Below, one piece after another: positions 1 to 64,000 of a stretch of DNA of 64,000 bases (the first letter of the stretch is position 1; each line of letters opens with the position of its first letter). Under the pieces are notes generated by a model that did no database searches, was not told the DNA's origin, and worked only from the letters and a program-made list of their open reading frames with translations. The position numbers and the translations under genes are program-made. Origin of the DNA: Kiritimatiellia bacterium (lineage in GTDB: Bacteria; Verrucomicrobiota; Kiritimatiellia; CAIVKH01); assembly GCA_035327585.1 (NCBI GenBank), contig DAOLDD010000014.1:3494-67493 (forward strand). The letters run 5' to 3'.

Positions 1-713
1 GTCCGTACGTAGATTTCGTCGCGTGCACGCCGGTCCCACGCCACCTGATCCGGCGCAGCGGGGAACAGGCGCGTGATGTCGAGGGGCGCGTCCCGTTCCC
101 GGTCCAGCGCAATCCAGAGATAGCGTTCGCCGCTGCCATCGTCGATGCGCAGCAGGAGCCGCGGACTGCGCGGCACGCGCCAGTGGTTCAGCACAACCGC
201 GTCGCGCCACGGCGAGTCCGCCGGCAGCAACGGCCGCAACTTCGCGGTCTCCGCATCCAGAACGGCCCAATCCGATAGGCGGGTACCGCCGGCCAGCACG
301 GCGTACGGACTGCCCGGCGTCGTGAAAAAATCGGACCATGCCTGCGCATCCACCCGGCGTGCCGGGCGGACGTCGGGCAGCAGCAGCACGCGATCGAGAA
401 CCGTTGCGCGCTCGGGCGCGACTGTCACCCGCTGCTGCCAGGGCTCATATCCGGCGCGCACGAGCCGCAATGCGTATTCGCCCGGCAACAGGTCGCGAAT
501 CACCGTGGGCGTGCGACGCGTGTAGCGGCTCGCACCGAGGAACACCTGGGCGTCGTCGGGCGTACTGTTGATGGAGACGAGGCCCGCCCGCACCAGACCG
601 GGTCCCCCGTCGGGGTTATAGATGTACCCGAAGGCATACAGGATCGCGACCGGAGCCGCGACGAGGTATACGGCGAGGAATACGTAGAAAAAAAACTGGC
701 GGATTGCGCGCAC
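1..713 (-). CDS. PEGA-domain membrane protein (3' end runs off the window; absent from the ORF track because there is no in-window stop)
   Basis: Manual reverse-strand translation from GTG at 713 (directly after the TAA stop of the upstream ABC ATPase) stays open to position 1. It has an N-terminal hydrophobic helix (IRQFFFYVFLAVYLVAAPVAILYAF) followed by a PEGA-like segment (GLVSINSTPDDAQVFLG...LLPGEYALRLVRAGYEPWQQRVTV). Confidence 0.5.
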   Translation of the reverse strand, partial: MRAIRQFFFYVFLAVYLVAAPVAILYAFGYIYNPDGGPGLVRAGLVSINSTPDDAQVFLGASRYTRRTPTVIRDLLPGEYALRLVRAGYEPWQQRVTVAPERATVLDRVLLLPDVRPARRVDAQAWSDFFTTPGSPYAVLAGGTRLSDWAVLDAETAKLRPLLPADSPWRDAVVLNHWRVPRSPRLLLRIDDGSGERYLWIALDRERDAPLDITRLFPAAPDQVAWDRRARDEIYVR

Positions 714-1901
714 TTATCCCGCAGCCACGTCCCACCGGCAGGGCAGTTGGAACACGCCGTGAGCGGTGGATTCGTTTTTGACCGCGAACGGATACCAGTC
801 CTCGCGGCGGTGATACTGCGTGGCGTGGTCCCAGGAATGGATCGCGAGCGAGAGGAAATATTTTCCCTCCATCAGCGTAAGCGGCTCAATCGTCAGCCGG
901 ACCACGCCCTCACCCTCCAGCGGAGGCACCGGCACCTCCATGATCTGGGTGTTCGTGCCGAAGATGAAAAACCCGTTGCCCGTCTTGATCGAAAAACCGA
1001 AGACCGCCTGCTCGACCCGCTTTCGCGCGCGGTAGCCGATCTCGACGGTCATGCGGCGTCCGGTGGTGAAGGTGCCGGTTTCCACGCCCGCGTCGTTCAG
1101 CAGGCGCACGTCCGTATATTCGACGTCGCGCGTGCCGTGTTCCTCGACATTGAGGTGGCCGATGCGCGCCATGTAGGTCTTGAGGTAGGTCAGGATGACA
1201 TCCGACGGGTCGCCCTGCGCGACGAGCCGCCCCTGGTGGATCAGCTTCACCTCGTCGCAGAACTGCTCGACGGAGACGAGGTCGTGCGTGACGAGCAGGA
1301 TCGTCTTGCCGCGCTTCTGGAAGTCGCGGATGCGGTCGAAGCACTTCATCTGGAACGCGAGGTCGCCGACCGCGAGCACTTCGTCGACCAGCAGGATTTC
1401 CGGGTTCATCTCGACGGCCACGGCGAAGCCGAGGCGCACATACATGCCGCTCGAATAATTCTTCACCGGCATGTCGATGAAGTCGCGCAAGCCGGAGAAT
1501 TCGACGATGTGGTCCATGCGCCGCGTCACATCCTCGCGCGGGATGCCGAGCACCGCGGCGTTCAGGTACACGTTTTCGCGGCCGGAGAGATCGGGGTGGA
1601 ACCCCGCACCGAGTTCGAGCAGCGACGAGATGGTGCCGTGCGTGCGCACCGCGCCGGTCGTCGGCGTGATCGTGCCCGCGATGAGGCCGAGCAGCGAGCT
1701 TTTGCCCGAGCCGTTCGGCCCGACCACGCCGACGCTCGCGCCGCGCAGCACATTAAACGACACCTCGCGCAGCGCCCAGAACAACTCCGCCTGCTCGCGC
1801 TTCCAACCGCGCACCAGCAGATCGCGCAGCGAGGTTTTCGCCACGCCGCGCAGGCGGTAGCTTTTGCCGAGGTTTTCAACTTCGATGGCCGGTTGCGTCA
1901 T
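714..1901 (-). CDS. wzt: ABC transporter ATP-binding protein, polysaccharide/O-antigen export type (Wzt/KpsT-like) with a C-terminal carbohydrate-binding-like extension
   Basis: Walker A GPNGSGKSS, ABC signature YSSGM, Walker B ILLVDEVLAVGD, and a roughly 150 aa C-terminal beta-rich extension. Start taken at MTQPAIEV (ATG at 1901), not the longer upstream ORF-track start. Confidence 0.85.
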   Translation of the reverse strand: MTQPAIEVENLGKSYRLRGVAKTSLRDLLVRGWKREQAELFWALREVSFNVLRGASVGVVGPNGSGKSSLLGLIAGTITPTTGAVRTHGTISSLLELGAGFHPDLSGRENVYLNAAVLGIPREDVTRRMDHIVEFSGLRDFIDMPVKNYSSGMYVRLGFAVAVEMNPEILLVDEVLAVGDLAFQMKCFDRIRDFQKRGKTILLVTHDLVSVEQFCDEVKLIHQGRLVAQGDPSDVILTYLKTYMARIGHLNVEEHGTRDVEYTDVRLLNDAGVETGTFTTGRRMTVEIGYRARKRVEQAVFGFSIKTGNGFFIFGTNTQIMEVPVPPLEGEGVVRLTIEPLTLMEGKYFLSLAIHSWDHATQYHRREDWYPFAVKNESTAHGVFQLPCRWDVAAG

Positions 1902-1944
1902 GTCGACATATCCGAAATCTGAAATCCGAAATCTGAAATGAAAA

Positions 1945-2745
1945 TCATAGCAGGTCCGCGAAATCCTTTTGGAGCCGCTGGAACAGGCGGTACGCAAACA
2001 CGAAGAAGACCCCGATCGCCGCCAGCGTCACGTACGCGGCGGTCTCCCACGGAAACACCGCGCCGCCGGTGATGACGCAGCGGTAACCGGTGATGATCAC
2101 CGTCAGCGGGTTGAGCAGAAACACGTGCGGCGCCCACGGGTGCGCCTCGGCGTGGCGCGCGACGAAGTCGAGGTTGTACATCACCGGGCTGACGAAGAAC
2201 CATGCGCTGAGCAGGATGCCGACGAGATGCTGTGCGTCGCGCACCACCACATTGAGCCCGGCGAGCAGCAGCGCGAGCGCGAGGTTGAACACGAGGTGCA
2301 CGAGCAGGACCGCGGGCAACAGGAAAATCCACGGGCTGAACGACGCGCCGCTGTAGTGGAACAACACCGCGAGTAACGGGAACTGCACCAGCAGGCTCAT
2401 CGCGTAGGTCGCGGCATTCGCCAGCGTGGCGGAGAGCGGCAGGATGACGCGCGGGAAATAGACCTTCTTCACGAGGTTCGCGCTGCCGGTGATGCTGGTG
2501 AGCCCGGCGTTGACGCACTGCACGGTGAACTGCCACGCGAAGACGCCGATGATGATGTCGGCCATCGGCACGCCGCGCCCGCCGAGCAACCGCAGGAAGA
2601 CCATGTAGATGATCGCCATGAAGAGCGGAATGAGCACGCTCCAGAGAAAACCGAGCACTGAGCCGCGATAGCGCAGTTTCAGCTCCCGGGCGGCGAGGTT
2701 CAGCAGCAACTCGCGGTGCTGCGTGAAGGCGGCGCGCAGGCTCAT
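1945..2745 (-). CDS. wzm: ABC-2 type polysaccharide exporter permease (Wzm-like)
   Basis: Six predicted TM helices, typical ABC-2 permease length (266 aa), and sits directly upstream of wzt in the same orientation. Confidence 0.8.
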   Translation of the reverse strand: MSLRAAFTQHRELLLNLAARELKLRYRGSVLGFLWSVLIPLFMAIIYMVFLRLLGGRGVPMADIIIGVFAWQFTVQCVNAGLTSITGSANLVKKVYFPRVILPLSATLANAATYAMSLLVQFPLLAVLFHYSGASFSPWIFLLPAVLLVHLVFNLALALLLAGLNVVVRDAQHLVGILLSAWFFVSPVMYNLDFVARHAEAHPWAPHVFLLNPLTVIITGYRCVITGGAVFPWETAAYVTLAAIGVFFVFAYRLFQRLQKDFADLL

Positions 2746-3242
2746 GATCCCGCGACCGGCGCGCGCACCAGCCCCTCCATCACCAAGGTCGCGCGGCCCC
2801 GGCCGGGTCCGCCGTCCTCCGCTGCGATCGTAATTTCCACGGCTCGCCAGGGGGCGGGCAGCGCGGCCAGCGTCGCCAGCGTTTCACCAAGTTCCACGAG
2901 ATTCACGCGGTCGATGGTAACCTGAACCCGCTGCAGCGACCAGTCCGGCGTAATGCGTTCACGCTCGGCCTCGCGGACCTCGGTTTTCCAGGCGGGCCGC
3001 TGTTCACGCAACCAGCCAGGCAGAGGCGGCGAGGCGCCCGCGCGCGTCGCGTAAGCCAGCGCATCCCGTTCGGCGGCACGACGGGCGGACTGGTCGCGCA
3101 GCGCGATCCACTCCGCGTGTCGCCGCTCGATCTGGCGCAATCGCCCGGGCGTTTCCCGTACGGCGTAGACGGCGGCGCCGACGGCGAAAAGCGCCAGTGC
3201 AATCAGCGCGGCGGGCGCCAGCCAGGCGGGATTCCGGTTCAT
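2742..3242 (-). CDS. GspM/PilO-like bitopic membrane protein (type II secretion/type IV pilus assembly family), hypothetical
   Basis: 166 aa with a single N-terminal TM (WLAPAALIALALFAVGAAVYAV) and a periplasmic remainder. Its stop overlaps the wzm start and its start overlaps the GspL-like gene. Confidence 0.4.
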   Translation of the reverse strand: MNRNPAWLAPAALIALALFAVGAAVYAVRETPGRLRQIERRHAEWIALRDQSARRAAERDALAYATRAGASPPLPGWLREQRPAWKTEVREAERERITPDWSLQRVQVTIDRVNLVELGETLATLAALPAPWRAVEITIAAEDGGPGRGRATLVMEGLVRAPVAGS

Positions 3243-4603
3243 CGCTCCCCCTGCAACGTAAAGTGCACCCGCTCATCCGCGCCCGCGTCGCGTCGCTCAA
3301 GTTCGACGCGCCAGCCGGCGGTTCCCAAGGCCGACGCGAAGCGCTCGCCATCGTTCCAATCATTCGCCGTGCCGTGGAGGCGAAGCGCCGCACCCTGCGC
3401 GGTCAACGCGTGGAAATGCAGCCCCAGCGTCCGCGCATCGCCCAACACCCGGGCGAGCACGGCGTCAGCGCCCGGTTCGCGATAGCGTGCGAACGAGGCC
3501 CAGCCCGCGGCCTCCCCGTCCAGCGCGCGTTGCGCGGCGAGCAGCTCCTGCCCGCGCGGCAGGCGATCCGTGCCCGCGGCCAGCCGCGCTTCCGCGACGA
3601 GCCGCTCCTGCCACAGCTCCTTCGCGTGCTCCAGGAGGGCCAGTCCGCTGAAGGACACCACCGCCAGCGCGGCGGCCGCGGCGGCCAGCGCCACCCCGAG
3701 CCCGCGGCGGCGGCCCTGCGCCAGGCGAACACCCAGCGGATGCGCCAGCGCGCCCTGCCGCAAATCGCCCTCCGCCTCGGCTCGCGTCAACAGACCGACG
3801 GCCAACGCGCGGGGCAGAAATTCAGCGGGCTCCTTGTGTACGATCGACTTTGGCACGCCACCCGGAAATATCTGCGCCGCGATAGCATCGCGAACGGCGG
3901 CACGCTCCGCCACGGGCCCGCACCAAACCACGTGACAAACCGCGCCCGGCGCCTGCTCCTGTTGCGCGCGCCACCAGAGGGCGAGACGCTGCCCCGCGGG
4001 CGAGCCGGGCGCCGCCAGTTCCTCCGCGCCCAGCCGCAGCCCCGTCGCCGAATCCAAGCCCTTGAACGATCCCGCCACCGCGCTGACCCGGGACCGCCCG
4101 AGATGCACCAGCAGGCGGCGATGCTCACGGCCCAACGGCAACTCCGCCACGCTGTATCGCCACAACGCGACCGCCTCATGCTCCAGCGCCACCGGGTCGC
4201 ATCCCGCCTCCCGCAGGCGATCGAGTTGCGCGACGACATCCTCGGTACGCGCGGCGACGGCCAGCGCCGCCACGCCGCCATCCGCCGTTCGCGCCGGTGA
4301 CAGGAAGTCGTACTGGCAACTCTCCAGCGGGAACGGCAATTCAATGTCCAGCAACGACGGCAGGACCCGGCGCGCCTTTTCGACCGACGCGATCGGCGCG
4401 GTAAGTCGCCGCACGAAACCCGAAAATACCGGCATCGCGGCGGCCACCGGTGCGGCATCGCCCGGCGGGCCGGAAAGTCGGCGAAACTGGATGGCGCCGC
4501 GACGGCGGCTCGCCTCGACGAACGTCCATGCGCCGCCATCGAGATCCACGCCGCAAGCAATGGAACCGTAGCGCCCCATCACGCCGGCTCCGGTTCGATC
4601 CAC
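3239..4603 (-). CDS. GspL/PilM-PilN-like assembly platform protein (cytoplasmic actin-like domain, one mid-protein TM, periplasmic domain)
   Basis: N-terminal segment GSIACGVDLDGGAWTFVE resembles PilM/GspL actin-like folds. There is a single TM near residue 300 (GLGVALAAAAAALAVVSFSGLALL), and the gene is flanked by GspK-like and GspM-like genes. Confidence 0.5.
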   Translation of the reverse strand: MDRTGAGVMGRYGSIACGVDLDGGAWTFVEASRRRGAIQFRRLSGPPGDAAPVAAAMPVFSGFVRRLTAPIASVEKARRVLPSLLDIELPFPLESCQYDFLSPARTADGGVAALAVAARTEDVVAQLDRLREAGCDPVALEHEAVALWRYSVAELPLGREHRRLLVHLGRSRVSAVAGSFKGLDSATGLRLGAEELAAPGSPAGQRLALWWRAQQEQAPGAVCHVVWCGPVAERAAVRDAIAAQIFPGGVPKSIVHKEPAEFLPRALAVGLLTRAEAEGDLRQGALAHPLGVRLAQGRRRGLGVALAAAAAALAVVSFSGLALLEHAKELWQERLVAEARLAAGTDRLPRGQELLAAQRALDGEAAGWASFARYREPGADAVLARVLGDARTLGLHFHALTAQGAALRLHGTANDWNDGERFASALGTAGWRVELERRDAGADERVHFTLQGER

Positions 4604-5913
4604 TGCACCACGCGCACCCGCCCATCATCCTGCCGGAACACCAGCGCCTCAATCGTCATGCGCCGACCCTCCCGCTCCGCCCAGGCCTCCACGCGGAAAA
4701 ACTGACTGCGCACTTCGAGATACGGGCGCACCCGCTCATACGCCTCCACGCCCATCGTGAGCGACAATACGTCGAGTTGCCGGATCGGCCGGATGGCGCG
4801 CAGCGTCAGCACCGTGTCCACCATCCGATCCTGTTCCATGCCCAGGACGGCCAGCAGCGTCGCGCGCGGCGCTGAATTAATGTTGATCGGCAGCGGCCTC
4901 GTCCGCGCCACGGGAATCAGCGTGACCAGGTCCACGAATGTCGCGTCGAACGCACCGCCGCCCGCGAGCGCCCGGTCGCGACGCAGCAAATCCGCCTCGC
5001 CCCAGCCGTCGACGTGCGTCAACTCGCGCCAGCCATACAGGACGCGGTCGGGGCTGCGTTGCGGCGGGTTGAGTCGCCGGTAGAACTCCGCCTCGCGCGA
5101 GCCCGCGCGATCCGCGTCAATAAAGTCGCGCAGCGCCGCGGTGCGGCTCGCCGGGGAGAATTCGCCGCACAGCGTCTGCAGGTCCATCACGATATCCTCG
5201 CAAACGCGCGCGCCGGGCGTGGGCTCGGCGCCGAGGTTGTTCAGGTCGAAGCGCGCCTGCTCATCCCGCACGCGAACCGCGGTCGAAATACCCAGCGGCG
5301 TTTCGGCCCACTGGCGCGCCGCCCATACATCGTTCGTCGTGTCCACGCCGAGGTCCGGGTCGTAGGCGAGTTGCTGGAGCGCGGTGTGCACCGCGTCCAC
5401 GGCGGCCTGGCGGAGTTGATGCCGCTCCGTGGCGGCGCGCTCGTGCGCGGCCCGGGTACGCGCGAGCGCGTGGGACTGGAGCAACAGCGCCGCGACCAAC
5501 CCCGTGAGCACCAGCAGCAGCACGAGCACCCCGCCCTCGCGCGCGTCGGACGGTTTCGGAAGAACAGGTCGTGCCCGGCCCGGCGCCCGGCGCGCATCCT
5601 GTGCGCGGCGGAGACGGCGGCTGGGCGAACGGCGATCCCCCAGCCACTCCGGAAAAATCAGGAATACCCAGCGCGCGAGCAGCACCACCCCACCCCCCGC
5701 CCCAAAGTAGAGCGCCATCTCCAGCAGGCGCCGCCGCTGCGGAATCTGCGCGAACGCCGCAAACAACAGGAAGCCGCACGCGATGACCAGCGCGAGAATG
5801 CCCACGACCATGCCCAACAGGCGGAGGCGATGCCGCATGCCGCGAAACCAGGACCGGGATATGGGACGACGTGAAGCCATGAACCCCCGCACTATGGGAA
5901 ACCCGCCCCTCAC
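4579..5913 (-). CDS. GspK-like minor pseudopilin (type II secretion system protein K family); exact start uncertain
   Basis: Pseudopilin-like hydrophobic helix (GGVLVLLLVLTGLVAALLLQSHAL) followed by a GspK-like periplasmic domain with the characteristic ININSA...LLAVLGM motif. There is an N-terminal extension of about 120 aa with two further hydrophobic stretches, so the true start may be internal. Confidence 0.55.
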   Translation of the reverse strand: MRGGFPIVRGFMASRRPISRSWFRGMRHRLRLLGMVVGILALVIACGFLLFAAFAQIPQRRRLLEMALYFGAGGGVVLLARWVFLIFPEWLGDRRSPSRRLRRAQDARRAPGRARPVLPKPSDAREGGVLVLLLVLTGLVAALLLQSHALARTRAAHERAATERHQLRQAAVDAVHTALQQLAYDPDLGVDTTNDVWAARQWAETPLGISTAVRVRDEQARFDLNNLGAEPTPGARVCEDIVMDLQTLCGEFSPASRTAALRDFIDADRAGSREAEFYRRLNPPQRSPDRVLYGWRELTHVDGWGEADLLRRDRALAGGGAFDATFVDLVTLIPVARTRPLPININSAPRATLLAVLGMEQDRMVDTVLTLRAIRPIRQLDVLSLTMGVEAYERVRPYLEVRSQFFRVEAWAEREGRRMTIEALVFRQDDGRVRVVQWIEPEPA

Positions 5914-5985
5914 GCGCCACTACTTTTCAAGCCACCGTCCACCCCGCCGCCCGACTATAATCCCGCGGCGGTTCAGTTTCCGGGG

Positions 5986-6915
5986 CTAGGCGCCGAGGGC
6001 GCGGCGGGTGTCTTCGAGGTCGCGCGCGATTTGCGCCTTCAGGGCATCAAGGGAGTCGAAGGTCCACTCGTCGCGCAGCTTCCGGACGAATTGCACATCG
6101 ATATCCTGGTCGTACAGATCCAGCGACGCGTCGAGCAGGTGCACCTCGACCACGTCGGCCGGCCCCTTGCGCAGGTCGGGGTGCGCGGTCAGGAAAGCGG
6201 CGGCGGCATACACGCGGTCCTCCACGAGCGCACGGCAGGCGTAGATGCCGGGCGGAGGACGGACTTCATTGTGTGGGTCGACGTTCGCGGTGGGATAACC
6301 GAGCGTGCGCCCCAATTTCGTGCCGTGCACCACGGTGCCGTAGATGCTGAACGGGCGACCCAGCATCGCGGAGGCGGATTCCAAATCCCCCGCGGCGACG
6401 GCCTGGCGGATGCGGGTGCTGGATACCAGCCGGCCGCCCCACTCGACCCCGGGCATAACCTCGACGCGAAACCGGCGTTCCGCGCCCAGCGTGCGCAGCA
6501 ACTCCACCGTCCCGCGCGCGCGCCGGCCGAAGGTCCAGTTCGCGCCGACGACAAAGGCGTGGAGCGACGGCACCGCCGCCCGCACATGTTCAATGAACGC
6601 CTCGGGCTCCTGCGCGGAAAATTCCTCGCTAAACGGAAGCAGCGCGACGCCATCCACGCCCTGCGCGCGCAACAACTGCAGGCGGTGCGGGGTCGAAGTC
6701 AGCAGCGCGGGCGCTCGATCGGGTCGCAGGACTTTCAGCGGATGCGGGTCAAACGTCAGCACCCAGGCCTGTCCGCCCACGGCGATGGCGAGCTCGCGCG
6801 CGCGGGCCAATACCGCCTGGTGCCCGCAATGTACGCCGTCAAACGCACCGGCGGCGAACACCACCGGCCGGGCTTCACCGGCCAGCTCCTCCAAACGTGT
6901 AAGGGTCCGCATCAT
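5986..6915 (-). CDS. ribF: bifunctional riboflavin kinase / FMN adenylyltransferase
   Basis: N-terminal nucleotidyltransferase motif GAFDGVHCGHQ, C-terminal riboflavin kinase motifs (GYPTANV, PPGIYA), 309 aa. Confidence 0.9.
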   Translation of the reverse strand: MMRTLTRLEELAGEARPVVFAAGAFDGVHCGHQAVLARARELAIAVGGQAWVLTFDPHPLKVLRPDRAPALLTSTPHRLQLLRAQGVDGVALLPFSEEFSAQEPEAFIEHVRAAVPSLHAFVVGANWTFGRRARGTVELLRTLGAERRFRVEVMPGVEWGGRLVSSTRIRQAVAAGDLESASAMLGRPFSIYGTVVHGTKLGRTLGYPTANVDPHNEVRPPPGIYACRALVEDRVYAAAAFLTAHPDLRKGPADVVEVHLLDASLDLYDQDIDVQFVRKLRDEWTFDSLDALKAQIARDLEDTRRALGA

Positions 6916-7664
6916 GGAAGGGCGCGAAGGTTCAACGATGCGATGGACCGCACCCGCGCGGCCAGCGCCGCCCGGTCGAACGCGACCAGGTCTTCAAACC
7001 GCACCGCGTCCGCGACATCCAGCGCGCCCGCACGGGTGCGACGGAGCGTGTTCATGCACGCGCCGCAACCAAGCCCCTCGCCCACGTCGTGGCAGAGTGT
7101 GCGCACATAGGTGCCCTTCGTGCAGCGCACACGGAACCGCGCGAGCGGCGGCGCAAAATCGAGCAGCGCGAATTCATAAATGTGCAACAGGCGCGGCTCG
7201 CGCGCGATTTCCTGCCCGTTGCGCGCCATCTTGTAGAGCGCGACGCCGTCCTTCTTGATGGCCGACACCATGGGCGGAATCTGATCCACATCGCCGGTCC
7301 ACTTCCGGAATTCCGCGGCGAGCGGCTCGCGCGTGACCGCGGAGGGGTCGCGGCGCGACAGGATTTCGCCCTCGGCGTCGTGCGTATCCGTGGTGACACC
7401 GAGCACGAGCGAGCCCTCGTACACCTTGTCCGTGCTCATGATCGCCTGCGAGAGCTTGGTGGCGCGGCCCAGCAGCAGGACGAGCAGCCCGGTGGCGCCG
7501 GGGTCGAGCGTCCCGCCATGCCCCACCTTGGGGAGGTTGAAGATGCGGCGCACGGCGTCCACGAGGTCGTGCGAGGTCGGCCCGGCGGGCTTGTCCACGA
7601 GCAGTACGCCGTCGAGCTCATCCCCGGCGCGCGGGGCGCCTCCCCTGTAGCGGCCGTGCCTCAT
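6912..7664 (-). CDS. truB: tRNA pseudouridine(55) synthase
   Basis: Motif GVLLVDKPAGPTSHDVV...GHGGTLDPGATGLL (catalytic Asp in GTLDP). Overlaps ribF by 4 nt. Start taken at the internal Met (an alternative upstream start is at 7709). Confidence 0.9.
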   Translation of the reverse strand: MRHGRYRGGAPRAGDELDGVLLVDKPAGPTSHDLVDAVRRIFNLPKVGHGGTLDPGATGLLVLLLGRATKLSQAIMSTDKVYEGSLVLGVTTDTHDAEGEILSRRDPSAVTREPLAAEFRKWTGDVDQIPPMVSAIKKDGVALYKMARNGQEIAREPRLLHIYEFALLDFAPPLARFRVRCTKGTYVRTLCHDVGEGLGCGACMNTLRRTRAGALDVADAVRFEDLVAFDRAALAARVRSIASLNLRALP

Positions 7665-8065
7665 GATCCGGCGGCGGGGGCGGACGCGTCGGTCGAGTCG
7701 TCCTCCCACTCGGGATGCTCCGCCTCCATCTCGGCGATCATCGACAACACCTGGTCGCCCTGCGCGATGGAGTGGTCGAGTTCGAAAATGAGCTGCGGCG
7801 TGTACTTCATCTTGATGTCGCGGTTGATGAGGTTCTGCAGCTCGATGCGGTGACCGCGGATGAGCGCCAGCATCTCCTCCTGCGTCTCCGGCTCGCCGCG
7901 GATGGACACCAGCACGCGCGCGTGGCGCAGGTCCGCGCTGGTGAGGACGCGGGTGACGGTGACCGCGGCGGCGTCGAAACCGGGCTCATTGACGAGGCGG
8001 AACAGATATTCCGCCACTTCCTGGCGAAGCAACTGGTTGATGCGCGTCAAACGCTGCGGACGCAT
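7661..8065 (-). CDS. rbfA: ribosome-binding factor A
   Basis: Begins MRPQRLTRINQLLRQEVAEYL, similar to the RbfA N-terminus, about 135 aa, and in the conserved position between infB and truB. An alternative start is at 8080. Confidence 0.85.
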   Translation of the reverse strand: MRPQRLTRINQLLRQEVAEYLFRLVNEPGFDAAAVTVTRVLTSADLRHARVLVSIRGEPETQEEMLALIRGHRIELQNLINRDIKMKYTPQLIFELDHSIAQGDQVLSMIAEMEAEHPEWEDDSTDASAPAAGS

Positions 8066-8098
8066 GGCGACTCCTCCCAAACCCCGCGCGCGGAGCGG

Positions 8099-10117
8099 TT
8101 ACAGTTGTTGGGCGATCTTTTCGACCTCGTACACCTCGACGACGTCGCCCGGTTCAAAGTCGCCGAAATGATCCAGCCGCAGGCCGCACTCCTGGCCCTC
8201 GCGCACCTCGGCCGCCTCGTTCTGGAAGCGGCGCAGGGTGGAGACGCTGCCCTCGTACAATACATCGCCCCGGCGCTTGACGCGCGCGCGCCCGCGCGCG
8301 GTGATGCGGCCGTCGGTGACAATGCAGCCGGCGACCTTGCCCTTTTTGCCGAGATCGAAAAGCTGTTTGACCTGCGCATGGCCGAGGATCGTCTCGCGGA
8401 CGATCGGCTCCAGCAGGCCCTGCATCAGCTCCTTCAACTCGTCCAGCATCTCGTAAATGATGCTGTAGAGCCGCACCTCGACGCCCTCGCGCTTCGCGGC
8501 GGAGGAGACTTCCGTGTCCTTGCTGACATGGAAGCCGAGGATGATCGCCTTGGACGCGCTGGCCAGCAATACATCGTTCACATTGATGTTGCCGATGCCG
8601 GCGAGGACGATTTGGTGGTCCACCTTGTCGCTTTTGATGTTGCCGATGGCGTATTGGAGCGCCTCCAGCGAACCCTGCGTGTCCACCTTGAGCAACATCG
8701 AAAGCGTCTTCCTGCCCGCCTCGGCGCCTGCCTGGAACAGGTCCTCCAGCGAAGCGCGCTTCGGCGACTGGCCGGCGAGCGATTCCTCGCGTTTGACGAA
8801 CTGACGCGCATCCGACTCGGCGCGCGCGGCTTTCTCGTCCGCCATTACGGTAAATTCCGCGCCGGCTTCCGGGACGCCGGACAGGCCGAGACATTTCACG
8901 GCATCCGACGGCCCCACGCTCTTCACGCGTTCGCCACGGTCGTTGATGAGCGCCTTGATGCGGCCCCAGTGCAGGCCGCACAGCACCGCGTCGCCAACCT
9001 TGAGGGTGCCCTCGCGCAGCAGCAGCGTCGCCGTGGGGCCCATGCCGGGCTCCATGCGCGCCTCGACCACGAAGCCCTGCGCGGGCTTGCGCGGGTTCGC
9101 CTTGAGCTCGAGGATTTCCGCCTGTGCGATGATGTTTTCGAGAAACTCGGGTATGCCGTCGCCGTTCAGCGCGCTGACCGGGCAGCAAATCACGTCGCCG
9201 CCCCAATCCTCCGGGTTGATGCCCAGGGCCTGGAGCTGCTGCTTGACGCGGTCGCCGTTGAATGCGCGCAGGTCCTTCTTGTTCAGCGCGACCATGATGG
9301 CGACCTTCGCGGCCTGCGCGTGCTGGATGGCCTCCTTGGTCTGCGGCATGATGCCGTCCACGCCGTCAATCACGATGACCGCGATGTCGGTGAGGTTCGC
9401 GCCGCGCGCGCGCATCGCCGTGAAGGCCTCGTGGCCGGGCGTGTCCAGGAAGGTGATCTTGTGCTTGTCCTTGCCGCCGACCGTGACGGTGTAGGCGCCG
9501 ATGTGCTGCGTGATGCCGCCATCCTCGCCGGCCGCGACGCGGCTGTTGCGGATCTTGTCGAGCAGCGACGTTTTGCCATGGTCGACATGGCCCATGAAGA
9601 CGACGACCGGCGGGCGGGTGACGATGTTCTCGGGAACGTCGATTTTCTCGACGACCGGCTTCACCTTCGGCTTCGGCGGCGGCGGCGGGGGCTTGACCTC
9701 CACCTTCTTTTCCAGTTCGACCGTCCACTCCCACTTCGCGGCGATCTGCTGCGCGATCTTCATCTCGATCTTCTGGTTGATCGAGGCGAAGATGTTCATC
9801 TTCATCAATTCGGCGATGAGCAGGTTGGGCTTCACGCCCATGTGCTCGGCGAATTCGCGCACGATGATCGGAAAGCCCGGTTTGACCGTGATCACCTTGC
9901 GATCGGGCGCGGACGACACGGGCGCATCCGAATGCGCCGCCTCGGCGGGCGAGGGTTCCGCGGCCGCGGGCGCATAGGCGCCGCGAAGCGCCGCGACCTG
10001 TTCGGCGGTCAGTACGCTCATATGGTTGCGCACTTCGCCCGCGTTCAAGGCCTGCAATTTTTCAATCAGGTCCTTGGTCGGCCGCTCCAGCTCTTTGGCT
10101 AGCTCAAAAACTCTCAT
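8099..10117 (-). CDS. infB: translation initiation factor IF-2
   Basis: G-domain motifs GHVDHGKTSLLD, DTPGH and NKKD, followed by the C-terminal beta-barrel domains; 672 aa. Confidence 0.95.
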   Translation of the reverse strand: MRVFELAKELERPTKDLIEKLQALNAGEVRNHMSVLTAEQVAALRGAYAPAAAEPSPAEAAHSDAPVSSAPDRKVITVKPGFPIIVREFAEHMGVKPNLLIAELMKMNIFASINQKIEMKIAQQIAAKWEWTVELEKKVEVKPPPPPPKPKVKPVVEKIDVPENIVTRPPVVVFMGHVDHGKTSLLDKIRNSRVAAGEDGGITQHIGAYTVTVGGKDKHKITFLDTPGHEAFTAMRARGANLTDIAVIVIDGVDGIMPQTKEAIQHAQAAKVAIMVALNKKDLRAFNGDRVKQQLQALGINPEDWGGDVICCPVSALNGDGIPEFLENIIAQAEILELKANPRKPAQGFVVEARMEPGMGPTATLLLREGTLKVGDAVLCGLHWGRIKALINDRGERVKSVGPSDAVKCLGLSGVPEAGAEFTVMADEKAARAESDARQFVKREESLAGQSPKRASLEDLFQAGAEAGRKTLSMLLKVDTQGSLEALQYAIGNIKSDKVDHQIVLAGIGNINVNDVLLASASKAIILGFHVSKDTEVSSAAKREGVEVRLYSIIYEMLDELKELMQGLLEPIVRETILGHAQVKQLFDLGKKGKVAGCIVTDGRITARGRARVKRRGDVLYEGSVSTLRRFQNEAAEVREGQECGLRLDHFGDFEPGDVVEVYEVEKIAQQL

Positions 10118-11415
10118 GACGCTCCCGGCTCCGGGCTCGACGGCGCGCCAGTCGGCGGGGCGGATTCAGCGGAGCCTCCGCGCGCCTCCGCGGCGGCGCG
10201 CACCGCGGCGGCGTCCTCCGGCGTGAAGCCCTCAATGGCCTGCAAATCCTCCACATCGGCGGCGAGAATGCCGTCGAGCGTGAGAAAGCCCGAGTGGACG
10301 AGCTGTGCCGCCCGCGTGGCGCCAATGCCGTCGATCGCGGCCAGCGCCGCAACGGCGTTGGCGACCTTCTCCTCGAAGCCGATCGCCGACTCATCCTTTT
10401 GGATGTCGATCTTCCAGCCGGTCAGCTTGGACGTGAGCCGCGCATTCTGGCCCTTCTTGCCGATGGCGAGCGAAAGCTGGTCCGGCGCAACAATGACATT
10501 CACGGTGTGCGACGCTTCGTCCACCGCGACCTTGGTCAGCTTCGCGGGCGCCAGCGCGTTCGTCACGAACACCTTGACGTCCTCGTTCCAGCGCACGATA
10601 TCGATTTTCTCGCCCGACAATTCGCGGACGATGTTCTTCACGCGGATGCCGCGCATGCCGACGCACGCGCCGACCGGATCGACCTTTTCGTCGCGCGAGA
10701 CGACGGCGATTTTGCTGCGGAAACCCGGCTCGCGCGCGATGCCGCGCATCTCAACCGTCTTGTCGTTGATCTCCGAAACCTCGAGCTCAAACAGCCGCTT
10801 TACAAAGTCGGGATGGCTGCGCGTCAGGACGATGCGGGTGCCGGAGGCATCGCTCGTCACATCGAGGACCAGCGCGCGAATCTTATCGCCCACCTGGTAT
10901 TCCTCAATGGGCACGCGCTCCTTGGCCGGCAGCACCGCCTCGGCGAAGCCGTCGAGCCCGAGAATCACGTCGCTGCGCTCGAACCGGCGCACCGTCCCAC
11001 TGACGATGTCGCCAACACGGTTCTTGTATTCATCAAACACCTTGTCGCGCTCCGCCTGGCGGATTCGGTTGAGAATCGCCTGCTTCGCCGTCTGCGCGGC
11101 GATGCGTCCGAAATTTTTCGGCGTCACTTCGACTTCAAGAAAATCGCCGAGCTTCGCGTCCGCCTTGATGCGCTGGGCGGCCTGAAGCCCGATTTCGTCG
11201 TGCGAGGCGCGCACGCGTTCTACCACCTGGACGCGTGCCAACGCCTTGATATCGCAGGTTTTGCGATCAATTTCGATGCGCAGATCCTTGGCAGGGCTGA
11301 CGCTCTTCTTGGAAGCCGTCATCAATGCGCCCTCAACGGCCTTGATCAGCGTCTCGCGCTCAATGCCGCGCTCGCGCTCCATATAGTCTAAAACTGCAAG
11401 CAACTCATTATTCAT
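10114..11415 (-). CDS. nusA: transcription termination/antitermination factor NusA
   Basis: N-terminal NusA domain, S1 and KH domains (GxxG motifs), and a C-terminal acidic repeat region; overlaps infB by 4 nt. Confidence 0.95.
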   Translation of the reverse strand: MNNELLAVLDYMERERGIERETLIKAVEGALMTASKKSVSPAKDLRIEIDRKTCDIKALARVQVVERVRASHDEIGLQAAQRIKADAKLGDFLEVEVTPKNFGRIAAQTAKQAILNRIRQAERDKVFDEYKNRVGDIVSGTVRRFERSDVILGLDGFAEAVLPAKERVPIEEYQVGDKIRALVLDVTSDASGTRIVLTRSHPDFVKRLFELEVSEINDKTVEMRGIAREPGFRSKIAVVSRDEKVDPVGACVGMRGIRVKNIVRELSGEKIDIVRWNEDVKVFVTNALAPAKLTKVAVDEASHTVNVIVAPDQLSLAIGKKGQNARLTSKLTGWKIDIQKDESAIGFEEKVANAVAALAAIDGIGATRAAQLVHSGFLTLDGILAADVEDLQAIEGFTPEDAAAVRAAAEARGGSAESAPPTGAPSSPEPGAS

Positions 11416-11467
11416 GACTTACACTCCAACCGGACCGCCGGTTGCCCCCATGCGACGCCGTGTCTAC

Positions 11468-11499
11468 AGACACAAAAGAGTGGGTTGTGACCCACTCTT
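11468..11499 (-). terminator. intrinsic-terminator-like hairpin with U-tract in the nusA 5' leader (candidate attenuator)
   Basis: On the minus strand, a 10-bp perfect stem (AGAGTGGGTC/ACAACCCACTCT flanking a 4-nt loop) is followed by UUUUGUGUCUGU. It lies about 55-85 nt upstream of the nusA ATG. Confidence 0.5.
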
Positions 11500-11856
11500 C
11501 GCCAGCGGCCGCACAGATAACCGGTATAGACTGCCCGCAGCAGCCATACCGGTCAAGTGGTAAAAGCGGCCATTGGCGTTTTGGATGTGATCCGACAAAT
11601 CCTCGTCTCACGCGGCGCAGGATTTAAGCTCACCGATTTCTCGCCTAATGCCCGGGTTAAACTATTGACCTCCGACCCGGGTTTTCGGATGCTTGATCGT
11701 TGGTGGGGAAGTCGTCTTCACCTGTCGGCACGCACTCGTGGGGTGTGCAGTGATGTCGAGAGAGGTAAACTTTAAGTTCGGGACAGCGTAGCTTAAGAAC
11801 TGTGGGCGGGGGCTCCCTTGGGGGGCGCGTCGGGCCGCTTGCGTCACAACGGGAAC

Positions 11857-12486
11857 ATGAGGGCATTGCTACACAAATCGCGGCACGCGGTGGCCGTTGC
11901 GCTTTGCGCGCTCGGCTTGGCCGCAGCGCCGGCCGACGCCGCCATCGTCGACCTTGATGCCTATGTCCTGAATCCGATTCTTCAGGACGACGGCATCACG
12001 CCGCTCGCGGACGGTTCCTGGGTCATGATTATCGGCAGTTGGGATGGAACGATCGACCCGATGGTGCAAATAGGACCCGACTACATCGCCGCCTCGGTCA
12101 CCGGCGACGACGTCATCCTCGGCATTGTACAAATCGACAGCCTCTTCGGCCCCGGCACCTTCGGCACCACGGTCCAGTACGACTCCACCCTGGTTAACAA
12201 TGTCTACATCCGCTTCTTCGATACAACCGGGCCGCTGACGGGTATGATCTGGTGGGGTACATCCCCGATGATTGGGCCGGTTGGCGTAACGCTCGGCGTG
12301 ACCACCGTTCAGTTCGATCCCGGGGGAAGCCTGCAGGTAGATCAGGAAAACAACTTCGTCATCATCCCGGAACCGGGCACGGCCAATTTGTTGCTGCTGG
12401 TGGGCGGCATGATCTGGGCCATGCGCGCAAAGATGGCGCGAAAGAAAAACAAGGATCAGGAAGAAACCGGGCGCGAAAGCAGCTAG
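11857..12486 (+). CDS. PEP-CTERM sorting-domain secreted protein
   Basis: Signal peptide [28 protein letters not shown]. The C-terminus is [31 protein letters not shown], which is a PEP motif plus a TM helix plus a basic cluster (exosortase substrate signature). The longer ORF-track start at 11818 is rejected. Confidence 0.8.
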
Positions 12487-12497
12487 CGGACGATATC

Positions 12498-13388
12498 ATG
12501 AAGCGCATTCTTCGAACGGGCCTGTTGGGGGCAGCCTGTTGGATCGCCGGCCACGCATACGGCCTGCAGGTTCCGCTCCACTTCAGCATCACCAATACCG
12601 TGCTCAATGAGTTCGGGCAGGTCCTTCCAGGCTCCTCCGTGCAAGCGCCGGCCTTTAACCAGCCGTACGTCGAGGGCGCCTTGGTCCAGGTTCTGAACGT
12701 CAGCGGCGGCACGCTCCCGCCGGACACAAACGGCGTGCCGCACCCCAGCAACGCGATATTGCTCCAGACCCGCATCGGCGAGGGTATCGATCCCAAACAA
12801 GCCACATCCGGCCGCAGCAGCGGGTCCATCACAGCGCTTAACCGCTCGTCCAGCAGCACCGGCATCTTCATCAAGGTTCGTGTATTCAACAAACCGACCC
12901 TTGAGGAGTCCTCTTTCTATGGCGAGTCCCAGGCGTTTAATGTGCCGACATACGACACCGCGCCCTACGATGTGTTCCTGGCCAGCGTATCCGCCACCAC
13001 CAACGAACTCGACACCACGGACCACGACGGGGACGGCCTGAGCCGCTCGTGGGAGAAAAGTTACGGCACGGACCCCGCCAAGGCGGATACCGACGACGAT
13101 GGCATGATCGATGGCCACGAAATCCGCGCGGGCACCGACGCCACCGATCCCGACTCGCTGCTCATCGTCGTCCACCTCACGCCGGGCAACGGCAACGACC
13201 TGCAACTGTCTTGGGATACCGTGCCTGGCAAGGCGTACCAGCTCCAAATGATGGAAGCCATGACCAACGGGGCCTTCTTCGCCGACATCGAGGCGCCGGT
13301 GACGGCAACCGGCATGGTCACCAGCATCGTCGTCCCCGACGGCCTGCTCAACCCGCAATCGCTCTACCGCGTCCGCCTCGACGACTGA
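12498..13388 (+). CDS. secreted protein with thrombospondin-type-3-like Ca-binding repeats
   Basis: Signal peptide [22 protein letters not shown]. Carries DxDxDG repeats ([25 protein letters not shown]). Start set at ATG 12498; the ORF-track start overlaps the previous gene. Confidence 0.65.
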
Positions 13389-13439
13389 TCGACGCCGGAC
13401 TTGTGCGGAGCGGGTTTCGTGGCATCATATCCACCCGTC

Positions 13440-14687
13440 ATGAACTCCTCCCCGTCCCGTGAACCCGTGCGCCCCATCGTGCTCGGCATTTGTGGCGGCA
13501 TTGCGGCCTACAAGGCCGTCGACGTCGCGAGCCGGTTGCGCAAGGCCGGCCACGATGTCCACGTGGCCATGACCGAGGCGGCCGCCGCCTTTGTCACGCC
13601 GCTCACCTTCGCCGCCGTTTCCGGCAATCCCGTCCTGGATCGCCTGCTGCCCGCAGCGGACGCCGGCGGCGAGCGTTCCTATCCACATCTCTATCCCGCC
13701 ACGCGCGCGGCGGCGTTCATCGTCCTGCCCGCGACCGCCAATACGCTCGCCAAACTCGCACACGGCCTCGCACCCGACCTCGTCGCAGCCTGCGCGCTCT
13801 CACTGCCCGCCGACTGCGCGCGCATCATCTGCCCGGCCATGAACGTGGAAATGTGGCGCAACCCTGTTGTACAGGACAATGTCCGGACCCTCGAAGCGCG
13901 CGGCTGGCTGCGCGTCGGCCCCACCAGCGGCGCGCTCGCGTGCGGCATGGAGGGCGAAGGTCGCCTGAGCGAACCGGCGGACATCGTCGCGACGCTGAAC
14001 GCGCAGCTCAACGCGGCGCGCTCGCTCGCGACCCGGCGTGTACTCGTGCTTTCGGGCCCGACGCGCGAGCACTTTGATCCGGTGCGGTTTATCGGCAATC
14101 CCAGCTCCGGAAAAATGGGCCGCGCGCTCGCCGAGGCAGCGGCCCGCGCGGGCGCGCACGTCGATTTCATCACCGGGCCCGTTCCGGAGGAAAACCTGCC
14201 GCGCCACCCCGCGATCACCATCGAGCGCATCACCAGCGCCGAAGACCTGCTCGCCGCCGCACGCGCGCGATTCGACGCGGCGGACATCGTGATTTACGCC
14301 GCCGCCGTCGCCGACTACCGCCCCGTACGGTACCAGCACGAGAAGCTGCCCAAACGAACCGGCGCGCTGACGCTGAATCTCGAGGCCACGCCCGATGTCG
14401 CCGCCGCGCTCAATGCGCAAAAACGTCCCGGCCAGGTCGCCATTGGCTTCGCCCTGCAAACGCATGACGGCGCCGCGAAGGCCGCGGAAAAAATGGCCCG
14501 CAAACAATTCGACGGCATCGTCCTCAACGCGCTCGACGCCCTCGGCGGAGACACCGGCGGCTACACGTGGATCGAACCCGGCGCCGCTCCCCAACCGTGG
14601 GGTACCCTCGCCAAACCCGACTGCGCCCTCCGCATCCTCGCCCGCGCCGCCGAATGGCTCGCCGCCAAACGCGCCGCTCAACCTTGA
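13440..14687 (+). CDS. coaBC: bifunctional phosphopantothenoylcysteine decarboxylase / phosphopantothenate-cysteine ligase
   Basis: N-terminal flavoprotein domain ([15 protein letters not shown]), C-terminal CoaB ligase domain (GNPSSGKMG), about 415 aa. Confidence 0.9.
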
Positions 14688-14730
14688 GCGAAATCGGGCA
14701 ATCACTCATCCAGGCAGCCCCCCCCTCGCA

Positions 14731-14757
14731 CCCCGCAAGGGGATGCTCCCCTTTTTA
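14731..14757 (+). terminator. putative intrinsic terminator downstream of coaBC
   Basis: Hairpin AGGGGA-TGC-TCCCCT (or the alternative CCCC-GCAA-GGGG) followed by TTTTTAAAG. Confidence 0.45.
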
Positions 14758-14937
14758 AAGTAATTCTCGAAAGTTTTGTCCTGTTGGTTGTAGCGACGGG
14801 ATTTCATCCCGTCGGCCCAAATCCGACGGCCGTCGCTACAGCGGTTCATGACAAAACCTTTGAGAGTTACTCCAGTTGTTGTAACCGAGCCCGCTGGCAC
14901 GGAACAGCCATCTTCAGCAGCATCCTATTTGCTATTT

Positions 14938-14978
14938 TGGGGGCTGACCCCATTTTGCCCCCATTTTGTCGTTTTGCC
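14938..14978 (+). terminator. putative intrinsic terminator (second, about 250 nt downstream of coaBC)
   Basis: Stem TGGGGGC...GCCCCCA followed by TTTTGTCGTTTTGCC. There is no annotated + strand CDS between the two terminators. Confidence 0.4.
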
Positions 14979-15002
14979 TGATCTTTTACAAACCGCGGCT
15001 CC

Positions 15003-15884
15003 CTATTCGCGTGGTTCGCGGGTACCCGCTTCGTCCGCGGCTGCACGCTGCATCAGCCAGTCGGCCAGCGCCTCGGCGCCCTGCAGCCAGCGAGGGCCGG
15101 GGCGCAGGAGCCAGTCGGACGGAATTTCGCTGCAAATCGCGCCGCGCTCGACCGCGGGCAAACGCCGCCAGCCGGGCCGGCGCGCCAGATAGCCCGCGCC
15201 CGGCTCGGCGCGCGGGATCATGTAGGCGAGCACAATCACGTCGGGCTTCTGCTGCAAAATCCACTCCGCGCTTACGTGCGCGTAAGGCCGGTCCAGCGCC
15301 GCGCCGAGATTACGTCCGCCCGCGAGTTCCACGAGGTCGTGCAGAAACGACGGACGTCCCGGCGTCGTCAGCGGATCACTCCATACCTCGACATACGTCA
15401 GCGGCCGCGCGCGCGCCGCCCAGTACGCGTCCACCCGCCGCGCCAGCGCATCGCGTCGCGCACGCGCATGCGCCACCCAACGCGCCGCGCCATCCGGATC
15501 GTCCAGCGCCGTGCCCAGCGCCTCCACCGCCGCCATCATCTGTTCCCAACTCTCGCACGGCAACCGCAGGAACTGGATGCCCGCCGCGCGCAGCGCATCC
15601 GCGAGCCCCGGCCGCTCCACGTCCGTACTCACCACCACGTCCGGCTTCGCGCGCAGCAGCCACTCCAGGTTCGGCCGCCCGAATGAACCGGCCACCGGCA
15701 GCGTCGCCGCCTCCGGCGGAAAATCGCACGCGTCCGACCGCGCCATGAGCCGGTCGCCCCACCCCGCGTCGTAAATGAGTTCGGTGAACGACGGCGCCAG
15801 GCTTGCGATCCGCCGCACGGGCTCGCCAGCTCCCGCCACGCGACACGCAGCCAGCAGGAGCAAAAAAATCAGAACATTGCGCAT
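15003..15884 (-). CDS. ABC transporter periplasmic substrate-binding protein, BtuF/FhuD-like (cobalamin/iron-siderophore/heme class)
   Basis: Signal peptide, then IASLAPSFTELIYDAGWGDRL and PDVVV...PDVIVL blocks typical of helical-backbone (class III) binding proteins; 293 aa. Confidence 0.75.
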   Translation of the reverse strand: MRNVLIFLLLLAACRVAGAGEPVRRIASLAPSFTELIYDAGWGDRLMARSDACDFPPEAATLPVAGSFGRPNLEWLLRAKPDVVVSTDVERPGLADALRAAGIQFLRLPCESWEQMMAAVEALGTALDDPDGAARWVAHARARRDALARRVDAYWAARARPLTYVEVWSDPLTTPGRPSFLHDLVELAGGRNLGAALDRPYAHVSAEWILQQKPDVIVLAYMIPRAEPGAGYLARRPGWRRLPAVERGAICSEIPSDWLLRPGPRWLQGAEALADWLMQRAAADEAGTREPRE

Positions 15885-16105
15885 GCCCCATTCCTACCAC
15901 GAACCCGTCGCACGGTCACGGACCACCGCCCGCCATCCGCCTCTTATAGGACTTTCCCAAGCTTTGTTTGCCCCCACCGGCCTTGCGCCGGTGGAGCAAA
16001 AGTTCCTCGGCTACCGGGACACAAGGGGATCACCCGCCATCCGCCTCGTCCGTTGACACCTGCAAGGGCGCGTGCAAATATGGCTCCACTTTTCGGGAGA
16101 TCATC

Positions 16106-16606
16106 ATGGCTGTACTCATGGGCATGTCGGGCGACGTCAAAGGGAAGACGTTCCCCATCGGGGACGAGGGACTAACCCTCGGGCGCCATGCCGACAACCA
16201 GGTCTCCCTCAACAACGCCACCGTCTCGGGCCACCACGCCGTCATCAAGCGCGAGGGCGACCAATATATCCTGCGCGACCTCGGCTCCACCAACGGCTCC
16301 CGCGTCAACTCGCGCGAGATCAAGGAATCGCCGCTCCGCCCGAAGGACCTCGTTCAGATCGGCTCCGTCGAATTCCTCTTCAATTCCGAGGCGATGAGCT
16401 TCGAGGACGCACAGGCCGTCTTCACCCGCACCGAGGTGCTCGAAACCAAGGGAGGCACGGAAATGCCGGAATCGTTCGGCAACATCTCCCCGTTCGGCGC
16501 GCGCCGCCGCGAGAACCTGACGATCTGGATTCCAATCATCGCCGTGCTCGGCCTGCTCGCCGTCGGCGTGGTGATTTACCTCCTCATCAAGCTGTTCACC
16601 GCCTGA
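16106..16606 (+). CDS. FHA-domain protein with a C-terminal transmembrane anchor
   Basis: FHA motifs (LTLGRHADNQVSL...SGHHAVI...LRDLGSTNGSRVN) and a C-terminal TM helix IWIPIIAVLGLLAVGVVIYLLI. Start set at MAVLMGM (the ORF-track start at 15968 is rejected). Confidence 0.8.
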   Translation: MAVLMGMSGDVKGKTFPIGDEGLTLGRHADNQVSLNNATVSGHHAVIKREGDQYILRDLGSTNGSRVNSREIKESPLRPKDLVQIGSVEFLFNSEAMSFEDAQAVFTRTEVLETKGGTEMPESFGNISPFGARRRENLTIWIPIIAVLGLLAVGVVIYLLIKLFTA

Positions 16607-16618
16607 GGACCGCCCTCC

Positions 16619-17293
16619 GTGCGGCCCCTCTCGCCACCAAGCGCACGCGCGGCCCGGACCGCGAACGGCTTTACGCTGGTCGAACTCCTGCTCGCCGCCG
16701 CCATCGCGGTCCTCGTCGCCGCGCTCGCCTGGTCCCTGCTCTCCACCACGACGCGCTCGGTCGAATCGCAAATGGACCGGGCACGCGGCCCGGCGGCGGC
16801 CGCCGCCGCGATTGATCAACTCCGGTCGGACCTCAACGCCCTCTTCATCGCGGAGGACGACCCCGTCACCGCGCTCGAACTACAGTCGGGCAGCGACCAA
16901 CCCTTCTCCCTCACCTTCTGCACCATCCGCGCAACCGGGCGCACCCCCGACCTCGTGTGGACGGAACCGCGCCGCGTGGAATACCGGCTCGCCGCCTCCG
17001 GCGCGGATGAAGCCGCCAGCCTCGTCCGCCTTGAACAGTCGCTGTCCGGCCCCATCGAAACCGTCACCAACACCGTGCTCGACCGCGTCACCGCCCTGAA
17101 CCTCGCCTTCAGCGATGGCGAAACCTGGCACGCCACCTGGCCGCCCGCCGACCAGAACGACGCACGCCCCCGCGCCGCGCGCGCGACCATCCAATCCGGC
17201 AGCGGCGAGCCCGCGGAAGCCGAATTCTGGCTCCCCATCGGCCACGCCGTCACCTCCCGCCTCCTCCGCACCGGCCAGTCGGCGCCGGAATAG
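16619..17293 (+). CDS. prepilin-type N-terminal cleavage/methylation domain pseudopilin (GspJ/GspH-like)
   Basis: Leader ...ANG|FTLVELLLAAAIAVLVAALAWSLL, giving a G-F-T-L-V-E prepilin peptidase site with Glu at +5; 224 aa. Confidence 0.75.
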   Translation: MRPLSPPSARAARTANGFTLVELLLAAAIAVLVAALAWSLLSTTTRSVESQMDRARGPAAAAAAIDQLRSDLNALFIAEDDPVTALELQSGSDQPFSLTFCTIRATGRTPDLVWTEPRRVEYRLAASGADEAASLVRLEQSLSGPIETVTNTVLDRVTALNLAFSDGETWHATWPPADQNDARPRAARATIQSGSGEPAEAEFWLPIGHAVTSRLLRTGQSAPE

Positions 17294-17349
17294 CAAACCC
17301 ACGAATTCCCCCGGCTTGAGCCGCGCCGGACATCGCGTATAGTGCCGGC

Positions 17350-17661
17350 ATGCTGAGCGGAAAAATCATCGTCGGGTTGGTGCTCGTCGGCCTCGCGCTC
17401 ACTGGCGGCGGCTACGCCTCCTACACCAACGTGCGCGACGCCCGGGGCCCGCGCGAACGCCGCTTCGTCATCCGCGTCTGCGTGCTCGGCTGGCTGCTCA
17501 TCCTCTCCATGCTCGCCCTCGTCTATGCGCTGCCCGCGCCGTACCGCTACATCACCGCCCTCGTCTACTTCGTGGTCACGCCCGTCATCATCTACCGCTG
17601 GTCGCTCACCCACCAGTTGCTGCGCGTGCTCGACGAACGGGAACGCCCCGACGCGCCATGA
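17350..17661 (+). CDS. small membrane protein, hypothetical
   Basis: 103 aa with three hydrophobic helices; coding bias is consistent with the surrounding genes. Confidence 0.45.
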   Translation: MLSGKIIVGLVLVGLALTGGGYASYTNVRDARGPRERRFVIRVCVLGWLLILSMLALVYALPAPYRYITALVYFVVTPVIIYRWSLTHQLLRVLDERERPDAP

Positions 17662-18062
17662 GCTTCCGCGACCCGCGCACCCGCGCGTTCGAGGCCGGAC
17701 TCAAACGCGTATTCGACCGCATCGACCACGAACTGGAAATCCGGCACGGCGACCGCTACCGCCTGCACCCGTCGCGCCCCGCCACCGGTGAAACCGGGAA
17801 TCCCGAGATGGACGGCCTCTTCAACGTCGGCGCCGCGTTCAGCGCCGGCTTCGGTTCCGCGCACGGCCCCGGCTACCTCGTCAATGTACGCATGGTCACG
17901 CTGCAATCCGTTCCGCCCGACGTGCAGGAGGCGATGGAGGACGAAGTCGTCGCGCTGCTGCGCCAGTGGCTGCCCGACGAATTCCCCGGCCGCACCCTTT
18001 ACGTCGACCGCGACGGCCATGTGTTTAAAATCCACGGCGACCTCAGCCTCGGCGCAGCCTGA
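17658..18062 (+). CDS. hypothetical protein
   Basis: 134 aa ORF overlapping the previous gene by 4 nt (ATGA); no recognisable motif. Confidence 0.4.
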   Translation: MSFRDPRTRAFEAGLKRVFDRIDHELEIRHGDRYRLHPSRPATGETGNPEMDGLFNVGAAFSAGFGSAHGPGYLVNVRMVTLQSVPPDVQEAMEDEVVALLRQWLPDEFPGRTLYVDRDGHVFKIHGDLSLGAA

Positions 18063-18122
18063 AATTTACAACGTCTGTAAAAACTTTTTTACGGACTTAC
18101 AACGTCTGTAATTCCTTTTTTG
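18063..18122 (+). repeat. tandem pair of a roughly 31-nt unit containing TTACAACGTCTGTAA followed by an A/T-rich T-run (copy 1 of 3 dispersed loci)
   Basis: TTACAACGTCTGTAAAAACTTTTTTACGGAC followed by TTACAACGTCTGTAATTCCTTTTTT. Near-identical pairs occur at 27618-27680 and 40340-40398. Confidence 0.8.
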
Positions 18123-18190
18123 GGCGCCGGGTGGTCCGGGCGCTCCGCGCACGGAAACGCCGCGCGGAGCGCGGCGTCCACCCACGAAGC

Positions 18191-19219
18191 CTACCCCCGC
18201 GGGGCGGTGGGGCGGCCGGAGGGACAGCAATTTTCCGGGCAGACGTCGTGATTGGGCGGACGCGCGCCGATGGCGCGTTTCGGCGTCGCGGGGTCGATCC
18301 GCTCCTGCACCAGTTCGCCGAGCATCTGCACGAACAGCGGATGCGTGCCGGGCGTCGCGGCGCGTACGAGCGGGAGACCGAGTTCCTGCGCGAGTTCCTT
18401 CGCCTCGCGGTCGAGGTCGTACAGCACTTCCATGTGATCGGAGATGAATCCGATGGGCGCGAGCACGATGCCGGTCGCACCGGCGGCGTGCGCGGCGCGA
18501 ATCGCGTCGAGAATGTCCGGCTCCAGCCAGGGCTGCGCTGGCGGCCCGCTGCGGCTCTGGTACACGAGCTGCCCGTTGCGAATCCCCGCGGCCTCCGTCG
18601 TGAGCCGGCACGCCTCCTGCAACTGCGCCTCGTACGCGCAGCCCGCGGCCATCGCGGAAGGAATGCTGTGCGCGGTGAAGAACGTCGCGGCGTTCGCGCG
18701 AGCGGATTCGGGGAGCCGCGCGAAAGCCTGCTTCCAGTGGCGCGCCCACACGTCGATGAAGAGCGGGTGGTTGTACCAGACGCGTATTTTGTCGGAGGCC
18801 GGGGCGTCGGGGCCGAGCGACGCGAGCGCGCGAGCGATATCCTCGCGATACTGGCGGCAGCCGGAATAGCAACTGAAGCCGCTGGTGACCAGCGTGAGGA
18901 ACCGTTTCACGCCCGCGGCCTGCATCGCGCGCGCCGCGTCGGCGACGAACGGGGTCCAGTTGCGGTTGCCCATGTAGATCGGGAGATCGATGCCGCGCCG
19001 CTCCAGCTCCGTCTCCAGCGCGGCCTGGAGTTGCCGGTTTTGCAGGTTGATGGGACTCACGCCGCCGAACAATTCGTAGTGGTGCGCCACCTCGCGCTTG
19101 CGCTCGTCGGGCACGTTCTTCCCGCGCAGCACGTTGTCGAGGAACGGCATCACGTCGTCGAGCCCCTCGGGTCCGCCGAAGGACATGATCAACAGGGCGT
19201 CGTAGGGTGTAGTAGGCAT
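18191..19219 (-). CDS. hemH: ferrochelatase
   Basis: Begins ...DALLIMSFGGPEGLDDVMPFL, typical of ferrochelatases; 342 aa with a Cys-containing C-terminal tail. Confidence 0.9.
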   Translation of the reverse strand: MPTTPYDALLIMSFGGPEGLDDVMPFLDNVLRGKNVPDERKREVAHHYELFGGVSPINLQNRQLQAALETELERRGIDLPIYMGNRNWTPFVADAARAMQAAGVKRFLTLVTSGFSCYSGCRQYREDIARALASLGPDAPASDKIRVWYNHPLFIDVWARHWKQAFARLPESARANAATFFTAHSIPSAMAAGCAYEAQLQEACRLTTEAAGIRNGQLVYQSRSGPPAQPWLEPDILDAIRAAHAAGATGIVLAPIGFISDHMEVLYDLDREAKELAQELGLPLVRAATPGTHPLFVQMLGELVQERIDPATPKRAIGARPPNHDVCPENCCPSGRPTAPRG

Positions 19220-19242
19220 GGGGGATTTATTCTTGGCTCTTG

Positions 19243-19278
19243 GTCATTCCGTCATTCCGTCATTGGTCATTGGTCATT
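19243..19278. repeat. tandem GTCATTS heptamer array (half-copy of the GAATGAC palindromic element family)
   Basis: GTCATTCC GTCATTCC GTCATTG GTCATTG GTCATT, in the divergent hemH / EamA promoter region. Confidence 0.75.
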
Positions 19279-19334
19279 AATCTTCGCGCTGGGCGCTGGC
19301 ACCTTTCAACCTGAATCGCTATGTTGAACGTTTT

Positions 19335-20210
19335 ATGTCCACACCGTCCACCAGGGTTTCCGGCGTTCTCTACATGCTCGCGGCGTCCGTCGTGATGGCG
19401 TTGGTGGGGACGTCGGTGAAGTGGGCGACGGACGGGCTGCCCGCGCCGGTCGTGGTGTTCTTCCGCAATTTCTTCGGCCTTGTGGTGCTTGCGCCGTGGC
19501 TGGTGTTGCCGGGTGGGATCACGATCCGGACGAGCCATCTGCGGCTGCACGCGTTGCGCTGCGTGTTCGGATTCTGCGCGATGAATGCCTATTTCTACGC
19601 GATTTCGAACCTCCACCTCGGCAGCGCGGTCGCGTTGAACTTCACGTCGCCGCTGTGGATTCCGTTCATTGCGTTATTCTGGCTGCGGGAACCCATCACG
19701 CGACGGGTGATCGCGGCCTCGCTGATTGGAATGCTCGGCGTCTGGTGCATCCGCACGCCGGAGGGCGGCGTCGTTTCGATGGCGGGCGCGATGGGCCTGC
19801 TATCCGCCGTATTCGCCTCGGGCGCGCTGGTCGGCGTGCGCCGCCTCACGCTGGCGGGCGAGCCCGCGGGCCGCATCGTGTTCTACTTCGCGCTCGGTTC
19901 GACGCTGTTCACGGCGCTGCCGGTGCCGTTCTTCTGGAAGATGCCCACGCCTCACCAGTGGCTGGCGCTCGTCGCGACCGGCGCGCTGGCCTCCGTCGCG
20001 CAGTTCCTGTTGTCGCGCGGATTCGCGCGCGCCCCCGCCGCCGTGGCCGCCGTGTCCTATTACGGCACCGTGCCCGCCGCCGCCTTCTTCGGCTGGCTCT
20101 TCTGGGGCGAGACCCTCACCGCCGGCTTCGTACTCGGCGCCGCCCTCATCTGCGCCGCCGGCATCGCGATCTCCTGGCCCGCCAAGGCCCGCGTCGCGAC
20201 CGCGCATTGA
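19335..20210 (+). CDS. EamA/DMT-superfamily transporter
   Basis: 291 aa, 10 predicted TM helices in two repeated halves. Confidence 0.75.
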   Translation: MSTPSTRVSGVLYMLAASVVMALVGTSVKWATDGLPAPVVVFFRNFFGLVVLAPWLVLPGGITIRTSHLRLHALRCVFGFCAMNAYFYAISNLHLGSAVALNFTSPLWIPFIALFWLREPITRRVIAASLIGMLGVWCIRTPEGGVVSMAGAMGLLSAVFASGALVGVRRLTLAGEPAGRIVFYFALGSTLFTALPVPFFWKMPTPHQWLALVATGALASVAQFLLSRGFARAPAAVAAVSYYGTVPAAAFFGWLFWGETLTAGFVLGAALICAAGIAISWPAKARVATAH

Positions 20211-20251
20211 CAAATCCAAGTATACGGGCAAGTATATGCAAGGAGCAGCCG

Positions 20252-20485
20252 ATGCCTCAGGTTTCACTCTATCTCGACAAGGACACGATGCGCCGCGTCA
20301 CGCGTGCCGCACGGGACGAGCGCGTTTCCATCTCGCGCTGGGTGCGGGAACGGGTGGTTCGGGAAACCAGCCCCCGCTGGCCGGCCGATTACGAAAACCA
20401 GGTGCTGGGCTCGCTTCGCGACGTGACACTGGACGCGCCGCCGCCCCTCAAGCGCGCACACAACAGCAAACGGGCTGAGCTGTGA
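20252..20485 (+). CDS. vapB: VapB-type antitoxin (ribbon-helix-helix/CopG-like)
   Basis: 77 aa starting MPQVSLYLDKDTMRRV; RBS AAGGAG upstream; stop overlaps the vapC start. Confidence 0.7.
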   Translation: MPQVSLYLDKDTMRRVTRAARDERVSISRWVRERVVRETSPRWPADYENQVLGSLRDVTLDAPPPLKRAHNSKRAEL

Positions 20486-20886
20486 CCTACTGCCTGGACA
20501 CCAACACCTGCATCTATCTGCTCAAGGGCAGTTTCCCCCACCTCTCGGCACGTTTCCTGGCCCTGCCGCCCGACCGCTTTGCGCTTCCTGCCATGGTGGT
20601 CGCGGAATTGTATTTCGGCGCGGAGAAATCGGATCGCGCGAAGCTGGTTCGCGCCCGCCTCGCCGACTTTCTGGCCCCCCTGAACATACTCCCGTTCGAT
20701 GAAAAAGCGGCGATTCGCCATGCGGAGACGCGCGCAGCGCTCGAAAAAGCCGGTATCCCGATTGGCCCCGAGGACCTGGTGATCGGCGCCACCGCGCTGG
20801 CCCACGGCTGTGCGCTGGTCACGCACAACACCCGGGAATTCGGTCGCATTCCGGGCCTGCTCGTGGAAGATTGGACGCACGCATGA
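20482..20886 (+). CDS. vapC: PIN-domain ribonuclease toxin VapC
   Basis: Begins MTYCLDTNTCIYLLKG, with conserved acidic residues (D6, E42, D..., D...) of the PIN fold; 134 aa. Confidence 0.85.
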   Translation: MTYCLDTNTCIYLLKGSFPHLSARFLALPPDRFALPAMVVAELYFGAEKSDRAKLVRARLADFLAPLNILPFDEKAAIRHAETRAALEKAGIPIGPEDLVIGATALAHGCALVTHNTREFGRIPGLLVEDWTHA

Positions 20887-21866
20887 ATGCCCTCACCCAA
20901 CGCCCGAGGCGGAACCGGCGGTCGGATGCGATCCGGCGGCTGGTCCGGGAAACAGAACTCACCGCGGGTCACCTCGTCTGGCCCGTCTTCGTCTGTGAAG
21001 GCCGCAACCGGCGGGTCGCGATCCCATCGATGCCGGGCTGCTTCCGGCTCAGCCGCGATCTCGTCGTGAAGGAGGCGCGCGCGGCGTGGAAGCTCGGCAT
21101 CCCCGCGGTCGCGCTGTTCCCCGCGCTGCCGAAGCGGCTCAAGGACCCGCTGGCCACCGAATCGGTGAATCCCGACGGCCTGCTCCAGCAAACCGTGCGC
21201 GCGCTGAAAAACGCGGCGCCGGAATTGTGCGTGATCACGGACGTCGCGATGGACCCCTACTCCAGCGAGGGACACGACGGCTACGTGGACGAGCGCGGCC
21301 GGATCGACAACGACGCGACGCTCGACATCCTCGCGGAGATGGCCGTCGCGCAGGCGCGGGCGGGCGCGGACCTCGTCGCACCGAGCGACATGATGGATGG
21401 CCGCGTGGGCCGCATCCGCGGCGCGCTCGACGCGGCGGGTTTCACGGACACGGGGATTCTTTCCTACGCCGCGAAATACTGCTCCGCGTTCTATGGTCCC
21501 TTCCGCGACGCCCTCGATTCCGCGCCGCGGCATGGCGACAAGAAGACCTACCAGATGGACCCGGCCAACGCGCGCGAGGCGTTGCGCGAGGTCCACCTCG
21601 ACGTCGCCGAGGGCGCGGACATCGTGATGGTCAAGCCGGCCGGGCCGTATCTCGACATCATCCGCGCGGTGCGCGAGGCGGTGCACATTCCTGTCGCGGC
21701 CTACCAGGTCAGCGGCGAATATGCGATGTTGAAGGCAGCGTCCGCCCGCGGTTGGCTCGACGAAGAGGCGTGCATGCTCGAATCGCTGCTCGCGATCCGC
21801 CGCGCGGGCGCGGACATGATCCTCACCTACGCCGCCCCCGCCGCCGCGCGCCTGCTCGCGCATTGA
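20883..21866 (+). CDS. hemB: porphobilinogen synthase (delta-aminolevulinic acid dehydratase)
   Basis: RRNRRS...VFV..G, active-site region DVAMDPYSSEGHDG, and the Schiff-base lysine context VMVKPAG; overlaps the vapC stop (ATGA). Confidence 0.9.
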   Translation: MNALTQRPRRNRRSDAIRRLVRETELTAGHLVWPVFVCEGRNRRVAIPSMPGCFRLSRDLVVKEARAAWKLGIPAVALFPALPKRLKDPLATESVNPDGLLQQTVRALKNAAPELCVITDVAMDPYSSEGHDGYVDERGRIDNDATLDILAEMAVAQARAGADLVAPSDMMDGRVGRIRGALDAAGFTDTGILSYAAKYCSAFYGPFRDALDSAPRHGDKKTYQMDPANAREALREVHLDVAEGADIVMVKPAGPYLDIIRAVREAVHIPVAAYQVSGEYAMLKAASARGWLDEEACMLESLLAIRRAGADMILTYAAPAAARLLAH

Positions 21867-21900
21867 CCGGGCGTGGGCCGCGTGCCATGCTGCGTGCATT

Positions 21901-22593
21901 ATGCTTACGCGTGCCGTTCGCCGTTTCCTGTGCCTGCTCATCGCGCCCGTCATGTTCACGGGCTGTGTGCAGGTGGAACAGACCCTTTCCCTGGACGCGG
22001 AGGGCGGCGGCGTGCTGACCGTCCAATACAGCATGACGCTCGAAAAGCTCGCCGAGCTCGAAGCCCGGGCTCGCGAGGAAGCGGGCGACGACGCGGATGC
22101 CGCGATCCCCTCCCCGCTGGCCTATGACGAGGCGCAGATTCGCGAAGACTTTAAGGAGTACGAACCGATGGGCGTCACCCTTCTTGAGGCGCGCACATGG
22201 GAGGAGGGCGGCTCCAAACATGTCCGGTTGAAAATGAAATTTACCTCCTTCGCCGGCCTCGGCCAGACCGAATTTCTGTCGGACCGCACGCTGAAACTGG
22301 TGCGCGTGGACGACGCGTATGAATTTTCGCAGATGGCGCCGGAATCCGCCGCCGTCGAGGACGAGATGTACGACTTCATGGTGGGCATGATGAAGGGCTT
22401 CCGCGCCACGCTGTCGATCGAGACGCCGGGCGACATCCTGGACAGCAATTCAGATGAAACGGACGGACGGAAGGCCAGTTGGCGTTTCGACCTTGCGAAG
22501 GATCCCGACGCGCTGAAGCGCGCGCAGCAATTGAATCTGCGCGTGCGCTTTTCCGCGGAGGGCCTGGCGTTGGCGGAATTTCCCGAACCGTAA
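21901..22593 (+). CDS. lipoprotein, hypothetical
   Basis: Signal peptide with lipobox (LIAPVMFTGC); 230 aa, acidic. Confidence 0.55.
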   Translation: MLTRAVRRFLCLLIAPVMFTGCVQVEQTLSLDAEGGGVLTVQYSMTLEKLAELEARAREEAGDDADAAIPSPLAYDEAQIREDFKEYEPMGVTLLEARTWEEGGSKHVRLKMKFTSFAGLGQTEFLSDRTLKLVRVDDAYEFSQMAPESAAVEDEMYDFMVGMMKGFRATLSIETPGDILDSNSDETDGRKASWRFDLAKDPDALKRAQQLNLRVRFSAEGLALAEFPEP

Positions 22594-22637
22594 GCGGACG
22601 CGCCCGGGCGCGAAGTAACAGCACTGGGGACGTAATC

Positions 22638-23699
22638 GTGGCGGCTTCACCCAAAACAGCGGATCTGCAGGCCGAGCTGCGCGCGCTCGCGGACGGGCTG
22701 CCCTTCCCGGTGATCGACCTCCCGGAATTTCACCGCGCGGACTTCAACCCGCCCTCGGTGCGCCAGGCGCGCAACTACATCGCGCCCGACTCCTCCATGC
22801 AGGCGGTGGGCCGTTTCCTGATCGAGCGCGGCACGGTCGAACTGCTCGGCCCGGAACTCACCCTTCAGTTGTTCACGGAAATCCACTGGTGCTGCGCGAA
22901 GATCCGCAAGATGAGCCGGGCGCGTTACAAGACCCCGGCCGCCGCGCGCGCGGCGCTGGTGAACGCACGGCGTCTGGTGTCGCGCATCGAAGGTGCGGAG
23001 GAGGAGCTCTTCATCGCGAACCGGCGCATGGTGGTCAACTGCATCAAACCGTACTTCTGGATTGGCCCCGTCTGGCTCGCGGACTTCCTGCAGGAGGGCT
23101 CGAAGGCCCTGGCGAACTCCGTCCGCAAATTTGATTACACGCGCGGCACGCCGTTCTATTCCTATTCTCAAAAGGCGGTTCAGAACCGGCTGCGAAATTT
23201 TTTTCGCGACCACGTGCGCGCCGGCAGTTTCGGCATCCGGCCGAGCCGCGAGATGCAGCTCATCAAGAACATCATCGACACCTGGAAGCGCGACTACGGC
23301 GAGGATCCCACGGACGAGGTCGTTGCGAAGATCGCGGACCTGCCCGCGGAACGTGTCGCGAAGGTACGCAGTTACGTGCACCAGTGGGAGCGCATGCCGG
23401 CTCCGCCCGTCTCGCTCGATGCGCTGTTCAACGAGGACGGCGGCAACCTGTACGAGGTGGTGGAGGATCCGATGGCGCGCGAGGCGTCGCAGGGCGCCGA
23501 GGTCGCCGAGGTGTGGAAGGCGATGGAGAAGCTGCCGGAACGCGCGCGTTACATCATGAAGCTGCGCTTCATCGAGGGCCGCACGCTGGAGGAAACCGGC
23601 AAGCTGCTCGCCCTCACCCGCGCCCGGATCAAGCAAATCCAGGACGCCTCCCTCAAGAAACTCCGCCAACTCCTGCGCAGCGAACCCCGCACCCCCTGA
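22638..23699 (+). CDS. RNA polymerase sigma factor, sigma-70 family (alternative sigma; regions 2, 3 and 4 present)
   Basis: Region 2 (FDYTRGTPFYSYSQKAVQNRL), region 4 HTH (RTLEETGKLLALTRARIKQIQDASLKKLR). Start placed at GTG 22638, because the ORF-track start overlaps the upstream gene; the exact start is uncertain. Confidence 0.75.
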   Translation: MAASPKTADLQAELRALADGLPFPVIDLPEFHRADFNPPSVRQARNYIAPDSSMQAVGRFLIERGTVELLGPELTLQLFTEIHWCCAKIRKMSRARYKTPAAARAALVNARRLVSRIEGAEEELFIANRRMVVNCIKPYFWIGPVWLADFLQEGSKALANSVRKFDYTRGTPFYSYSQKAVQNRLRNFFRDHVRAGSFGIRPSREMQLIKNIIDTWKRDYGEDPTDEVVAKIADLPAERVAKVRSYVHQWERMPAPPVSLDALFNEDGGNLYEVVEDPMAREASQGAEVAEVWKAMEKLPERARYIMKLRFIEGRTLEETGKLLALTRARIKQIQDASLKKLRQLLRSEPRTP

Positions 23700-23975
23700 T
23701 CACCCCGGAAAGGGGTCAGTTCTTGTTATTTACTATTTCGCGCGCGGCCGACCCTTGTATTGTAAAAAAGTAGTACTGACCCCTTTCTCATCGCACATAG
23801 ACCTTGCTTCCGGTGGTGGTGGATGCTGTATCGTTCGTTCTGGGTGATCTGCGTATGGCTCACCGCGGCTCCTTTGACTCTGGTAGGTTTCTGGAATCCG
23901 GCGCTGTAGGCGGATCGCCCGCTCTTTTCCGCCTCTTTGTTGCGTTCACTTTATAAATCAGGGAGGGGATACATC

Positions 23976-24272
23976 ATGGGCGGAGCAGGCGCATTGCTTC
24001 TTCTCGTTGCAGCAATCGTCATCGGGGGCAGCATCTGGGGTGTTTTCAACCGAAGGCGATCAATTCTCTGTGCCATTGCCGGCGCGCTGACCCTTCTGGC
24101 TGCAGGCTTGGGCGGGCTGCACGCATGGGGCGAGTCACGATCAATCCCGTGGACAACCGCATATTTGACCGCTGCCATTATCGGCATTGTTGCCATTGTC
24201 CGGCAGATCCGAGCCTGCAAACAAAACACCAGTAACGCCGACCAAGCGAATGGAGGCGAACCACGCGGATGA
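23976..24272 (+). CDS. small integral membrane protein, hypothetical
   Basis: 98 aa with three TM helices; RBS AGGGAGGGGA upstream of ATG 23976. Confidence 0.4.
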   Translation: MGGAGALLLLVAAIVIGGSIWGVFNRRRSILCAIAGALTLLAAGLGGLHAWGESRSIPWTTAYLTAAIIGIVAIVRQIRACKQNTSNADQANGGEPRG

Positions 24273-24312
24273 GGGCATTGCCGCACCACGCTTCCCGGCG
24301 TACACTGCGCGC

Positions 24313-25005
24313 ATGTTGTCCGAGGCCCCAACGAATTCCGCCCCGCCGGTGCGCCGATGGAAGGCGCGCATCCTGCGACATCGCGCGATTTCGCCGACGG
24401 CTTTCGAGCTGACGTTAAGCCGCGATGGGCTGGCGTTCCAGGCGGGCCAGCTCCTCACGATCCACGGGCGCGATGTCACCGAGGACCGCAACTACACGAT
24501 CGCCAGCGGCGAACACGACGACTTCCTGCAGGTGCTCTATCGCCACATCCCCGCCGGCGTGCTGACCCCGCAACTCGTACCGAAACGCGCGGGCGATGAA
24601 CTGTCCATCTCCGCGCCGTGCGGCGAATTCGTCCTGCGCGACCGCGCGCGGCCCATCGTTTTCGTCGCCACCGGCACCGGCATCGCGCCGTGCCGCGCGT
24701 ACCTGCGCACGCACCCGGATCTCAACCTCACCCTCCTGCACGGCGTCCGCACCGCGGAGGATTTGTTCTATCGCGAGGAGTTCGCGGGCCGCCCCTATTT
24801 TCCATGCCTGACGGCGGATGACCGCCTCGGCTTCAAGGGCCGCGTCACGGACTTCAGCCGCTCGATCGCGTTCCCGCCGGACGCGCACTTCTACCTCTGC
24901 GGCGCGAACGAGATGTTCTACGAAATGCGCGACCTGCTCGCGGAACGCGGCGTCTCCCCCTCCGTCCTCTTCACGGAAGCCTACTACTACACCCATGAAG
25001 CGTAG
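24313..25005 (+). CDS. ferredoxin-NADP reductase-like oxidoreductase (FAD-binding and NAD(P)-binding domains)
   Basis: RNYTIAS (RxYS-type FAD motif) and the NAD-binding stretch IVFVATGTGIAPCRAY; 230 aa. Confidence 0.7.
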   Translation: MLSEAPTNSAPPVRRWKARILRHRAISPTAFELTLSRDGLAFQAGQLLTIHGRDVTEDRNYTIASGEHDDFLQVLYRHIPAGVLTPQLVPKRAGDELSISAPCGEFVLRDRARPIVFVATGTGIAPCRAYLRTHPDLNLTLLHGVRTAEDLFYREEFAGRPYFPCLTADDRLGFKGRVTDFSRSIAFPPDAHFYLCGANEMFYEMRDLLAERGVSPSVLFTEAYYYTHEA

Positions 25006-26038
25006 CGCGCTCGCCCTCCTCCTGCTCGCCGCCGGGTGCGCGGATCACATGCCCCGGGAAGCCGCGTTTCCGGCCGGCGACGCGACGGCCTCCGTCTCGC
25101 TCGCCGCCACGCAGCTCGGACAGCTGGAGCCCGTGCGCGACAGCACCCGGCGAATCATGCTGGCCGTCTGGAAGGAACTCCACGCAGCGGATGGAGCGGG
25201 TGAACTGGCGAAAATCAACCGGATGGCGGGCTCCTATCGCCTGCAGGTCTCCCACTCCACCTTCCGCCTGCTCGACCTCGCCCACTATTACGGCCAATTG
25301 ACGGGCAACGCGTTCGACCTCACCGTCGCGCCGCTGCTGGAAGCCTGGGGCTTCGGCGACATCCCGCCCGACGGGGAGCCGTCCGGCGAAATCCTCAGCG
25401 CCATCCTCGACCTGGTCGGCCCCCACCACGTCCAGTTCTCCGAACAAGGCGCCGTGTCCATCCTCACGCCGGGCACGCAACTCGCCGCCGGGCCGCTCGT
25501 GTATGCCTATGGCGTGGACCTCGCCGTGCTCGACGCACGGAACCGCGAAATTCCTAACCTACTCGTGCGCTGGAAGGACAGCGCCCGCGCGGAAGGAAAC
25601 CCAACACCGGAGACCGGATGGCGCGTGCCCGTGCGCGATCCCTTCGCGAATGCGCCGCTCGGTGAGGTCGACCTCTCCCCGCGCGCCGCGCTTGCCATCG
25701 TCGGCCTCTACGATCGGACGATCACGCTCGGCAACCGCCGCTACGGCGGGATCATGGACCCGCGCACCGGACGCCCCGCCGAAGGCGCCGCGCTCGTCGC
25801 CGTACGCGGTCCCACCTGCACCATGGCGCACGCACTCGCCCAGGCGCTGGTTGTGCTCGGCCCGGAAGAAGGCGTGGAAATTATGCGCGCGTTTCCCGAC
25901 TGCGAAGCGCTGCTCGTGCCTGACCGGCGTCCGCTGGAATGCTGGATGACCCCGGGCTGGGCGGAGCACTTCACCCTCAATCCCGCCCACGCCGCGGCCG
26001 CGCGCGTGTGGACGGTGGAGCGGGAACCGGCGGAGTAG
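24995..26038 (+). CDS. apbE: FAD:protein FMN transferase (ApbE family) lipoprotein
   Basis: Lipobox LLLLAAGC; ApbE-like blocks (FDLTVAPLLEAWGFG, GVDLAVLD, PRTGRPAEGAALV); overlaps the previous gene by 11 nt. Confidence 0.8.
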   Translation: MKRSALALLLLAAGCADHMPREAAFPAGDATASVSLAATQLGQLEPVRDSTRRIMLAVWKELHAADGAGELAKINRMAGSYRLQVSHSTFRLLDLAHYYGQLTGNAFDLTVAPLLEAWGFGDIPPDGEPSGEILSAILDLVGPHHVQFSEQGAVSILTPGTQLAAGPLVYAYGVDLAVLDARNREIPNLLVRWKDSARAEGNPTPETGWRVPVRDPFANAPLGEVDLSPRAALAIVGLYDRTITLGNRRYGGIMDPRTGRPAEGAALVAVRGPTCTMAHALAQALVVLGPEEGVEIMRAFPDCEALLVPDRRPLECWMTPGWAEHFTLNPAHAAAARVWTVEREPAE

Positions 26039-26067
26039 CGAGGACGAGGAGGAGGACGACGAGCGGC

Positions 26068-26802
26068 TTACGCCTTCGCCGCGGCGTTCAACGCCGCGAG
26101 CGTCGCGTGGCCCTCGTAGAGCGCCTTGCCAACAATTGCGCCGTGCAGATTGGCGCGGCCCAGCGCGCGCAATGCGGCGACATCGGCCACTGCGCTGACG
26201 CCGCCCGATGCGATCACGTCGCAGCGGACGGCCATGCAGATTTCATCCACCGCTTGCGTGTTCGTGCCCTTGAGCATGCCGTCGGTCGCGGTGTCCGTGC
26301 AAATCAACGTGCGGACGCCGAGCGACTCCGCCTCGCGCGCGAGGTCCACCGCGCGGATGTCCGTCGTCTCCGTCCAGCCCTTCACCTGCACGCGGCCGCC
26401 GCGCGCATCAATACCGACCGCGATCTTCTCGCCGTACCGCTGCACCAGCGCGCGCACCTGCTCCGGCTCCGACCACGCCCGCGTGCCGAGTACCACGCGG
26501 AATGCGCCCGCGTCGAGCAACCGCGCGACATCCGCGTCCGTGCGCAAACCGCCGCCGACCTGCACCGGCATCCGCACCGCGCAGATCATCTCCGCAATCA
26601 ACGCGTGCTGCGCCGACGCGCCGGAAAACGCGCCGTCGAGATCCACCACATGCAGCACCTCCGCGCCCTGCGCCTCCCAGTGCCGCGCCATCGCCACCGG
26701 GTCCCGGCCGTACACCGTCGCCTGATCCGCCCGTCCCTGCAGCAGGCGCACGCAATGGCCGCCCTTGATGTCCACCGCCGGATAAATCGTAAAGCCCGTC
26801 AT
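26068..26802 (-). CDS. hisA: 1-(5-phosphoribosyl)-5-[(5-phosphoribosylamino)methylideneamino]imidazole-4-carboxamide isomerase
   Basis: Begins IYPAVDIKGGHCVRL, with the HisA/HisF (beta/alpha)8 motifs VGGGLRT and ASGGVS; 244 aa. Confidence 0.9.
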   Translation of the reverse strand: MTGFTIYPAVDIKGGHCVRLLQGRADQATVYGRDPVAMARHWEAQGAEVLHVVDLDGAFSGASAQHALIAEMICAVRMPVQVGGGLRTDADVARLLDAGAFRVVLGTRAWSEPEQVRALVQRYGEKIAVGIDARGGRVQVKGWTETTDIRAVDLAREAESLGVRTLICTDTATDGMLKGTNTQAVDEICMAVRCDVIASGGVSAVADVAALRALGRANLHGAIVGKALYEGHATLAALNAAAKA

Positions 26803-27428
26803 TGCGCCGCCGTCCTTTCATACGCCCAGTCCGCGAAGTTCTGGAGCAGCATCAGCCCCACCCGTTGGCTCTTCTCCGGGTGGAACTGGATCGCCATCAC
26901 GTTGTCGCGCCAGACCACCGCGCCGAATGGCCCGCTGTACTCCGCCACGCCGACGACCTCCGGCCCCTCCGCCTCCGCACGGTAGGAGTGCACAAAATAA
27001 AAATAGGCCTCGTCCGGGATGCCCTGAAACAGCGGGCACGCGCGGTCGCGCTGCCGCACGCTGTTCCACCCGATCTGCGGAATTTTCAGCCCTGGCGCGT
27101 CCGCGAAGCGGCGGATCATCCCCGGAAAAATGCCGAGCCCGGGCACATCCGGCGACTCTTCGCTGCCCTCGTACAACGCCTGCAACCCGACGCAAATCCC
27201 GAGAAACGGCCGCCCATCCGCGATCCACTTCTTCACCGGCGCCTCGAACCCGTGCCCGCGCAGCTTGTTCAGACAGTCGCCAAACGCGCCGACGCCCGGC
27301 AAGACCATCGCCTCGACGCCGCGCAGTTCGTCCGGCTTCGTCACCACACGCGCCGGCACCTCCAGGAAGCGAAACGCATTCGTCACGCTCCCGAGGTTGC
27401 CCGCTTCGTAATCGAGAATTCCAATCAT
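26799..27428 (-). CDS. hisH: imidazole glycerol phosphate synthase, glutamine amidotransferase subunit
   Basis: Begins MIGILDYEAGNLGSV, catalytic-Cys context GICVGLQ, and His/Glu in FHPEKS; 209 aa. Confidence 0.9.
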   Translation of the reverse strand: MIGILDYEAGNLGSVTNAFRFLEVPARVVTKPDELRGVEAMVLPGVGAFGDCLNKLRGHGFEAPVKKWIADGRPFLGICVGLQALYEGSEESPDVPGLGIFPGMIRRFADAPGLKIPQIGWNSVRQRDRACPLFQGIPDEAYFYFVHSYRAEAEGPEVVGVAEYSGPFGAVVWRDNVMAIQFHPEKSQRVGLMLLQNFADWAYERTAAQ

Positions 27429-27474
27429 GGTGGGGGGAGAAGGTTTCAGGTTTCAGGTGTCGGGTGGTCAATCT

Positions 27475-27525
27475 GGCCCCCGGCGGGCTTGTCCCGCCGG
27501 AGCCTAAGTTCCTTGGCTACAGCGT
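27475..27525 (+). repeat. structured hairpin repeat element (7-8 bp GC stem, CTTGY loop, conserved 3' tail AAGTTCCTYGGCTAC); copy 1 of 3
   Basis: GGCCCCCGGCGGGCTTGTCCCGCCGGAGCC is identical (30/30) to the reverse complement of 37042-37071. A variant with compensatory stem changes lies at 15971-16015. Confidence 0.8.
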
Positions 27526-27617
27526 AACCGCCGAACTTTCGCTCCCGCGACGCGAGGTCGCGGGGGGCGGGAAGAACATCCCGGACGCCACCAATTTTCA
27601 ATGCTCATCTTCGTGCG

Positions 27618-27680
27618 AAAAAGTTTCAACGTCTGTAATTTCTTTTTTTAAAAAGTTTCAACGTCTGTAAAAATATTTCT
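27618..27680 (+). repeat. tandem pair of the TTTCAACGTCTGTAA + T-run unit (copy 2 of the TTACAACGTCTGTAA family)
   Basis: TTTCAACGTCTGTAATTTCTTTTTTT followed by TTTCAACGTCTGTAAAAATATTTCT, in the 265-nt hisB-hisH intergenic gap. Confidence 0.8.
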
Positions 27681-27694
27681 GAACATCGAACCGG

Positions 27695-28285
27695 CTAGAG
27701 CGTTCCCTTGCTCGACAACACACCTTTGATGCGCGGGTTTCGTGTCGCGGCTTGGAGCAGCGCCTTGGCGACTCCTTTGAAAACGCTCTCCAGCGCGTGG
27801 TGCGGTTCCTGGCCGTATTGCTGCGCGATGTGCAGGTTCATGCGGCCCTGGGTGACGAAGCCGCGGAAGAATTCCTCCATCAGGTCGACATCGAAATCGC
27901 GGATCTTGCGCTTCTTCGTCGCGAGGGAATAGACGAGGTACGGCCGGCCGCCGAGGTCCATCGCAACCTGGCACAGCGCCTCGTCCATCGGCACGAGGCT
28001 CCAGCCATAGCGCGTGATGCCCTTGCGGTCGCCGAGCGCCTGGTTGAGCGCCTCGCCGAGCGCAAGGCCGACATCCTCCACCGTGTGGTGATAGTCCACA
28101 TCGAGGTCGCCCTTCGCCTTCACGTTCAAATCGAGCAGCGCGTGTTTCGCGAGCAAATCGAGCATGTGATCGAGGAACGCGATCCCCGTTTTGTTTTTGT
28201 AGACGCCGTCGCCATCGAGGTTGAGGTCGATGACGATGTCGGTTTCCTTCGTTTTTCTAACAATTCGGGCCGTGCGTTTTTTCAT
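27695..28285 (-). CDS. hisB: imidazoleglycerol-phosphate dehydratase
   Basis: Begins MKKRTARIVRKTKETDIVIDLNLDG, with the HHTVED metal-binding motif; 196 aa. Start set at ATG 28285 (the ORF-track start is 450 nt too long). Confidence 0.9.
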   Translation of the reverse strand: MKKRTARIVRKTKETDIVIDLNLDGDGVYKNKTGIAFLDHMLDLLAKHALLDLNVKAKGDLDVDYHHTVEDVGLALGEALNQALGDRKGITRYGWSLVPMDEALCQVAMDLGGRPYLVYSLATKKRKIRDFDVDLMEEFFRGFVTQGRMNLHIAQQYGQEPHHALESVFKGVAKALLQAATRNPRIKGVLSSKGTL

Positions 28286-28316
28286 GACGCGGATAGGATA
28301 GCACGGCGGAGGAAGG

Positions 28317-28344
28317 ACGGAAGACGGAAAACGGAAGACGGAAA
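28317..28344. repeat. tandem heptad repeat (ACGGAAR)x4 in the divergent hisB / CYTH promoter region
   Basis: ACGGAAG ACGGAAA ACGGAAG ACGGAAA, preceded by a partial GGAAGG. Confidence 0.7.
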
Positions 28345-28354
28345 AGTCCGGGTC

Positions 28355-28831
28355 ATGAAACAGGAGATCGAACGCAAGTTTCTGGTGCGCGACGACGCGT
28401 GGCGCGCGGCCTCCGTGTCCGCGACGCGCATGCGGCAGGGGTATCTCTGCCTCGACCCGGCGCGTACGGTGCGCGTGCGGCTCGCGGGCGAGCGGGCGTG
28501 GCTCACCATCAAGGGCGAGGGCGACGGCCCGGCGCGGGCGGAATACGAATATCCGATTCCGCCGGACGACGCCGCGGCGCTGCTCGACCGCCTGTGCCAT
28601 CCCGGCCAGATCGACAAGACGCGGCATCGCATTCCGTACGGCGGGTTGGTGTTTGAAGTCGACATTTTCCACGGCGAGAACGAAGGCCTCGAACTCGCGG
28701 AAGTCGAACTGCCCGCGACCGACACCGTGGTCGAGCACCCGACCTGGCTCGGCGAGGAAGTGACCGGCGACCCGCGCTACTTCAACGCCTATCTCGCCAA
28801 ACGCCCGTTTACGACGTGGCCACAGGCCTGA
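28355..28831 (+). CDS. CYTH-domain protein (class IV adenylate cyclase / triphosphate tunnel metalloenzyme family)
   Basis: N-terminal EIERKFLV signature of CYTH domains, 158 aa; RBS-like G-rich stretch upstream. Confidence 0.7.
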   Translation: MKQEIERKFLVRDDAWRAASVSATRMRQGYLCLDPARTVRVRLAGERAWLTIKGEGDGPARAEYEYPIPPDDAAALLDRLCHPGQIDKTRHRIPYGGLVFEVDIFHGENEGLELAEVELPATDTVVEHPTWLGEEVTGDPRYFNAYLAKRPFTTWPQA

Positions 28832-28886
28832 AAAGAAATGGCCCCCGATTTGCGCAACCGAGGGCCCTTCCGTTGGACCACAGCGT

Positions 28887-30596
28887 CTAGTGCTTCTCGA
28901 TGATCGCCTTCGCGCGGTCCTTGCCGCCGAGGCCGAAGGCCAGGCCGATCGCGAGGGCGGCGCCGCCGAGCACGGCGGTGACCGCGACGGTCACGATCTG
29001 CTGGCTCACGCCCAGTTCATCAAGGGCCATGCCGGCGCCGAGGAACACGATCGCGTAGCGCGCGACGGTTCCCAGCGTGCCCGCGTAAGGCGAACTGCCC
29101 GACGCCTGCGACACCACGTTCCCGACAAAGCGACCCAGACTCAGGGCGGCCAACAGGATGATGATGCCGACAAAGAGGTTCGGCAGGTAGCGCACGAACC
29201 GGTCGGTCAGCGCGGCGAGCTGGTCGAACCCGAGCGACGAGAGCGCCTGGGAGGCGGTCAGCAGCAGGACCACCACCATGACCACCGTGCCGATGATCGC
29301 GGAGAGCGGCTGGCGCCCGGACTGCGGCGCGAGGAAGTCGAGGCCGAGCCGGGCCGGCAGCGTGTCAAAGCCAACGCCCGCCAGCAGGTTTTGCACAAGC
29401 CCGCGCACGAAACGCGCCACGGCGTAACCAATGAATACGATCACCGACGCGACGAGCACGGCGGGAATCGCGGCGAGCACGCTCTCCAGCGTATTGCGGA
29501 CCGGCAGTGAAATCGCGGTGATTTGCAGGGCGTCCAGCGCGGAGATCACGATGGGCACCAGGATGAAGACGTATGCGATCACCGCGGCAAGGCCGGACAG
29601 CTTCTGTTTGCCGAAGACCGCGCTCACGCCCAACCGGTCGGCCAGTTGGTCGGCGCCCGCCGCCGCGAGGAAGCTGGACACCACTTCGCGCACGATGACC
29701 GCGACGATGTTGCCGATCAGCAGGATGATGCCCGCGGCAATGATGTTGGGAATGAACGCCAGCGTCTTGGACAGCATATCCTGCAACGGCGCGACGAGCG
29801 CCTCCTGGCCGAGGGCCTGCAGGAACGGCGGGATGCCGAACAGCAGGATGACGTAGAAGAGCAGGCGACCGGCAAGTTCCGAGGGACCCACCGCCTTGCC
29901 GTCCACCTCGCGACTCGGGAAGAAGCGGCCGGCACGCTGGTCAAACTTGAGCACGCCAAGCAACTTGCCCAGCGCAAGACGCGCGATGCTGGCCACGGCC
30001 CAGTAGGCGAACAGAATGACGGCGGCCTTGAGCAGGCTGGGCACCACCTTGACGATGCTGTCGACGATGCCCTGGAGCGGTCCCGCCACCATGTGCAGGT
30101 TCAGCGCATTAAAGAATGCGACAAAGCCGACCAGCAGGATGACCCACTTCACCACGCCGCCCACGAGCTGCTCAATGGAGCAGGAGCTGCCGTCCGAACG
30201 TTTGAGCAGATCGCCCAGCCCCCAGTCGCGCGCCGCCCGCTCGTCGAGCTTGGTGAACCCGAGCACCTTGGTCGTGCCCGCGCCGACAAGGCGGGCGACG
30301 ATCCAGAAGCCGAGCAGCAGAATAATCGCCTTGATCAGAACCGGAAGCGCGGCCGTCGTGCGCTGCAACATGGGCAACACAGCTTCCTGCCAGAGCTTGC
30401 GGCCTTGATCCACGACGTCGCCGCCGCCGGTCCGCACCGCCTGGCCAACGTCCGTCACGGCGGACGCCGCGCCCTGAACCACTTCTTTTCCCGTCTGAAC
30501 CGGCGACACGCTGCCGCCGTCCTGCGCCCAAGCCGCCATTGCGCCGCCCAGCAGCAGACAGAACAAAATGCTCCCAAAACCGGTTAATGATTTCAT
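28887..30596 (-). CDS. large polytopic membrane protein with repeated 'conserved TM helix' units (putative mechanosensitive-channel-like)
   Basis: Signal peptide, then about 10 TM helices organised as internally repeated units of roughly 100 aa (each containing LLxxAAxxxGxxF-like helices); 569 aa. Confidence 0.6.
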   Translation of the reverse strand: MKSLTGFGSILFCLLLGGAMAAWAQDGGSVSPVQTGKEVVQGAASAVTDVGQAVRTGGGDVVDQGRKLWQEAVLPMLQRTTAALPVLIKAIILLLGFWIVARLVGAGTTKVLGFTKLDERAARDWGLGDLLKRSDGSSCSIEQLVGGVVKWVILLVGFVAFFNALNLHMVAGPLQGIVDSIVKVVPSLLKAAVILFAYWAVASIARLALGKLLGVLKFDQRAGRFFPSREVDGKAVGPSELAGRLLFYVILLFGIPPFLQALGQEALVAPLQDMLSKTLAFIPNIIAAGIILLIGNIVAVIVREVVSSFLAAAGADQLADRLGVSAVFGKQKLSGLAAVIAYVFILVPIVISALDALQITAISLPVRNTLESVLAAIPAVLVASVIVFIGYAVARFVRGLVQNLLAGVGFDTLPARLGLDFLAPQSGRQPLSAIIGTVVMVVVLLLTASQALSSLGFDQLAALTDRFVRYLPNLFVGIIILLAALSLGRFVGNVVSQASGSSPYAGTLGTVARYAIVFLGAGMALDELGVSQQIVTVAVTAVLGGAALAIGLAFGLGGKDRAKAIIEKH

Positions 30597-30731
30597 GAGA
30601 ACTTCCTCCCCGTTGTGAACGAACTGCAGCGCCGCCCCACCCGAGACGGCAAGATTTCATGGTAGGCACACATCCACAGGGGTGCAAGCCCCTTGGACGC
30701 AAAATAATGTGCCGTTTATGTGTGACCTGCG

Positions 30732-31577
30732 TCAGGGCCGGAGGACGGTATTGTCGATGAGGCGCGCGGAAGGGAAGTGTACGGCGAGCGCGCAGAGGGT
30801 TGGGCGCTCGATGAGCAGCACGGATTCCAGCGATTCGTCGTCAACCAGTTCGATGTAATCCACGCGGGCGAGCGGCGCGTGACCGATGACGCCGCGCGCC
30901 AGTTTCCGCAGCACATCCGCGTCGCGTTCTCCGTCCGCGAAGGCGCGCTCGACGGCGTCCAACGCGCGGCGCAGGCAGACCGCCTGCGCGCGCTCCTCCG
31001 GCGCGAGCCGCGCGTTGCGCGAGCTCATCGCGAGGCCATCGGGCTCGCGTACGAGCGGGCCGGCGATGATGTCCACCGGGATGTTGAGGTCGCGCACCAT
31101 GCGGCGGATGACGCGCAACTGCTGCGCGTCTTTTTCGCCAAACACCGCGCAGGCAGGAAGCACGAGGTTGAACAGTTTCGCCACGACCGTGCATACACCG
31201 TCAAAATGACCGGGGCGCGCCGCGCCGCACAAGCCGCCGGCGAGTCGGCGCTCGGTGACGGCCACGCTCGCATCGTGCGCGTACATCTCCTCCGCGGCGG
31301 GCGCGAAAAGGACATCGACCCCCGCCTCGCGGCAGAGCCGTTCGTCGCGGCCCCAGTCGCGCGGGTATTTCGAGAAATCCTCGTTCGGCCCGAATTGCGT
31401 GGGGTTCACGAAGATGCTGACGACCACCACGTCGGCGTTGCGCCGCGCGAGCGCGACGAGCGAGAGGTGCCCGGCGTGCAGATACCCCATCGTCGGCACG
31501 AACCCGACGCGCACCCCCGCGCGCCGCTGTTCCAGCGCCCACCGCTGCATGTCGGATGGATGACGAATGATGTTCAT
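30732..31577 (-). CDS. panC: pantoate--beta-alanine ligase
   Basis: Begins ...VGFVPTMGYLHAGHLSLV, a HIGH-type motif characteristic of PanC; 281 aa. Confidence 0.9.
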   Translation of the reverse strand: MNIIRHPSDMQRWALEQRRAGVRVGFVPTMGYLHAGHLSLVALARRNADVVVVSIFVNPTQFGPNEDFSKYPRDWGRDERLCREAGVDVLFAPAAEEMYAHDASVAVTERRLAGGLCGAARPGHFDGVCTVVAKLFNLVLPACAVFGEKDAQQLRVIRRMVRDLNIPVDIIAGPLVREPDGLAMSSRNARLAPEERAQAVCLRRALDAVERAFADGERDADVLRKLARGVIGHAPLARVDYIELVDDESLESVLLIERPTLCALAVHFPSARLIDNTVLRP

Positions 31578-31587
31578 GGGCCAATTC

Positions 31588-32709
31588 CTACATCCACATT
31601 TTCAAGCCCGACAGCCGGCCTTTGCCAGGGAGGGTGAAGATAAATTTGTTTTTGAGGCGCATGAGGCGATAGGGGTTGCCGCCGTGGACGGGGGCGTGCA
31701 GGGCGCCGAGCGTGTCGGCGCAGGCCGACTCGTAGCCGACTTCGGCGGCGATGGCCTCGGCGGCGGTCCCGGCGATGGTCCACGGGAAGCACAGGTGCCG
31801 CACGGTCGAGATGCGAAGGCGCGCGTTCAGGGTCTCGCGCGCGGCGGCGAGGTCGGCGCGGATCGCGGCATCGCGCTCGGCCGGCGTCTCGAAGCGACCC
31901 TTCAATTTACGCGCGGCGCGCCGCAGCCTGGCCGTCCACTCGGGGTCCTCGAAGAACGCGGGGCCGCCGCCCGCGAGCGCGATTTCCTGGCACGCCTGGC
32001 GCGCCTCGGCGTCGTCGTAGCGCAGCGCGTTGGACATGCGCGACCGCACCGCGTGGAGCGGCGTGCCCAAATCCTGCGCGGAAACAAAATGCGGCGCGGT
32101 CGCGGTCCCCACATTCGGCGCCTCGTGGATGTGCGGCGCGTAGGCGGGGGTCACGAAACCGGTGATGGCACGATCGCAAAAGACCATGGCATGCGCGTAG
32201 CTGTGCGCCTGGATGTCCCAATGGCCGGTGCCCTGCATGGCGCGCAATTCAGGCCAGGTCGCGAATGGGACCGGGGATCGGTCGATGCCCGGCGGCGCAC
32301 CATCCGCGTCGTCCAGCGTGGTGCGCATCACATCCGCCGCCGGCACGCGGCCCGGGGCGACGAAGAGGATCGCGGTCATCTGGTAGCGCCGCAGCAGCGG
32401 GGTGGCGACGGTCCACGCGCTCGCCCATGCGTCGTCGAAGGTCAGGCCCACGACGCGGTCGCCGGGGCGGTGGCCGTCGCGGACGAAACGCGCGATGTCG
32501 TCCGCCGTCACGGTGCGGTAGCCGTTGTCGCGGAGATAGGCGAGGCACGGCTCCAACTGCTCGCGCGTCACCTCGTGGAAGTGGAACACCGGCAGCAGGC
32601 CGGGCGCCACCGCGCCGCCGAAGACAAAACCGGGATACGCCCGTTTCGCGAGGTCGATCACCCCGCGCAATGGCGACTTCCGCTCCTGCAATGGAATACG
32701 CGCACCCAT
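31588..32709 (-). CDS. polysaccharide deacetylase family protein (NodB-homology/CE4 domain)
   Basis: Contains VVGLTFDDAWASAW (the TFDDG-type motif 1 of CE4) and the histidines of motifs 2 and 3; 373 aa. Confidence 0.7.
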   Translation of the reverse strand: MGARIPLQERKSPLRGVIDLAKRAYPGFVFGGAVAPGLLPVFHFHEVTREQLEPCLAYLRDNGYRTVTADDIARFVRDGHRPGDRVVGLTFDDAWASAWTVATPLLRRYQMTAILFVAPGRVPAADVMRTTLDDADGAPPGIDRSPVPFATWPELRAMQGTGHWDIQAHSYAHAMVFCDRAITGFVTPAYAPHIHEAPNVGTATAPHFVSAQDLGTPLHAVRSRMSNALRYDDAEARQACQEIALAGGGPAFFEDPEWTARLRRAARKLKGRFETPAERDAAIRADLAAARETLNARLRISTVRHLCFPWTIAGTAAEAIAAEVGYESACADTLGALHAPVHGGNPYRLMRLKNKFIFTLPGKGRLSGLKMWM

Positions 32710-32815
32710 CGAAACGCGGCATCGTAGCGCGGCGTCGGCAAAAAATCACGTCGCCAGGCACGAAAATATTGGTTTGGACGTGCAATAAGCCGTCGCACCA
32801 GTACGTTATTCGGGG

Positions 32816-33571
32816 ATGAACACGAAAATCGCCCTTTTCGCCGGTCTTTCCGTTTTCGCCGCCGGGCTCGTGAGCGGCATGTTCACGCAGCGCATGCTTG
32901 CGCCCGAACCAGAGGCCGTAGCGCTGGCTCCGGAACCCGCCGCGGCTGACCGCGGTGAAACGCTTGCCCAGATGGAACAGCGGCGGCCGCGCACCGAAAA
33001 CCGCGTCCGCGACGATGCCTTCGACTGGATGGATGCGGAACCCGAACCGATGGCAAGGGAAGCCGTCCTCCCGGGCGAGCCGGGCGAAGCCATCCGCCCC
33101 CCGCCCCGCGACCGCGAAAACGGCGACGGCCCGGCCTGGGGGCGTGTCGCGTGGACCAACCGCGAGGCGTGGATGGAGCAGCGGCGCATTGAACAACTTG
33201 CGCGCATGCAGAACATCCGCTCAAACCTGGTGGAAAAGGCCGAATTGAACGAGCAGCAGGAAGTTCGCTTCGATGTGCTGGTCGCCGCGATGAATATGCG
33301 CCTGCTCGAACAAAGCCGCACCTGGCAGGAAGCCATCGAGAATGGAACCATGGGCCGACACGAAGTGCGCGCCCGCGCGATGAAAGAGATTGGGTCGGCC
33401 CTCAGCGTGACCTACGACGAACTCGACCGGAACATGCCGCCGGAATGGCGCACGGCGACCACCAACGAGAGCGTCAATCTGTGGACCTTCATCGAACCCG
33501 AAGTCTGGGGCGCCATGCGTCCCCTCATGGGCCGCGGCCGCCCACCCCGCCCGAATCCGCCCGCACAATAG
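32816..33571 (+). CDS. periplasmic hypothetical protein with an N-terminal membrane anchor
   Basis: N-terminal TM (IALFAGLSVFAAGLVSGMF), then a charged helical region (possible Spy/CpxP-like, weak); 251 aa. Confidence 0.45.
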   Translation: MNTKIALFAGLSVFAAGLVSGMFTQRMLAPEPEAVALAPEPAAADRGETLAQMEQRRPRTENRVRDDAFDWMDAEPEPMAREAVLPGEPGEAIRPPPRDRENGDGPAWGRVAWTNREAWMEQRRIEQLARMQNIRSNLVEKAELNEQQEVRFDVLVAAMNMRLLEQSRTWQEAIENGTMGRHEVRARAMKEIGSALSVTYDELDRNMPPEWRTATTNESVNLWTFIEPEVWGAMRPLMGRGRPPRPNPPAQ

Positions 33572-33677
33572 GACGGCTGCCGGCCGCGCGGGCAATCAAA
33601 ACGAGGGGTTGACCGCTTCGTTGTCGCGATTCACTTCCCGGTCGGTGGATCAACGCGCTCCCACGTCTGCAGTGGAT

Positions 33678-34304
33678 TCAAGGAATGGTATCCGCAGCCG
33701 GTTCTGCCTTCGGCTGCGCAGTCTCCCGGACCCGGGTAAACGTGATTCCCCCTTCGTCGCCTCCAGCGGGGAAAGCCCCCGGATCATCGGCATACGTGGC
33801 GACGAAGGCGTGAAGTTCCTCCGTGGACGCCGTCAGGAAGAGAAAGCCGCCCTCCGGTTTCTCGTGCTTGATGTTTACCGAACCCTGCTTGAGCATGGAT
33901 TCCAGCCACTTGGCGGACATCGCGGTCAGTGTGAGCGAATCGCCGCCGAGCGTAACCTTCCAGAAGCTGCGCAACTGGACGAAGTGGCCCCCGTAAAACG
34001 TCTTGGCGTGGATCTCATTCGGTCGCTTGGGCAGAAGTTCCAGGAATCGGTTCGTACCGATGATTCCCAACGTGGCCTGCCATTCCGCGGGCGGCTGGTC
34101 CTTCATTTCCGTCCGGAGTTGGTATCGCCCGCTCTTCGAATCATAAGCCCTGAGCGTCCACGTGGCCGAGGCACTCCGCCACACCCCTTCAAGCGCCGGA
34201 TCGTAGGCAGCGTCCTGGCCGGTGAAAAGTGAATGCAACGTGGGGACACAGGCGCCCGATAAAAGCGCCACCGCCAGCAACGCGCCCAGGATACAGGTCT
34301 TCAT
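33678..34304 (-). CDS. lipoprotein, hypothetical (lower-GC gene)
   Basis: Lipobox MKTCILGALLAVALLSGAC. Local GC is about 52-58% against about 70-78% in neighbouring housekeeping genes. Preferred over the overlapping + strand ORF 33609-34232, which has no features. Confidence 0.5.
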   Translation of the reverse strand: MKTCILGALLAVALLSGACVPTLHSLFTGQDAAYDPALEGVWRSASATWTLRAYDSKSGRYQLRTEMKDQPPAEWQATLGIIGTNRFLELLPKRPNEIHAKTFYGGHFVQLRSFWKVTLGGDSLTLTAMSAKWLESMLKQGSVNIKHEKPEGGFLFLTASTEELHAFVATYADDPGAFPAGGDEGGITFTRVRETAQPKAEPAADTIP

Positions 34305-34482
34305 AAGCGACTCCGTGTTCTGATGTGCCAACACCCCACATCCTGCCCGGAATCATGATGTCACCGCCAGCCAAAGAATTTACAAAGAAGGACTCGACGG
34401 ACTCCTGCTCACCATTCGGCTCGGGACGGTCCGCTATTGATTCGTGTGGATTCGCGTCCATTCGTGGTTAACTTCCCGGATG

Positions 34483-36180
34483 GACCGGACAAATCGCCAA
34501 TCGCTCGCATGGGCGGCTTTCGTCGCTTTGTGCGCGCTGACACTGCGCGTGTGGTTCCTTGCCGCTTTCGCGGGATCCCCGCTCTTCCAGCCGGTGGAGG
34601 GCGGGCATGACCGCACGATTTATCACCAGGCCGCCCAGGGCCCCTTTTGGCCCGAGGGTGCATTCGAATACCTGCCGCTCTACCCCGCCCTGCTTCGCGG
34701 TGTCTATGCGCTTTTCGGATCGAGCCTGAACGCGGCGGCGGCATTCGGCATCGCGTGCGACGCGGCCACAACGGCGCTCATCGCGCTCATCGCACTGCGG
34801 CTCGGCGCCCGGCCCGTTCTCGCGGGAATCGCCGGTCTTCTTTACGCGGGCTATCCGCTCGCCATTGCCTATGCCTGCCTGACGATGCCGAATACATTGA
34901 ATGCGCTGCTGCTCGCCGCCTGCACACTGGCGCTGCTGCATCTTCCGGGGCGACGCTGGCCGGCGTGGGCCGGCTTCGGCGCGCTGGCCGGCCTCGCCGC
35001 GCTGGGCTGGGCGGCGTGGCTGCTGATTGCGGCGGCGCTGCTGGTGTATTGGGGCGGCCAACATCTCCTCCGGGGCGGAGGCGCCCCGACTCCAGCGTGG
35101 CGTTGCATGGCGGCGTTTGCACTCGGGTTCAGCCTGCCACTGCTTCCGGTGGCGTGGCACAACTCGCGGGTCGAAGGCTCATTCGTCCTGCTCACCACGC
35201 ACGGCGGCTTCAACTTCTACATGGGCAACCACGAGCGCGCGACGGGGCACCCGGTGCGGGTCCGCGATTTCCGGATGAGCGCACGCGCGCTGCTGGAGGA
35301 CGCGCATCGCGCGGCGGAGCAGGATTCCGGTCGCACGCTGACGCGCGCGGAAAGCTCCGCGTGGTGGAGCGGACAGGGCCGCTCCTTCTGGCGCGAACAA
35401 CCCGGCGCGGCGCTCGCGCTGACCGCGCGCAAGCTGATGCTGTTCTGGAATCGCGTCGACGTGGACGACCTGCGCATCGTCGAACAGGCGCGACTACTCG
35501 CCGGCCGCTTCACGTCGCCCCTCTGGCCCGGCTTTGCGTTGATCGCCTGGCTGGGCCTGATGGGGTTGTTCCTCGCGCCGCGCGCGGGCCCATTGCGCGT
35601 GATCCTGCTCACCGGCATGGCGGGATTGGTGCTCTATTTCATCACCGCGCGTTACCGGCTCACGCTCGCTCCGGCGATGCTCGCGCTGGGCGCGGCGGGC
35701 TTAACCGCGGGAGTCGCGAACCTGCGGGAACGCCGGTGGATTCCGCTGCTTTCCGGCGCTGTGGCGTTCGCCCTCGTGGTGGCGTGGCCCATGCCGGTGC
35801 GCGACCAGCGCGCGGTGGACCACTACAACGCGGCAGTCCAGCTCGTGCAGGCCGGGCGGCTGGCGGACGCGCAACGGCTCGCCCAAGCGGGACTCGAAAT
35901 CGACGCCCGCTCCGCCGACCTGCACCACGTCTTGGGCAGCGCGCTGTTCAAGCAGGAGCGGTTCAGCGAAGCCGCATCCTGCTTCGCACAAAGCGCCGCG
36001 TTGGACCCGGCCCACCCGCAAGCCGCCTACAACCTCGCCCTCAGCCTCGCCCGCACCGGCGATATCTGCGGCGCCCACCGCGCGCTGCTCCAAGCCGCCG
36101 CCCTCCGCCCCCTCCCCGAAAACGCCCAACGCCTCGCCGGTGAATTGGATCGGCTGTGCGGGGCGTCTGGCTCGCCATAA
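34483..36180 (+). CDS. ArnT/PMT-like (GT39/GT83-type) membrane glycosyltransferase with C-terminal TPR repeats
   Basis: Roughly 11 TM helices in the first 420 aa with a GT-C style arrangement, then TPR-like repeats (AVQLVQAGRLADAQRLAQAGLEIDARSADLHHVLGSALFKQERFSEAASCFAQSAALDPAHPQAAYNLAL). Confidence 0.7.
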   Translation, partial: DRTNRQSLAWAAFVALCALTLRVWFLAAFAGSPLFQPVEGGHDRTIYHQAAQGPFWPEGAFEYLPLYPALLRGVYALFGSSLNAAAAFGIACDAATTALIALIALRLGARPVLAGIAGLLYAGYPLAIAYACLTMPNTLNALLLAACTLALLHLPGRRWPAWAGFGALAGLAALGWAAWLLIAAALLVYWGGQHLLRGGGAPTPAWRCMAAFALGFSLPLLPVAWHNSRVEGSFVLLTTHGGFNFYMGNHERATGHPVRVRDFRMSARALLEDAHRAAEQDSGRTLTRAESSAWWSGQGRSFWREQPGAALALTARKLMLFWNRVDVDDLRIVEQARLLAGRFTSPLWPGFALIAWLGLMGLFLAPRAGPLRVILLTGMAGLVLYFITARYRLTLAPAMLALGAAGLTAGVANLRERRWIPLLSGAVAFALVVAWPMPVRDQRAVDHYNAAVQLVQAGRLADAQRLAQAGLEIDARSADLHHVLGSALFKQERFSEAASCFAQSAALDPAHPQAAYNLALSLARTGDICGAHRALLQAAALRPLPENAQRLAGELDRLCGASGSP

Positions 36181-36235
36181 TCGACTTGCGCCTGGTATGG
36201 AGCCGGACAAGACTTCGGCACAACGCGATATCGTG

Positions 36236-36321
36236 GCCCGGGTGGCGAAATGGCAGACGCAAGGGACTTAAAATCCCTTGATCGAAAGATCGTGTGGGTT
36301 CGAGTCCCACCCCGGGCACCA
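36236..36321 (+). tRNA. tRNA-Leu (anticodon UAA), CCA encoded
   Basis: GCCCGGG-UG-GCGA-AAUGGCAGA-CGC-A-AGGGA-CUUAAAA-UCCCU-long variable arm UGAUCGAAAGAUCGU-GUGGG-UUCGAGU-CCCAC-CCCGGGC-A-CCA. The cloverleaf folds by hand, and the T-loop is GGTTCGAGTCC. Confidence 0.9.
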
Positions 36322-36527
36322 TCACCAGTAGAGGGACTTCCCGCCAGAGGCGGGTCCGCCTCATCCCCTTCACCATGAATCGTAATGTCAGGCGTGGAGG
36401 CGATTGGGAAGGATGCGATCAACCGCAGATGGGTAGGCGGGCCATTCTATAATCCGCGGTTCTCTCCTCCGCGTCTCCGTGGTTAAATCCGGACCGGCGA
36501 CGACGAGGACGTCGGAGTCCGCGGGGG

Positions 36528-36947
36528 CTATTCGCCAATGATTTTGACGAGGACGCGTTTGTCGCGGCGGCCGTCGAATTCGCCGTAGAAGATGCACTCC
36601 CAGGGACCGAAGTCGAGGCGGCCGTTGGTGATGGCGACGACGGTTTCGCGGCCCATGATGGTGCGCTTCAAATGCGCGTCGGCGTTGTCCTCGCCGGTCT
36701 CATTGTGCTCGTACTGGCTGTGCGGCTTTTCCGGCGCGAGCTTTTCCAACCAGCGCTCATAGTCGGCGTGCAGCCCGCTCTCGTTGTCGTTGATGAACAC
36801 GCTGGCGCTGATGTGCATGGCGTTGACCAGACACAACCCCTCGCGCACGCCGCTCTCGCGCAGGCACGCCTCGACCTGTGGCGTGATGTTCACGAACCCG
36901 CGCCGCGTCGGCAGCTTGAACCACAGTTCCTTGCGGTAGGTTTTCAT
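36528..36947 (-). CDS. YjbQ/UPF0047 family protein (secondary thiamine-phosphate synthase-like)
   Basis: [25 protein letters not shown]...[34 protein letters not shown] is typical of the UPF0047 family; start set at the internal ATG 36947. Confidence 0.75.
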
Positions 36948-37041
36948 GGGGAATTGTTTAGCCTCGAAAAATACGAAATACACGAAATAAAAAGCGATGG
37001 GTTGGAAGTGGGGAGGGGCACGCGATAGCGCCATGAACTTT

Positions 37042-37071
37042 GGCTCCGGCGGGACAAGCCCGCCGGGGGCC
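37042..37071 (-). repeat. structured hairpin repeat element (copy 2; reverse orientation), in the yjbQ 5' leader / msbA 3' flank
   Basis: 30-nt perfect reverse-complement match to 27475-27504; the conserved tail continues as AAAGTTCATGGCGCTA on the minus strand. Confidence 0.8.
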
Positions 37072-37097
37072 GGGAGGATTTGGGACTCGCGGCCGCG

Positions 37098-38864
37098 TCA
37101 GCCGACGGGGGCGTCGCGGAATTGGAGGTCGTAGAGACGCTTGTAGGCGCCGCCCGCGGCGAGCAGGTCGCGGTGGGGGCCGCGCTCGACGATGCGACCC
37201 TGCTCCAGCACGAGAATCAAATCCGCGTGCTGGATGGTGGAGAGCCGGTGCGCGATGGCGAACACGGTGCGGCCGGTCATCAGCGTATCGAGCGCGGACT
37301 GCACAAGCCGTTCACTCTCGGTGTCGAGCGCGCTGGTCGCTTCATCCAGGATCAGGATGGGCGCGTCGCGCAGCAGCGCGCGGGCGATGGCGAGGCGCTG
37401 GCGCTGGCCGCCGGACAGCCGGTTGCCGCGCTCGCCAATGACCGTGTTGTAGCCATCGGGCAACGCGGCGATGAAGTCGTGCGCATTCGCGCGGCGCGCC
37501 GCGTCCTCAATCGCCTCGCGCGTGGCGCCGGTCGTGCCATAGCCGATGTTGTGGGCGACGGTGTCGTTGAACAGGATCGTCTCCTGCGTGACGAGGCCGA
37601 TCTGGCGGCGCAGGGAGTCAATCGTAAGTTCACGGATGTCGATGCCGTTGATCAGGATGCGCCCGTCCGTCACGTCGTAGAATCGGGGGAGCAGGCTGAC
37701 GAGCGTGGTTTTTCCCGAACCGGAGCTGCCGACCAGCGCGACACAGGCCCCGCGGCGCGCCTCGAAGGCGATGTCGCGCAACACGGGCCGGTCGTCGTAG
37801 GCGAAGGACACGGACTCAAACGCGATCCGGGAAACCTTGTCGCTGAACGGACGCGCCGAGGCCGATTGCGTCACGCGAATGGGTTGATCGAGCAATTCAA
37901 AGATACGATCCGCCGCGGCCGAGCTTTGCTGGATGTTCAGGTGGATTTTGCTCAACTTCTTGACCGGCTCATACATCGCCACCAGCGCGGCGCCGAAGGT
38001 GAAGAATTCGGCGAAGGTCAGTTGCTGCCAGCGCGCGTAAAGCAGGATCAGCGCGAAACCAATGAGCGAGATGAACACGATGATCGGCTCGACCGCCGCG
38101 CGCGCGCGCGTCACCCGCATGGCGCGCGAGAACACGCCGCGGCAACGCTCGAGAAACCGGTTGATTTCGTAGGGCTCCATGCCGAACGCCTTCACGATGC
38201 GGGCGCCGGTGACGTTCTCCTCCAGGATGCCGACGAGGTCCGCCATCTTCTCCTGCCCCTCGCGCGCGGAGCGGCGGACCCTGCGCCCGAACATCGCGAC
38301 GGGCAGGATGCAAATCGGGAAAATGACCAGGCTGATCACGGCCAGCTTCCAGTCAAGATAGAGCAACAAGCCGATCATGCCCAACAGCGTGAACGGTTGC
38401 TTGGCGATGTCGCTCAGCACGGTGGACACGGCGCGCTCGACGAGCTGCGTGTCGTTGGTGGTTCGCGAAATGAGATCGCCGGTTCGCGCCTGCCCGTAGA
38501 AGGCGATCGACAACTCCTGCAAGTGCGTGAACAGCGCCATGCGCAGGTCGAGCACGACGCGGTTGCCGACCCATTCCAGCAGGTAGGTGCTGAAATAGTC
38601 GCCCAACCCGCGGGCCAACCCGAAAACCGGGAGCAGCATCGCGACGGCGAGCACCGCACCGAGTCCGAATTCATCCGGGTTGAACACGCTCGCGAGCGTT
38701 TCTTTCAGCGCGACCAGCGCCCCGGTCGTGGAACCGCCGAAGAGCACACCGAACAGGATGCCGGCGATGATGCGCCCCTTGTAGGGACGCGCGTAGCCGA
38801 GCAGGCGCCGGTAGGTCGCCCACTCGTCCCGCTTCACGCTGCCCACACCCGCGGCGCCGCTCAT
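37098..38864 (-). CDS. ABC transporter, fused permease/ATP-binding protein (MsbA-like lipid exporter family)
   Basis: Six-TM domain followed by an NBD with Walker A GSSGSGKTT, signature LSGGQRQRLAIARAL and Walker B ILILDEATSALD; 588 aa. Confidence 0.9.
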   Translation of the reverse strand: MSGAAGVGSVKRDEWATYRRLLGYARPYKGRIIAGILFGVLFGGSTTGALVALKETLASVFNPDEFGLGAVLAVAMLLPVFGLARGLGDYFSTYLLEWVGNRVVLDLRMALFTHLQELSIAFYGQARTGDLISRTTNDTQLVERAVSTVLSDIAKQPFTLLGMIGLLLYLDWKLAVISLVIFPICILPVAMFGRRVRRSAREGQEKMADLVGILEENVTGARIVKAFGMEPYEINRFLERCRGVFSRAMRVTRARAAVEPIIVFISLIGFALILLYARWQQLTFAEFFTFGAALVAMYEPVKKLSKIHLNIQQSSAAADRIFELLDQPIRVTQSASARPFSDKVSRIAFESVSFAYDDRPVLRDIAFEARRGACVALVGSSGSGKTTLVSLLPRFYDVTDGRILINGIDIRELTIDSLRRQIGLVTQETILFNDTVAHNIGYGTTGATREAIEDAARRANAHDFIAALPDGYNTVIGERGNRLSGGQRQRLAIARALLRDAPILILDEATSALDTESERLVQSALDTLMTGRTVFAIAHRLSTIQHADLILVLEQGRIVERGPHRDLLAAGGAYKRLYDLQFRDAPVG

Positions 38865-39788
38865 TTAGTGTCCCTGCGCCTCAAGGAAACGCTCCGCCTC
38901 CAGGGCGGCCATGCAGCCGGAACCGGCCGCCGTGATGGCCTGCCGATAGCTCGGGTCCTGCACATCGCCCGCCGCGAACACGCCCGCGATGTTGGTCCGC
39001 GTGTTTTCGGCCAGCAAATAGCCGCGTTCGTCCATCTTCAACTGACCCGCGAAAGGCGCGGTGTTGGGCTGGTGCCCGATCGCGACGAAAAGCGCCTTCA
39101 CGTCGAGATCGCTGACCTCGTTCGTCTTCACGTTTTTGATGCGCAGGCCGGTGACCTCGTTTTTGCCGACATCCAGCACGTCATCGACGACCGTGTCCCA
39201 GATGACCTTGATCTTGGGGTTGTCGAGCGCGCGCTGGACCATGATCTTCGACGCGCGGAATTCGTCGCGGCGATGGATGATGTACACGGTGGAGGCGAAG
39301 CGCGTCAGGAAGTTGGCCTCCTCCATCGCGGTATCGCCGCCGCCGACCACCGCCACCGGCACGTTCCTGTAGAACGCGCCGTCGCAGGTCGCGCAGGACG
39401 TGACGCCGCGGCCGACCAGCTTCTGTTCGTTCGGCAGGCCGATGTATTTCGCGCTCGCGCCGGTCGCGATGATGAGGGTGCGCGATTCCAGCACCTTCCC
39501 GTCATCCAGCGTAAGCTTCAGCGGCGTGCCGGAGAGGTCCGTCTTCTCGACGACGTTGAACTGGAAACGCGTGCCGAACCGTTCGGCCTGGGCGCGCATG
39601 CGGTTCATGAGCTCGGTGCCGTCGATCCCCTCGGGAAAGCCGGGGAAATTCTCGACCTCCGTGGTCGTGGTGAGCTGGCCGCCGGGTTGCAAGCCGTCGA
39701 TCACAAGCGGGTTAAGATTGGCGCGCGCGGCGTAAATCGCGGCGGTCAGGCCGGCCGAGCCGGTGCCTAGTATGATCACGTTTTCCAT
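38865..39788 (-). CDS. trxB: thioredoxin-disulfide reductase
   Basis: FAD motif GTGSAGLTAAIYAARA, redox-active CATCDG, NADPH motif GGGDTAMEEA; start set at MENVIILG. Confidence 0.9.
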   Translation of the reverse strand: MENVIILGTGSAGLTAAIYAARANLNPLVIDGLQPGGQLTTTTEVENFPGFPEGIDGTELMNRMRAQAERFGTRFQFNVVEKTDLSGTPLKLTLDDGKVLESRTLIIATGASAKYIGLPNEQKLVGRGVTSCATCDGAFYRNVPVAVVGGGDTAMEEANFLTRFASTVYIIHRRDEFRASKIMVQRALDNPKIKVIWDTVVDDVLDVGKNEVTGLRIKNVKTNEVSDLDVKALFVAIGHQPNTAPFAGQLKMDERGYLLAENTRTNIAGVFAAGDVQDPSYRQAITAAGSGCMAALEAERFLEAQGH

Positions 39789-39910
39789 GAATGACTCCGT
39801 TAGGCTCTGGGGTTTACCAAACTTTGTCGCGGATGCCACGCCTCAATTGACGCCCTGTTTGCGGAAAACTATGGTACGGTCCCGTTTGCGAACACCAAAG
39901 GAGAAGCGCC

Positions 39911-40324
39911 ATGGCGGACACGGATATGCTGCGGGAGATGTTTCGGATGCAGGCCCTGCTCAACGAGCGGATCGGCGTGCGCAGCTCGGACCAGATGACG
40001 GAGGAGGAGCAGCAAAAGTGGGTGCTCAACTACTGCCGCGCGATGACGCAGGAGATCGCCGAACTGACCGACAGCATCCCGTGGAAGTGGTGGGCGAAGT
40101 ACCAGAAATTCGACCTGCAGAACGCGCGCGTCGAGGTGGTCGACCTGTTCCACTTCCTCATTTCCGTCGCGGAAATACTCGGCATGAGCGCGGACGACGT
40201 GTTCGCCTACTACCGCGACAAGAACAAGGTCAACTTCCAGCGCCAGGACTCCGGCTACCACACCAAGGACGAATCCGACAACAGCCAGGTCGGCCAGGGC
40301 GACAAGAAGCCGGACGCGACCTGA
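39911..40324 (+). CDS. dimeric all-alpha dUTPase-like / NTP-pyrophosphohydrolase family protein
   Basis: 137 aa helical protein with the ...ELTDSIPWKWW... block reminiscent of dimeric dUTPases (dUTPase_2-like); low certainty. Confidence 0.5.
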   Translation: MADTDMLREMFRMQALLNERIGVRSSDQMTEEEQQKWVLNYCRAMTQEIAELTDSIPWKWWAKYQKFDLQNARVEVVDLFHFLISVAEILGMSADDVFAYYRDKNKVNFQRQDSGYHTKDESDNSQVGQGDKKPDAT

Positions 40325-40339
40325 CCCGCCGCCGCCGCG

Positions 40340-40398
40340 AATTTACAACGTCTGTAAAAGCTTTTTTGCAGGCTTACAACGTCTGTAAAACCTTTTTG
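40340..40398 (+). repeat. tandem pair of the TTACAACGTCTGTAA + T-run unit (copy 3)
   Basis: TTACAACGTCTGTAAAAGCTTTTTTGCAGGC followed by TTACAACGTCTGTAAAACCTTTTTG, between convergent genes. Confidence 0.8.
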
Positions 40399-40425
40399 AA
40401 CCGCGGATGGGGAGTCGGACATCCG

Positions 40426-41169
40426 TTAATCCGCGGTTCCCCTGCCGCGGGCGGCGCGGTAGTGGGGCAGGGTTTCGGCGAGACGCTGGATGAGTTCCGC
40501 GCTGGAGAGCTGGCCGGGTGCGCTGGATTCGTCGAGAAATCCGTAGACGAGGCACGACCCTTCGGCGGCGAGGCGGAGGCGGGAGGCCGCGCCCTGAGGG
40601 CCCATGCCCATGACGGCGAGCGGGCACGCCCATTCCCCGTGCAGGATTTTTTCCAGCCGTGCGACGTCGGAATCCTCCGCGGTCCAGGCCGCGATTTTGA
40701 CGATGTCCGCGCCGGCCGCAACGCCCTGCTCCACGAGCGCGCGGAGGCGGCCCTCGGCGGGGGTCGCGGCGAAATCGTGGAAGGATCCGATCACGCGACG
40801 GCCCGCGGCATGGGCCGCGCGCGCGACGGCATCGAACACCGGGGACTCCAACTCGACATCCACGGCGGCCACGTACGGGCAGAGTTCCGCGTAGCGGGCG
40901 GCGCGCTCCTCATCCGTTCCCTCCCACCGTCCGCCCTCGGCGGTGGACCGGATCGTGAGCAGCAACGGCGTCCGTTCCCGCACGGGCGGCGGCGTTTCGC
41001 GGAGCCACGCGGAGGCGGCGTCGCCGAGCAGGTCGGCGCGGATTTCGACGATGTCGCACGGGGGCGACGCGCGGGCCACGCCAACAAGCGTCTCCGTGCG
41101 GCTGGCCACGCCGACGACGGCAGGTACGCCGTTGAGCGCGAGGGCTCCGATGTTGGTTGCCGGGGGCAT
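40426..41169 (-). CDS. aroD: 3-dehydroquinate dehydratase, type I
   Basis: (beta/alpha)8 fold blocks, with the catalytic Lys in the block ADIVKIAAWT and the His in the block RRVIGSFHDF; 247 aa. Confidence 0.75.
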   Translation of the reverse strand: MPPATNIGALALNGVPAVVGVASRTETLVGVARASPPCDIVEIRADLLGDAASAWLRETPPPVRERTPLLLTIRSTAEGGRWEGTDEERAARYAELCPYVAAVDVELESPVFDAVARAAHAAGRRVIGSFHDFAATPAEGRLRALVEQGVAAGADIVKIAAWTAEDSDVARLEKILHGEWACPLAVMGMGPQGAASRLRLAAEGSCLVYGFLDESSAPGQLSSAELIQRLAETLPHYRAARGRGTAD

Positions 41170-41219
41170 TCGGTTACCCTAGGGCGTGTGGCCCGCGGAC
41201 GCAACGATCCATCGGGGAC

Positions 41220-41489
41220 TTAGCGCCGACCGGCCAGCACATGCACGCCGTCGCGGTGCGGGACCGTGCGGGATTTTTTCGCCTTTTCCACGCGGCTGGC
41301 CTTGCGGGCGCGGGCGCCCTCGGGTTTGAGCGTCTTCTCGTAGTGCTGGATGTAGAGGGGATTGTTGTACCCCTCGCAGCGGCGGTCTTTCCATTTGAGC
41401 GAAGGATGGTGGAAGATGGCGCAGGTTTTGCCGAGGTTGAGGGCGCACCCTCCACACTGCCGGACAGGCTTGATGCCCAGGACGCCCAT
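41220..41489 (-). CDS. small cysteine-rich protein, hypothetical (possible metal-binding)
   Basis: 89 aa with CGGC...C...C...C spacing (QCGGCALNLGKTCAIFHH...RCEGY); divergent from the c-di-GMP signalling gene. Confidence 0.35.
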   Translation of the reverse strand: MGVLGIKPVRQCGGCALNLGKTCAIFHHPSLKWKDRRCEGYNNPLYIQHYEKTLKPEGARARKASRVEKAKKSRTVPHRDGVHVLAGRR

Positions 41490-41650
41490 ATACAATTCCC
41501 CCTTGAGTTGCGAGGACTCTATCAGGTTCCCGCCAATTTCCAAGTGCAACAATAGCCCGCGATTGTGCTAGCATCCCGGCGACGCAAGGAATGCGGCATG
41601 GCGGTATTCGCCGACACGCCGGAAACATGCGGTGCGTCTGCCCTGGAGCC

Positions 41651-44254
41651 ATGAATAAATCGCCCGAAGACGGAATCCTGCCCGCGCACCGGAATCTGCA
41701 AAATATCCGCGTGCTGGTGCTGGACGATGAGGAGCCGGTCCGGCATTTGCTCCAGACCCTGCTCACCCGCAACGGCTGCATCGTGGAAACGGCGGACGAC
41801 GGGCGCGAAGGGCTGCGCATCCTGCTGCAAAAGGATTTCGATGTCGCGGTGGTGGACCTCCGCATGCGCGACATGGGCGGCTCGGCGTTTCTCGAGCAGG
41901 CGCGCAGCGTCTGGCCCTGGCTCGGTATCGTCGTGGTCACCGGCTACGCGGACGAGGAATCGGTCGCGCATGCGCGGCGCTTCGGCGTGACGCGCATCCT
42001 CACCAAGCCGATGAACACCCAGACGCTGCTCCGCAACGTGCTGGAGGAGGCGATCGAGAAGAAGGAGCTGGTCGAGATGTCGGCCAGCCACAGCCTGGAC
42101 CGCATCCAGGCGCAGCTCTCGCTGCTCCGCAGTTTCAGCGAATCGGCGCTGACCGCGGAAAACCTCGACGACGCGCTGCGCACGCTGAGCACCGGGCTCG
42201 GCAACCTGCTGCCCTGCGCGGCGGCGGGCATCCTGAATCTCGAGGGCGAGGAACCGGTCCTGCACCTGCACGCGCTGACGCCGGTGGCGCAGGAATTCCT
42301 GCTCAACGCGGAGAAGGAGATGATGCGGCGCTACGAGGCGCTCAGCGGACAACCCGCGCCGCGGGCCGGGCTGCGCGTCATCTTCGACCCGGCGAATCTC
42401 GACCCCAAGGGCGCCCAACAGGTCGGCAGCAGCTTCAGCGTGCCGATCATCGCGCACGGCGAGGTGCGCGGCATGTTGACGCTGGCCGCGGTCGCGGATG
42501 ACGCCTATTCCTCGCGCGACGCGTCCTTTCTCTACCACGCGGCGAACCAGCTCTCGACGGTATTGAGCGCGCTGGCGCGCATGCGGGAGCTGTCGGTGCG
42601 CGACGCGCTGACCTCGCTCTACAACCGGCGCGGGCTGGAGGAGGAGTTCCAGCGGGCGTGGCTGATGAGCCGCCGCTACAACTGGCCGATCGGCGCGGCG
42701 GTCCTCGACATCGACAACTTCAAGATTCTCAACGACACGCACGGCCACCTGGTCGGCGACCAGATCCTGCGCGAGTTCTCGAAACTCGTCCAGCAGGTGG
42801 CGCGCGAGTCGGACATCATCGGCCGTTACGGCGGCGATGAAATGGTCGTCATCCTCGCGCAGGCGGGCACCGCGGATTGCATCGCGTTTGGCGAGCGGCT
42901 GCTGCACGCGATGCGCCAGCAGGTGTTCTGCGTGGACCGGGGCCTCGCGCTGCAATTGACCACGTCGATCGGCGTATCCAGCAGCGTCAACGGCCCGGCG
43001 GACATGACCAGCGAGACGCTGATCGCGCAGGCGGACCAGGCCCTCTACATGGCGAAGAAGCAGGGGCGCGACCGCGTCTGCGTTTACCAGGCGGTGGCGC
43101 CGGGCGAGAAGGGCGTTCCATCCGCCCCCATCGCGCCGGAATCCGACCCGGCCCGCATGCGCGGGCGCGTGCTGGTCGTGGATGACGAACCGATGGTCGG
43201 TTCGCTGCTTTCGCGCGTGCTCCGCAAAAACGCCTACGAGGTGCAGGTCGAAACCACGGCCGCCGGCGCGCTGAACGCGATCCAGGAAAAGCCCGGCCAT
43301 TTCGACGTGATCCTCACCGATCTGAACCTGCCCGAGAAAAGCGGACTCGACCTGCTGGACGAGCTGCGCTCCATCGACGAGGGGATGATCAAAATCGTAA
43401 TCACGGGCCACGCGACGGTCGACAACGCGGTCGTGAGCCTGCGGCGCGGCGCGTACGATTTCATTGAGAAGCCCGTGCTGCCGGACGCCCTGATGGCGAT
43501 CGTCGACCGCGCCCTCGAATACCGCCGCCTGAAGCGCGAAAACGTCCGCTACCAGAACCACCTCGAGGAAATGGTCCGCGAAAAAAGCGCCGCGCTGCGG
43601 GAGGCGCTCCAGCAGGTGAAGGCCTCCTACGACTTCACGCTCGAGGCGATGGCGGCGCTGCTCGACGCACGCGAGCGCAACACGGCGCACCACAGCACGC
43701 GCGTACGCGACCTCTCCGTCATCATGGCGCGCGAACTCGGCCTCTCGGTGAACGAGATCGACGACATCTCGCGCGGCGCGCTGCTGCACGACATCGGCAA
43801 GATGTGCATTCCCGACAGCATCCTGCTCAAGCCCGGCCCGCTGACCGCGGACGAGCGCGAGGAGATGAAAAAACACCCCGAGGTCGGCTACAAACTGCTC
43901 TCGTCGAGCCCGCATTTGGAGCGCGTCGCGGAAATCGTGCGTTCGCACCACGAGCGGTACGACGGCGCCGGCTACCCGCGGCGGATCAAGGGGGCGGACA
44001 TCTGCCTGGGCGCGCGCATCTTCGCGATCATCGACTCGTACGACGCGATGCGGTCGGACCGTGTATATCGCAAGGCGATTTCCAGCGAGGAGGCGATGCT
44101 GGAAATCGAGCGCAACGCCGGGACGCAATTCGATCCGGCGTTGGTCGACCTGTTCAAGCGCATCCACCTGGCCATTGAGGCCGCCGGCAATTGGAGTGCG
44201 GCGGACGCGCGGTCGGCGTACGAAACGCCCGAAACCCGGAAGTATGGTTCATAA
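41651..44254 (+). CDS. multidomain c-di-GMP signalling protein: REC - GAF-like - GGDEF (GGDEM variant, RxxD I-site present) - REC - HD-GYP
   Basis: REC1 (VLVLDDEEPV...VVDLRMRDMGG...VVVTGY...LTKP); GGDEF domain (RYGGDEM with RESD five residues upstream); REC2 (VLVVDDEPMV...ILTDLNLPEKSG...IVITGH...EKP); HD-GYP (HHSTRV...LLHDIGK...HHERYDGAGYP). Start at ATG 41651 (MNKSPEDG). Confidence 0.9.
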   Translation: MNKSPEDGILPAHRNLQNIRVLVLDDEEPVRHLLQTLLTRNGCIVETADDGREGLRILLQKDFDVAVVDLRMRDMGGSAFLEQARSVWPWLGIVVVTGYADEESVAHARRFGVTRILTKPMNTQTLLRNVLEEAIEKKELVEMSASHSLDRIQAQLSLLRSFSESALTAENLDDALRTLSTGLGNLLPCAAAGILNLEGEEPVLHLHALTPVAQEFLLNAEKEMMRRYEALSGQPAPRAGLRVIFDPANLDPKGAQQVGSSFSVPIIAHGEVRGMLTLAAVADDAYSSRDASFLYHAANQLSTVLSALARMRELSVRDALTSLYNRRGLEEEFQRAWLMSRRYNWPIGAAVLDIDNFKILNDTHGHLVGDQILREFSKLVQQVARESDIIGRYGGDEMVVILAQAGTADCIAFGERLLHAMRQQVFCVDRGLALQLTTSIGVSSSVNGPADMTSETLIAQADQALYMAKKQGRDRVCVYQAVAPGEKGVPSAPIAPESDPARMRGRVLVVDDEPMVGSLLSRVLRKNAYEVQVETTAAGALNAIQEKPGHFDVILTDLNLPEKSGLDLLDELRSIDEGMIKIVITGHATVDNAVVSLRRGAYDFIEKPVLPDALMAIVDRALEYRRLKRENVRYQNHLEEMVREKSAALREALQQVKASYDFTLEAMAALLDARERNTAHHSTRVRDLSVIMARELGLSVNEIDDISRGALLHDIGKMCIPDSILLKPGPLTADEREEMKKHPEVGYKLLSSSPHLERVAEIVRSHHERYDGAGYPRRIKGADICLGARIFAIIDSYDAMRSDRVYRKAISSEEAMLEIERNAGTQFDPALVDLFKRIHLAIEAAGNWSAADARSAYETPETRKYGS

Positions 44255-44402
44255 GCAGCTTCGCCATTGTTGAGGGATCGCGCGAGGGGGAGGACCTGAC
44301 GGATCGGCATTCCCGGCGCGGCTTAAGTTGTTCATGTTTCCCGAACATCCAAAATATCCGGTGCCGAAGGGGGATCGCCGCAAGCGAAACCTGTCGCGCC
44401 CG

Positions 44403-45977
44403 ATGGCTTCGGACCGGCGTCAGGCCACCCGGTATGTCGGCAACTTCCCGGTGACGATCCATGTTGGACAGGGCGGGGACGCCCGCGTCTACAACGCTGT
44501 CGCCCGCGACATTTCTGATGGCGGCCTCCTGCTGGAATGCGCGGATGTACCGCCCGGGGAGACGCGAATCCGCGTGCAATTCAAAGTGCCCGAGGGCGTC
44601 ATGCCGGAGGAATTTTCGCACGGCGCCCAATCCACGGAAGGCGAGGTGCGGCGACGCGACGGCGATCGAAAGCTGCTGGGCGTGCAGTTCGCGCAACCGA
44701 TGAGCCGGCGGCTCGCGCGGACGACCTGGAACTATCTCCGGGGCATCGCGACCCTGGCCCTGATGGTCACCCTCGCCCTGATCGTCCTGATCAAGGTCGA
44801 GAATTTTTATTATTTCTGGTTCGACGTGCCCGTGTTCCTGTACAGCCTCGCGGTCGGCGCGTTCCTGCTCTCGCGCTTCCTGTTCGCGGCGTTCTACCGC
44901 GCGCCCCGGCCGCGGGATGACGCGAGCCTGCCGACCGTCAGCGTCATTTTTCCGGTGTTTAATGAGGAGGGATTCATCGAACGCACGCTGGTGCAGGCGC
45001 TCGAAGTGGCCTACCCCCTCGACAAATTGCAGGTCATCGCGGTGAACGACGGCAGCCGGGACCAGACCTTCCAAATCATGCAACGCGTCCAGCAACGGTA
45101 TCCCGAGCTGGTCCTCGTGAACCTGGAGAAGTCGATGGGCAAACGCGGCGCCATCGCCGCCGGCGCGCAACTGGCGACGGGCGAAATCCTGGTGCTCTCC
45201 GACTCCGACAGCTTTTTCCAGCCGGACGCCATCCGCCGGATCGTCGACGGGTTCACCGAACCGAAGGTCGCGGCGATCACCGGGCACTGCGACGTCGAGA
45301 ACGCGTGGACGAACCTGCTGACCAAGATGCAGACCGTCCGCTACTACATCAGCTTCCGCGTGATGAAGGCGGCCGAAAGCGTGTTCGACGCCGTGACCTG
45401 CCTTTCCGGACCCTTCGCCGCGTACCGGCGCGAGGTGTTCATGTCCGTGGCCGACCGGTGGCTCAACCAGCGCTGGTGCGGCGCGCCCGCGACGTTCGGC
45501 GACGACCGTGCGCTGACCAATTTTGTCCTGCGCCAGGGCCACGCGGTGATTTACGACTCGCGGGCGCGGTGCACCACCATCGTGCCGGAGGACTACCGCA
45601 CGTTCCTGCGCCAGCAGATGCGCTGGAAGCGTTCGTGGTTCCGGGAGTGCATGCGCGGCTGCGCCTACATCTGGAAATATCCGCCACTGGTCTCGCTCTC
45701 CTACTACTTGGGGTTCATCCTCCCGCTCGTCGCCCCCATCGTCGTATTCCGCGCCCTGCTCTACATGCCGCTCTTCCAGCGCGGCAGCCCGCTGATGTAC
45801 ATGCTCGGCATCCTGCTGATGAGCAGCTTGATGAGTTCGGTGTATCTCTTCACGCGCCGCTCGCGCCTGTGGATCTACGGCATCCCATTCTGCTTCTTCT
45901 ACATGTTCGTGCTGGTCTGGCAACTACCGTGGGCGATGCTCACCTCCGCCCACGCAAAATGGGGCACGCGGGGCTGA
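44403..45977 (+). CDS. processive family-2 glycosyltransferase (cellulose/PNAG/hyaluronan-synthase-like) with an N-terminal PilZ c-di-GMP-binding domain
   Basis: PilZ motifs RRQATR (RxxxR) and DISDGG (DxSxGG); GT2 core with DGSRD and LSDSDS acidic motifs and the Q(Q/R)xRW motif QQMRWKRSW; about 7 TM helices. An alternative upstream start is at 44328. Confidence 0.85.
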   Translation: MASDRRQATRYVGNFPVTIHVGQGGDARVYNAVARDISDGGLLLECADVPPGETRIRVQFKVPEGVMPEEFSHGAQSTEGEVRRRDGDRKLLGVQFAQPMSRRLARTTWNYLRGIATLALMVTLALIVLIKVENFYYFWFDVPVFLYSLAVGAFLLSRFLFAAFYRAPRPRDDASLPTVSVIFPVFNEEGFIERTLVQALEVAYPLDKLQVIAVNDGSRDQTFQIMQRVQQRYPELVLVNLEKSMGKRGAIAAGAQLATGEILVLSDSDSFFQPDAIRRIVDGFTEPKVAAITGHCDVENAWTNLLTKMQTVRYYISFRVMKAAESVFDAVTCLSGPFAAYRREVFMSVADRWLNQRWCGAPATFGDDRALTNFVLRQGHAVIYDSRARCTTIVPEDYRTFLRQQMRWKRSWFRECMRGCAYIWKYPPLVSLSYYLGFILPLVAPIVVFRALLYMPLFQRGSPLMYMLGILLMSSLMSSVYLFTRRSRLWIYGIPFCFFYMFVLVWQLPWAMLTSAHAKWGTRG

Positions 45978-45980
45978 CGC

Positions 45981-47903
45981 ATGGGCAAACGGCTATTCAT
46001 TCTCGCGCAGTGGGCGGTTCTGATCGCGCTGGTCATCCATGGCGTACGCACGGTGGCGCGCCCCGTCCCGCCCCCGGACTACGATCCGGATAGCTGGGCG
46101 TCCTGGCGCGGCTTCCACGCGCTCTCCTATGCGGGCGTCACGCGCGGCGGCGGCAGCGACCACGTCACCCCCCACCAACTCGCCGCGCACCTCCAGGCGC
46201 TGCGCGAAGCCGGCTATAAATCCATCACGCCCGGCGACATTGAAGCGTACCTCGAAGGACGCGTCGCCCTGCCGGACCGCGCCGTGCTGCTGCTGTTCGA
46301 GGGCGGGCGCAAGGACAGCTATCTCGCCGCGACCCCGCTCCTTCGGAAATCAGGCCAGGTCGCGGTGATGTGCGTGCCGACATTGTTGACGCGGCGATGG
46401 GGTAGTTTCTACCTGCGCGAGGGCGACTTGAAAAAATTCCTCAAGGACCCGCACTGGCGGCTCGCCAGCATGGGCCACGCCGCCGTCACCACCATTCCCG
46501 TCGCGGACGGCGAGGAGGGGCGCTTCCTCGTACGTCGCCAGCGCCTGAAAACGCATGTCGAATCCGAGGCGGAATACCGCGCGCGCGTGGAGCAGGACTT
46601 CGCGCGCGCCGCGGATATTCTGGCCCGTGCGTCGGGACAGCCCGTCGCGACATACCTGTTCCCCTTCGCCGACGCCGGGGCATCGCCCGGCGCGACGCCG
46701 GAAGCGATCGATGTGCTGCGCGCCGCCGCCGCGATGCACCACCGAATCGCCTTCACGCGCGCGGACGACGCGTTCAACGGGCCGGACAGTGATCCCATGC
46801 AACTCACCCGACTGCGCGTACGCGGAACCTGGGACGCCGCGCGGCTGCTCGAAGAACTGGCCCGCAGCGAGCCCCGCGACATTCCGGTCACCTCGCTTCC
46901 CGGCGCGCACGCCTGGTCGTTCGACGGCGCCGGATCGGCCCAGGACGGCGTGCTCCACCTCGGAGATGGCGCGCGCGCGTGGCTGCGCGGCAGCTCGGAC
47001 TGGTCCGACCTTCAAACGACCGCCGCCATCGAGCGGCCCGCCGGCGCCCAGTTGTCGCTCTACGCGCGGTACGCCGGCCCCACCCGCTACGTGCGCGTCA
47101 CCGCGAACGACGAAGGACTCCGCGTCCAGGAACGGCTCGGCGCAACGATGCAGACGCTCGCCTTCCTGCCCGCCACGAATACGCCCAACGGCGGCGCGGA
47201 GTGGACGTTGCGCATCAAGGGCAACCGCCTCTGGATGGAACGCCCCGGGACTCCGCCCGTCGGGCCGCTGCCGCTCACGCGCCATACAAGCCGCGGACGA
47301 ATCGGCTTCGAAGCCCGGGGCGACGGCGTCGGCGTACGGTCGTTTACCGCGCGGCAATTGCCGGGCCTCGCCGTGCGATCAGCCTCGCTCGCCGACATAC
47401 CGGAGGAACAGCGCCCGCGGACCAGCGTGTGGATGCCCCGCTGGTTCAACACGGAGCAACGGCCCGAATTCACCGGGGCGATGCGCGCCGACCTGCTGGA
47501 CGCCGCCGCGCAGGGCATCCAGGTCATGCCGTGGATCGACATGGAACATGGCGCGCCACGGCAGGATTTCGCCGCCGACCTCGTGGCGCTGTTCAGCGGT
47601 GTGGCGGAAGGCGCGCTTGTCACGCGTTTCGCCCTCTCCGCGCCTGACGATCCCCTCGCGGAGGCGCTGCGTCGGCAGGGGTACGGCATCCTGCAACACG
47701 TCTCGACGCACGCCGCGCGGCGACTCGCGCTGGACGGCCGGGCGGGTCGCGAAGGCGACTGGCTGCTCCTGGCGGGCAACCCGCTCGAAGCCGCCGAATC
47801 GCTCGCCGAATTGCAGCGCGGCATCCCGTCCACTCGCCTGCTCTGGATGACGGACAAGGATATTTACCTGCCGCCCGGCGTGCGGCGCGCGGCCGCCTAT
47901 TGA
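45981..47903 (+). CDS. PgaB-like exopolysaccharide modification protein (CE4-like N-terminal domain with a degenerate catalytic motif, plus a C-terminal glycoside-hydrolase-like domain)
   Basis: N-terminal TM, then a PgaB/IcaB-like block (HALSYAG...VTPHQLAAHLQALREAGYKSITPGDIEAY...LPDRAVLLLFEGGRKDSY), where LFEGG replaces the canonical TFDDG; 640 aa. Confidence 0.6.
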   Translation: MGKRLFILAQWAVLIALVIHGVRTVARPVPPPDYDPDSWASWRGFHALSYAGVTRGGGSDHVTPHQLAAHLQALREAGYKSITPGDIEAYLEGRVALPDRAVLLLFEGGRKDSYLAATPLLRKSGQVAVMCVPTLLTRRWGSFYLREGDLKKFLKDPHWRLASMGHAAVTTIPVADGEEGRFLVRRQRLKTHVESEAEYRARVEQDFARAADILARASGQPVATYLFPFADAGASPGATPEAIDVLRAAAAMHHRIAFTRADDAFNGPDSDPMQLTRLRVRGTWDAARLLEELARSEPRDIPVTSLPGAHAWSFDGAGSAQDGVLHLGDGARAWLRGSSDWSDLQTTAAIERPAGAQLSLYARYAGPTRYVRVTANDEGLRVQERLGATMQTLAFLPATNTPNGGAEWTLRIKGNRLWMERPGTPPVGPLPLTRHTSRGRIGFEARGDGVGVRSFTARQLPGLAVRSASLADIPEEQRPRTSVWMPRWFNTEQRPEFTGAMRADLLDAAAQGIQVMPWIDMEHGAPRQDFAADLVALFSGVAEGALVTRFALSAPDDPLAEALRRQGYGILQHVSTHAARRLALDGRAGREGDWLLLAGNPLEAAESLAELQRGIPSTRLLWMTDKDIYLPPGVRRAAAY

Positions 47904-47909
47904 GTCGCC

Positions 47910-49499
47910 ATGCACAACCGGTTTCCAGTCGCACTCCTCGTCGGCCAGGCTCTCCTGACGGTAGGCCTTCACGCGGAAACACCGCGTTCCGCCCTTTCGC
48001 TCATCCATGAATCGCGCGTGGCCGTGGGCCGCGGCGACTTGGGTGACGCCCGCACGGCGGCCCGCCAGGCGGTGGAGATTGATCCCGCCTATGCGGACGC
48101 GTGGAAACAATTGGGGCGCGTGCAGATGCTCGCGCGCCAGCCGGACGATGCGCTCCGCGCGCTCGACACCGCCCGCCAACTCAAACCGGGCGATGCGGAA
48201 ATCGAAGGCTGGTTGGGCCCGCTTTATCGGGATCTCGGCTGGTGGCATTGGGCAAAGGGCGACATCGCGTCGTCGATCGCCGCGTTCAACGATGCGCTGA
48301 AGGCGAACGTCCCGCGGCGACACGACGTCCTGCGGAGCTTCCAGGCTGTACTCGCCGAAAGCGATCACCGCGCCGAGGCGCTCCAGCTCCTCGAAAGTTG
48401 GGGCGATCCCGACATCTGGCGGGAAATCGCGCGCGCGAACCTCGACCAAGGCCGCCTGCTCGCCGCCGAACCGGCGCTTACGCTGCTTCACCTCGCGAAA
48501 GACGACCCAGTGCGAACGGACGTTCAACTCGCCCACACGCGCGCGATGCTGGGCGCTTGTGAGGACATGTCCGCGCTGATCCCGGATCCCGCGGAGCGCG
48601 CCGCCGCGTGGGACGACCCGCATGTTGACCTGGCCATCGAGGCCATTCTGCTCTGCAACAACGGAACCCTTACCTCACGACTCGCGCGGCTCCAGGCGTT
48701 GGAGCGCGAACCCCAACGGGACGTTTCCGAACGCATGCGGACAGCGGCCCGAACAGCGCTTGCACATCGGAACTTTGACCGCGCGTTCCGGATCTACGAC
48801 CGCCTGCTCGCGCGTGAACCGGACTGCCGCTGCTACCTGCGCGCCGCCTCCGCGGCCGAGGCCCTGCGCGGCACAAAGGGCGCCGCGCAATTTCTGGCCG
48901 CGCTGCTTCCCCGCTCCAGCGACGACGCCGTGCGCGCCGGAATCCAAGGCCGACTCGCGCGACTGGATGGACTGGCCGATGAAGCCGCGGCCCACTACGC
49001 GCGCAGTCTTTCCCTCGATCCCGCCCAGAACGACGTGCAACGCGAGTTATTCTTCGCCCTGGTCGAACTCGGACGCGAGGAGGAGGCCAGGCGCGTGGCC
49101 GACGCGCTCGCCGGTCGCGAGGCCGAGGGCGAAACAGAACTCCGGCCGATCCTCGCGGAAATGTGGAGCGCCCTCGCGGACCACGAACTCGCCCTCGCCT
49201 TCTGGGGCGCCCTCGCGGAGCGTCACCCCGGCAGCGCCTACTACACCGTCGAATGGGCTCGCACACTGCTGCGCGTCGGGCGGAGGGCCGATGCGATCGC
49301 CCGGCTGGAAGCGCTCACCGCGCGCGTCGCCGACGTCCCGGCGCTTGAATTGCTGGCACGCCTGCTCATCGAGGATCACCGGAAGGCCGAGGCGCTTCAA
49401 ATCGTCGAACAGGCGCTGGCCCTCGAATACACGACCTCGCTGCTGCAACTTCGGACACTTGCGGGCGGGATATCGGACGACGGGGACGCCTCACGATAG
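47910..49499 (+). CDS. secreted TPR-repeat protein (PgaA/PelB/BcsC N-terminal-like scaffold; no beta-barrel domain recognisable)
   Basis: Signal peptide [22 protein letters not shown], then more than 10 TPR-like helical repeats ([13 protein letters not shown]..., [14 protein letters not shown]..., [26 protein letters not shown]...). Confidence 0.7.
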
Positions 49500-49763
49500 C
49501 GGCGTTTTCTGCTTCGTGATCAGCGGCAGCACCGGGGCCTTTTCCGCGTTTATCGCGATATATGATTTCCACTTCGCCGGCACGCGCTGCGCGGGGAAAA
49601 TCGCCTTCGTCGGACACTCCGGCACGCACGCGCCGCAATCGATGCACTCCACCGGGTCAATCACCAGCATCCGGTCATCCTCGTGAAAACAATTCACCGG
49701 GCACACCGTGACGCAGACGGTGTTTTTGCATCCGATGCAGGGCTCTGTGACGACGTGCGGCAT
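49491..49763 (-). CDS. fdx: ferredoxin (4Fe-4S / 7Fe type)
   Basis: [14 protein letters not shown] and [12 protein letters not shown] cluster-binding motifs; 90 aa. Confidence 0.85.
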
Positions 49764-49776
49764 AATGGGGAAAACC

Positions 49777-49866
49777 CGAATGACAAATTCCGAATGACGA
49801 ATGGACTATAGTCCCCATTGGTCATTCCGTCATTCGTCATTGGTCATTGGTCATTTCATCATTCTC
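49777..49866. repeat. palindromic element built from GAATGAC/GTCATTC heptamers around a perfect GGACTATAGTCC core
   Basis: CGAATGACAAATTCCGAATGACGAATGG-ACTATAGT-CCATTGGTCATTCCGTCATTCGTCATTGGTCATTGGTCATT; ends about 14 nt upstream of the ferredoxin ATG on the minus strand. Confidence 0.8.
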
Positions 49867-50531
49867 CGCAGCTCCTCCAGATCCAGCCCCATCAAGGTGT
49901 CCCGCACATAATCCGCGAGGCCGAGATATTCGCGATCATAGCTGTTCGTCAGGCCGAGCACCTTCAGCTTCGCCCCCTTCGCCGACGTGATGCCCGCGGG
50001 TGTGTCCTCAATCGCCAGGCACTGCGCGGGACGCAGCGCGATTCCATGTTTCTCCGCGAGCCGTTTGACCGCGAGGCGATAGCAGCTCGGGTCGGGCTTC
50101 GACGCGCGCACATCATCCGCGGTCACCATCACATCGAACGCATCCGCGAGCTGGAGCCCTTCGAAGATCGGTTCGATGTCCGATCGCAAAGCGCCGCTGC
50201 ACAAGCCGAGGGGAATGCGACCCGCCAGGTGGCGAATTAATTCCACCGCGCCCGGAAACGGGTCCGGCGGCTCCTGGCGAACCATGTAGTTAAAGGTGAC
50301 CGCTTTGCGCTCCACGAGCGACTTGATTTCGGCGTCCGCGTACGGACGGCGATGCCGTTTCATCACCGCGAGGAAGGCCCCGCGGTCATCGAACCCGATC
50401 AGGTCTCGGACATAGGCCTCCCACGAAAACCCCATTCCCATCGGCTCCAACACCCGGTTGAGCGCCTCATAATGCAGGTGCTCGGTGTCCACGATCACGC
50501 CATCAAAATCAAAAATAACCGCCTGCAACAT
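49851..50531 (-). CDS. HAD-superfamily hydrolase (beta-phosphoglucomutase-like subfamily)
   Basis: Begins MLQAVIFDFDGVIVDTE, the DxD motif I of HAD enzymes; 226 aa. Confidence 0.8.
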   Translation of the reverse strand: MLQAVIFDFDGVIVDTEHLHYEALNRVLEPMGMGFSWEAYVRDLIGFDDRGAFLAVMKRHRRPYADAEIKSLVERKAVTFNYMVRQEPPDPFPGAVELIRHLAGRIPLGLCSGALRSDIEPIFEGLQLADAFDVMVTADDVRASKPDPSCYRLAVKRLAEKHGIALRPAQCLAIEDTPAGITSAKGAKLKVLGLTNSYDREYLGLADYVRDTLMGLDLEELRRMMK

Positions 50532-50543
50532 CCAATCCCCTCC

Positions 50544-52271
50544 TCACGTGCGGACATGGGCCAGAAGGTTTAACAATTCGGGAAGCTTCCGCGTGTTCAG
50601 CACATCCGCCTTCTCCAGCCAGCCGCGGCGGGCCTGGCCGATGCCGTAGGTGGTGTTGGCGAGATCGGCAACCTGGTGGCCGTCGACATTGATCGCGACG
50701 AGCACGCCGGCCTCCTTCGCCATCTGGCAATACACGTCGTTCATGTCGAGCCGCATCGGGTTGGCGTTCAATTCGAGGAAGCATCCGCGCTGCTTCGCGT
50801 GCGCGATCACACGCGGGATGTCGATGTCGTACGGCTCACGCTCCAGGATCAAACGGCCCGTCGGATGCGCGAGGATCGTGGCGTACCGGTGGTCCAGCGC
50901 CTTCAGCACGCGCGCGGTCTGTTGCTCCCGCGAGAGGTTGAACTTGCTGTGGACCGACACGACCACGAGGTCGAGTTCCGCGAGGATCGCGTCGTCCAAG
51001 TCCAGCGAGCCGTCTTCGAGAATGTCGCACTCAATACCCTTGAGCAGGCGGAATCCCTTAAAACCCTCGTTGAGCTTGTCGATTTCCCTGATCTGCTTCG
51101 CGAGCCGCTTCTCGTCGAGCCCGTTCGCGACGGTAAGCCGCTTCGAGTGGTCGCACATCGCGAAATACTCGTATCCCCGCGCCTGCGCGGCCTCCGCCAT
51201 CTCCGCGATGGTGTTCGCGCCGTCGGACCACGTCGAATGATTGTGCAGGTCGCCCCGGATGTCGTCCGTCTCGATGAGACGCGGCAGCGTGCCCTCCGCC
51301 GCCCGCTCGACTTCGCCCCGGTTTTCGCGCAATTCCGGCGGCGGCACGGCCAGGCCAAGGGCGGCATATACATCCTTCTCCGTCCGGCCCGCCACCGCCT
51401 CCTCACCGCGCATCACGCCGTATTCGTTGACTTTGAGGCCCTTTGCCTGCGCGATCTTGCGGACGACGATGTTGTGCTCCTTGCTGCCCGTGAAGTATTG
51501 CAGCGCCGCACCGAAACTTTCGGCGGGCACCACACGCAAGTCCACCTGCAACCCGGATCGAAGCAGGATGCTCGACTTCGTTTCGCCGTTCGCGAGCACC
51601 TGCTGGACTTCGTCATAGGTGATGAACGCCTGCATCACGGCGGCGGAATCCGCGGCCTCTGCCAGGATGTCGAGATCACCGATCGTCTCGCGGGCGCGAC
51701 GGTAGCTGCCCGCCAGCTCAAGCTGTTTCACGCCCGGCACAGCGCGCAGGTGTTTCAGCAGCGATTCGGCATAAGGCGCCACCGAGGCGCGGCGGAAGCG
51801 CTTGCCCTCGGTCTGGCGTGTTTCGATGCCCTTGAGGATGCCGGTCTCAATTTTCTCGCCGAATCCCTTGATCTCGCGGATTTTCCCTTCGCGCGCCGCG
51901 GCGGCGAGTTGGGCGAGGCCCTTGATCTTCAAATCGTCGTGTAGGATTTTGACGCGCTTTGGGCCGAGACCCGGCAGACGCAGCATGTCGAGCAGCCCCG
52001 GCGGCATCTCGCCGCGCAGTTCCTCCAATTGCGCGATGCGGCCCGTGATGACCATCTGGCCGATCTTTTGCGCGAGGTCTTTTCCGATCCCCGCGATCTG
52101 CGTCAGGTCATCCCCCCGCTCCACCCGGTCGCGCAACTCCTCGCCCATATCGCCGACCGTGCGCGATGCGTTGCGATACGCGCGCACGCGAAACGGGTTG
52201 TCCCCCTTGATTTCGAGCAGATCCGCGATCTCCTCGAACGCGGCGGCGATATCAGCATTGTGAACCGGCAT
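50544..52271 (-). CDS. polX: DNA polymerase X family protein with a C-terminal PHP (histidinol-phosphatase-like) domain
   Basis: N-terminal HhH/pol-beta-like region (IADLLEIKGDNPFRVRAYRNA...IAGIGKDLAQKI), then PHP motifs (LHNHSTWSDG, MCDHS, SVHS, LAHP); 575 aa. Confidence 0.85.
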   Translation of the reverse strand: MPVHNADIAAAFEEIADLLEIKGDNPFRVRAYRNASRTVGDMGEELRDRVERGDDLTQIAGIGKDLAQKIGQMVITGRIAQLEELRGEMPPGLLDMLRLPGLGPKRVKILHDDLKIKGLAQLAAAAREGKIREIKGFGEKIETGILKGIETRQTEGKRFRRASVAPYAESLLKHLRAVPGVKQLELAGSYRRARETIGDLDILAEAADSAAVMQAFITYDEVQQVLANGETKSSILLRSGLQVDLRVVPAESFGAALQYFTGSKEHNIVVRKIAQAKGLKVNEYGVMRGEEAVAGRTEKDVYAALGLAVPPPELRENRGEVERAAEGTLPRLIETDDIRGDLHNHSTWSDGANTIAEMAEAAQARGYEYFAMCDHSKRLTVANGLDEKRLAKQIREIDKLNEGFKGFRLLKGIECDILEDGSLDLDDAILAELDLVVVSVHSKFNLSREQQTARVLKALDHRYATILAHPTGRLILEREPYDIDIPRVIAHAKQRGCFLELNANPMRLDMNDVYCQMAKEAGVLVAINVDGHQVADLANTTYGIGQARRGWLEKADVLNTRKLPELLNLLAHVRT

Positions 52272-52296
52272 GGCCGCAGAGTAGCGCGAAGGACGT

Positions 52297-53325
52297 TCAA
52301 CCCGCCAGCCGTTTCAATAAGGCCTTCTTGTAAAGCAGGCGCATGGCGTAGCAGTCGAGGAAGTGGCCGGCGCAGTAGGAGGTGATGCGACCGACGAATC
52401 GGCCCTCTTCCAACAGCGCAACGGCGGCGAAGAGGTCGAGCACGGCGCGGTGCCAGACGGCTTCCAGCGATTTGCCCTCGTGCAGCAGGCGCGGCTCGTT
52501 GATGTAGCGCGTCCGGCCGTGGACCAGCACGTTTTCCTTGTTGTAGCCCAGATTCCGCACATCGGCGAACACCTGGCCGATCGTCTTGGCCCAAAGCATC
52601 CGCGAATGCGGCGCATTCGTTCTCGCCTCGGCGCCGCGCCGAAAATGTTCGTAGTTCAGCGGAAACTTGATGCGCTGGGTGCCGATGGCGGACGGGAAAT
52701 TGATCGCGCAATCGACCAGCAGGCGGCGCGCGCCTTCATCGGGCTCGAATACGAGGAAACTGCCGTTCGGCAGCCCCACCGTCGCGCGCTCCTTCACTGT
52801 CCAATACTGCACCGGACGGTCCGTTTCCACCTCGCCAGCGGACTCCAGCGCCTCGACCAGATCCAGACTGCCGCGCTTGAACAGCGGCGGGTCGCCGGAG
52901 GTGCAGCGAATCATGAGGTTGTCGATCCGCGTGCCCACTTTCAACGCGATGATGTGCTCCACCATGCGGACATAATTCTGCGGGGGCCCGCTGCGCAGCA
53001 CGATGTTGCTGACGATCTCGCCCGTCGTCCAGACGTTGCGGATCGACACCCGTACCGGCAGGCAATCGTGCAGGTCAGTCCGCTCAAACCACCAGCCTTC
53101 CAAATCCGTCGGCTCCAGTGAAAGCGTGCTCGTCGACTTGCCGAGGAACGTGCCGGGCCCCGAAACCGAAACCGGCCTCGCAATGGTACGCTGCCGGGCG
53201 TGGGGATCGAGAGCCTCCGTGCCGGAAAGATCCCAGTCCACCGCCTGCGCCTGCATGCGATCCCAGGAGCGCCGCAGCACATCGGGTTCGCCGGCCAGGA
53301 TGGTTCCAAATGGTTCGCTTGTCAT
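52297..53325 (-). CDS. lpxC: UDP-3-O-acyl-N-acetylglucosamine deacetylase
   Basis: LpxC-like blocks (EHIIALKVGTRIDNL, SGDPPLFKRGSLDL, HRAVLDLFAAVAL), about 340 aa; assignment by family resemblance. Confidence 0.75.
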   Translation of the reverse strand: MTSEPFGTILAGEPDVLRRSWDRMQAQAVDWDLSGTEALDPHARQRTIARPVSVSGPGTFLGKSTSTLSLEPTDLEGWWFERTDLHDCLPVRVSIRNVWTTGEIVSNIVLRSGPPQNYVRMVEHIIALKVGTRIDNLMIRCTSGDPPLFKRGSLDLVEALESAGEVETDRPVQYWTVKERATVGLPNGSFLVFEPDEGARRLLVDCAINFPSAIGTQRIKFPLNYEHFRRGAEARTNAPHSRMLWAKTIGQVFADVRNLGYNKENVLVHGRTRYINEPRLLHEGKSLEAVWHRAVLDLFAAVALLEEGRFVGRITSYCAGHFLDCYAMRLLYKKALLKRLAG

Positions 53326-53374
53326 GCCCTCACCCCCACCCTCTCCCGCGGGGAGAGGGTGATGATTGTATTCT

Positions 53375-56035
53375 TCAACCCAAGCCCGCCAGCATCGCCG
53401 TCAATTTCTCGCGTTTGTCCGCCAGTTCGTCGCGCCGCGCGCGCGCCTGGTTAACCACGTCCAATTTCGCTTTCTGCACAAAACCCGGATTGTTCAGCCG
53501 TGCGTCGATGCGCTCCAGTTCCTGCGTCACCGCCTCCAACTGGCCCGTCAGCTTGGCGCGCTCCGCCTCCACGTCCACCGCGCCGAGCGACAGGTACACC
53601 GAACCCAGCGCATTCAACGCGCTCGGCATTGCCTGCGACGGCTCGAAGGCCGGGTCCACCTTGATTGAACCCGCCTTCACCAGCAGGCTGATCACCTTCG
53701 CATCGGACTCCAACTGCGCCGCCGCTTCCGCGCTCACCGGTTTGATCACGAGATCCACCTTGTCGCCCGGTGGCACCTCGTAGTCCGCGCGCAACTGACG
53801 CGCCTTGCGGATCAGGTCGTGCTTCAAATCCACATACTCGACGTACGGCTGCGCCATGCCGCGCAACGTCAGGTTGTCGGCCTTCGGCCACGGCGCGGTC
53901 ATGATGGTCTCGCCCTCGAGGCCGTACCCCATGCCGTGCCACAGCTCCTCGGTCAGGAACGGCATCAACGGATGCAGCAGCCGCAGCGCGCGGTCGAACA
54001 CGTGGTGCATGATCGACAGCACCTCGCGGCGGCGCGTCTCGTCCTGCCCGTACAACACTTCCTTCGCGTACTCCACGTACCAATCGCAAAACTCGTGCCA
54101 GAGGAACTCGTACAGCACGTGGGCGTAGTCGTTGAACCGGAAGCGCTCCAGGCATTCCTGCGCGGCCTTCGCCGCATCGTCCACCTTGGCGACGATATGC
54201 CAGTCGTCCGCCGACCAGTTTTCCGGATTCAACTTGAGCGCGCGCACGTCGAGCGGTTGCTCCAACTTGTGCATCTGCATGAACCGCGCGACGTTCCAGA
54301 TCTTGGTGCCGAAGTTGCGGCCCACCTCGAACTTGTCCTTCGAGACGTACACGTCCTGCCCCGTCGCCGTCAGCATCAGCAGGCTGAACCGCAACGCGTC
54401 GGCGCTGAACTCGTTGATGATCTCGAGCGGATCGATCGAATTGCCGAGGCTCTTCGACATCTTGCGGCCCTGGTTGTCGCGCACCGTGCCGTGGATGTAG
54501 ACCTCCGTGAACGGCAGGTCGCCCATGAACTCGTAGCCCGCCATGATCATGCGGGCGACCCAGAAGAAAATGATCTCCGATGCGGTCGAAAGCGAATTCG
54601 TCGGATAGTAGAACTTCAGGTCGGGATTCTGCTCCGGCCAGTTGAACACGCTGAACGGCCAGAGCCACGACGAGAACCACGTATCGAGCACATCCTCGTC
54701 CTGCCGGATTTTCGCCGATGCGCACGTCGGGCACGCCGTCGGCTGGCCGCGGTCCGCCCACTGGTGGCCGCAGTCGTCGCAGTAGAAAATCGGAATCTGG
54801 TGGCCCCACCAAATCTGACGCGAGATGCACCAGTCGCGGATGTTCTCCATCCATTCGAGGTACACCTTGTTCCAGCGGTCCGGCACGAATTTGATCTGAC
54901 CTTCTCGCACCGCCTTGATGCCGGGTTCCGCGAGCGGCTTCATCTTCACGAACCACTGCGGAGACAGGCGCGGTTCCACCACCGCGGAACAGCGGTAGCA
55001 GTGGCCGACTGCATGCGGATGCTCCTCCACCTTCACCAGCAGGCCCGCCGCCTCGAGGTCCTCCATGATCTTCTTGCGGCACGCGAACCGCTCAAGACCT
55101 TGATACGGTCCCGCGTTCTCGTTCATGTGCCCGTCGTCGGTCATCACGTTGATCTGCGGCAGGTTGTGGCGCAGGCCCATCTGGTAATCGTTCGGATCGT
55201 GCGCAGGCGTCACCTTCACGCAGCCGGTCCCGAATTCCTTCGCGACAAAATCGTCCGCGATAACGGGAATCTCGCGGTTCAGAATGGGGAGAATCAGCGT
55301 CTTGCCCACCAGATGCAGATAGCGCTCGTCCTTCGGATTGACCGCCACCGCCGTGTCGCCGAGAAACGTTTCGGGCCGCGTCGTCGCCACCGTGACGAAT
55401 TCGCCCGGCACATCTTTCACGGCGTACTTCAAGTGGTACAGCTTGCCCTTCACATCGCGGTGCTCGCTCTCCTCGTCGGAAAGCGCGGTCTGGCAGCGCG
55501 GGCACCAGTTGATGATGTAGGTGCCGCGGTAGATCAGGCCCTTGTCGAAGAGGCGGATGAAGACTTCCTTGACGGCGTTGCTGAGGCCCTCGTCCATCGT
55601 GAATCGCGTGCGGTCCCAGTCGCACGACGCGCCGAGCGCCTTGAGCTGATTCACGATCGTGTCGCCGTATTTGTCCTTCCACGCCCACACGCGTTCGAGG
55701 AATTTTTCGCGGCCAAGGTCCTGGCGGCGCAGGCCCTCCTTTTTCAATTCGCGCTCGACAACGTTTTGCGTCGCGATGCCCGCGTGGTCCGTGCCCGGCA
55801 CCCAGACGGCGTTGTACCCCTGCATGCGCCGCCAGCGAATCAACACGTCCTGGATCGAATTGTTCAGCGCGTGCCCCATGTGCAGGATGCCCGTCACATT
55901 GGGCGGCGGGATGACGATCGTGTACGGCTCGCCGCCGTGCGTGGGGTCGCGGTGGAAGCACTTCTGCTGGAGCCACCACGCGTACCACTTCGCCTCGATG
56001 ACTTTCGGATCGTAATGTTTGGGCAGGTCGGACAT
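53375..56035 (-). CDS. valS: valine--tRNA ligase
   Basis: HIGH (PPNVTGILHMGHALN), KMSKS, the class I editing domain and the C-terminal coiled coil; 886 aa. Confidence 0.95.
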   Translation of the reverse strand: MSDLPKHYDPKVIEAKWYAWWLQQKCFHRDPTHGGEPYTIVIPPPNVTGILHMGHALNNSIQDVLIRWRRMQGYNAVWVPGTDHAGIATQNVVERELKKEGLRRQDLGREKFLERVWAWKDKYGDTIVNQLKALGASCDWDRTRFTMDEGLSNAVKEVFIRLFDKGLIYRGTYIINWCPRCQTALSDEESEHRDVKGKLYHLKYAVKDVPGEFVTVATTRPETFLGDTAVAVNPKDERYLHLVGKTLILPILNREIPVIADDFVAKEFGTGCVKVTPAHDPNDYQMGLRHNLPQINVMTDDGHMNENAGPYQGLERFACRKKIMEDLEAAGLLVKVEEHPHAVGHCYRCSAVVEPRLSPQWFVKMKPLAEPGIKAVREGQIKFVPDRWNKVYLEWMENIRDWCISRQIWWGHQIPIFYCDDCGHQWADRGQPTACPTCASAKIRQDEDVLDTWFSSWLWPFSVFNWPEQNPDLKFYYPTNSLSTASEIIFFWVARMIMAGYEFMGDLPFTEVYIHGTVRDNQGRKMSKSLGNSIDPLEIINEFSADALRFSLLMLTATGQDVYVSKDKFEVGRNFGTKIWNVARFMQMHKLEQPLDVRALKLNPENWSADDWHIVAKVDDAAKAAQECLERFRFNDYAHVLYEFLWHEFCDWYVEYAKEVLYGQDETRRREVLSIMHHVFDRALRLLHPLMPFLTEELWHGMGYGLEGETIMTAPWPKADNLTLRGMAQPYVEYVDLKHDLIRKARQLRADYEVPPGDKVDLVIKPVSAEAAAQLESDAKVISLLVKAGSIKVDPAFEPSQAMPSALNALGSVYLSLGAVDVEAERAKLTGQLEAVTQELERIDARLNNPGFVQKAKLDVVNQARARRDELADKREKLTAMLAGLG

Positions 56036-56255
56036 AGGCGGGCAATAAACCCGATTTCGGCGGGCGTTGGAATACGAAAAACCGGCTCACCCACCACTCG
56101 AGCTTCAGCCCGGATCGTGCATCACCGCGGAGGCGCGGAGGGCGCGGAGAGAACGACCACGAATTCACACGAATAAAAGCGGTCCGGATTCGTGTGTATT
56201 GGTGTTCGCTCGTGGTTAAGTACCCCTCCGAGGTGCTCTATCCGGGCAAGTCACC

Positions 56256-57755
56256 CTAAGCCTTGCGGTAGCGCTCCAGTCGGCAGAGGTAGCCGCCGAG
56301 GTCGACGGGTTGCTGGTAGTCACGCACAAGCGAGGCGTCCGCCGGCGCGATACGCAGTGGGTTCGGGAACACAAGCCGCCCACCGGGCCGGAGCGCACGC
56401 GATGCGGCGGTGAAGAAATCGGCATACAGCCCGCGCATGTCCTTGATCCGAATCCGGCGGCCCATCGGCGGATTGCTGATCACCAGCGAGACGGAACCCG
56501 GCGCCACGGAAGCCGCGCGGAAATCGGAAACCATGAACACGGTCTCCACGCCGCCCAGCGAGGCGGCCGCGACGTTCCGGCGTGCGGTTGCAACGGCCTC
56601 CGGGCTCACATCGGTCCCGATCAACCGGGCGACGCCGCCGAGCAGACCGCGTTCGATCAATTCCACCCCGGACCCGCAGAACGGATCCCACGCCACCTCC
56701 CCGTCCATCGGACCCGCCAGCCGCGCCATCGCTGCCGCGAGCGGGGGATGCGACGACGCAGACACATCGCCTCGCCGGTAGGTGAAGCGCGGGTCGGGAT
56801 GGATGCGCGGACGCAACTCAACCAGCATGCCGCGCGGCGTGGCATGGAGATCCATCGACCACGGCGCCTCGCGCGCATCGTTCAGCATGTCAGGACACCG
56901 CGCATACGCGCGATTCGCCAGCTCGCGCACCGCACCGCGCTGGTGCCCCTTGTCCATGAATTCAATGCGGTAGCGAACCGAACCCTCCGTGAACGTCTGC
57001 ATGAGCACGCGAGCGCGAGGCGAGACGATGAACGCCGCGAGTTCATCCAAGTCGCCGGACTTTGAGTAGCCCAGCGAGAACCCCAGCGTCGCGAAGCAGC
57101 GCAGTTGGTACACATCGGCCAGCGTAAATGGCGCCGTGGGCGTGAGCACCAGGCAGCGGTGATGTTGTTCGAGCAGACGGAAACGGGATTTCAGCGGGGA
57201 CGCCGCCAACTCCTCGCGCACGAGCCCTTCGAGCCCGCGCCGGCAACGCAGATGAACCCGGAGCCGGTTGAATCCTTCAAACACGCGATCCAGGCGCATC
57301 TCACTCGGCGCGTCGACACGCGCCAGCGCGGCCTTCACCTTCTGCTCCGTCTGCGGCAGCACCCCGGACACCGCTTGGAGCGCATCCGGCCCGCCGATCT
57401 TTTCCAGAGCCCGTCCGATATGCCGCTTCTCGCGATCCGCGCCGGGCCGCTTCAACAGTTCGACCATCCGGTTTTCGGCGCCGGGCGCACCGCGCAATTT
57501 CGGGATCGCGGCCATCGCATAGCGGCGGACTTTTTCGCTGGGATCGTTCAGCAGCCCGGCGAGCCACGCTTTGACCTCGGCTCTCTGTGCAACCGAGCCA
57601 GCGGCGGAAAAGGCAACGCCGACCGCCCGGATCACCGCGACCCGCGCATTCCGCTCCTTCGGATCGGCGCGATTGAAGCGCGGCACCTCGACATTCCAGA
57701 GTTCATCGCATGACAACGCGCGAAGTTTGCGATACAGCTCCTTATCCGCCTTCAC
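56256..57755 (-). CDS. class I SAM-dependent RNA methyltransferase with a THUMP domain and N-terminal HEAT-like repeats (RlmL/Trm-family-like)
   Basis: MTase motifs DPFCGSGVELIE (motif I) and NPPMGRR (motif IV, NPPY-like), preceded by a THUMP-like region and about 150 aa of HEAT-like repeats. Start proposed at GTG 57755, whose TG overlaps the doc TGA stop; the ORF-track ATG at 57821 would overlap doc by 70 nt. Confidence 0.7.
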   Translation of the reverse strand: MKADKELYRKLRALSCDELWNVEVPRFNRADPKERNARVAVIRAVGVAFSAAGSVAQRAEVKAWLAGLLNDPSEKVRRYAMAAIPKLRGAPGAENRMVELLKRPGADREKRHIGRALEKIGGPDALQAVSGVLPQTEQKVKAALARVDAPSEMRLDRVFEGFNRLRVHLRCRRGLEGLVREELAASPLKSRFRLLEQHHRCLVLTPTAPFTLADVYQLRCFATLGFSLGYSKSGDLDELAAFIVSPRARVLMQTFTEGSVRYRIEFMDKGHQRGAVRELANRAYARCPDMLNDAREAPWSMDLHATPRGMLVELRPRIHPDPRFTYRRGDVSASSHPPLAAAMARLAGPMDGEVAWDPFCGSGVELIERGLLGGVARLIGTDVSPEAVATARRNVAAASLGGVETVFMVSDFRAASVAPGSVSLVISNPPMGRRIRIKDMRGLYADFFTAASRALRPGGRLVFPNPLRIAPADASLVRDYQQPVDLGGYLCRLERYRKA

Positions 57756-58177
57756 GAGGCGCGCTTCCCGGCGGGACGTTTTTTCTTCCGCACCGGGGCG
57801 GGACACGTCGCGCGCAGCCATTTCGCATAGCCCCGCTCATCCAGCTCCCCCGCCGCCAGCGCCAGCGTCTGGAGCACGACCTCCTCCTCAGGGGCTTCGA
57901 AGGAAATCCCGTTGGTTTCCAGAAACAACGCCGCGGCCATAAAGCCTGCGCGCTTGTTGCCATCCAGAAATGGGTGATTTCGGACAATTCCCGCGGCATA
58001 CGCAGCTGCCATCTCAAACAAGTCCGGTGCACCGTAGACGAATAACTGCCGGGGACGATTCAGCGCGGACTCCAGCAATCCCAGATCACGAACACCGGGC
58101 AGTCCTCCGAATTGCGCCAGCATGTCCTCATGAAAGGCCAACGCGTCATTCACATCCACCCAAATCGGTTCGCTCAT
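57752..58177 (-). CDS. doc: Doc (death-on-curing) Fic-family toxin
   Basis: Fic/Doc motif HPFLDGNKRAG; 141 aa; directly downstream of an AbrB-fold antitoxin gene. Confidence 0.8.
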   Translation of the reverse strand: MSEPIWVDVNDALAFHEDMLAQFGGLPGVRDLGLLESALNRPRQLFVYGAPDLFEMAAAYAAGIVRNHPFLDGNKRAGFMAAALFLETNGISFEAPEEEVVLQTLALAAGELDERGYAKWLRATCPAPVRKKKRPAGKRAS

Positions 58178-58404
58178 TTCGCCAACTCACGGAGGGCGTT
58201 GCGATAGCGGTGTATCAGCTTCTCGACGATTTCCTGCTTGGCCGCGAAGCCGCTGCGATCCGGCGTCATCCGCACCGACTGCTCCGGCGCCTCGGTCAGG
58301 TAAAGGACATCCCCCTCCTTCACCATCATGGCCTTCATCGCCTCCTTCGGGAGCAGGATGCCGTAGGAGTTGCCGATCTTGCGGACTTTGGTTTTTAGCG
58401 TCAT
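58174..58404 (-). CDS. phd: AbrB/MazE-fold antitoxin (Phd-like partner of Doc)
   Basis: KIGNSYGILLPKE swapped-hairpin signature; 76 aa; overlaps doc by 4 nt. Confidence 0.7.
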   Translation of the reverse strand: MTLKTKVRKIGNSYGILLPKEAMKAMMVKEGDVLYLTEAPEQSVRMTPDRSGFAAKQEIVEKLIHRYRNALRELAK

Positions 58405-58501
58405 GTTATAACTTTAGTTATTACGCGCCACCTCGTCAAGCACGCGCCCAACGTGCGCTTCTACAGGTCAAATGGACGGCAACGATAAATCTTAATTTGC
58501 T

Positions 58502-59092
58502 CTAGGCGAGCAGCTTGCCCAGGTGCCGCGCGAGCGTTGCGCCCAGACCGCGCACGCGCGCGTCGAGCTTTTCATCCACCAGACGGCCGTCCGGCGAAAA
58601 GGCCTTGTGTGCCTGGTTGACCGTTACCTGATCCGGTAGCACGTTTGCGCCGAGACTCGACAGCATCGCGCGCACATGGATCAGACCGCGCAGGCCGCCC
58701 AGCGCGCCCGGCGAGGCCGCGCACAACACCACCGTCTTTCCCGCAATCGCGGCCAGCGGGGTTTCCTCTTTTGTCTCCGAGCGCGAAACCCAGTCGATCG
58801 CGTTCTTGAACACGCCCGTCATGCTTGTGTTGTACTCCGGCGATGCGAGGATCAGCCCGTGGTGCTCCACGAAGAGCTTCTTCAATTGGCGGACGGTTTC
58901 CGGGAGGCCCTGTTCCGCCTCCAGATCCGCATCATAAAGCGGCATGGGGTACTCCCGCAGGACGGCCAGCGTCACCTCCGCGCCGGCTGCGCGGGCGCCT
59001 TCCGCGGCTATGACGGCCAACTTTTGATTGAACGACTCGCGGCGCAACGCGCCGCCGATAGCCAAAATGCGTGGTCTCATCGTCGTGGGCAT
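58502..59092 (-). CDS. NADPH-dependent FMN reductase family protein
   Basis: ILAIGGALRRESFNQKLA...ILASPEYNTSMTGVFKNAIDW, typical of the FMN_red/ArsH/SsuE family. Confidence 0.8.
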   Translation of the reverse strand: MPTTMRPRILAIGGALRRESFNQKLAVIAAEGARAAGAEVTLAVLREYPMPLYDADLEAEQGLPETVRQLKKLFVEHHGLILASPEYNTSMTGVFKNAIDWVSRSETKEETPLAAIAGKTVVLCAASPGALGGLRGLIHVRAMLSSLGANVLPDQVTVNQAHKAFSPDGRLVDEKLDARVRGLGATLARHLGKLLA

Positions 59093-59098
59093 GTGCTC

Positions 59099-60010
59099 CT
59101 ATTCCAGACTGCGTGCGGCGTGAACCTTCAAATGAAGATTGAATACATCGTTCACGACGTGTTTGCCGAGGAAGGCAAAAAACCGGCTGGATCCGTAGAG
59201 GCTGCCCCATCGGGTGCGATCCAGAGCCACCATGGCTTGCAGCGTCAGGTGGTCGTTATCGAGGCTCGCGAGGGTCGCATCAAACTCCACCGGCTCCACC
59301 ACGCCGCGCAGACGGAGCGAACCCGCGATTCGAACGTTGACCCGGCCGATGCCCGCGTTGGCGATCGGTTCCACGCGGGAGGAAATGAAATGCGCATGGG
59401 GGTGGTTGTCCACGTCGAAGAAATCCGCGGTCTTGAGGTGCGCGACCAACATCGCGTTCCAGCCGGCGTCCGCCAGATCCTCGCACCGAATGCGCGTGAG
59501 GTCTCCCGTCAGTTCCACGCGCACGAGTCGCCCGTTCTCCGCGTGAAATTCGCCACCGGCCAGCGGGAGATCGCCGCTGTGGTGATTGGTGAGATTGCAC
59601 CCCGTCCAGCGCACGACGCTCGTCGTCACGTCCGCCAGGTAGCGACCCTGTAGCGCGGGCGCGGTTGGCAGGACGCCCGATCCCTCTACGGGAAAACCCG
59701 ACGCGCGCCATGCCCGCAATCCACCGCGGAGGTCCGCGACATTTCGATAGCCCGCGGAGCGAAGTCGGGCAGCGGCTTCGCGGGAGTCCAGAAATGGATC
59801 CCCCTCGCCATACACCACGATTTTCTCGTTCAGATCAGGCACGAGCCCGCGGACACGATCGAGAAATGCCGTTTCATAAATGCAGGCATTTTTCGCGCCC
59901 GGCAGGTGGGACGCGGCGTAATGTTCCTCCGGCAGCACGTGAAGCAGCAGCGGTGCCGCGGCGCCGTCCATGAGGGTCCGAAGCGCCGCGGCATCCAACT
60001 CGCCATTCAT
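59099..60010 (-). CDS. rhodanese-domain / YceI-like domain fusion protein
   Basis: N-terminal rhodanese-like region (LLLHVLPEEHYAASHLPGAKNA...) and a C-terminal YceI-like beta-barrel region; 303 aa; low certainty. Confidence 0.55.
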   Translation of the reverse strand: MNGELDAAALRTLMDGAAAPLLLHVLPEEHYAASHLPGAKNACIYETAFLDRVRGLVPDLNEKIVVYGEGDPFLDSREAAARLRSAGYRNVADLRGGLRAWRASGFPVEGSGVLPTAPALQGRYLADVTTSVVRWTGCNLTNHHSGDLPLAGGEFHAENGRLVRVELTGDLTRIRCEDLADAGWNAMLVAHLKTADFFDVDNHPHAHFISSRVEPIANAGIGRVNVRIAGSLRLRGVVEPVEFDATLASLDNDHLTLQAMVALDRTRWGSLYGSSRFFAFLGKHVVNDVFNLHLKVHAARSLE

Positions 60011-60405
60011 GTCTTGTCCGCCAACAACGCGGCCACCCCGCGGCGATGAACCCAGATGAGGAACGCGGCTAGTGCCGTCACCAGCAGCACCGGGGGATCG
60101 AAGACGCCCGCACGCGCGACAAACATGTGAAAGGCGATGATGTTGACGATAATCGGCGTCAGGATCAGCAATCCCAATGGGCGCAGGCGGGGAATCGCGA
60201 CCAACACACCGCCGACGAGTTCAAACACCTTCACCATCGCCATGAACCCGGTTCCGAACACCGCGCCCATGAACATGCCGACCGGCGTGTCCGCGGGCGG
60301 CGGCGGCGGCATGGGAAGAAAGTTCAGGAAAAAGTTCGACCCCACCACGATAAACAACAGGCCCAGCAGGCCCCCAGCGATATTGGCCGCAATTTTCATC
60401 TTCAC
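60007..60405 (-). CDS. DoxX-family membrane protein
   Basis: 132 aa with four TM helices and a proline-rich loop; overlaps the upstream gene by 4 nt. Confidence 0.6.
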   Translation of the reverse strand: MKMKIAANIAGGLLGLLFIVVGSNFFLNFLPMPPPPPADTPVGMFMGAVFGTGFMAMVKVFELVGGVLVAIPRLRPLGLLILTPIIVNIIAFHMFVARAGVFDPPVLLVTALAAFLIWVHRRGVAALLADKT

Positions 60406-60412
60406 CCCCCCT

Positions 60413-61141
60413 TCATTTCAAATCGAACAACAACGCCTCAACCCCGTCCACGGCCTCCACGGCATACGCGCCCGCCGCCTCGGCGGATGCGCCGTCGCCG
60501 GCTTGCAACTCCATGCCATTCAGCGTGGCCGAGCCTCGAATTATCTGGAGCCACAGGCCCCGCCCGTCCGCCAGTTCGTGCGAAACCCGTTCGCCCTTTT
60601 TCAAGCGAATGCGGTACACGTCGGCGTCCTGATGGATCAGCGCGGACCCCTCGCGTCCGTCCGCTGAAATCACCAACACCTTGGCCGCTGTCTCATGTTC
60701 CGGCTTCGGGTGCCACTCGGTATACCCCGGCTTCAGCCCGCGTTCGCGCGGCTGGATCCAGATTTGCAGCATATGCGTCGCGACGTGTTTGCCGGGGTTG
60801 TACTCGCTGTGCGTCACCCCGCGTCCCGCGCTCATCAACTGGATCTGCCCCGGCTTGAGTGTGCGCCCGTTGCCCATGCTGTCGCGGTGCTCGAGCTCGC
60901 CCTCGACGACATAGCTGAAAATCTCCATGTCGCGATGCGGATGCGTCGGGAAACCACCGCCCACCGCGATGCGGTCCTCGTTGATGACCCGCAGCGTGCG
61001 GAACCCCATGTGCGCCGGGTCGTAGTATTCCCCGAACGAAAAGCTATGCCGTCCTTTCAACCAGCCGAAATCCGCCCGCCCCCGGTCGTCGCTCCTCCGA
61101 ATTTTGATGTCCGTCATAATCGCACTCATTGCATCCTCCAC
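60413..61141 (-). CDS. pirin-family cupin protein
   Basis: Bicupin with a His-containing metal site (THPHRDMEI...E); 242 aa. Confidence 0.85.
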   Translation of the reverse strand: MEDAMSAIMTDIKIRRSDDRGRADFGWLKGRHSFSFGEYYDPAHMGFRTLRVINEDRIAVGGGFPTHPHRDMEIFSYVVEGELEHRDSMGNGRTLKPGQIQLMSAGRGVTHSEYNPGKHVATHMLQIWIQPRERGLKPGYTEWHPKPEHETAAKVLVISADGREGSALIHQDADVYRIRLKKGERVSHELADGRGLWLQIIRGSATLNGMELQAGDGASAEAAGAYAVEAVDGVEALLFDLK

Positions 61142-61178
61142 GACGTATGTCGGGGAGGACGTCGATTCCTGACAGCCG

Positions 61179-62762
<1,584 letters not shown>

Positions 62763-62778
62763 GAAACACCTCCGGTGC

Positions 62779-62850
62779 AATGACGAATGTCGAATGACGG
62801 AATGACGAATGGACTCAATGGATTCGTCATTCGGATTTCGTCATTCGTCA
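62779..62850. repeat. palindromic GAATGAC/GTCATTC heptamer element (copy 3), between the aspartate kinase stop and the cimA start
   Basis: AATGACGAATGTCGAATGACGGAATGACGAATGGA-CTCAA-TGGATTCGTCATTCGGATTTCGTCATTCGTCA; ends about 17 nt upstream of the cimA ATG on the minus strand. Confidence 0.8.
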
Positions 62851-64000
62851 CTTCCCTTTCTTCCCCAACTCAAACGCCTTGTGCAGCACCTGCACGGCCT
62901 TGTCGGCCTCGCCCTTGCGGATGACGACGGAAATTTTGATCTCCGAGGTCGCGATCATCTCGATGTTGATCCTCTGCTTCGCCAGCGCCTCGAACATGCG
63001 CGCGGCCACGCCGGAGTGGCTGCGCATCCCGACGCCGACGATGCTGACCTTGGCGATGTCCTCATCCTCGGTCACGGCCTTCGCGCCGAGTTCGGACTGC
63101 ATGCCCTCGACGACGCGGCGCGTCTTCGCCAGATCGCCGCGCGGCACGGTGAACGTGATGTCGGTTTCGCCCTTTTCGCTGACGTTCTGGACGATCATGT
63201 CCACGTTGATGCTCTTGCGGGCGAGCTCGGTGAACATCGTCGCCGCCACGCCCGGTTTGTCCTCCAACCCCTTGACCGTCACCTTGGCCTGGTTCTTGTC
63301 CGAGGCCACTCCGCGCACAACGATGTCTTCCATGTTCTTCACCTCTGCTCTGACCACTGTTCCCGGTTTCTCGACAAAGCTGGACATGACCTCCAGGGTC
63401 ACGCCGTGATTCTTCGCAAACTCGACCGCCCGCGATTGCAGCACTTCCGCGCCCATGCTGGCGAGCTCCAGCATCTCGTCGTAGACGATTTCATCCACCT
63501 TGCGCGCGTCCGTCACGATGCGCGGATTCGCGGTGTACACGCCCTCGACGTCCTTCAGAATCTGGCAGCGATCCGCCTTGATCGCGGCGGCCAGCGCGAC
63601 GGCGGTCGTGTCCGAACCGCCGCGCCCGAGCGTCGCGATGTCTTCGTTCGGGTTGAGCCCCTGGAAGCCCGCGACGACGACGATCCGGTTCTTCTTCAAC
63701 TGCGCGAGCAGCCGTTTGGGTTTCAACGCGCGGATTTTCGCCTTGGTGTGCACGCCGTCCGTAAAGATGCCGGCTTGCGGGCCGGTCATCGAAACGGCCT
63801 CCGCGCCGAGGTGGTGCAGCGCCATCGTCAGGACCGTGGACGAAATCTGCTCGCCCGTCGCCATCAGCGCGTCCATCTCGCGCTCATCCGGCTCCGGGTT
63901 GATTTTTTTCGCGAGATCAATGAGGTCGTCCGTCGTGTCGCCCATCGCGCTGACCACGACCACGACCTGGTTGCCCGCATCCCGCGTCTTCAGGATGCGC
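62848..64000 (-). CDS. lysC: aspartate kinase (5' end lies beyond the window edge)
   Basis: ...VVVSAMGDTTDDL..., ...RGGSDTTAVALAAAIKADRCQILKDVEGVYTANP..., then two C-terminal ACT domains; the frame stays open to position 64000. Confidence 0.85.
   Translation of the reverse strand, partial: RILKTRDAGNQVVVVVSAMGDTTDDLIDLAKKINPEPDEREMDALMATGEQISSTVLTMALHHLGAEAVSMTGPQAGIFTDGVHTKAKIRALKPKRLLAQLKKNRIVVVAGFQGLNPNEDIATLGRGGSDTTAVALAAAIKADRCQILKDVEGVYTANPRIVTDARKVDEIVYDEMLELASMGAEVLQSRAVEFAKNHGVTLEVMSSFVEKPGTVVRAEVKNMEDIVVRGVASDKNQAKVTVKGLEDKPGVAATMFTELARKSINVDMIVQNVSEKGETDITFTVPRGDLAKTRRVVEGMQSELGAKAVTEDEDIAKVSIVGVGMRSHSGVAARMFEALAKQRINIEMIATSEIKISVVIRKGEADKAVQVLHKAFELGKKGK

Follow-up and report, generated by a model that had tools for sequence, protein, structure and literature searches.

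An N-Terminal PilZ Domain on a Family 2 Glycosyltransferase of the Hyaluronan Synthase/NodC/Chitin Synthase Lineage, a Putative c-di-GMP-Gated Exopolysaccharide Synthase

Introduction

Can a c-di-GMP sensor gate a polysaccharide synthase when it is attached to the end opposite to that known from bacterial cellulose synthase, and to a synthase of a different lineage? PilZ control of polysaccharide synthases is mechanistically understood from one architecture only, that of BcsA with its C-terminal PilZ domain, and the literature describes PilZ domains either C-terminally on BcsA-type synthases or on a separate protein. A sequence-only reading of the locus studied here had drawn just this division, with PilZ C-terminal in BcsA and separate in Alg44, and reviews and primary papers agree with it. 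The locus lies in a stretch of 64 kb, referred to as the window, and encodes a protein, PilZ-synthase, in which the same sensor sits at the opposite end of an enzyme of the HAS/NodC/chitin-synthase lineage, in which the free C-terminal tail serves as gating loop. The family thus offers an independent natural experiment in the coupling of c-di-GMP to a gating loop.

Results

The features of the locus are collected in Table 1. The reading frame of PilZ-synthase is intact through to the stop codon and its product is identical to NCBI entry HMP76205.1, which is labeled just "glycosyltransferase". The start codon had been considered ambiguous between an ATG at 44328 and the ATG at 44403. The codon at 44328 is in fact a TTG, backed neither by homologues nor by NCBI's call, and the upstream ATG is that at 44334. 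Compared with two related genomes, nucleotide conservation sets in exactly at 44334, Met24 (the ATG at 44403) is not kept in these genomes, and homologues align from residue 1. As these observations and the NCBI call agree, conservation places the true start at ATG 44334 and ATG 44403 is dismissed. Nor does the choice affect only a short N-terminal tail, as had been supposed: the 23 residues at stake contain a second near-invariant arginine pair within D14-R-R-K-R18 (nt 44373–44387, numbered from ATG 44334), and translation from 44403 would lose it. R15 is kept in 307 and R16 in 310 of 316 non-identical family sequences, the motif is shared by the Gram-negative-type clade and the Firmicutes clade, and the AlphaFold2 model has a pLDDT of 76–82 at residues 11–30. 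No c-di-GMP riboswitch or other RNA was found upstream of the gene, and a promoter and terminator scan did no better than on shuffled sequence.

Table 1. Features of the PilZ-synthase locus (window coordinates)
Feature	Position	Strand	Basis and remarks
Response regulator REC-GAF-GGDEF-REC-HD-GYP, 887 aa	41591..44254	+	Pfam and motifs
PilZ-synthase gene	44334..45977	+	547 aa; stop codon 45975-45977; ORF and start from homologues and NCBI call
N-terminal arginine motif D14-R15-R16-K-R18...R22	44373..44399	+	5' of canonical PilZ motif; conservation
PilZ domain, aa 27-135	44412..44738	+	Pfam PF07238, 40 bits; six predicted strands; motif conservation
TM1 (aa 123-159), periplasmic loop ENFYYFWFDVP, TM2 (aa 165-186)	44742..44891	+	DSSP on model
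GT2 catalytic domain	44931..45632	+	DGSRD 239-243, DSD 290-292, CLSGP 356-360, GDDR 389-392, QQMRW 427-431
WGTRG, aa 543-547 (last five residues)	45960..45974	+	HAS gating-loop motif; aligns with CvHAS
Membrane-anchored periplasmic partner, 640 aa	45981..47903	+	model pLDDT 91, Foldseek
Periplasmic TPR protein, 529 aa, signal-peptide-like N-terminus	47910..49499	+	Pfam TPR families

The PilZ match (PF07238, 40.0 bits against a gathering cutoff of 22.5, E = 5e-10, profile positions 1–100 of 102) precedes the GT2 models along the protein. The RRxxxR motif reads R28-R-Q-A-T-R33 (nt 44415–44432) and the DxSxxG motif D59-I-S-D-G-G64 (nt 44508–44525), with R28, R29, R33, D/N59, S61 and G64 each kept in 313–316 of 316 non-identical family sequences. 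In the full-chain AlphaFold2 model (pLDDT 90.4, pTM 0.89) six strands form the barrel (34–44, 51–60, 64–68, 78–84, 98–109 and 114–119; local pLDDT 83–92), followed by a helix from residue 123. [quoted passage not shown] The motifs, near-invariant in 316 sequences, are not chance matches; a β-barrel is predicted with high confidence, and the start at 44334 lies upstream, not downstream, of both. A profile of the PilZ domain only, searched against the PDB, returned only a marginal match, to the MotI/YpfA PilZ domain (MotI 5vx6, E = 0.12), though with the motifs aligned.

PilZ-synthase is a putative c-di-GMP-binding protein, with a precedent that calls for caution. RiGT2 carries canonical RxxxR and NxSxxG motifs, yet shows no detectable c-di-GMP binding, is active independently of c-di-GMP and loses activity upon PilZ deletion (PMC10374906), so that PilZ motifs alone do not guarantee binding. 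By analogy, the PilZ domain of PilZ-synthase could be a structural or scaffolding module that assists folding or partner binding and gates nothing, and a relative from the Gemmatimonadales (L038), which has lost the PilZ arginines yet retains DISDGG, fits this reading as well. We nevertheless consider it unlikely: near-invariance of the ligand-contacting residues across two clades just about 40% identical to each other would be unexpected for a purely structural barrel, and a gene for a c-di-GMP-metabolizing enzyme adjoins that of the synthase.

As to the remainder of the protein, DSSP on the model gives strands at 34–119, a continuous helix at 123–159, a second helix at 165–186 and the GT domain at 202–415, and the core is that of an inner-membrane GT2 enzyme, built of four TM helices together with interface helices and closing with the WGTR loop at its C-terminus, with PilZ placed in front. 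Pfam order and model thus agree with the domain order proposed earlier, N-terminal PilZ, then TM helix, then QxxRW-type GT2. TM1 is continuous with the C-terminal helix of the PilZ domain, which would hold the barrel at the cytosolic membrane face, level with the active-site entrance. The loop connecting TM1 and TM2 is short and conserved, and F161, F163, D164, P166 and Y170 around it are invariant. The motifs of membrane-integrated processive GT2 enzymes (D, DxD, here in the fuller form DSDS at 290–293, the catalytic-base motif and QxxRW) lie in a GT-A domain with TM and interface helices on either side; Pfam matches are to Glycos_transf_2 (E = 2e-27) and Chitin_synth_2 (E = 1e-21), and the best Foldseek structures are HAS, BcsA and Chs1 (probability 1.00). 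Fold and periplasmic partners (see below) suggest that polymerization is coupled to translocation. In a mean-field direct-coupling analysis of the 316 sequences (Neff about 150), PilZ-to-GT pairs are not enriched, with 77 of the top 300 versus about 100 expected, and the top couplings within domains (PilZ hairpins, GT strands, TM1–TM3) are sensible.

Among solved structures, those nearest to PilZ-synthase are of class I hyaluronan synthases and not of BcsA: phmmer aligns the protein with 8smm and 7sp7 at E = 3e-32 and Foldseek with 8smp at E = 5e-24, the alignment ending on WGTRG, at an identity to HAS of 21–24%. The full HAS motif set (GDDR, SG(P), QxxRW and WGTR) is present and all four motifs align with XlHAS1 and CvHAS, with WGTRG falling on the WGTRG of CvHAS at chain positions 455–459; W543, T545 and R546 are kept in 312–314 of the 316 family sequences. 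WGTR is the HAS gating loop and essential for activity (PMC11750622). In XlHAS1, TMH1 rests on the cytosolic IFH2–TMH3 connection, which puts the N-terminus near the QxxRW helix. Assignment to a named synthase subfamily proved abortive in three cases: the BcsA-type models TIGR03030 and PRK11498 give 45 bits versus 699 and 31 versus 992 (PilZ being N-terminal and the product of the downstream gene folding like PgaB rather than BcsB), PgaC/IcaA (TIGR03937) gives 134.2 bits where 422.3 are required, and NodC (TIGR04242) 167.3 bits where 550 are.

The gene upstream encodes a response regulator with two Response_reg domains, GAF, GGDEF (E = 3e-39) and HD_5 (E = 4e-42) matches in Pfam and with the motifs GGDEM (aa 414–418), RESD at the I-site (405–408), HDIGK (733) and GYP (794), and is probably a local source as well as sink of c-di-GMP. 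Only close relatives have it in this upstream position: in loci L001 and L002 it shares the strand of the synthase, and in L006 and L030 it is divergent. The gene directly 3' of the synthase is far more constant, occurring at that position in 77 of the best 80 related loci, and in two of the three exceptions the sequence ends just past the synthase. The partner comprises a TM helix (2–26), a PgaB-N-like CE4 fold (45–300), a β-sandwich (312–466) and an α/β domain (480–640), and in Foldseek it matches PgaB, BpsB and IcaB (target TM-scores 0.72–0.82). Although the fold fits, a canonical CE4 metal-dependent deacetylase is rejected. Such an enzyme has a catalytic-base Asp, a metal-binding Asp-His-His triad and a catalytic-acid His, whereas the partner has A in place of H55 of PgaB, E107 in place of D114 and G108 in place of D115, and its CE4 Pfam score of 16.7 is under the cutoff of 23.1. 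Throughout the family the variant motif FEGGRKD, in general form FE(G/D)GR(K/R)D, is invariant.

Next comes a TPR gene in 36 out of 41 Gram-negative-type loci, the arrangement occurring in at least eight phyla-level groups; in most relatives it encodes a protein of 1300–1534 aa in which only TPR, and no porin domain, was detected. The short form is shared with L001 (synthase 75% identical), while L002 (synthase 74% identical) has the long one. Operons of relatives further encode true CE4 deacetylases and GH18/GHL10 hydrolases and, in 32 Firmicutes loci, a gene of the UDP-glucose/GDP-mannose-dehydrogenase family, all of which fits a polymer containing N-acetylhexosamine. The 64-kb window holds no UDP-sugar dehydrogenase, true CE4, GH18 or GHL10 gene and no outer-membrane porin.

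These neighbors bear on three further readings of the locus. The first holds PilZ-synthase to be a genuine c-di-GMP-controlled hyaluronan (GlcNAc-GlcA) synthase, in line with its closest structures, its HAS motif set, the name "hyaluronan synthase" given to relatives in JGI and UniRef, and the dehydrogenase-family gene of the 32 Firmicutes operons. The latter is comparable to the hasB carried by has operons. Against this, no UDP-sugar dehydrogenase is present in the window, the CE4 deacetylases and GH18/GHL10 hydrolases of relatives point to chitin- or PNAG-like chemistry, and the names stem from automated transfer at an identity to HAS as low as noted above; a true hyaluronan synthase is, in our view, decidedly unlikely. 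The second reading, a NodC-like chito-oligosaccharide synthase that releases short oligomers into the cytoplasm and exports no polymer, draws on NodC being the best NCBIfam model (167 bits, residues 198–548, to the model end) and on the absence, shared with NodC, of the additional pair of C-terminal TM helices seen in viral and vertebrate HAS. The score is, however, far under the cutoff, no nod genes are nearby, the near-constant periplasmic partner and TPR genes make sense only with an exported polymer, and bacterial HAS (SeHAS), with its WGTR likewise C-terminal, exports polymer via a four-helix pore, all of which renders a NodC-like function very improbable. Least probable of all is that the locus is a decaying remnant from which exported polymer is no longer made in this genome, as the shortened third gene (529 aa versus the long form of most relatives, including L002) and the absence of the accessory deacetylase and hydrolase genes of other loci might suggest, for the three ORFs are intact with every motif kept, and the short TPR form, being common to L001, is a stable variant and not a recent lesion.

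How widespread is the architecture? One search returned at least 2881 and a second at least 4180 clusters at 90% identity, with relatives in at least 499 species-level genomes from the PVC phyla, Nitrospirota, Acidobacteriota and Firmicutes and, among the matches listed, in nine or more groups at the level of phylum or order. Cultured hosts include Sporomusa (with S. ovata DSM 2662), Paenibacillus, Brevibacillus, Clostridium and Lactobacillus equicursoris (DSM 19284). The match begins at query residue 61 or earlier in all 80 of the best 80 loci, and family names are generic ("glycosyltransferase") or transferred. Full-text literature searches yielded no description of an N-terminal PilZ synthase, and no binding or activity data for any family member were found in the literature. 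The topology had been called uncommon, which holds for characterized systems and not for genomes, where it is common.

Discussion

Domain architecture, fold, motif conservation, start codon, distribution and synteny together lead us to propose, with somewhat better than even confidence, that the locus makes and exports, under gating by c-di-GMP, an exopolysaccharide containing GlcNAc, by means of a PilZ-fused enzyme of the HAS/NodC/chitin-synthase lineage. In favor of this proposal we count the PilZ score and conservation, the structural model, the HAS matches, the WGTR motif, the position of TMH1 in XlHAS1, the synteny, the accessory genes of relatives and the upstream regulator, and against it the RiGT2 precedent, the PilZ-to-GT coupling counts, the short TPR protein, the genes absent from the window and the loss of the PgaB residues in the partner. 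Binding of c-di-GMP, gating, activation via the gating loop, processivity, export and polymer identity are proposed features of the model. In the envisaged sequence of events, c-di-GMP made or removed by the adjacent REC-GGDEF/HD-GYP enzyme would bind to R28/R29/R33 and D59/S61/G64, probably as an intercalated dimer as in other RRxxxR PilZ domains. Binding would lift an inhibited state and allow the free C-terminal WGTR loop to insert over the UDP-sugar, upon which the synthase would polymerize the GlcNAc-containing polysaccharide and pass it out through a channel of its own. On the periplasmic side, the anchored PgaB-fold/β-sandwich partner and the TPR protein would receive the polymer.

A bolder version, which we regard as unlikely, assigns a role to the arginine tail. 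D14-R15-R16 and R28-R29...R33 would act as a decoy that in the absence of c-di-GMP fills the acidic nucleotide pocket needed by the WGTR arginine, the counterpart of E109/D242/E367 in XlHAS1, while c-di-GMP would pull the arginines onto the PilZ barrel and so free the pocket; the module would then stand as a fifth class next to the synthase-dependent exopolysaccharide systems for cellulose, alginate, PNAG and Pel. If so, a hyaluronan-like or chitin/chitosan-like product would be made in environmental PVC bacteria and in gut Firmicutes (Lactobacillus, Absicoccus). Apart from this version, the conserved partners fit none of the cellulose, alginate, PNAG and Pel systems, and definition of the polymer would add an unrecognized component of the biofilm matrix and would show whether non-streptococcal bacteria make HA-like polymers under second-messenger control.

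Compared with known systems, PilZ-synthase is nearest in sequence and structure to the class I hyaluronan synthases (SeHAS, CvHAS 7SP6, XlHAS1 8SMM), with which it shares GDDR, SGP, QxxRW and WGTR(G). Its core is about the size of that of streptococcal class I HAS and, like SeHAS, has four TM helices and WGTR near the C-terminus. It differs in that no HAS is known with PilZ or c-di-GMP regulation, in that has operons are without the periplasmic partners found beside PilZ-synthase, and in that UDP-glucose dehydrogenase is missing from its window. NodC, the best NCBIfam match and colinear to the C-terminus, is without PilZ, makes short oligomers and occurs in another genomic context. BcsA (PDB 4P00; Foldseek E = 4e-16) is likewise a membrane processive GT2 with QxxRW, whose fused PilZ domain has both RxxxR and DxSxxG and whose active site is covered by a gating loop responsive to c-di-GMP. 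There, however, PilZ is C-terminal after TM8, whereas in PilZ-synthase it precedes TM1; the BcsA gating loop (FxVTxK) lies between IF3 and TM7, whereas WGTR is at a free C-terminus; and eight TM helices with TED contrast with a core of four TM helices with GDDR and no BcsB partner. As the core is of HAS/NodC type and not BcsA-like, BcsA cannot serve directly as a template for its gating geometry. The E. coli PNAG system (PgaCD-PgaB-PgaA) resembles the locus in having a c-di-GMP-activated GT2 followed by PgaB-type and TPR proteins, the first domain of the partner having the PgaB-N fold. PgaC is 30% identical in the GT domain only, c-di-GMP binds there at the PgaC/PgaD interface whereas the present locus is without PgaD and has a PilZ domain instead, the partner lacks the GH153 domain of PgaB as well as equivalents of H55, D114 and D115, and the TPR protein showed no porin domain. 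Alg44, finally, likewise has an N-terminal cytosolic PilZ domain directly followed by a TM helix and works with a GT2 synthase, Alg8; its PilZ domain resides on a separate co-polymerase with a periplasmic membrane-fusion domain, whereas PilZ-synthase carries PilZ and TM helix on its own polypeptide.

Domain architecture and start of the synthase

The synthase gene is an intact plus-strand ORF ending at 45977, and its product matches Pfam PilZ (PF07238, E=5e-10, 40.0 bits, cutoff 22.5) followed C-terminally by Glycos_transf_2 (E=2e-27), Glyco_tranf_2_3 (E=7e-27) and Chitin_synth_2 (E=1e-21). A sequence-only reading of this DNA had placed canonical PilZ motifs before TM1 of a QxxRW-type synthase. 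This is borne out by Pfam, by the motif positions (see table) and by an AlphaFold2 model built from 110 homologues (pLDDT 90.4, pTM 0.89), in which a six-stranded beta-barrel does appear. The synthase has a conserved, intact predicted PilZ ligand site directly ahead of TM1.

Features of the PilZ-GT2 locus (window positions; residues of the synthase counted from its ATG)
Feature	Window	Residues	Remark
REC-GAF-GGDEF-REC-HD-GYP response regulator	41591-44254	887 aa	5' of synthase
Regulator RESD		405	I-site (RxxD)
Regulator GGDEM		414	GGDEF variant
Regulator HDIGK		733	
Regulator GYP		794	
Synthase	44334-45977 (+)	547 aa	
Second arginine motif, D-R-R-x-R...R	44373-44399	14-22	13 residues N-terminal of RRxxxR
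RRxxxR		R28-R29-Q-A-T-R33	PilZ motif
Six-stranded barrel		34-119	AlphaFold2 model
DxSxxG		D59-I-S61-D-G-G64	PilZ motif
Continuous helix		123-159	AlphaFold2 model
Second membrane helix		165-186	AlphaFold2 model
GT-A domain		202-415	AlphaFold2 model
DGSRD		239-243	
DSD		290-292	
CLSGP		356-360	
GDDR		389-392	
Interface and TM helices		421-536	AlphaFold2 model
QQMRW		427-431	
WGTRG		543-547	final five residues
Partner gene	45981-47903	640 aa	directly 3' of synthase
TPR gene	47910-49499	529 aa	3' of partner gene

The same reading had left the start open between ATG 44328 and ATG 44403, with only a short N-terminal tail at stake. The codon at 44328 is TTG, the upstream ATG being at 44334, and three lines of evidence settle the start on the latter. 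Across twenty homologues (57-91% identity) the alignment starts at the first residues, and R15, R16 and R22, all ahead of Met24, are invariant; at the nucleotide level the two closest genomes (L001 and L002) are unalignable 5' of ATG 44334 and conserved exactly from it; and NCBI protein HMP76205.1, from a 269-kb MAG contig and labelled 'glycosyltransferase [Kiritimatiellia bacterium]', comprises the identical 547 aa. Initiation at ATG 44403 (Met24) was rejected, as L001 and L002 both lack a Met there and invariant residues lie further N-terminal. Nor is the 23-residue tail a trivial one, for it holds R15 and R16, present in 307 and 310, respectively, of 316 non-identical family members and as conserved as the canonical PilZ arginines R28, R29 and R33 (313-315 of 316). 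We know of no PilZ feature that explains this second arginine motif. In Firmicutes members an insertion of about 20 aa separates the second DRR from the arginine preceding the first strand. One synthase, from a Gemmatimonadales MAG (L038, 6486-8075), retains DISDGG but none of the arginines in the two N-terminal motifs, a loss that, judged by its sequence, may make it a natural c-di-GMP-blind variant.

Type of synthase

A PDB sequence search put class I hyaluronan synthases (HAS) on top (Xenopus HAS1, 8smm, and Chlorella-virus HAS, 7sp7, both at about E=3e-32), the alignment extending to the last residues of the synthase, where its WGTRG lies opposite that of CvHAS. Foldseek with the synthase model returned HAS (E=5e-24 to 7e-18), the archaeal mannosyltransferase PcManGT (about 3e-18), BcsA (about 1e-16 to 4e-14) and chitin synthases (about 1e-12 or weaker). 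In HAS, WGT(S/R)G serves as the gating loop, which enters the catalytic pocket, touches UDP and is needed for activity (PMC11750622); bacterial SeHAS carries the motif at its C-terminus and has a four-helix pore (2026 preprint), and the synthase resembles it in both the C-terminal motif and the four-helix arrangement. Scores stayed far below cutoff for the NodC equivalog (167 vs 550 bits), the PgaC equivalog (134 vs 422) and the BcsA model (45 vs 699), and E. coli PgaC matches at 30% identity over the GT domain only. The synthase can thus be described as about 125 aa of PilZ domain preceding a catalytic core of some 420 aa, the size of bacterial HAS or NodC; this core is of HAS type, and the gating-loop motif is C-terminal.

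Family size and spread

The topology had been called uncommon, which holds for characterised systems and not for genomes, where it is not rare. Reviews (2021, 2023, 2025) and a primary paper (2023) place the PilZ domain of synthases at the C-terminus or on a separate subunit and nowhere else, two PilZ surveys do not describe the N-terminal arrangement, and our full-text search found no study of such a synthase, a passing earlier mention being possible. Automated domain annotation had already picked up the PilZ match, and family members bear generic or transferred names ('glycosyltransferase', 'hyaluronan synthase', 'PNAG synthase').

A database search at E<=1e-10 gave at least 2881 90%-identity clusters; the best 120 matches, nearly all of 534-562 aa, have precomputed PilZ and GT2 matches in 118 and 120 cases. 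A second search with a Lactobacillus equicursoris member (E<=1e-30) added at least 4180 such clusters, and a one-genome-per-species scan found relatives in at least 499 species, the match starting at query residue 61 or before in the best 80 loci. Among the matches listed are Verrucomicrobiota, Kiritimatiellia, Lentisphaerae, Thermodesulfovibrionales, Aminicenantes, Acidobacteriota, Syntrophorhabdus, Gemmatimonadales and Planctomycetota, and, at about 41% identity, the Firmicutes Clostridium, Sporomusa, Pelosinus, Paenibacillus, Cohnella, Brevibacillus and Lactobacillus. Pfam PilZ is recovered in distant members from L. equicursoris (30 bits) and a Planctomycetota MAG (24.8 bits), the Sporomusa member falling slightly below cutoff (20.4 bits). 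The N-terminal 200 residues, searched against 1.84 billion cluster representatives, retrieved 96 50%-identity clusters (35 with E<=1e-10), so that the family is a distinct one, if compact.

Periplasmic module, regulator and surroundings

In 77 of the 80 loci a partner homologue lies directly 3' of the synthase, and in two of the remaining three the sequence ends shortly beyond the synthase. In the partner model (pLDDT 91), an N-terminal TM helix leads into a domain that superposes on PgaB-N, BpsB and IcaB, which are PNAG deacetylases (target TM-scores 0.72-0.82); next come a beta-sandwich of lectin/CBM-like type and, at the C-terminus, an alpha/beta domain. Of the PgaB catalytic residues, H55 corresponds to Ala in the partner, D114 to Glu107 and D115 to Gly108. 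The motif that replaces them, FEGGRKD, does not vary among 46 homologues, with FEDGR(R/N)D as the Firmicutes version. The fold of the partner is that of CE4, but the protein is no canonical CE4 enzyme and may be either a pseudo-enzyme or one with new chemistry. A TPR gene follows in 36 of 41 Gram-negative-type loci. In most relatives the homologue of the window's TPR gene encodes 1300-1534 aa with TPR throughout (e.g. L039, 11614-16218; L007, 11602-15504), the short 529-aa form being common to the window and L001; no outer-membrane porin domain was detected in either form.

The upstream gene encodes a hybrid regulator with GGDEF and HD-GYP domains, two receiver domains and GAF, which from its motifs could make and degrade c-di-GMP beside its presumed target; across the 80 loci such a gene adjoins the synthase in close relatives only. 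The locus combines a conserved periplasmic module with an adjoining predicted c-di-GMP enzyme. The TPR gene overlaps tail to tail, by 9 nt (49491-49499), with a convergent 90-aa ORF (49491-49763, minus strand), taken as a putative ferredoxin on its cysteine motifs; L001 shares this arrangement. Long antisense ORFs, such as 44154-45923 (minus strand; 589 aa) opposite the synthase and another opposite the GGDEF gene (881 aa), result from the 65-67% G+C and are artefacts rather than genes. The sole Rfam match in the whole window is a tRNA gene (36236-36318). Nearby genes encode valyl-tRNA synthetase, an LpxC-family protein, an HMGL/LeuA-family synthase and an amino-acid-kinase/ACT-domain protein, and amid these housekeeping genes the polysaccharide module is therefore an isolated island.

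Clues to the polymer

Neighbouring ORFs were clustered over the 80 loci. In Firmicutes, three kinds of gene recur on the strand of the synthase: one of the UDP-glucose/GDP-mannose-dehydrogenase family in 32 loci, one for a true multi-domain CE4 deacetylase in 37 (Pfam E=6e-74) and a GH18-like one in 30. Gram-negative-type loci have a CE4 deacetylase in 14 cases and a GHL10 gene in six, and two Thermodesulfovibrionales loci a GH18 chitinase. The Firmicutes operon, e.g. in Sporomusa malonica (L044, 3835-12695) and L. equicursoris (L043), is conserved on one strand and comprises UDP-sugar dehydrogenase, multi-domain CE4 deacetylase, PilZ-synthase, CE4-like partner and GH18-like protein; its synthases have a lysine-rich extension beyond WGTR. 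To our knowledge, the closest enzyme relatives of the synthase all use UDP-GlcNAc. Our best guess is a polymer that contains GlcNAc; part of it may be de-N-acetylated, and the Firmicutes product may also include a uronic acid. The 64-kb window holds no dehydrogenase, true CE4, GH18 or GHL10 accessory gene, and for this reason the product is least certain for its own locus.

Proposed mechanism and comparison with known systems

We propose that PilZ would bind c-di-GMP and thereby lift an inhibited state, upon which the WGTR loop would be able to cover the UDP-sugar; extrusion of the polymer and its transfer to the periplasmic partners would follow. The whole-chain pTM implies that the PilZ domain is placed confidently in the model, and in XlHAS1 TMH1 leans on the cytosolic IFH2-TMH3 connection, beside the QxxRW helix; together, the pTM of 0.89 and this TMH1 position support the predicted PilZ-core geometry. 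In a direct-coupling analysis (Neff about 150) the contacts recovered within domains were sensible, whereas PilZ-to-GT pairs were not enriched. RiGT2, a GT2 synthase with canonical PilZ motifs, neither detectably binds nor requires c-di-GMP (PMC10374906) and is an explicit warning for the proposed c-di-GMP gating.

The family is real, widespread and unstudied; its sensor topology is inverted and its second arginine motif unexplained, but it still falls under PilZ control of synthase-dependent exopolysaccharide production, an established paradigm. In its proposed working, the synthase comes closest to BcsA, both having a fused PilZ domain and a gating loop; in build it is like bacterial HAS or NodC, in operon logic it is similar to PgaCD-PgaB-PgaA, and in its PilZ-then-TM arrangement to Alg44, yet by their defining tests it could be assigned to none of these families.
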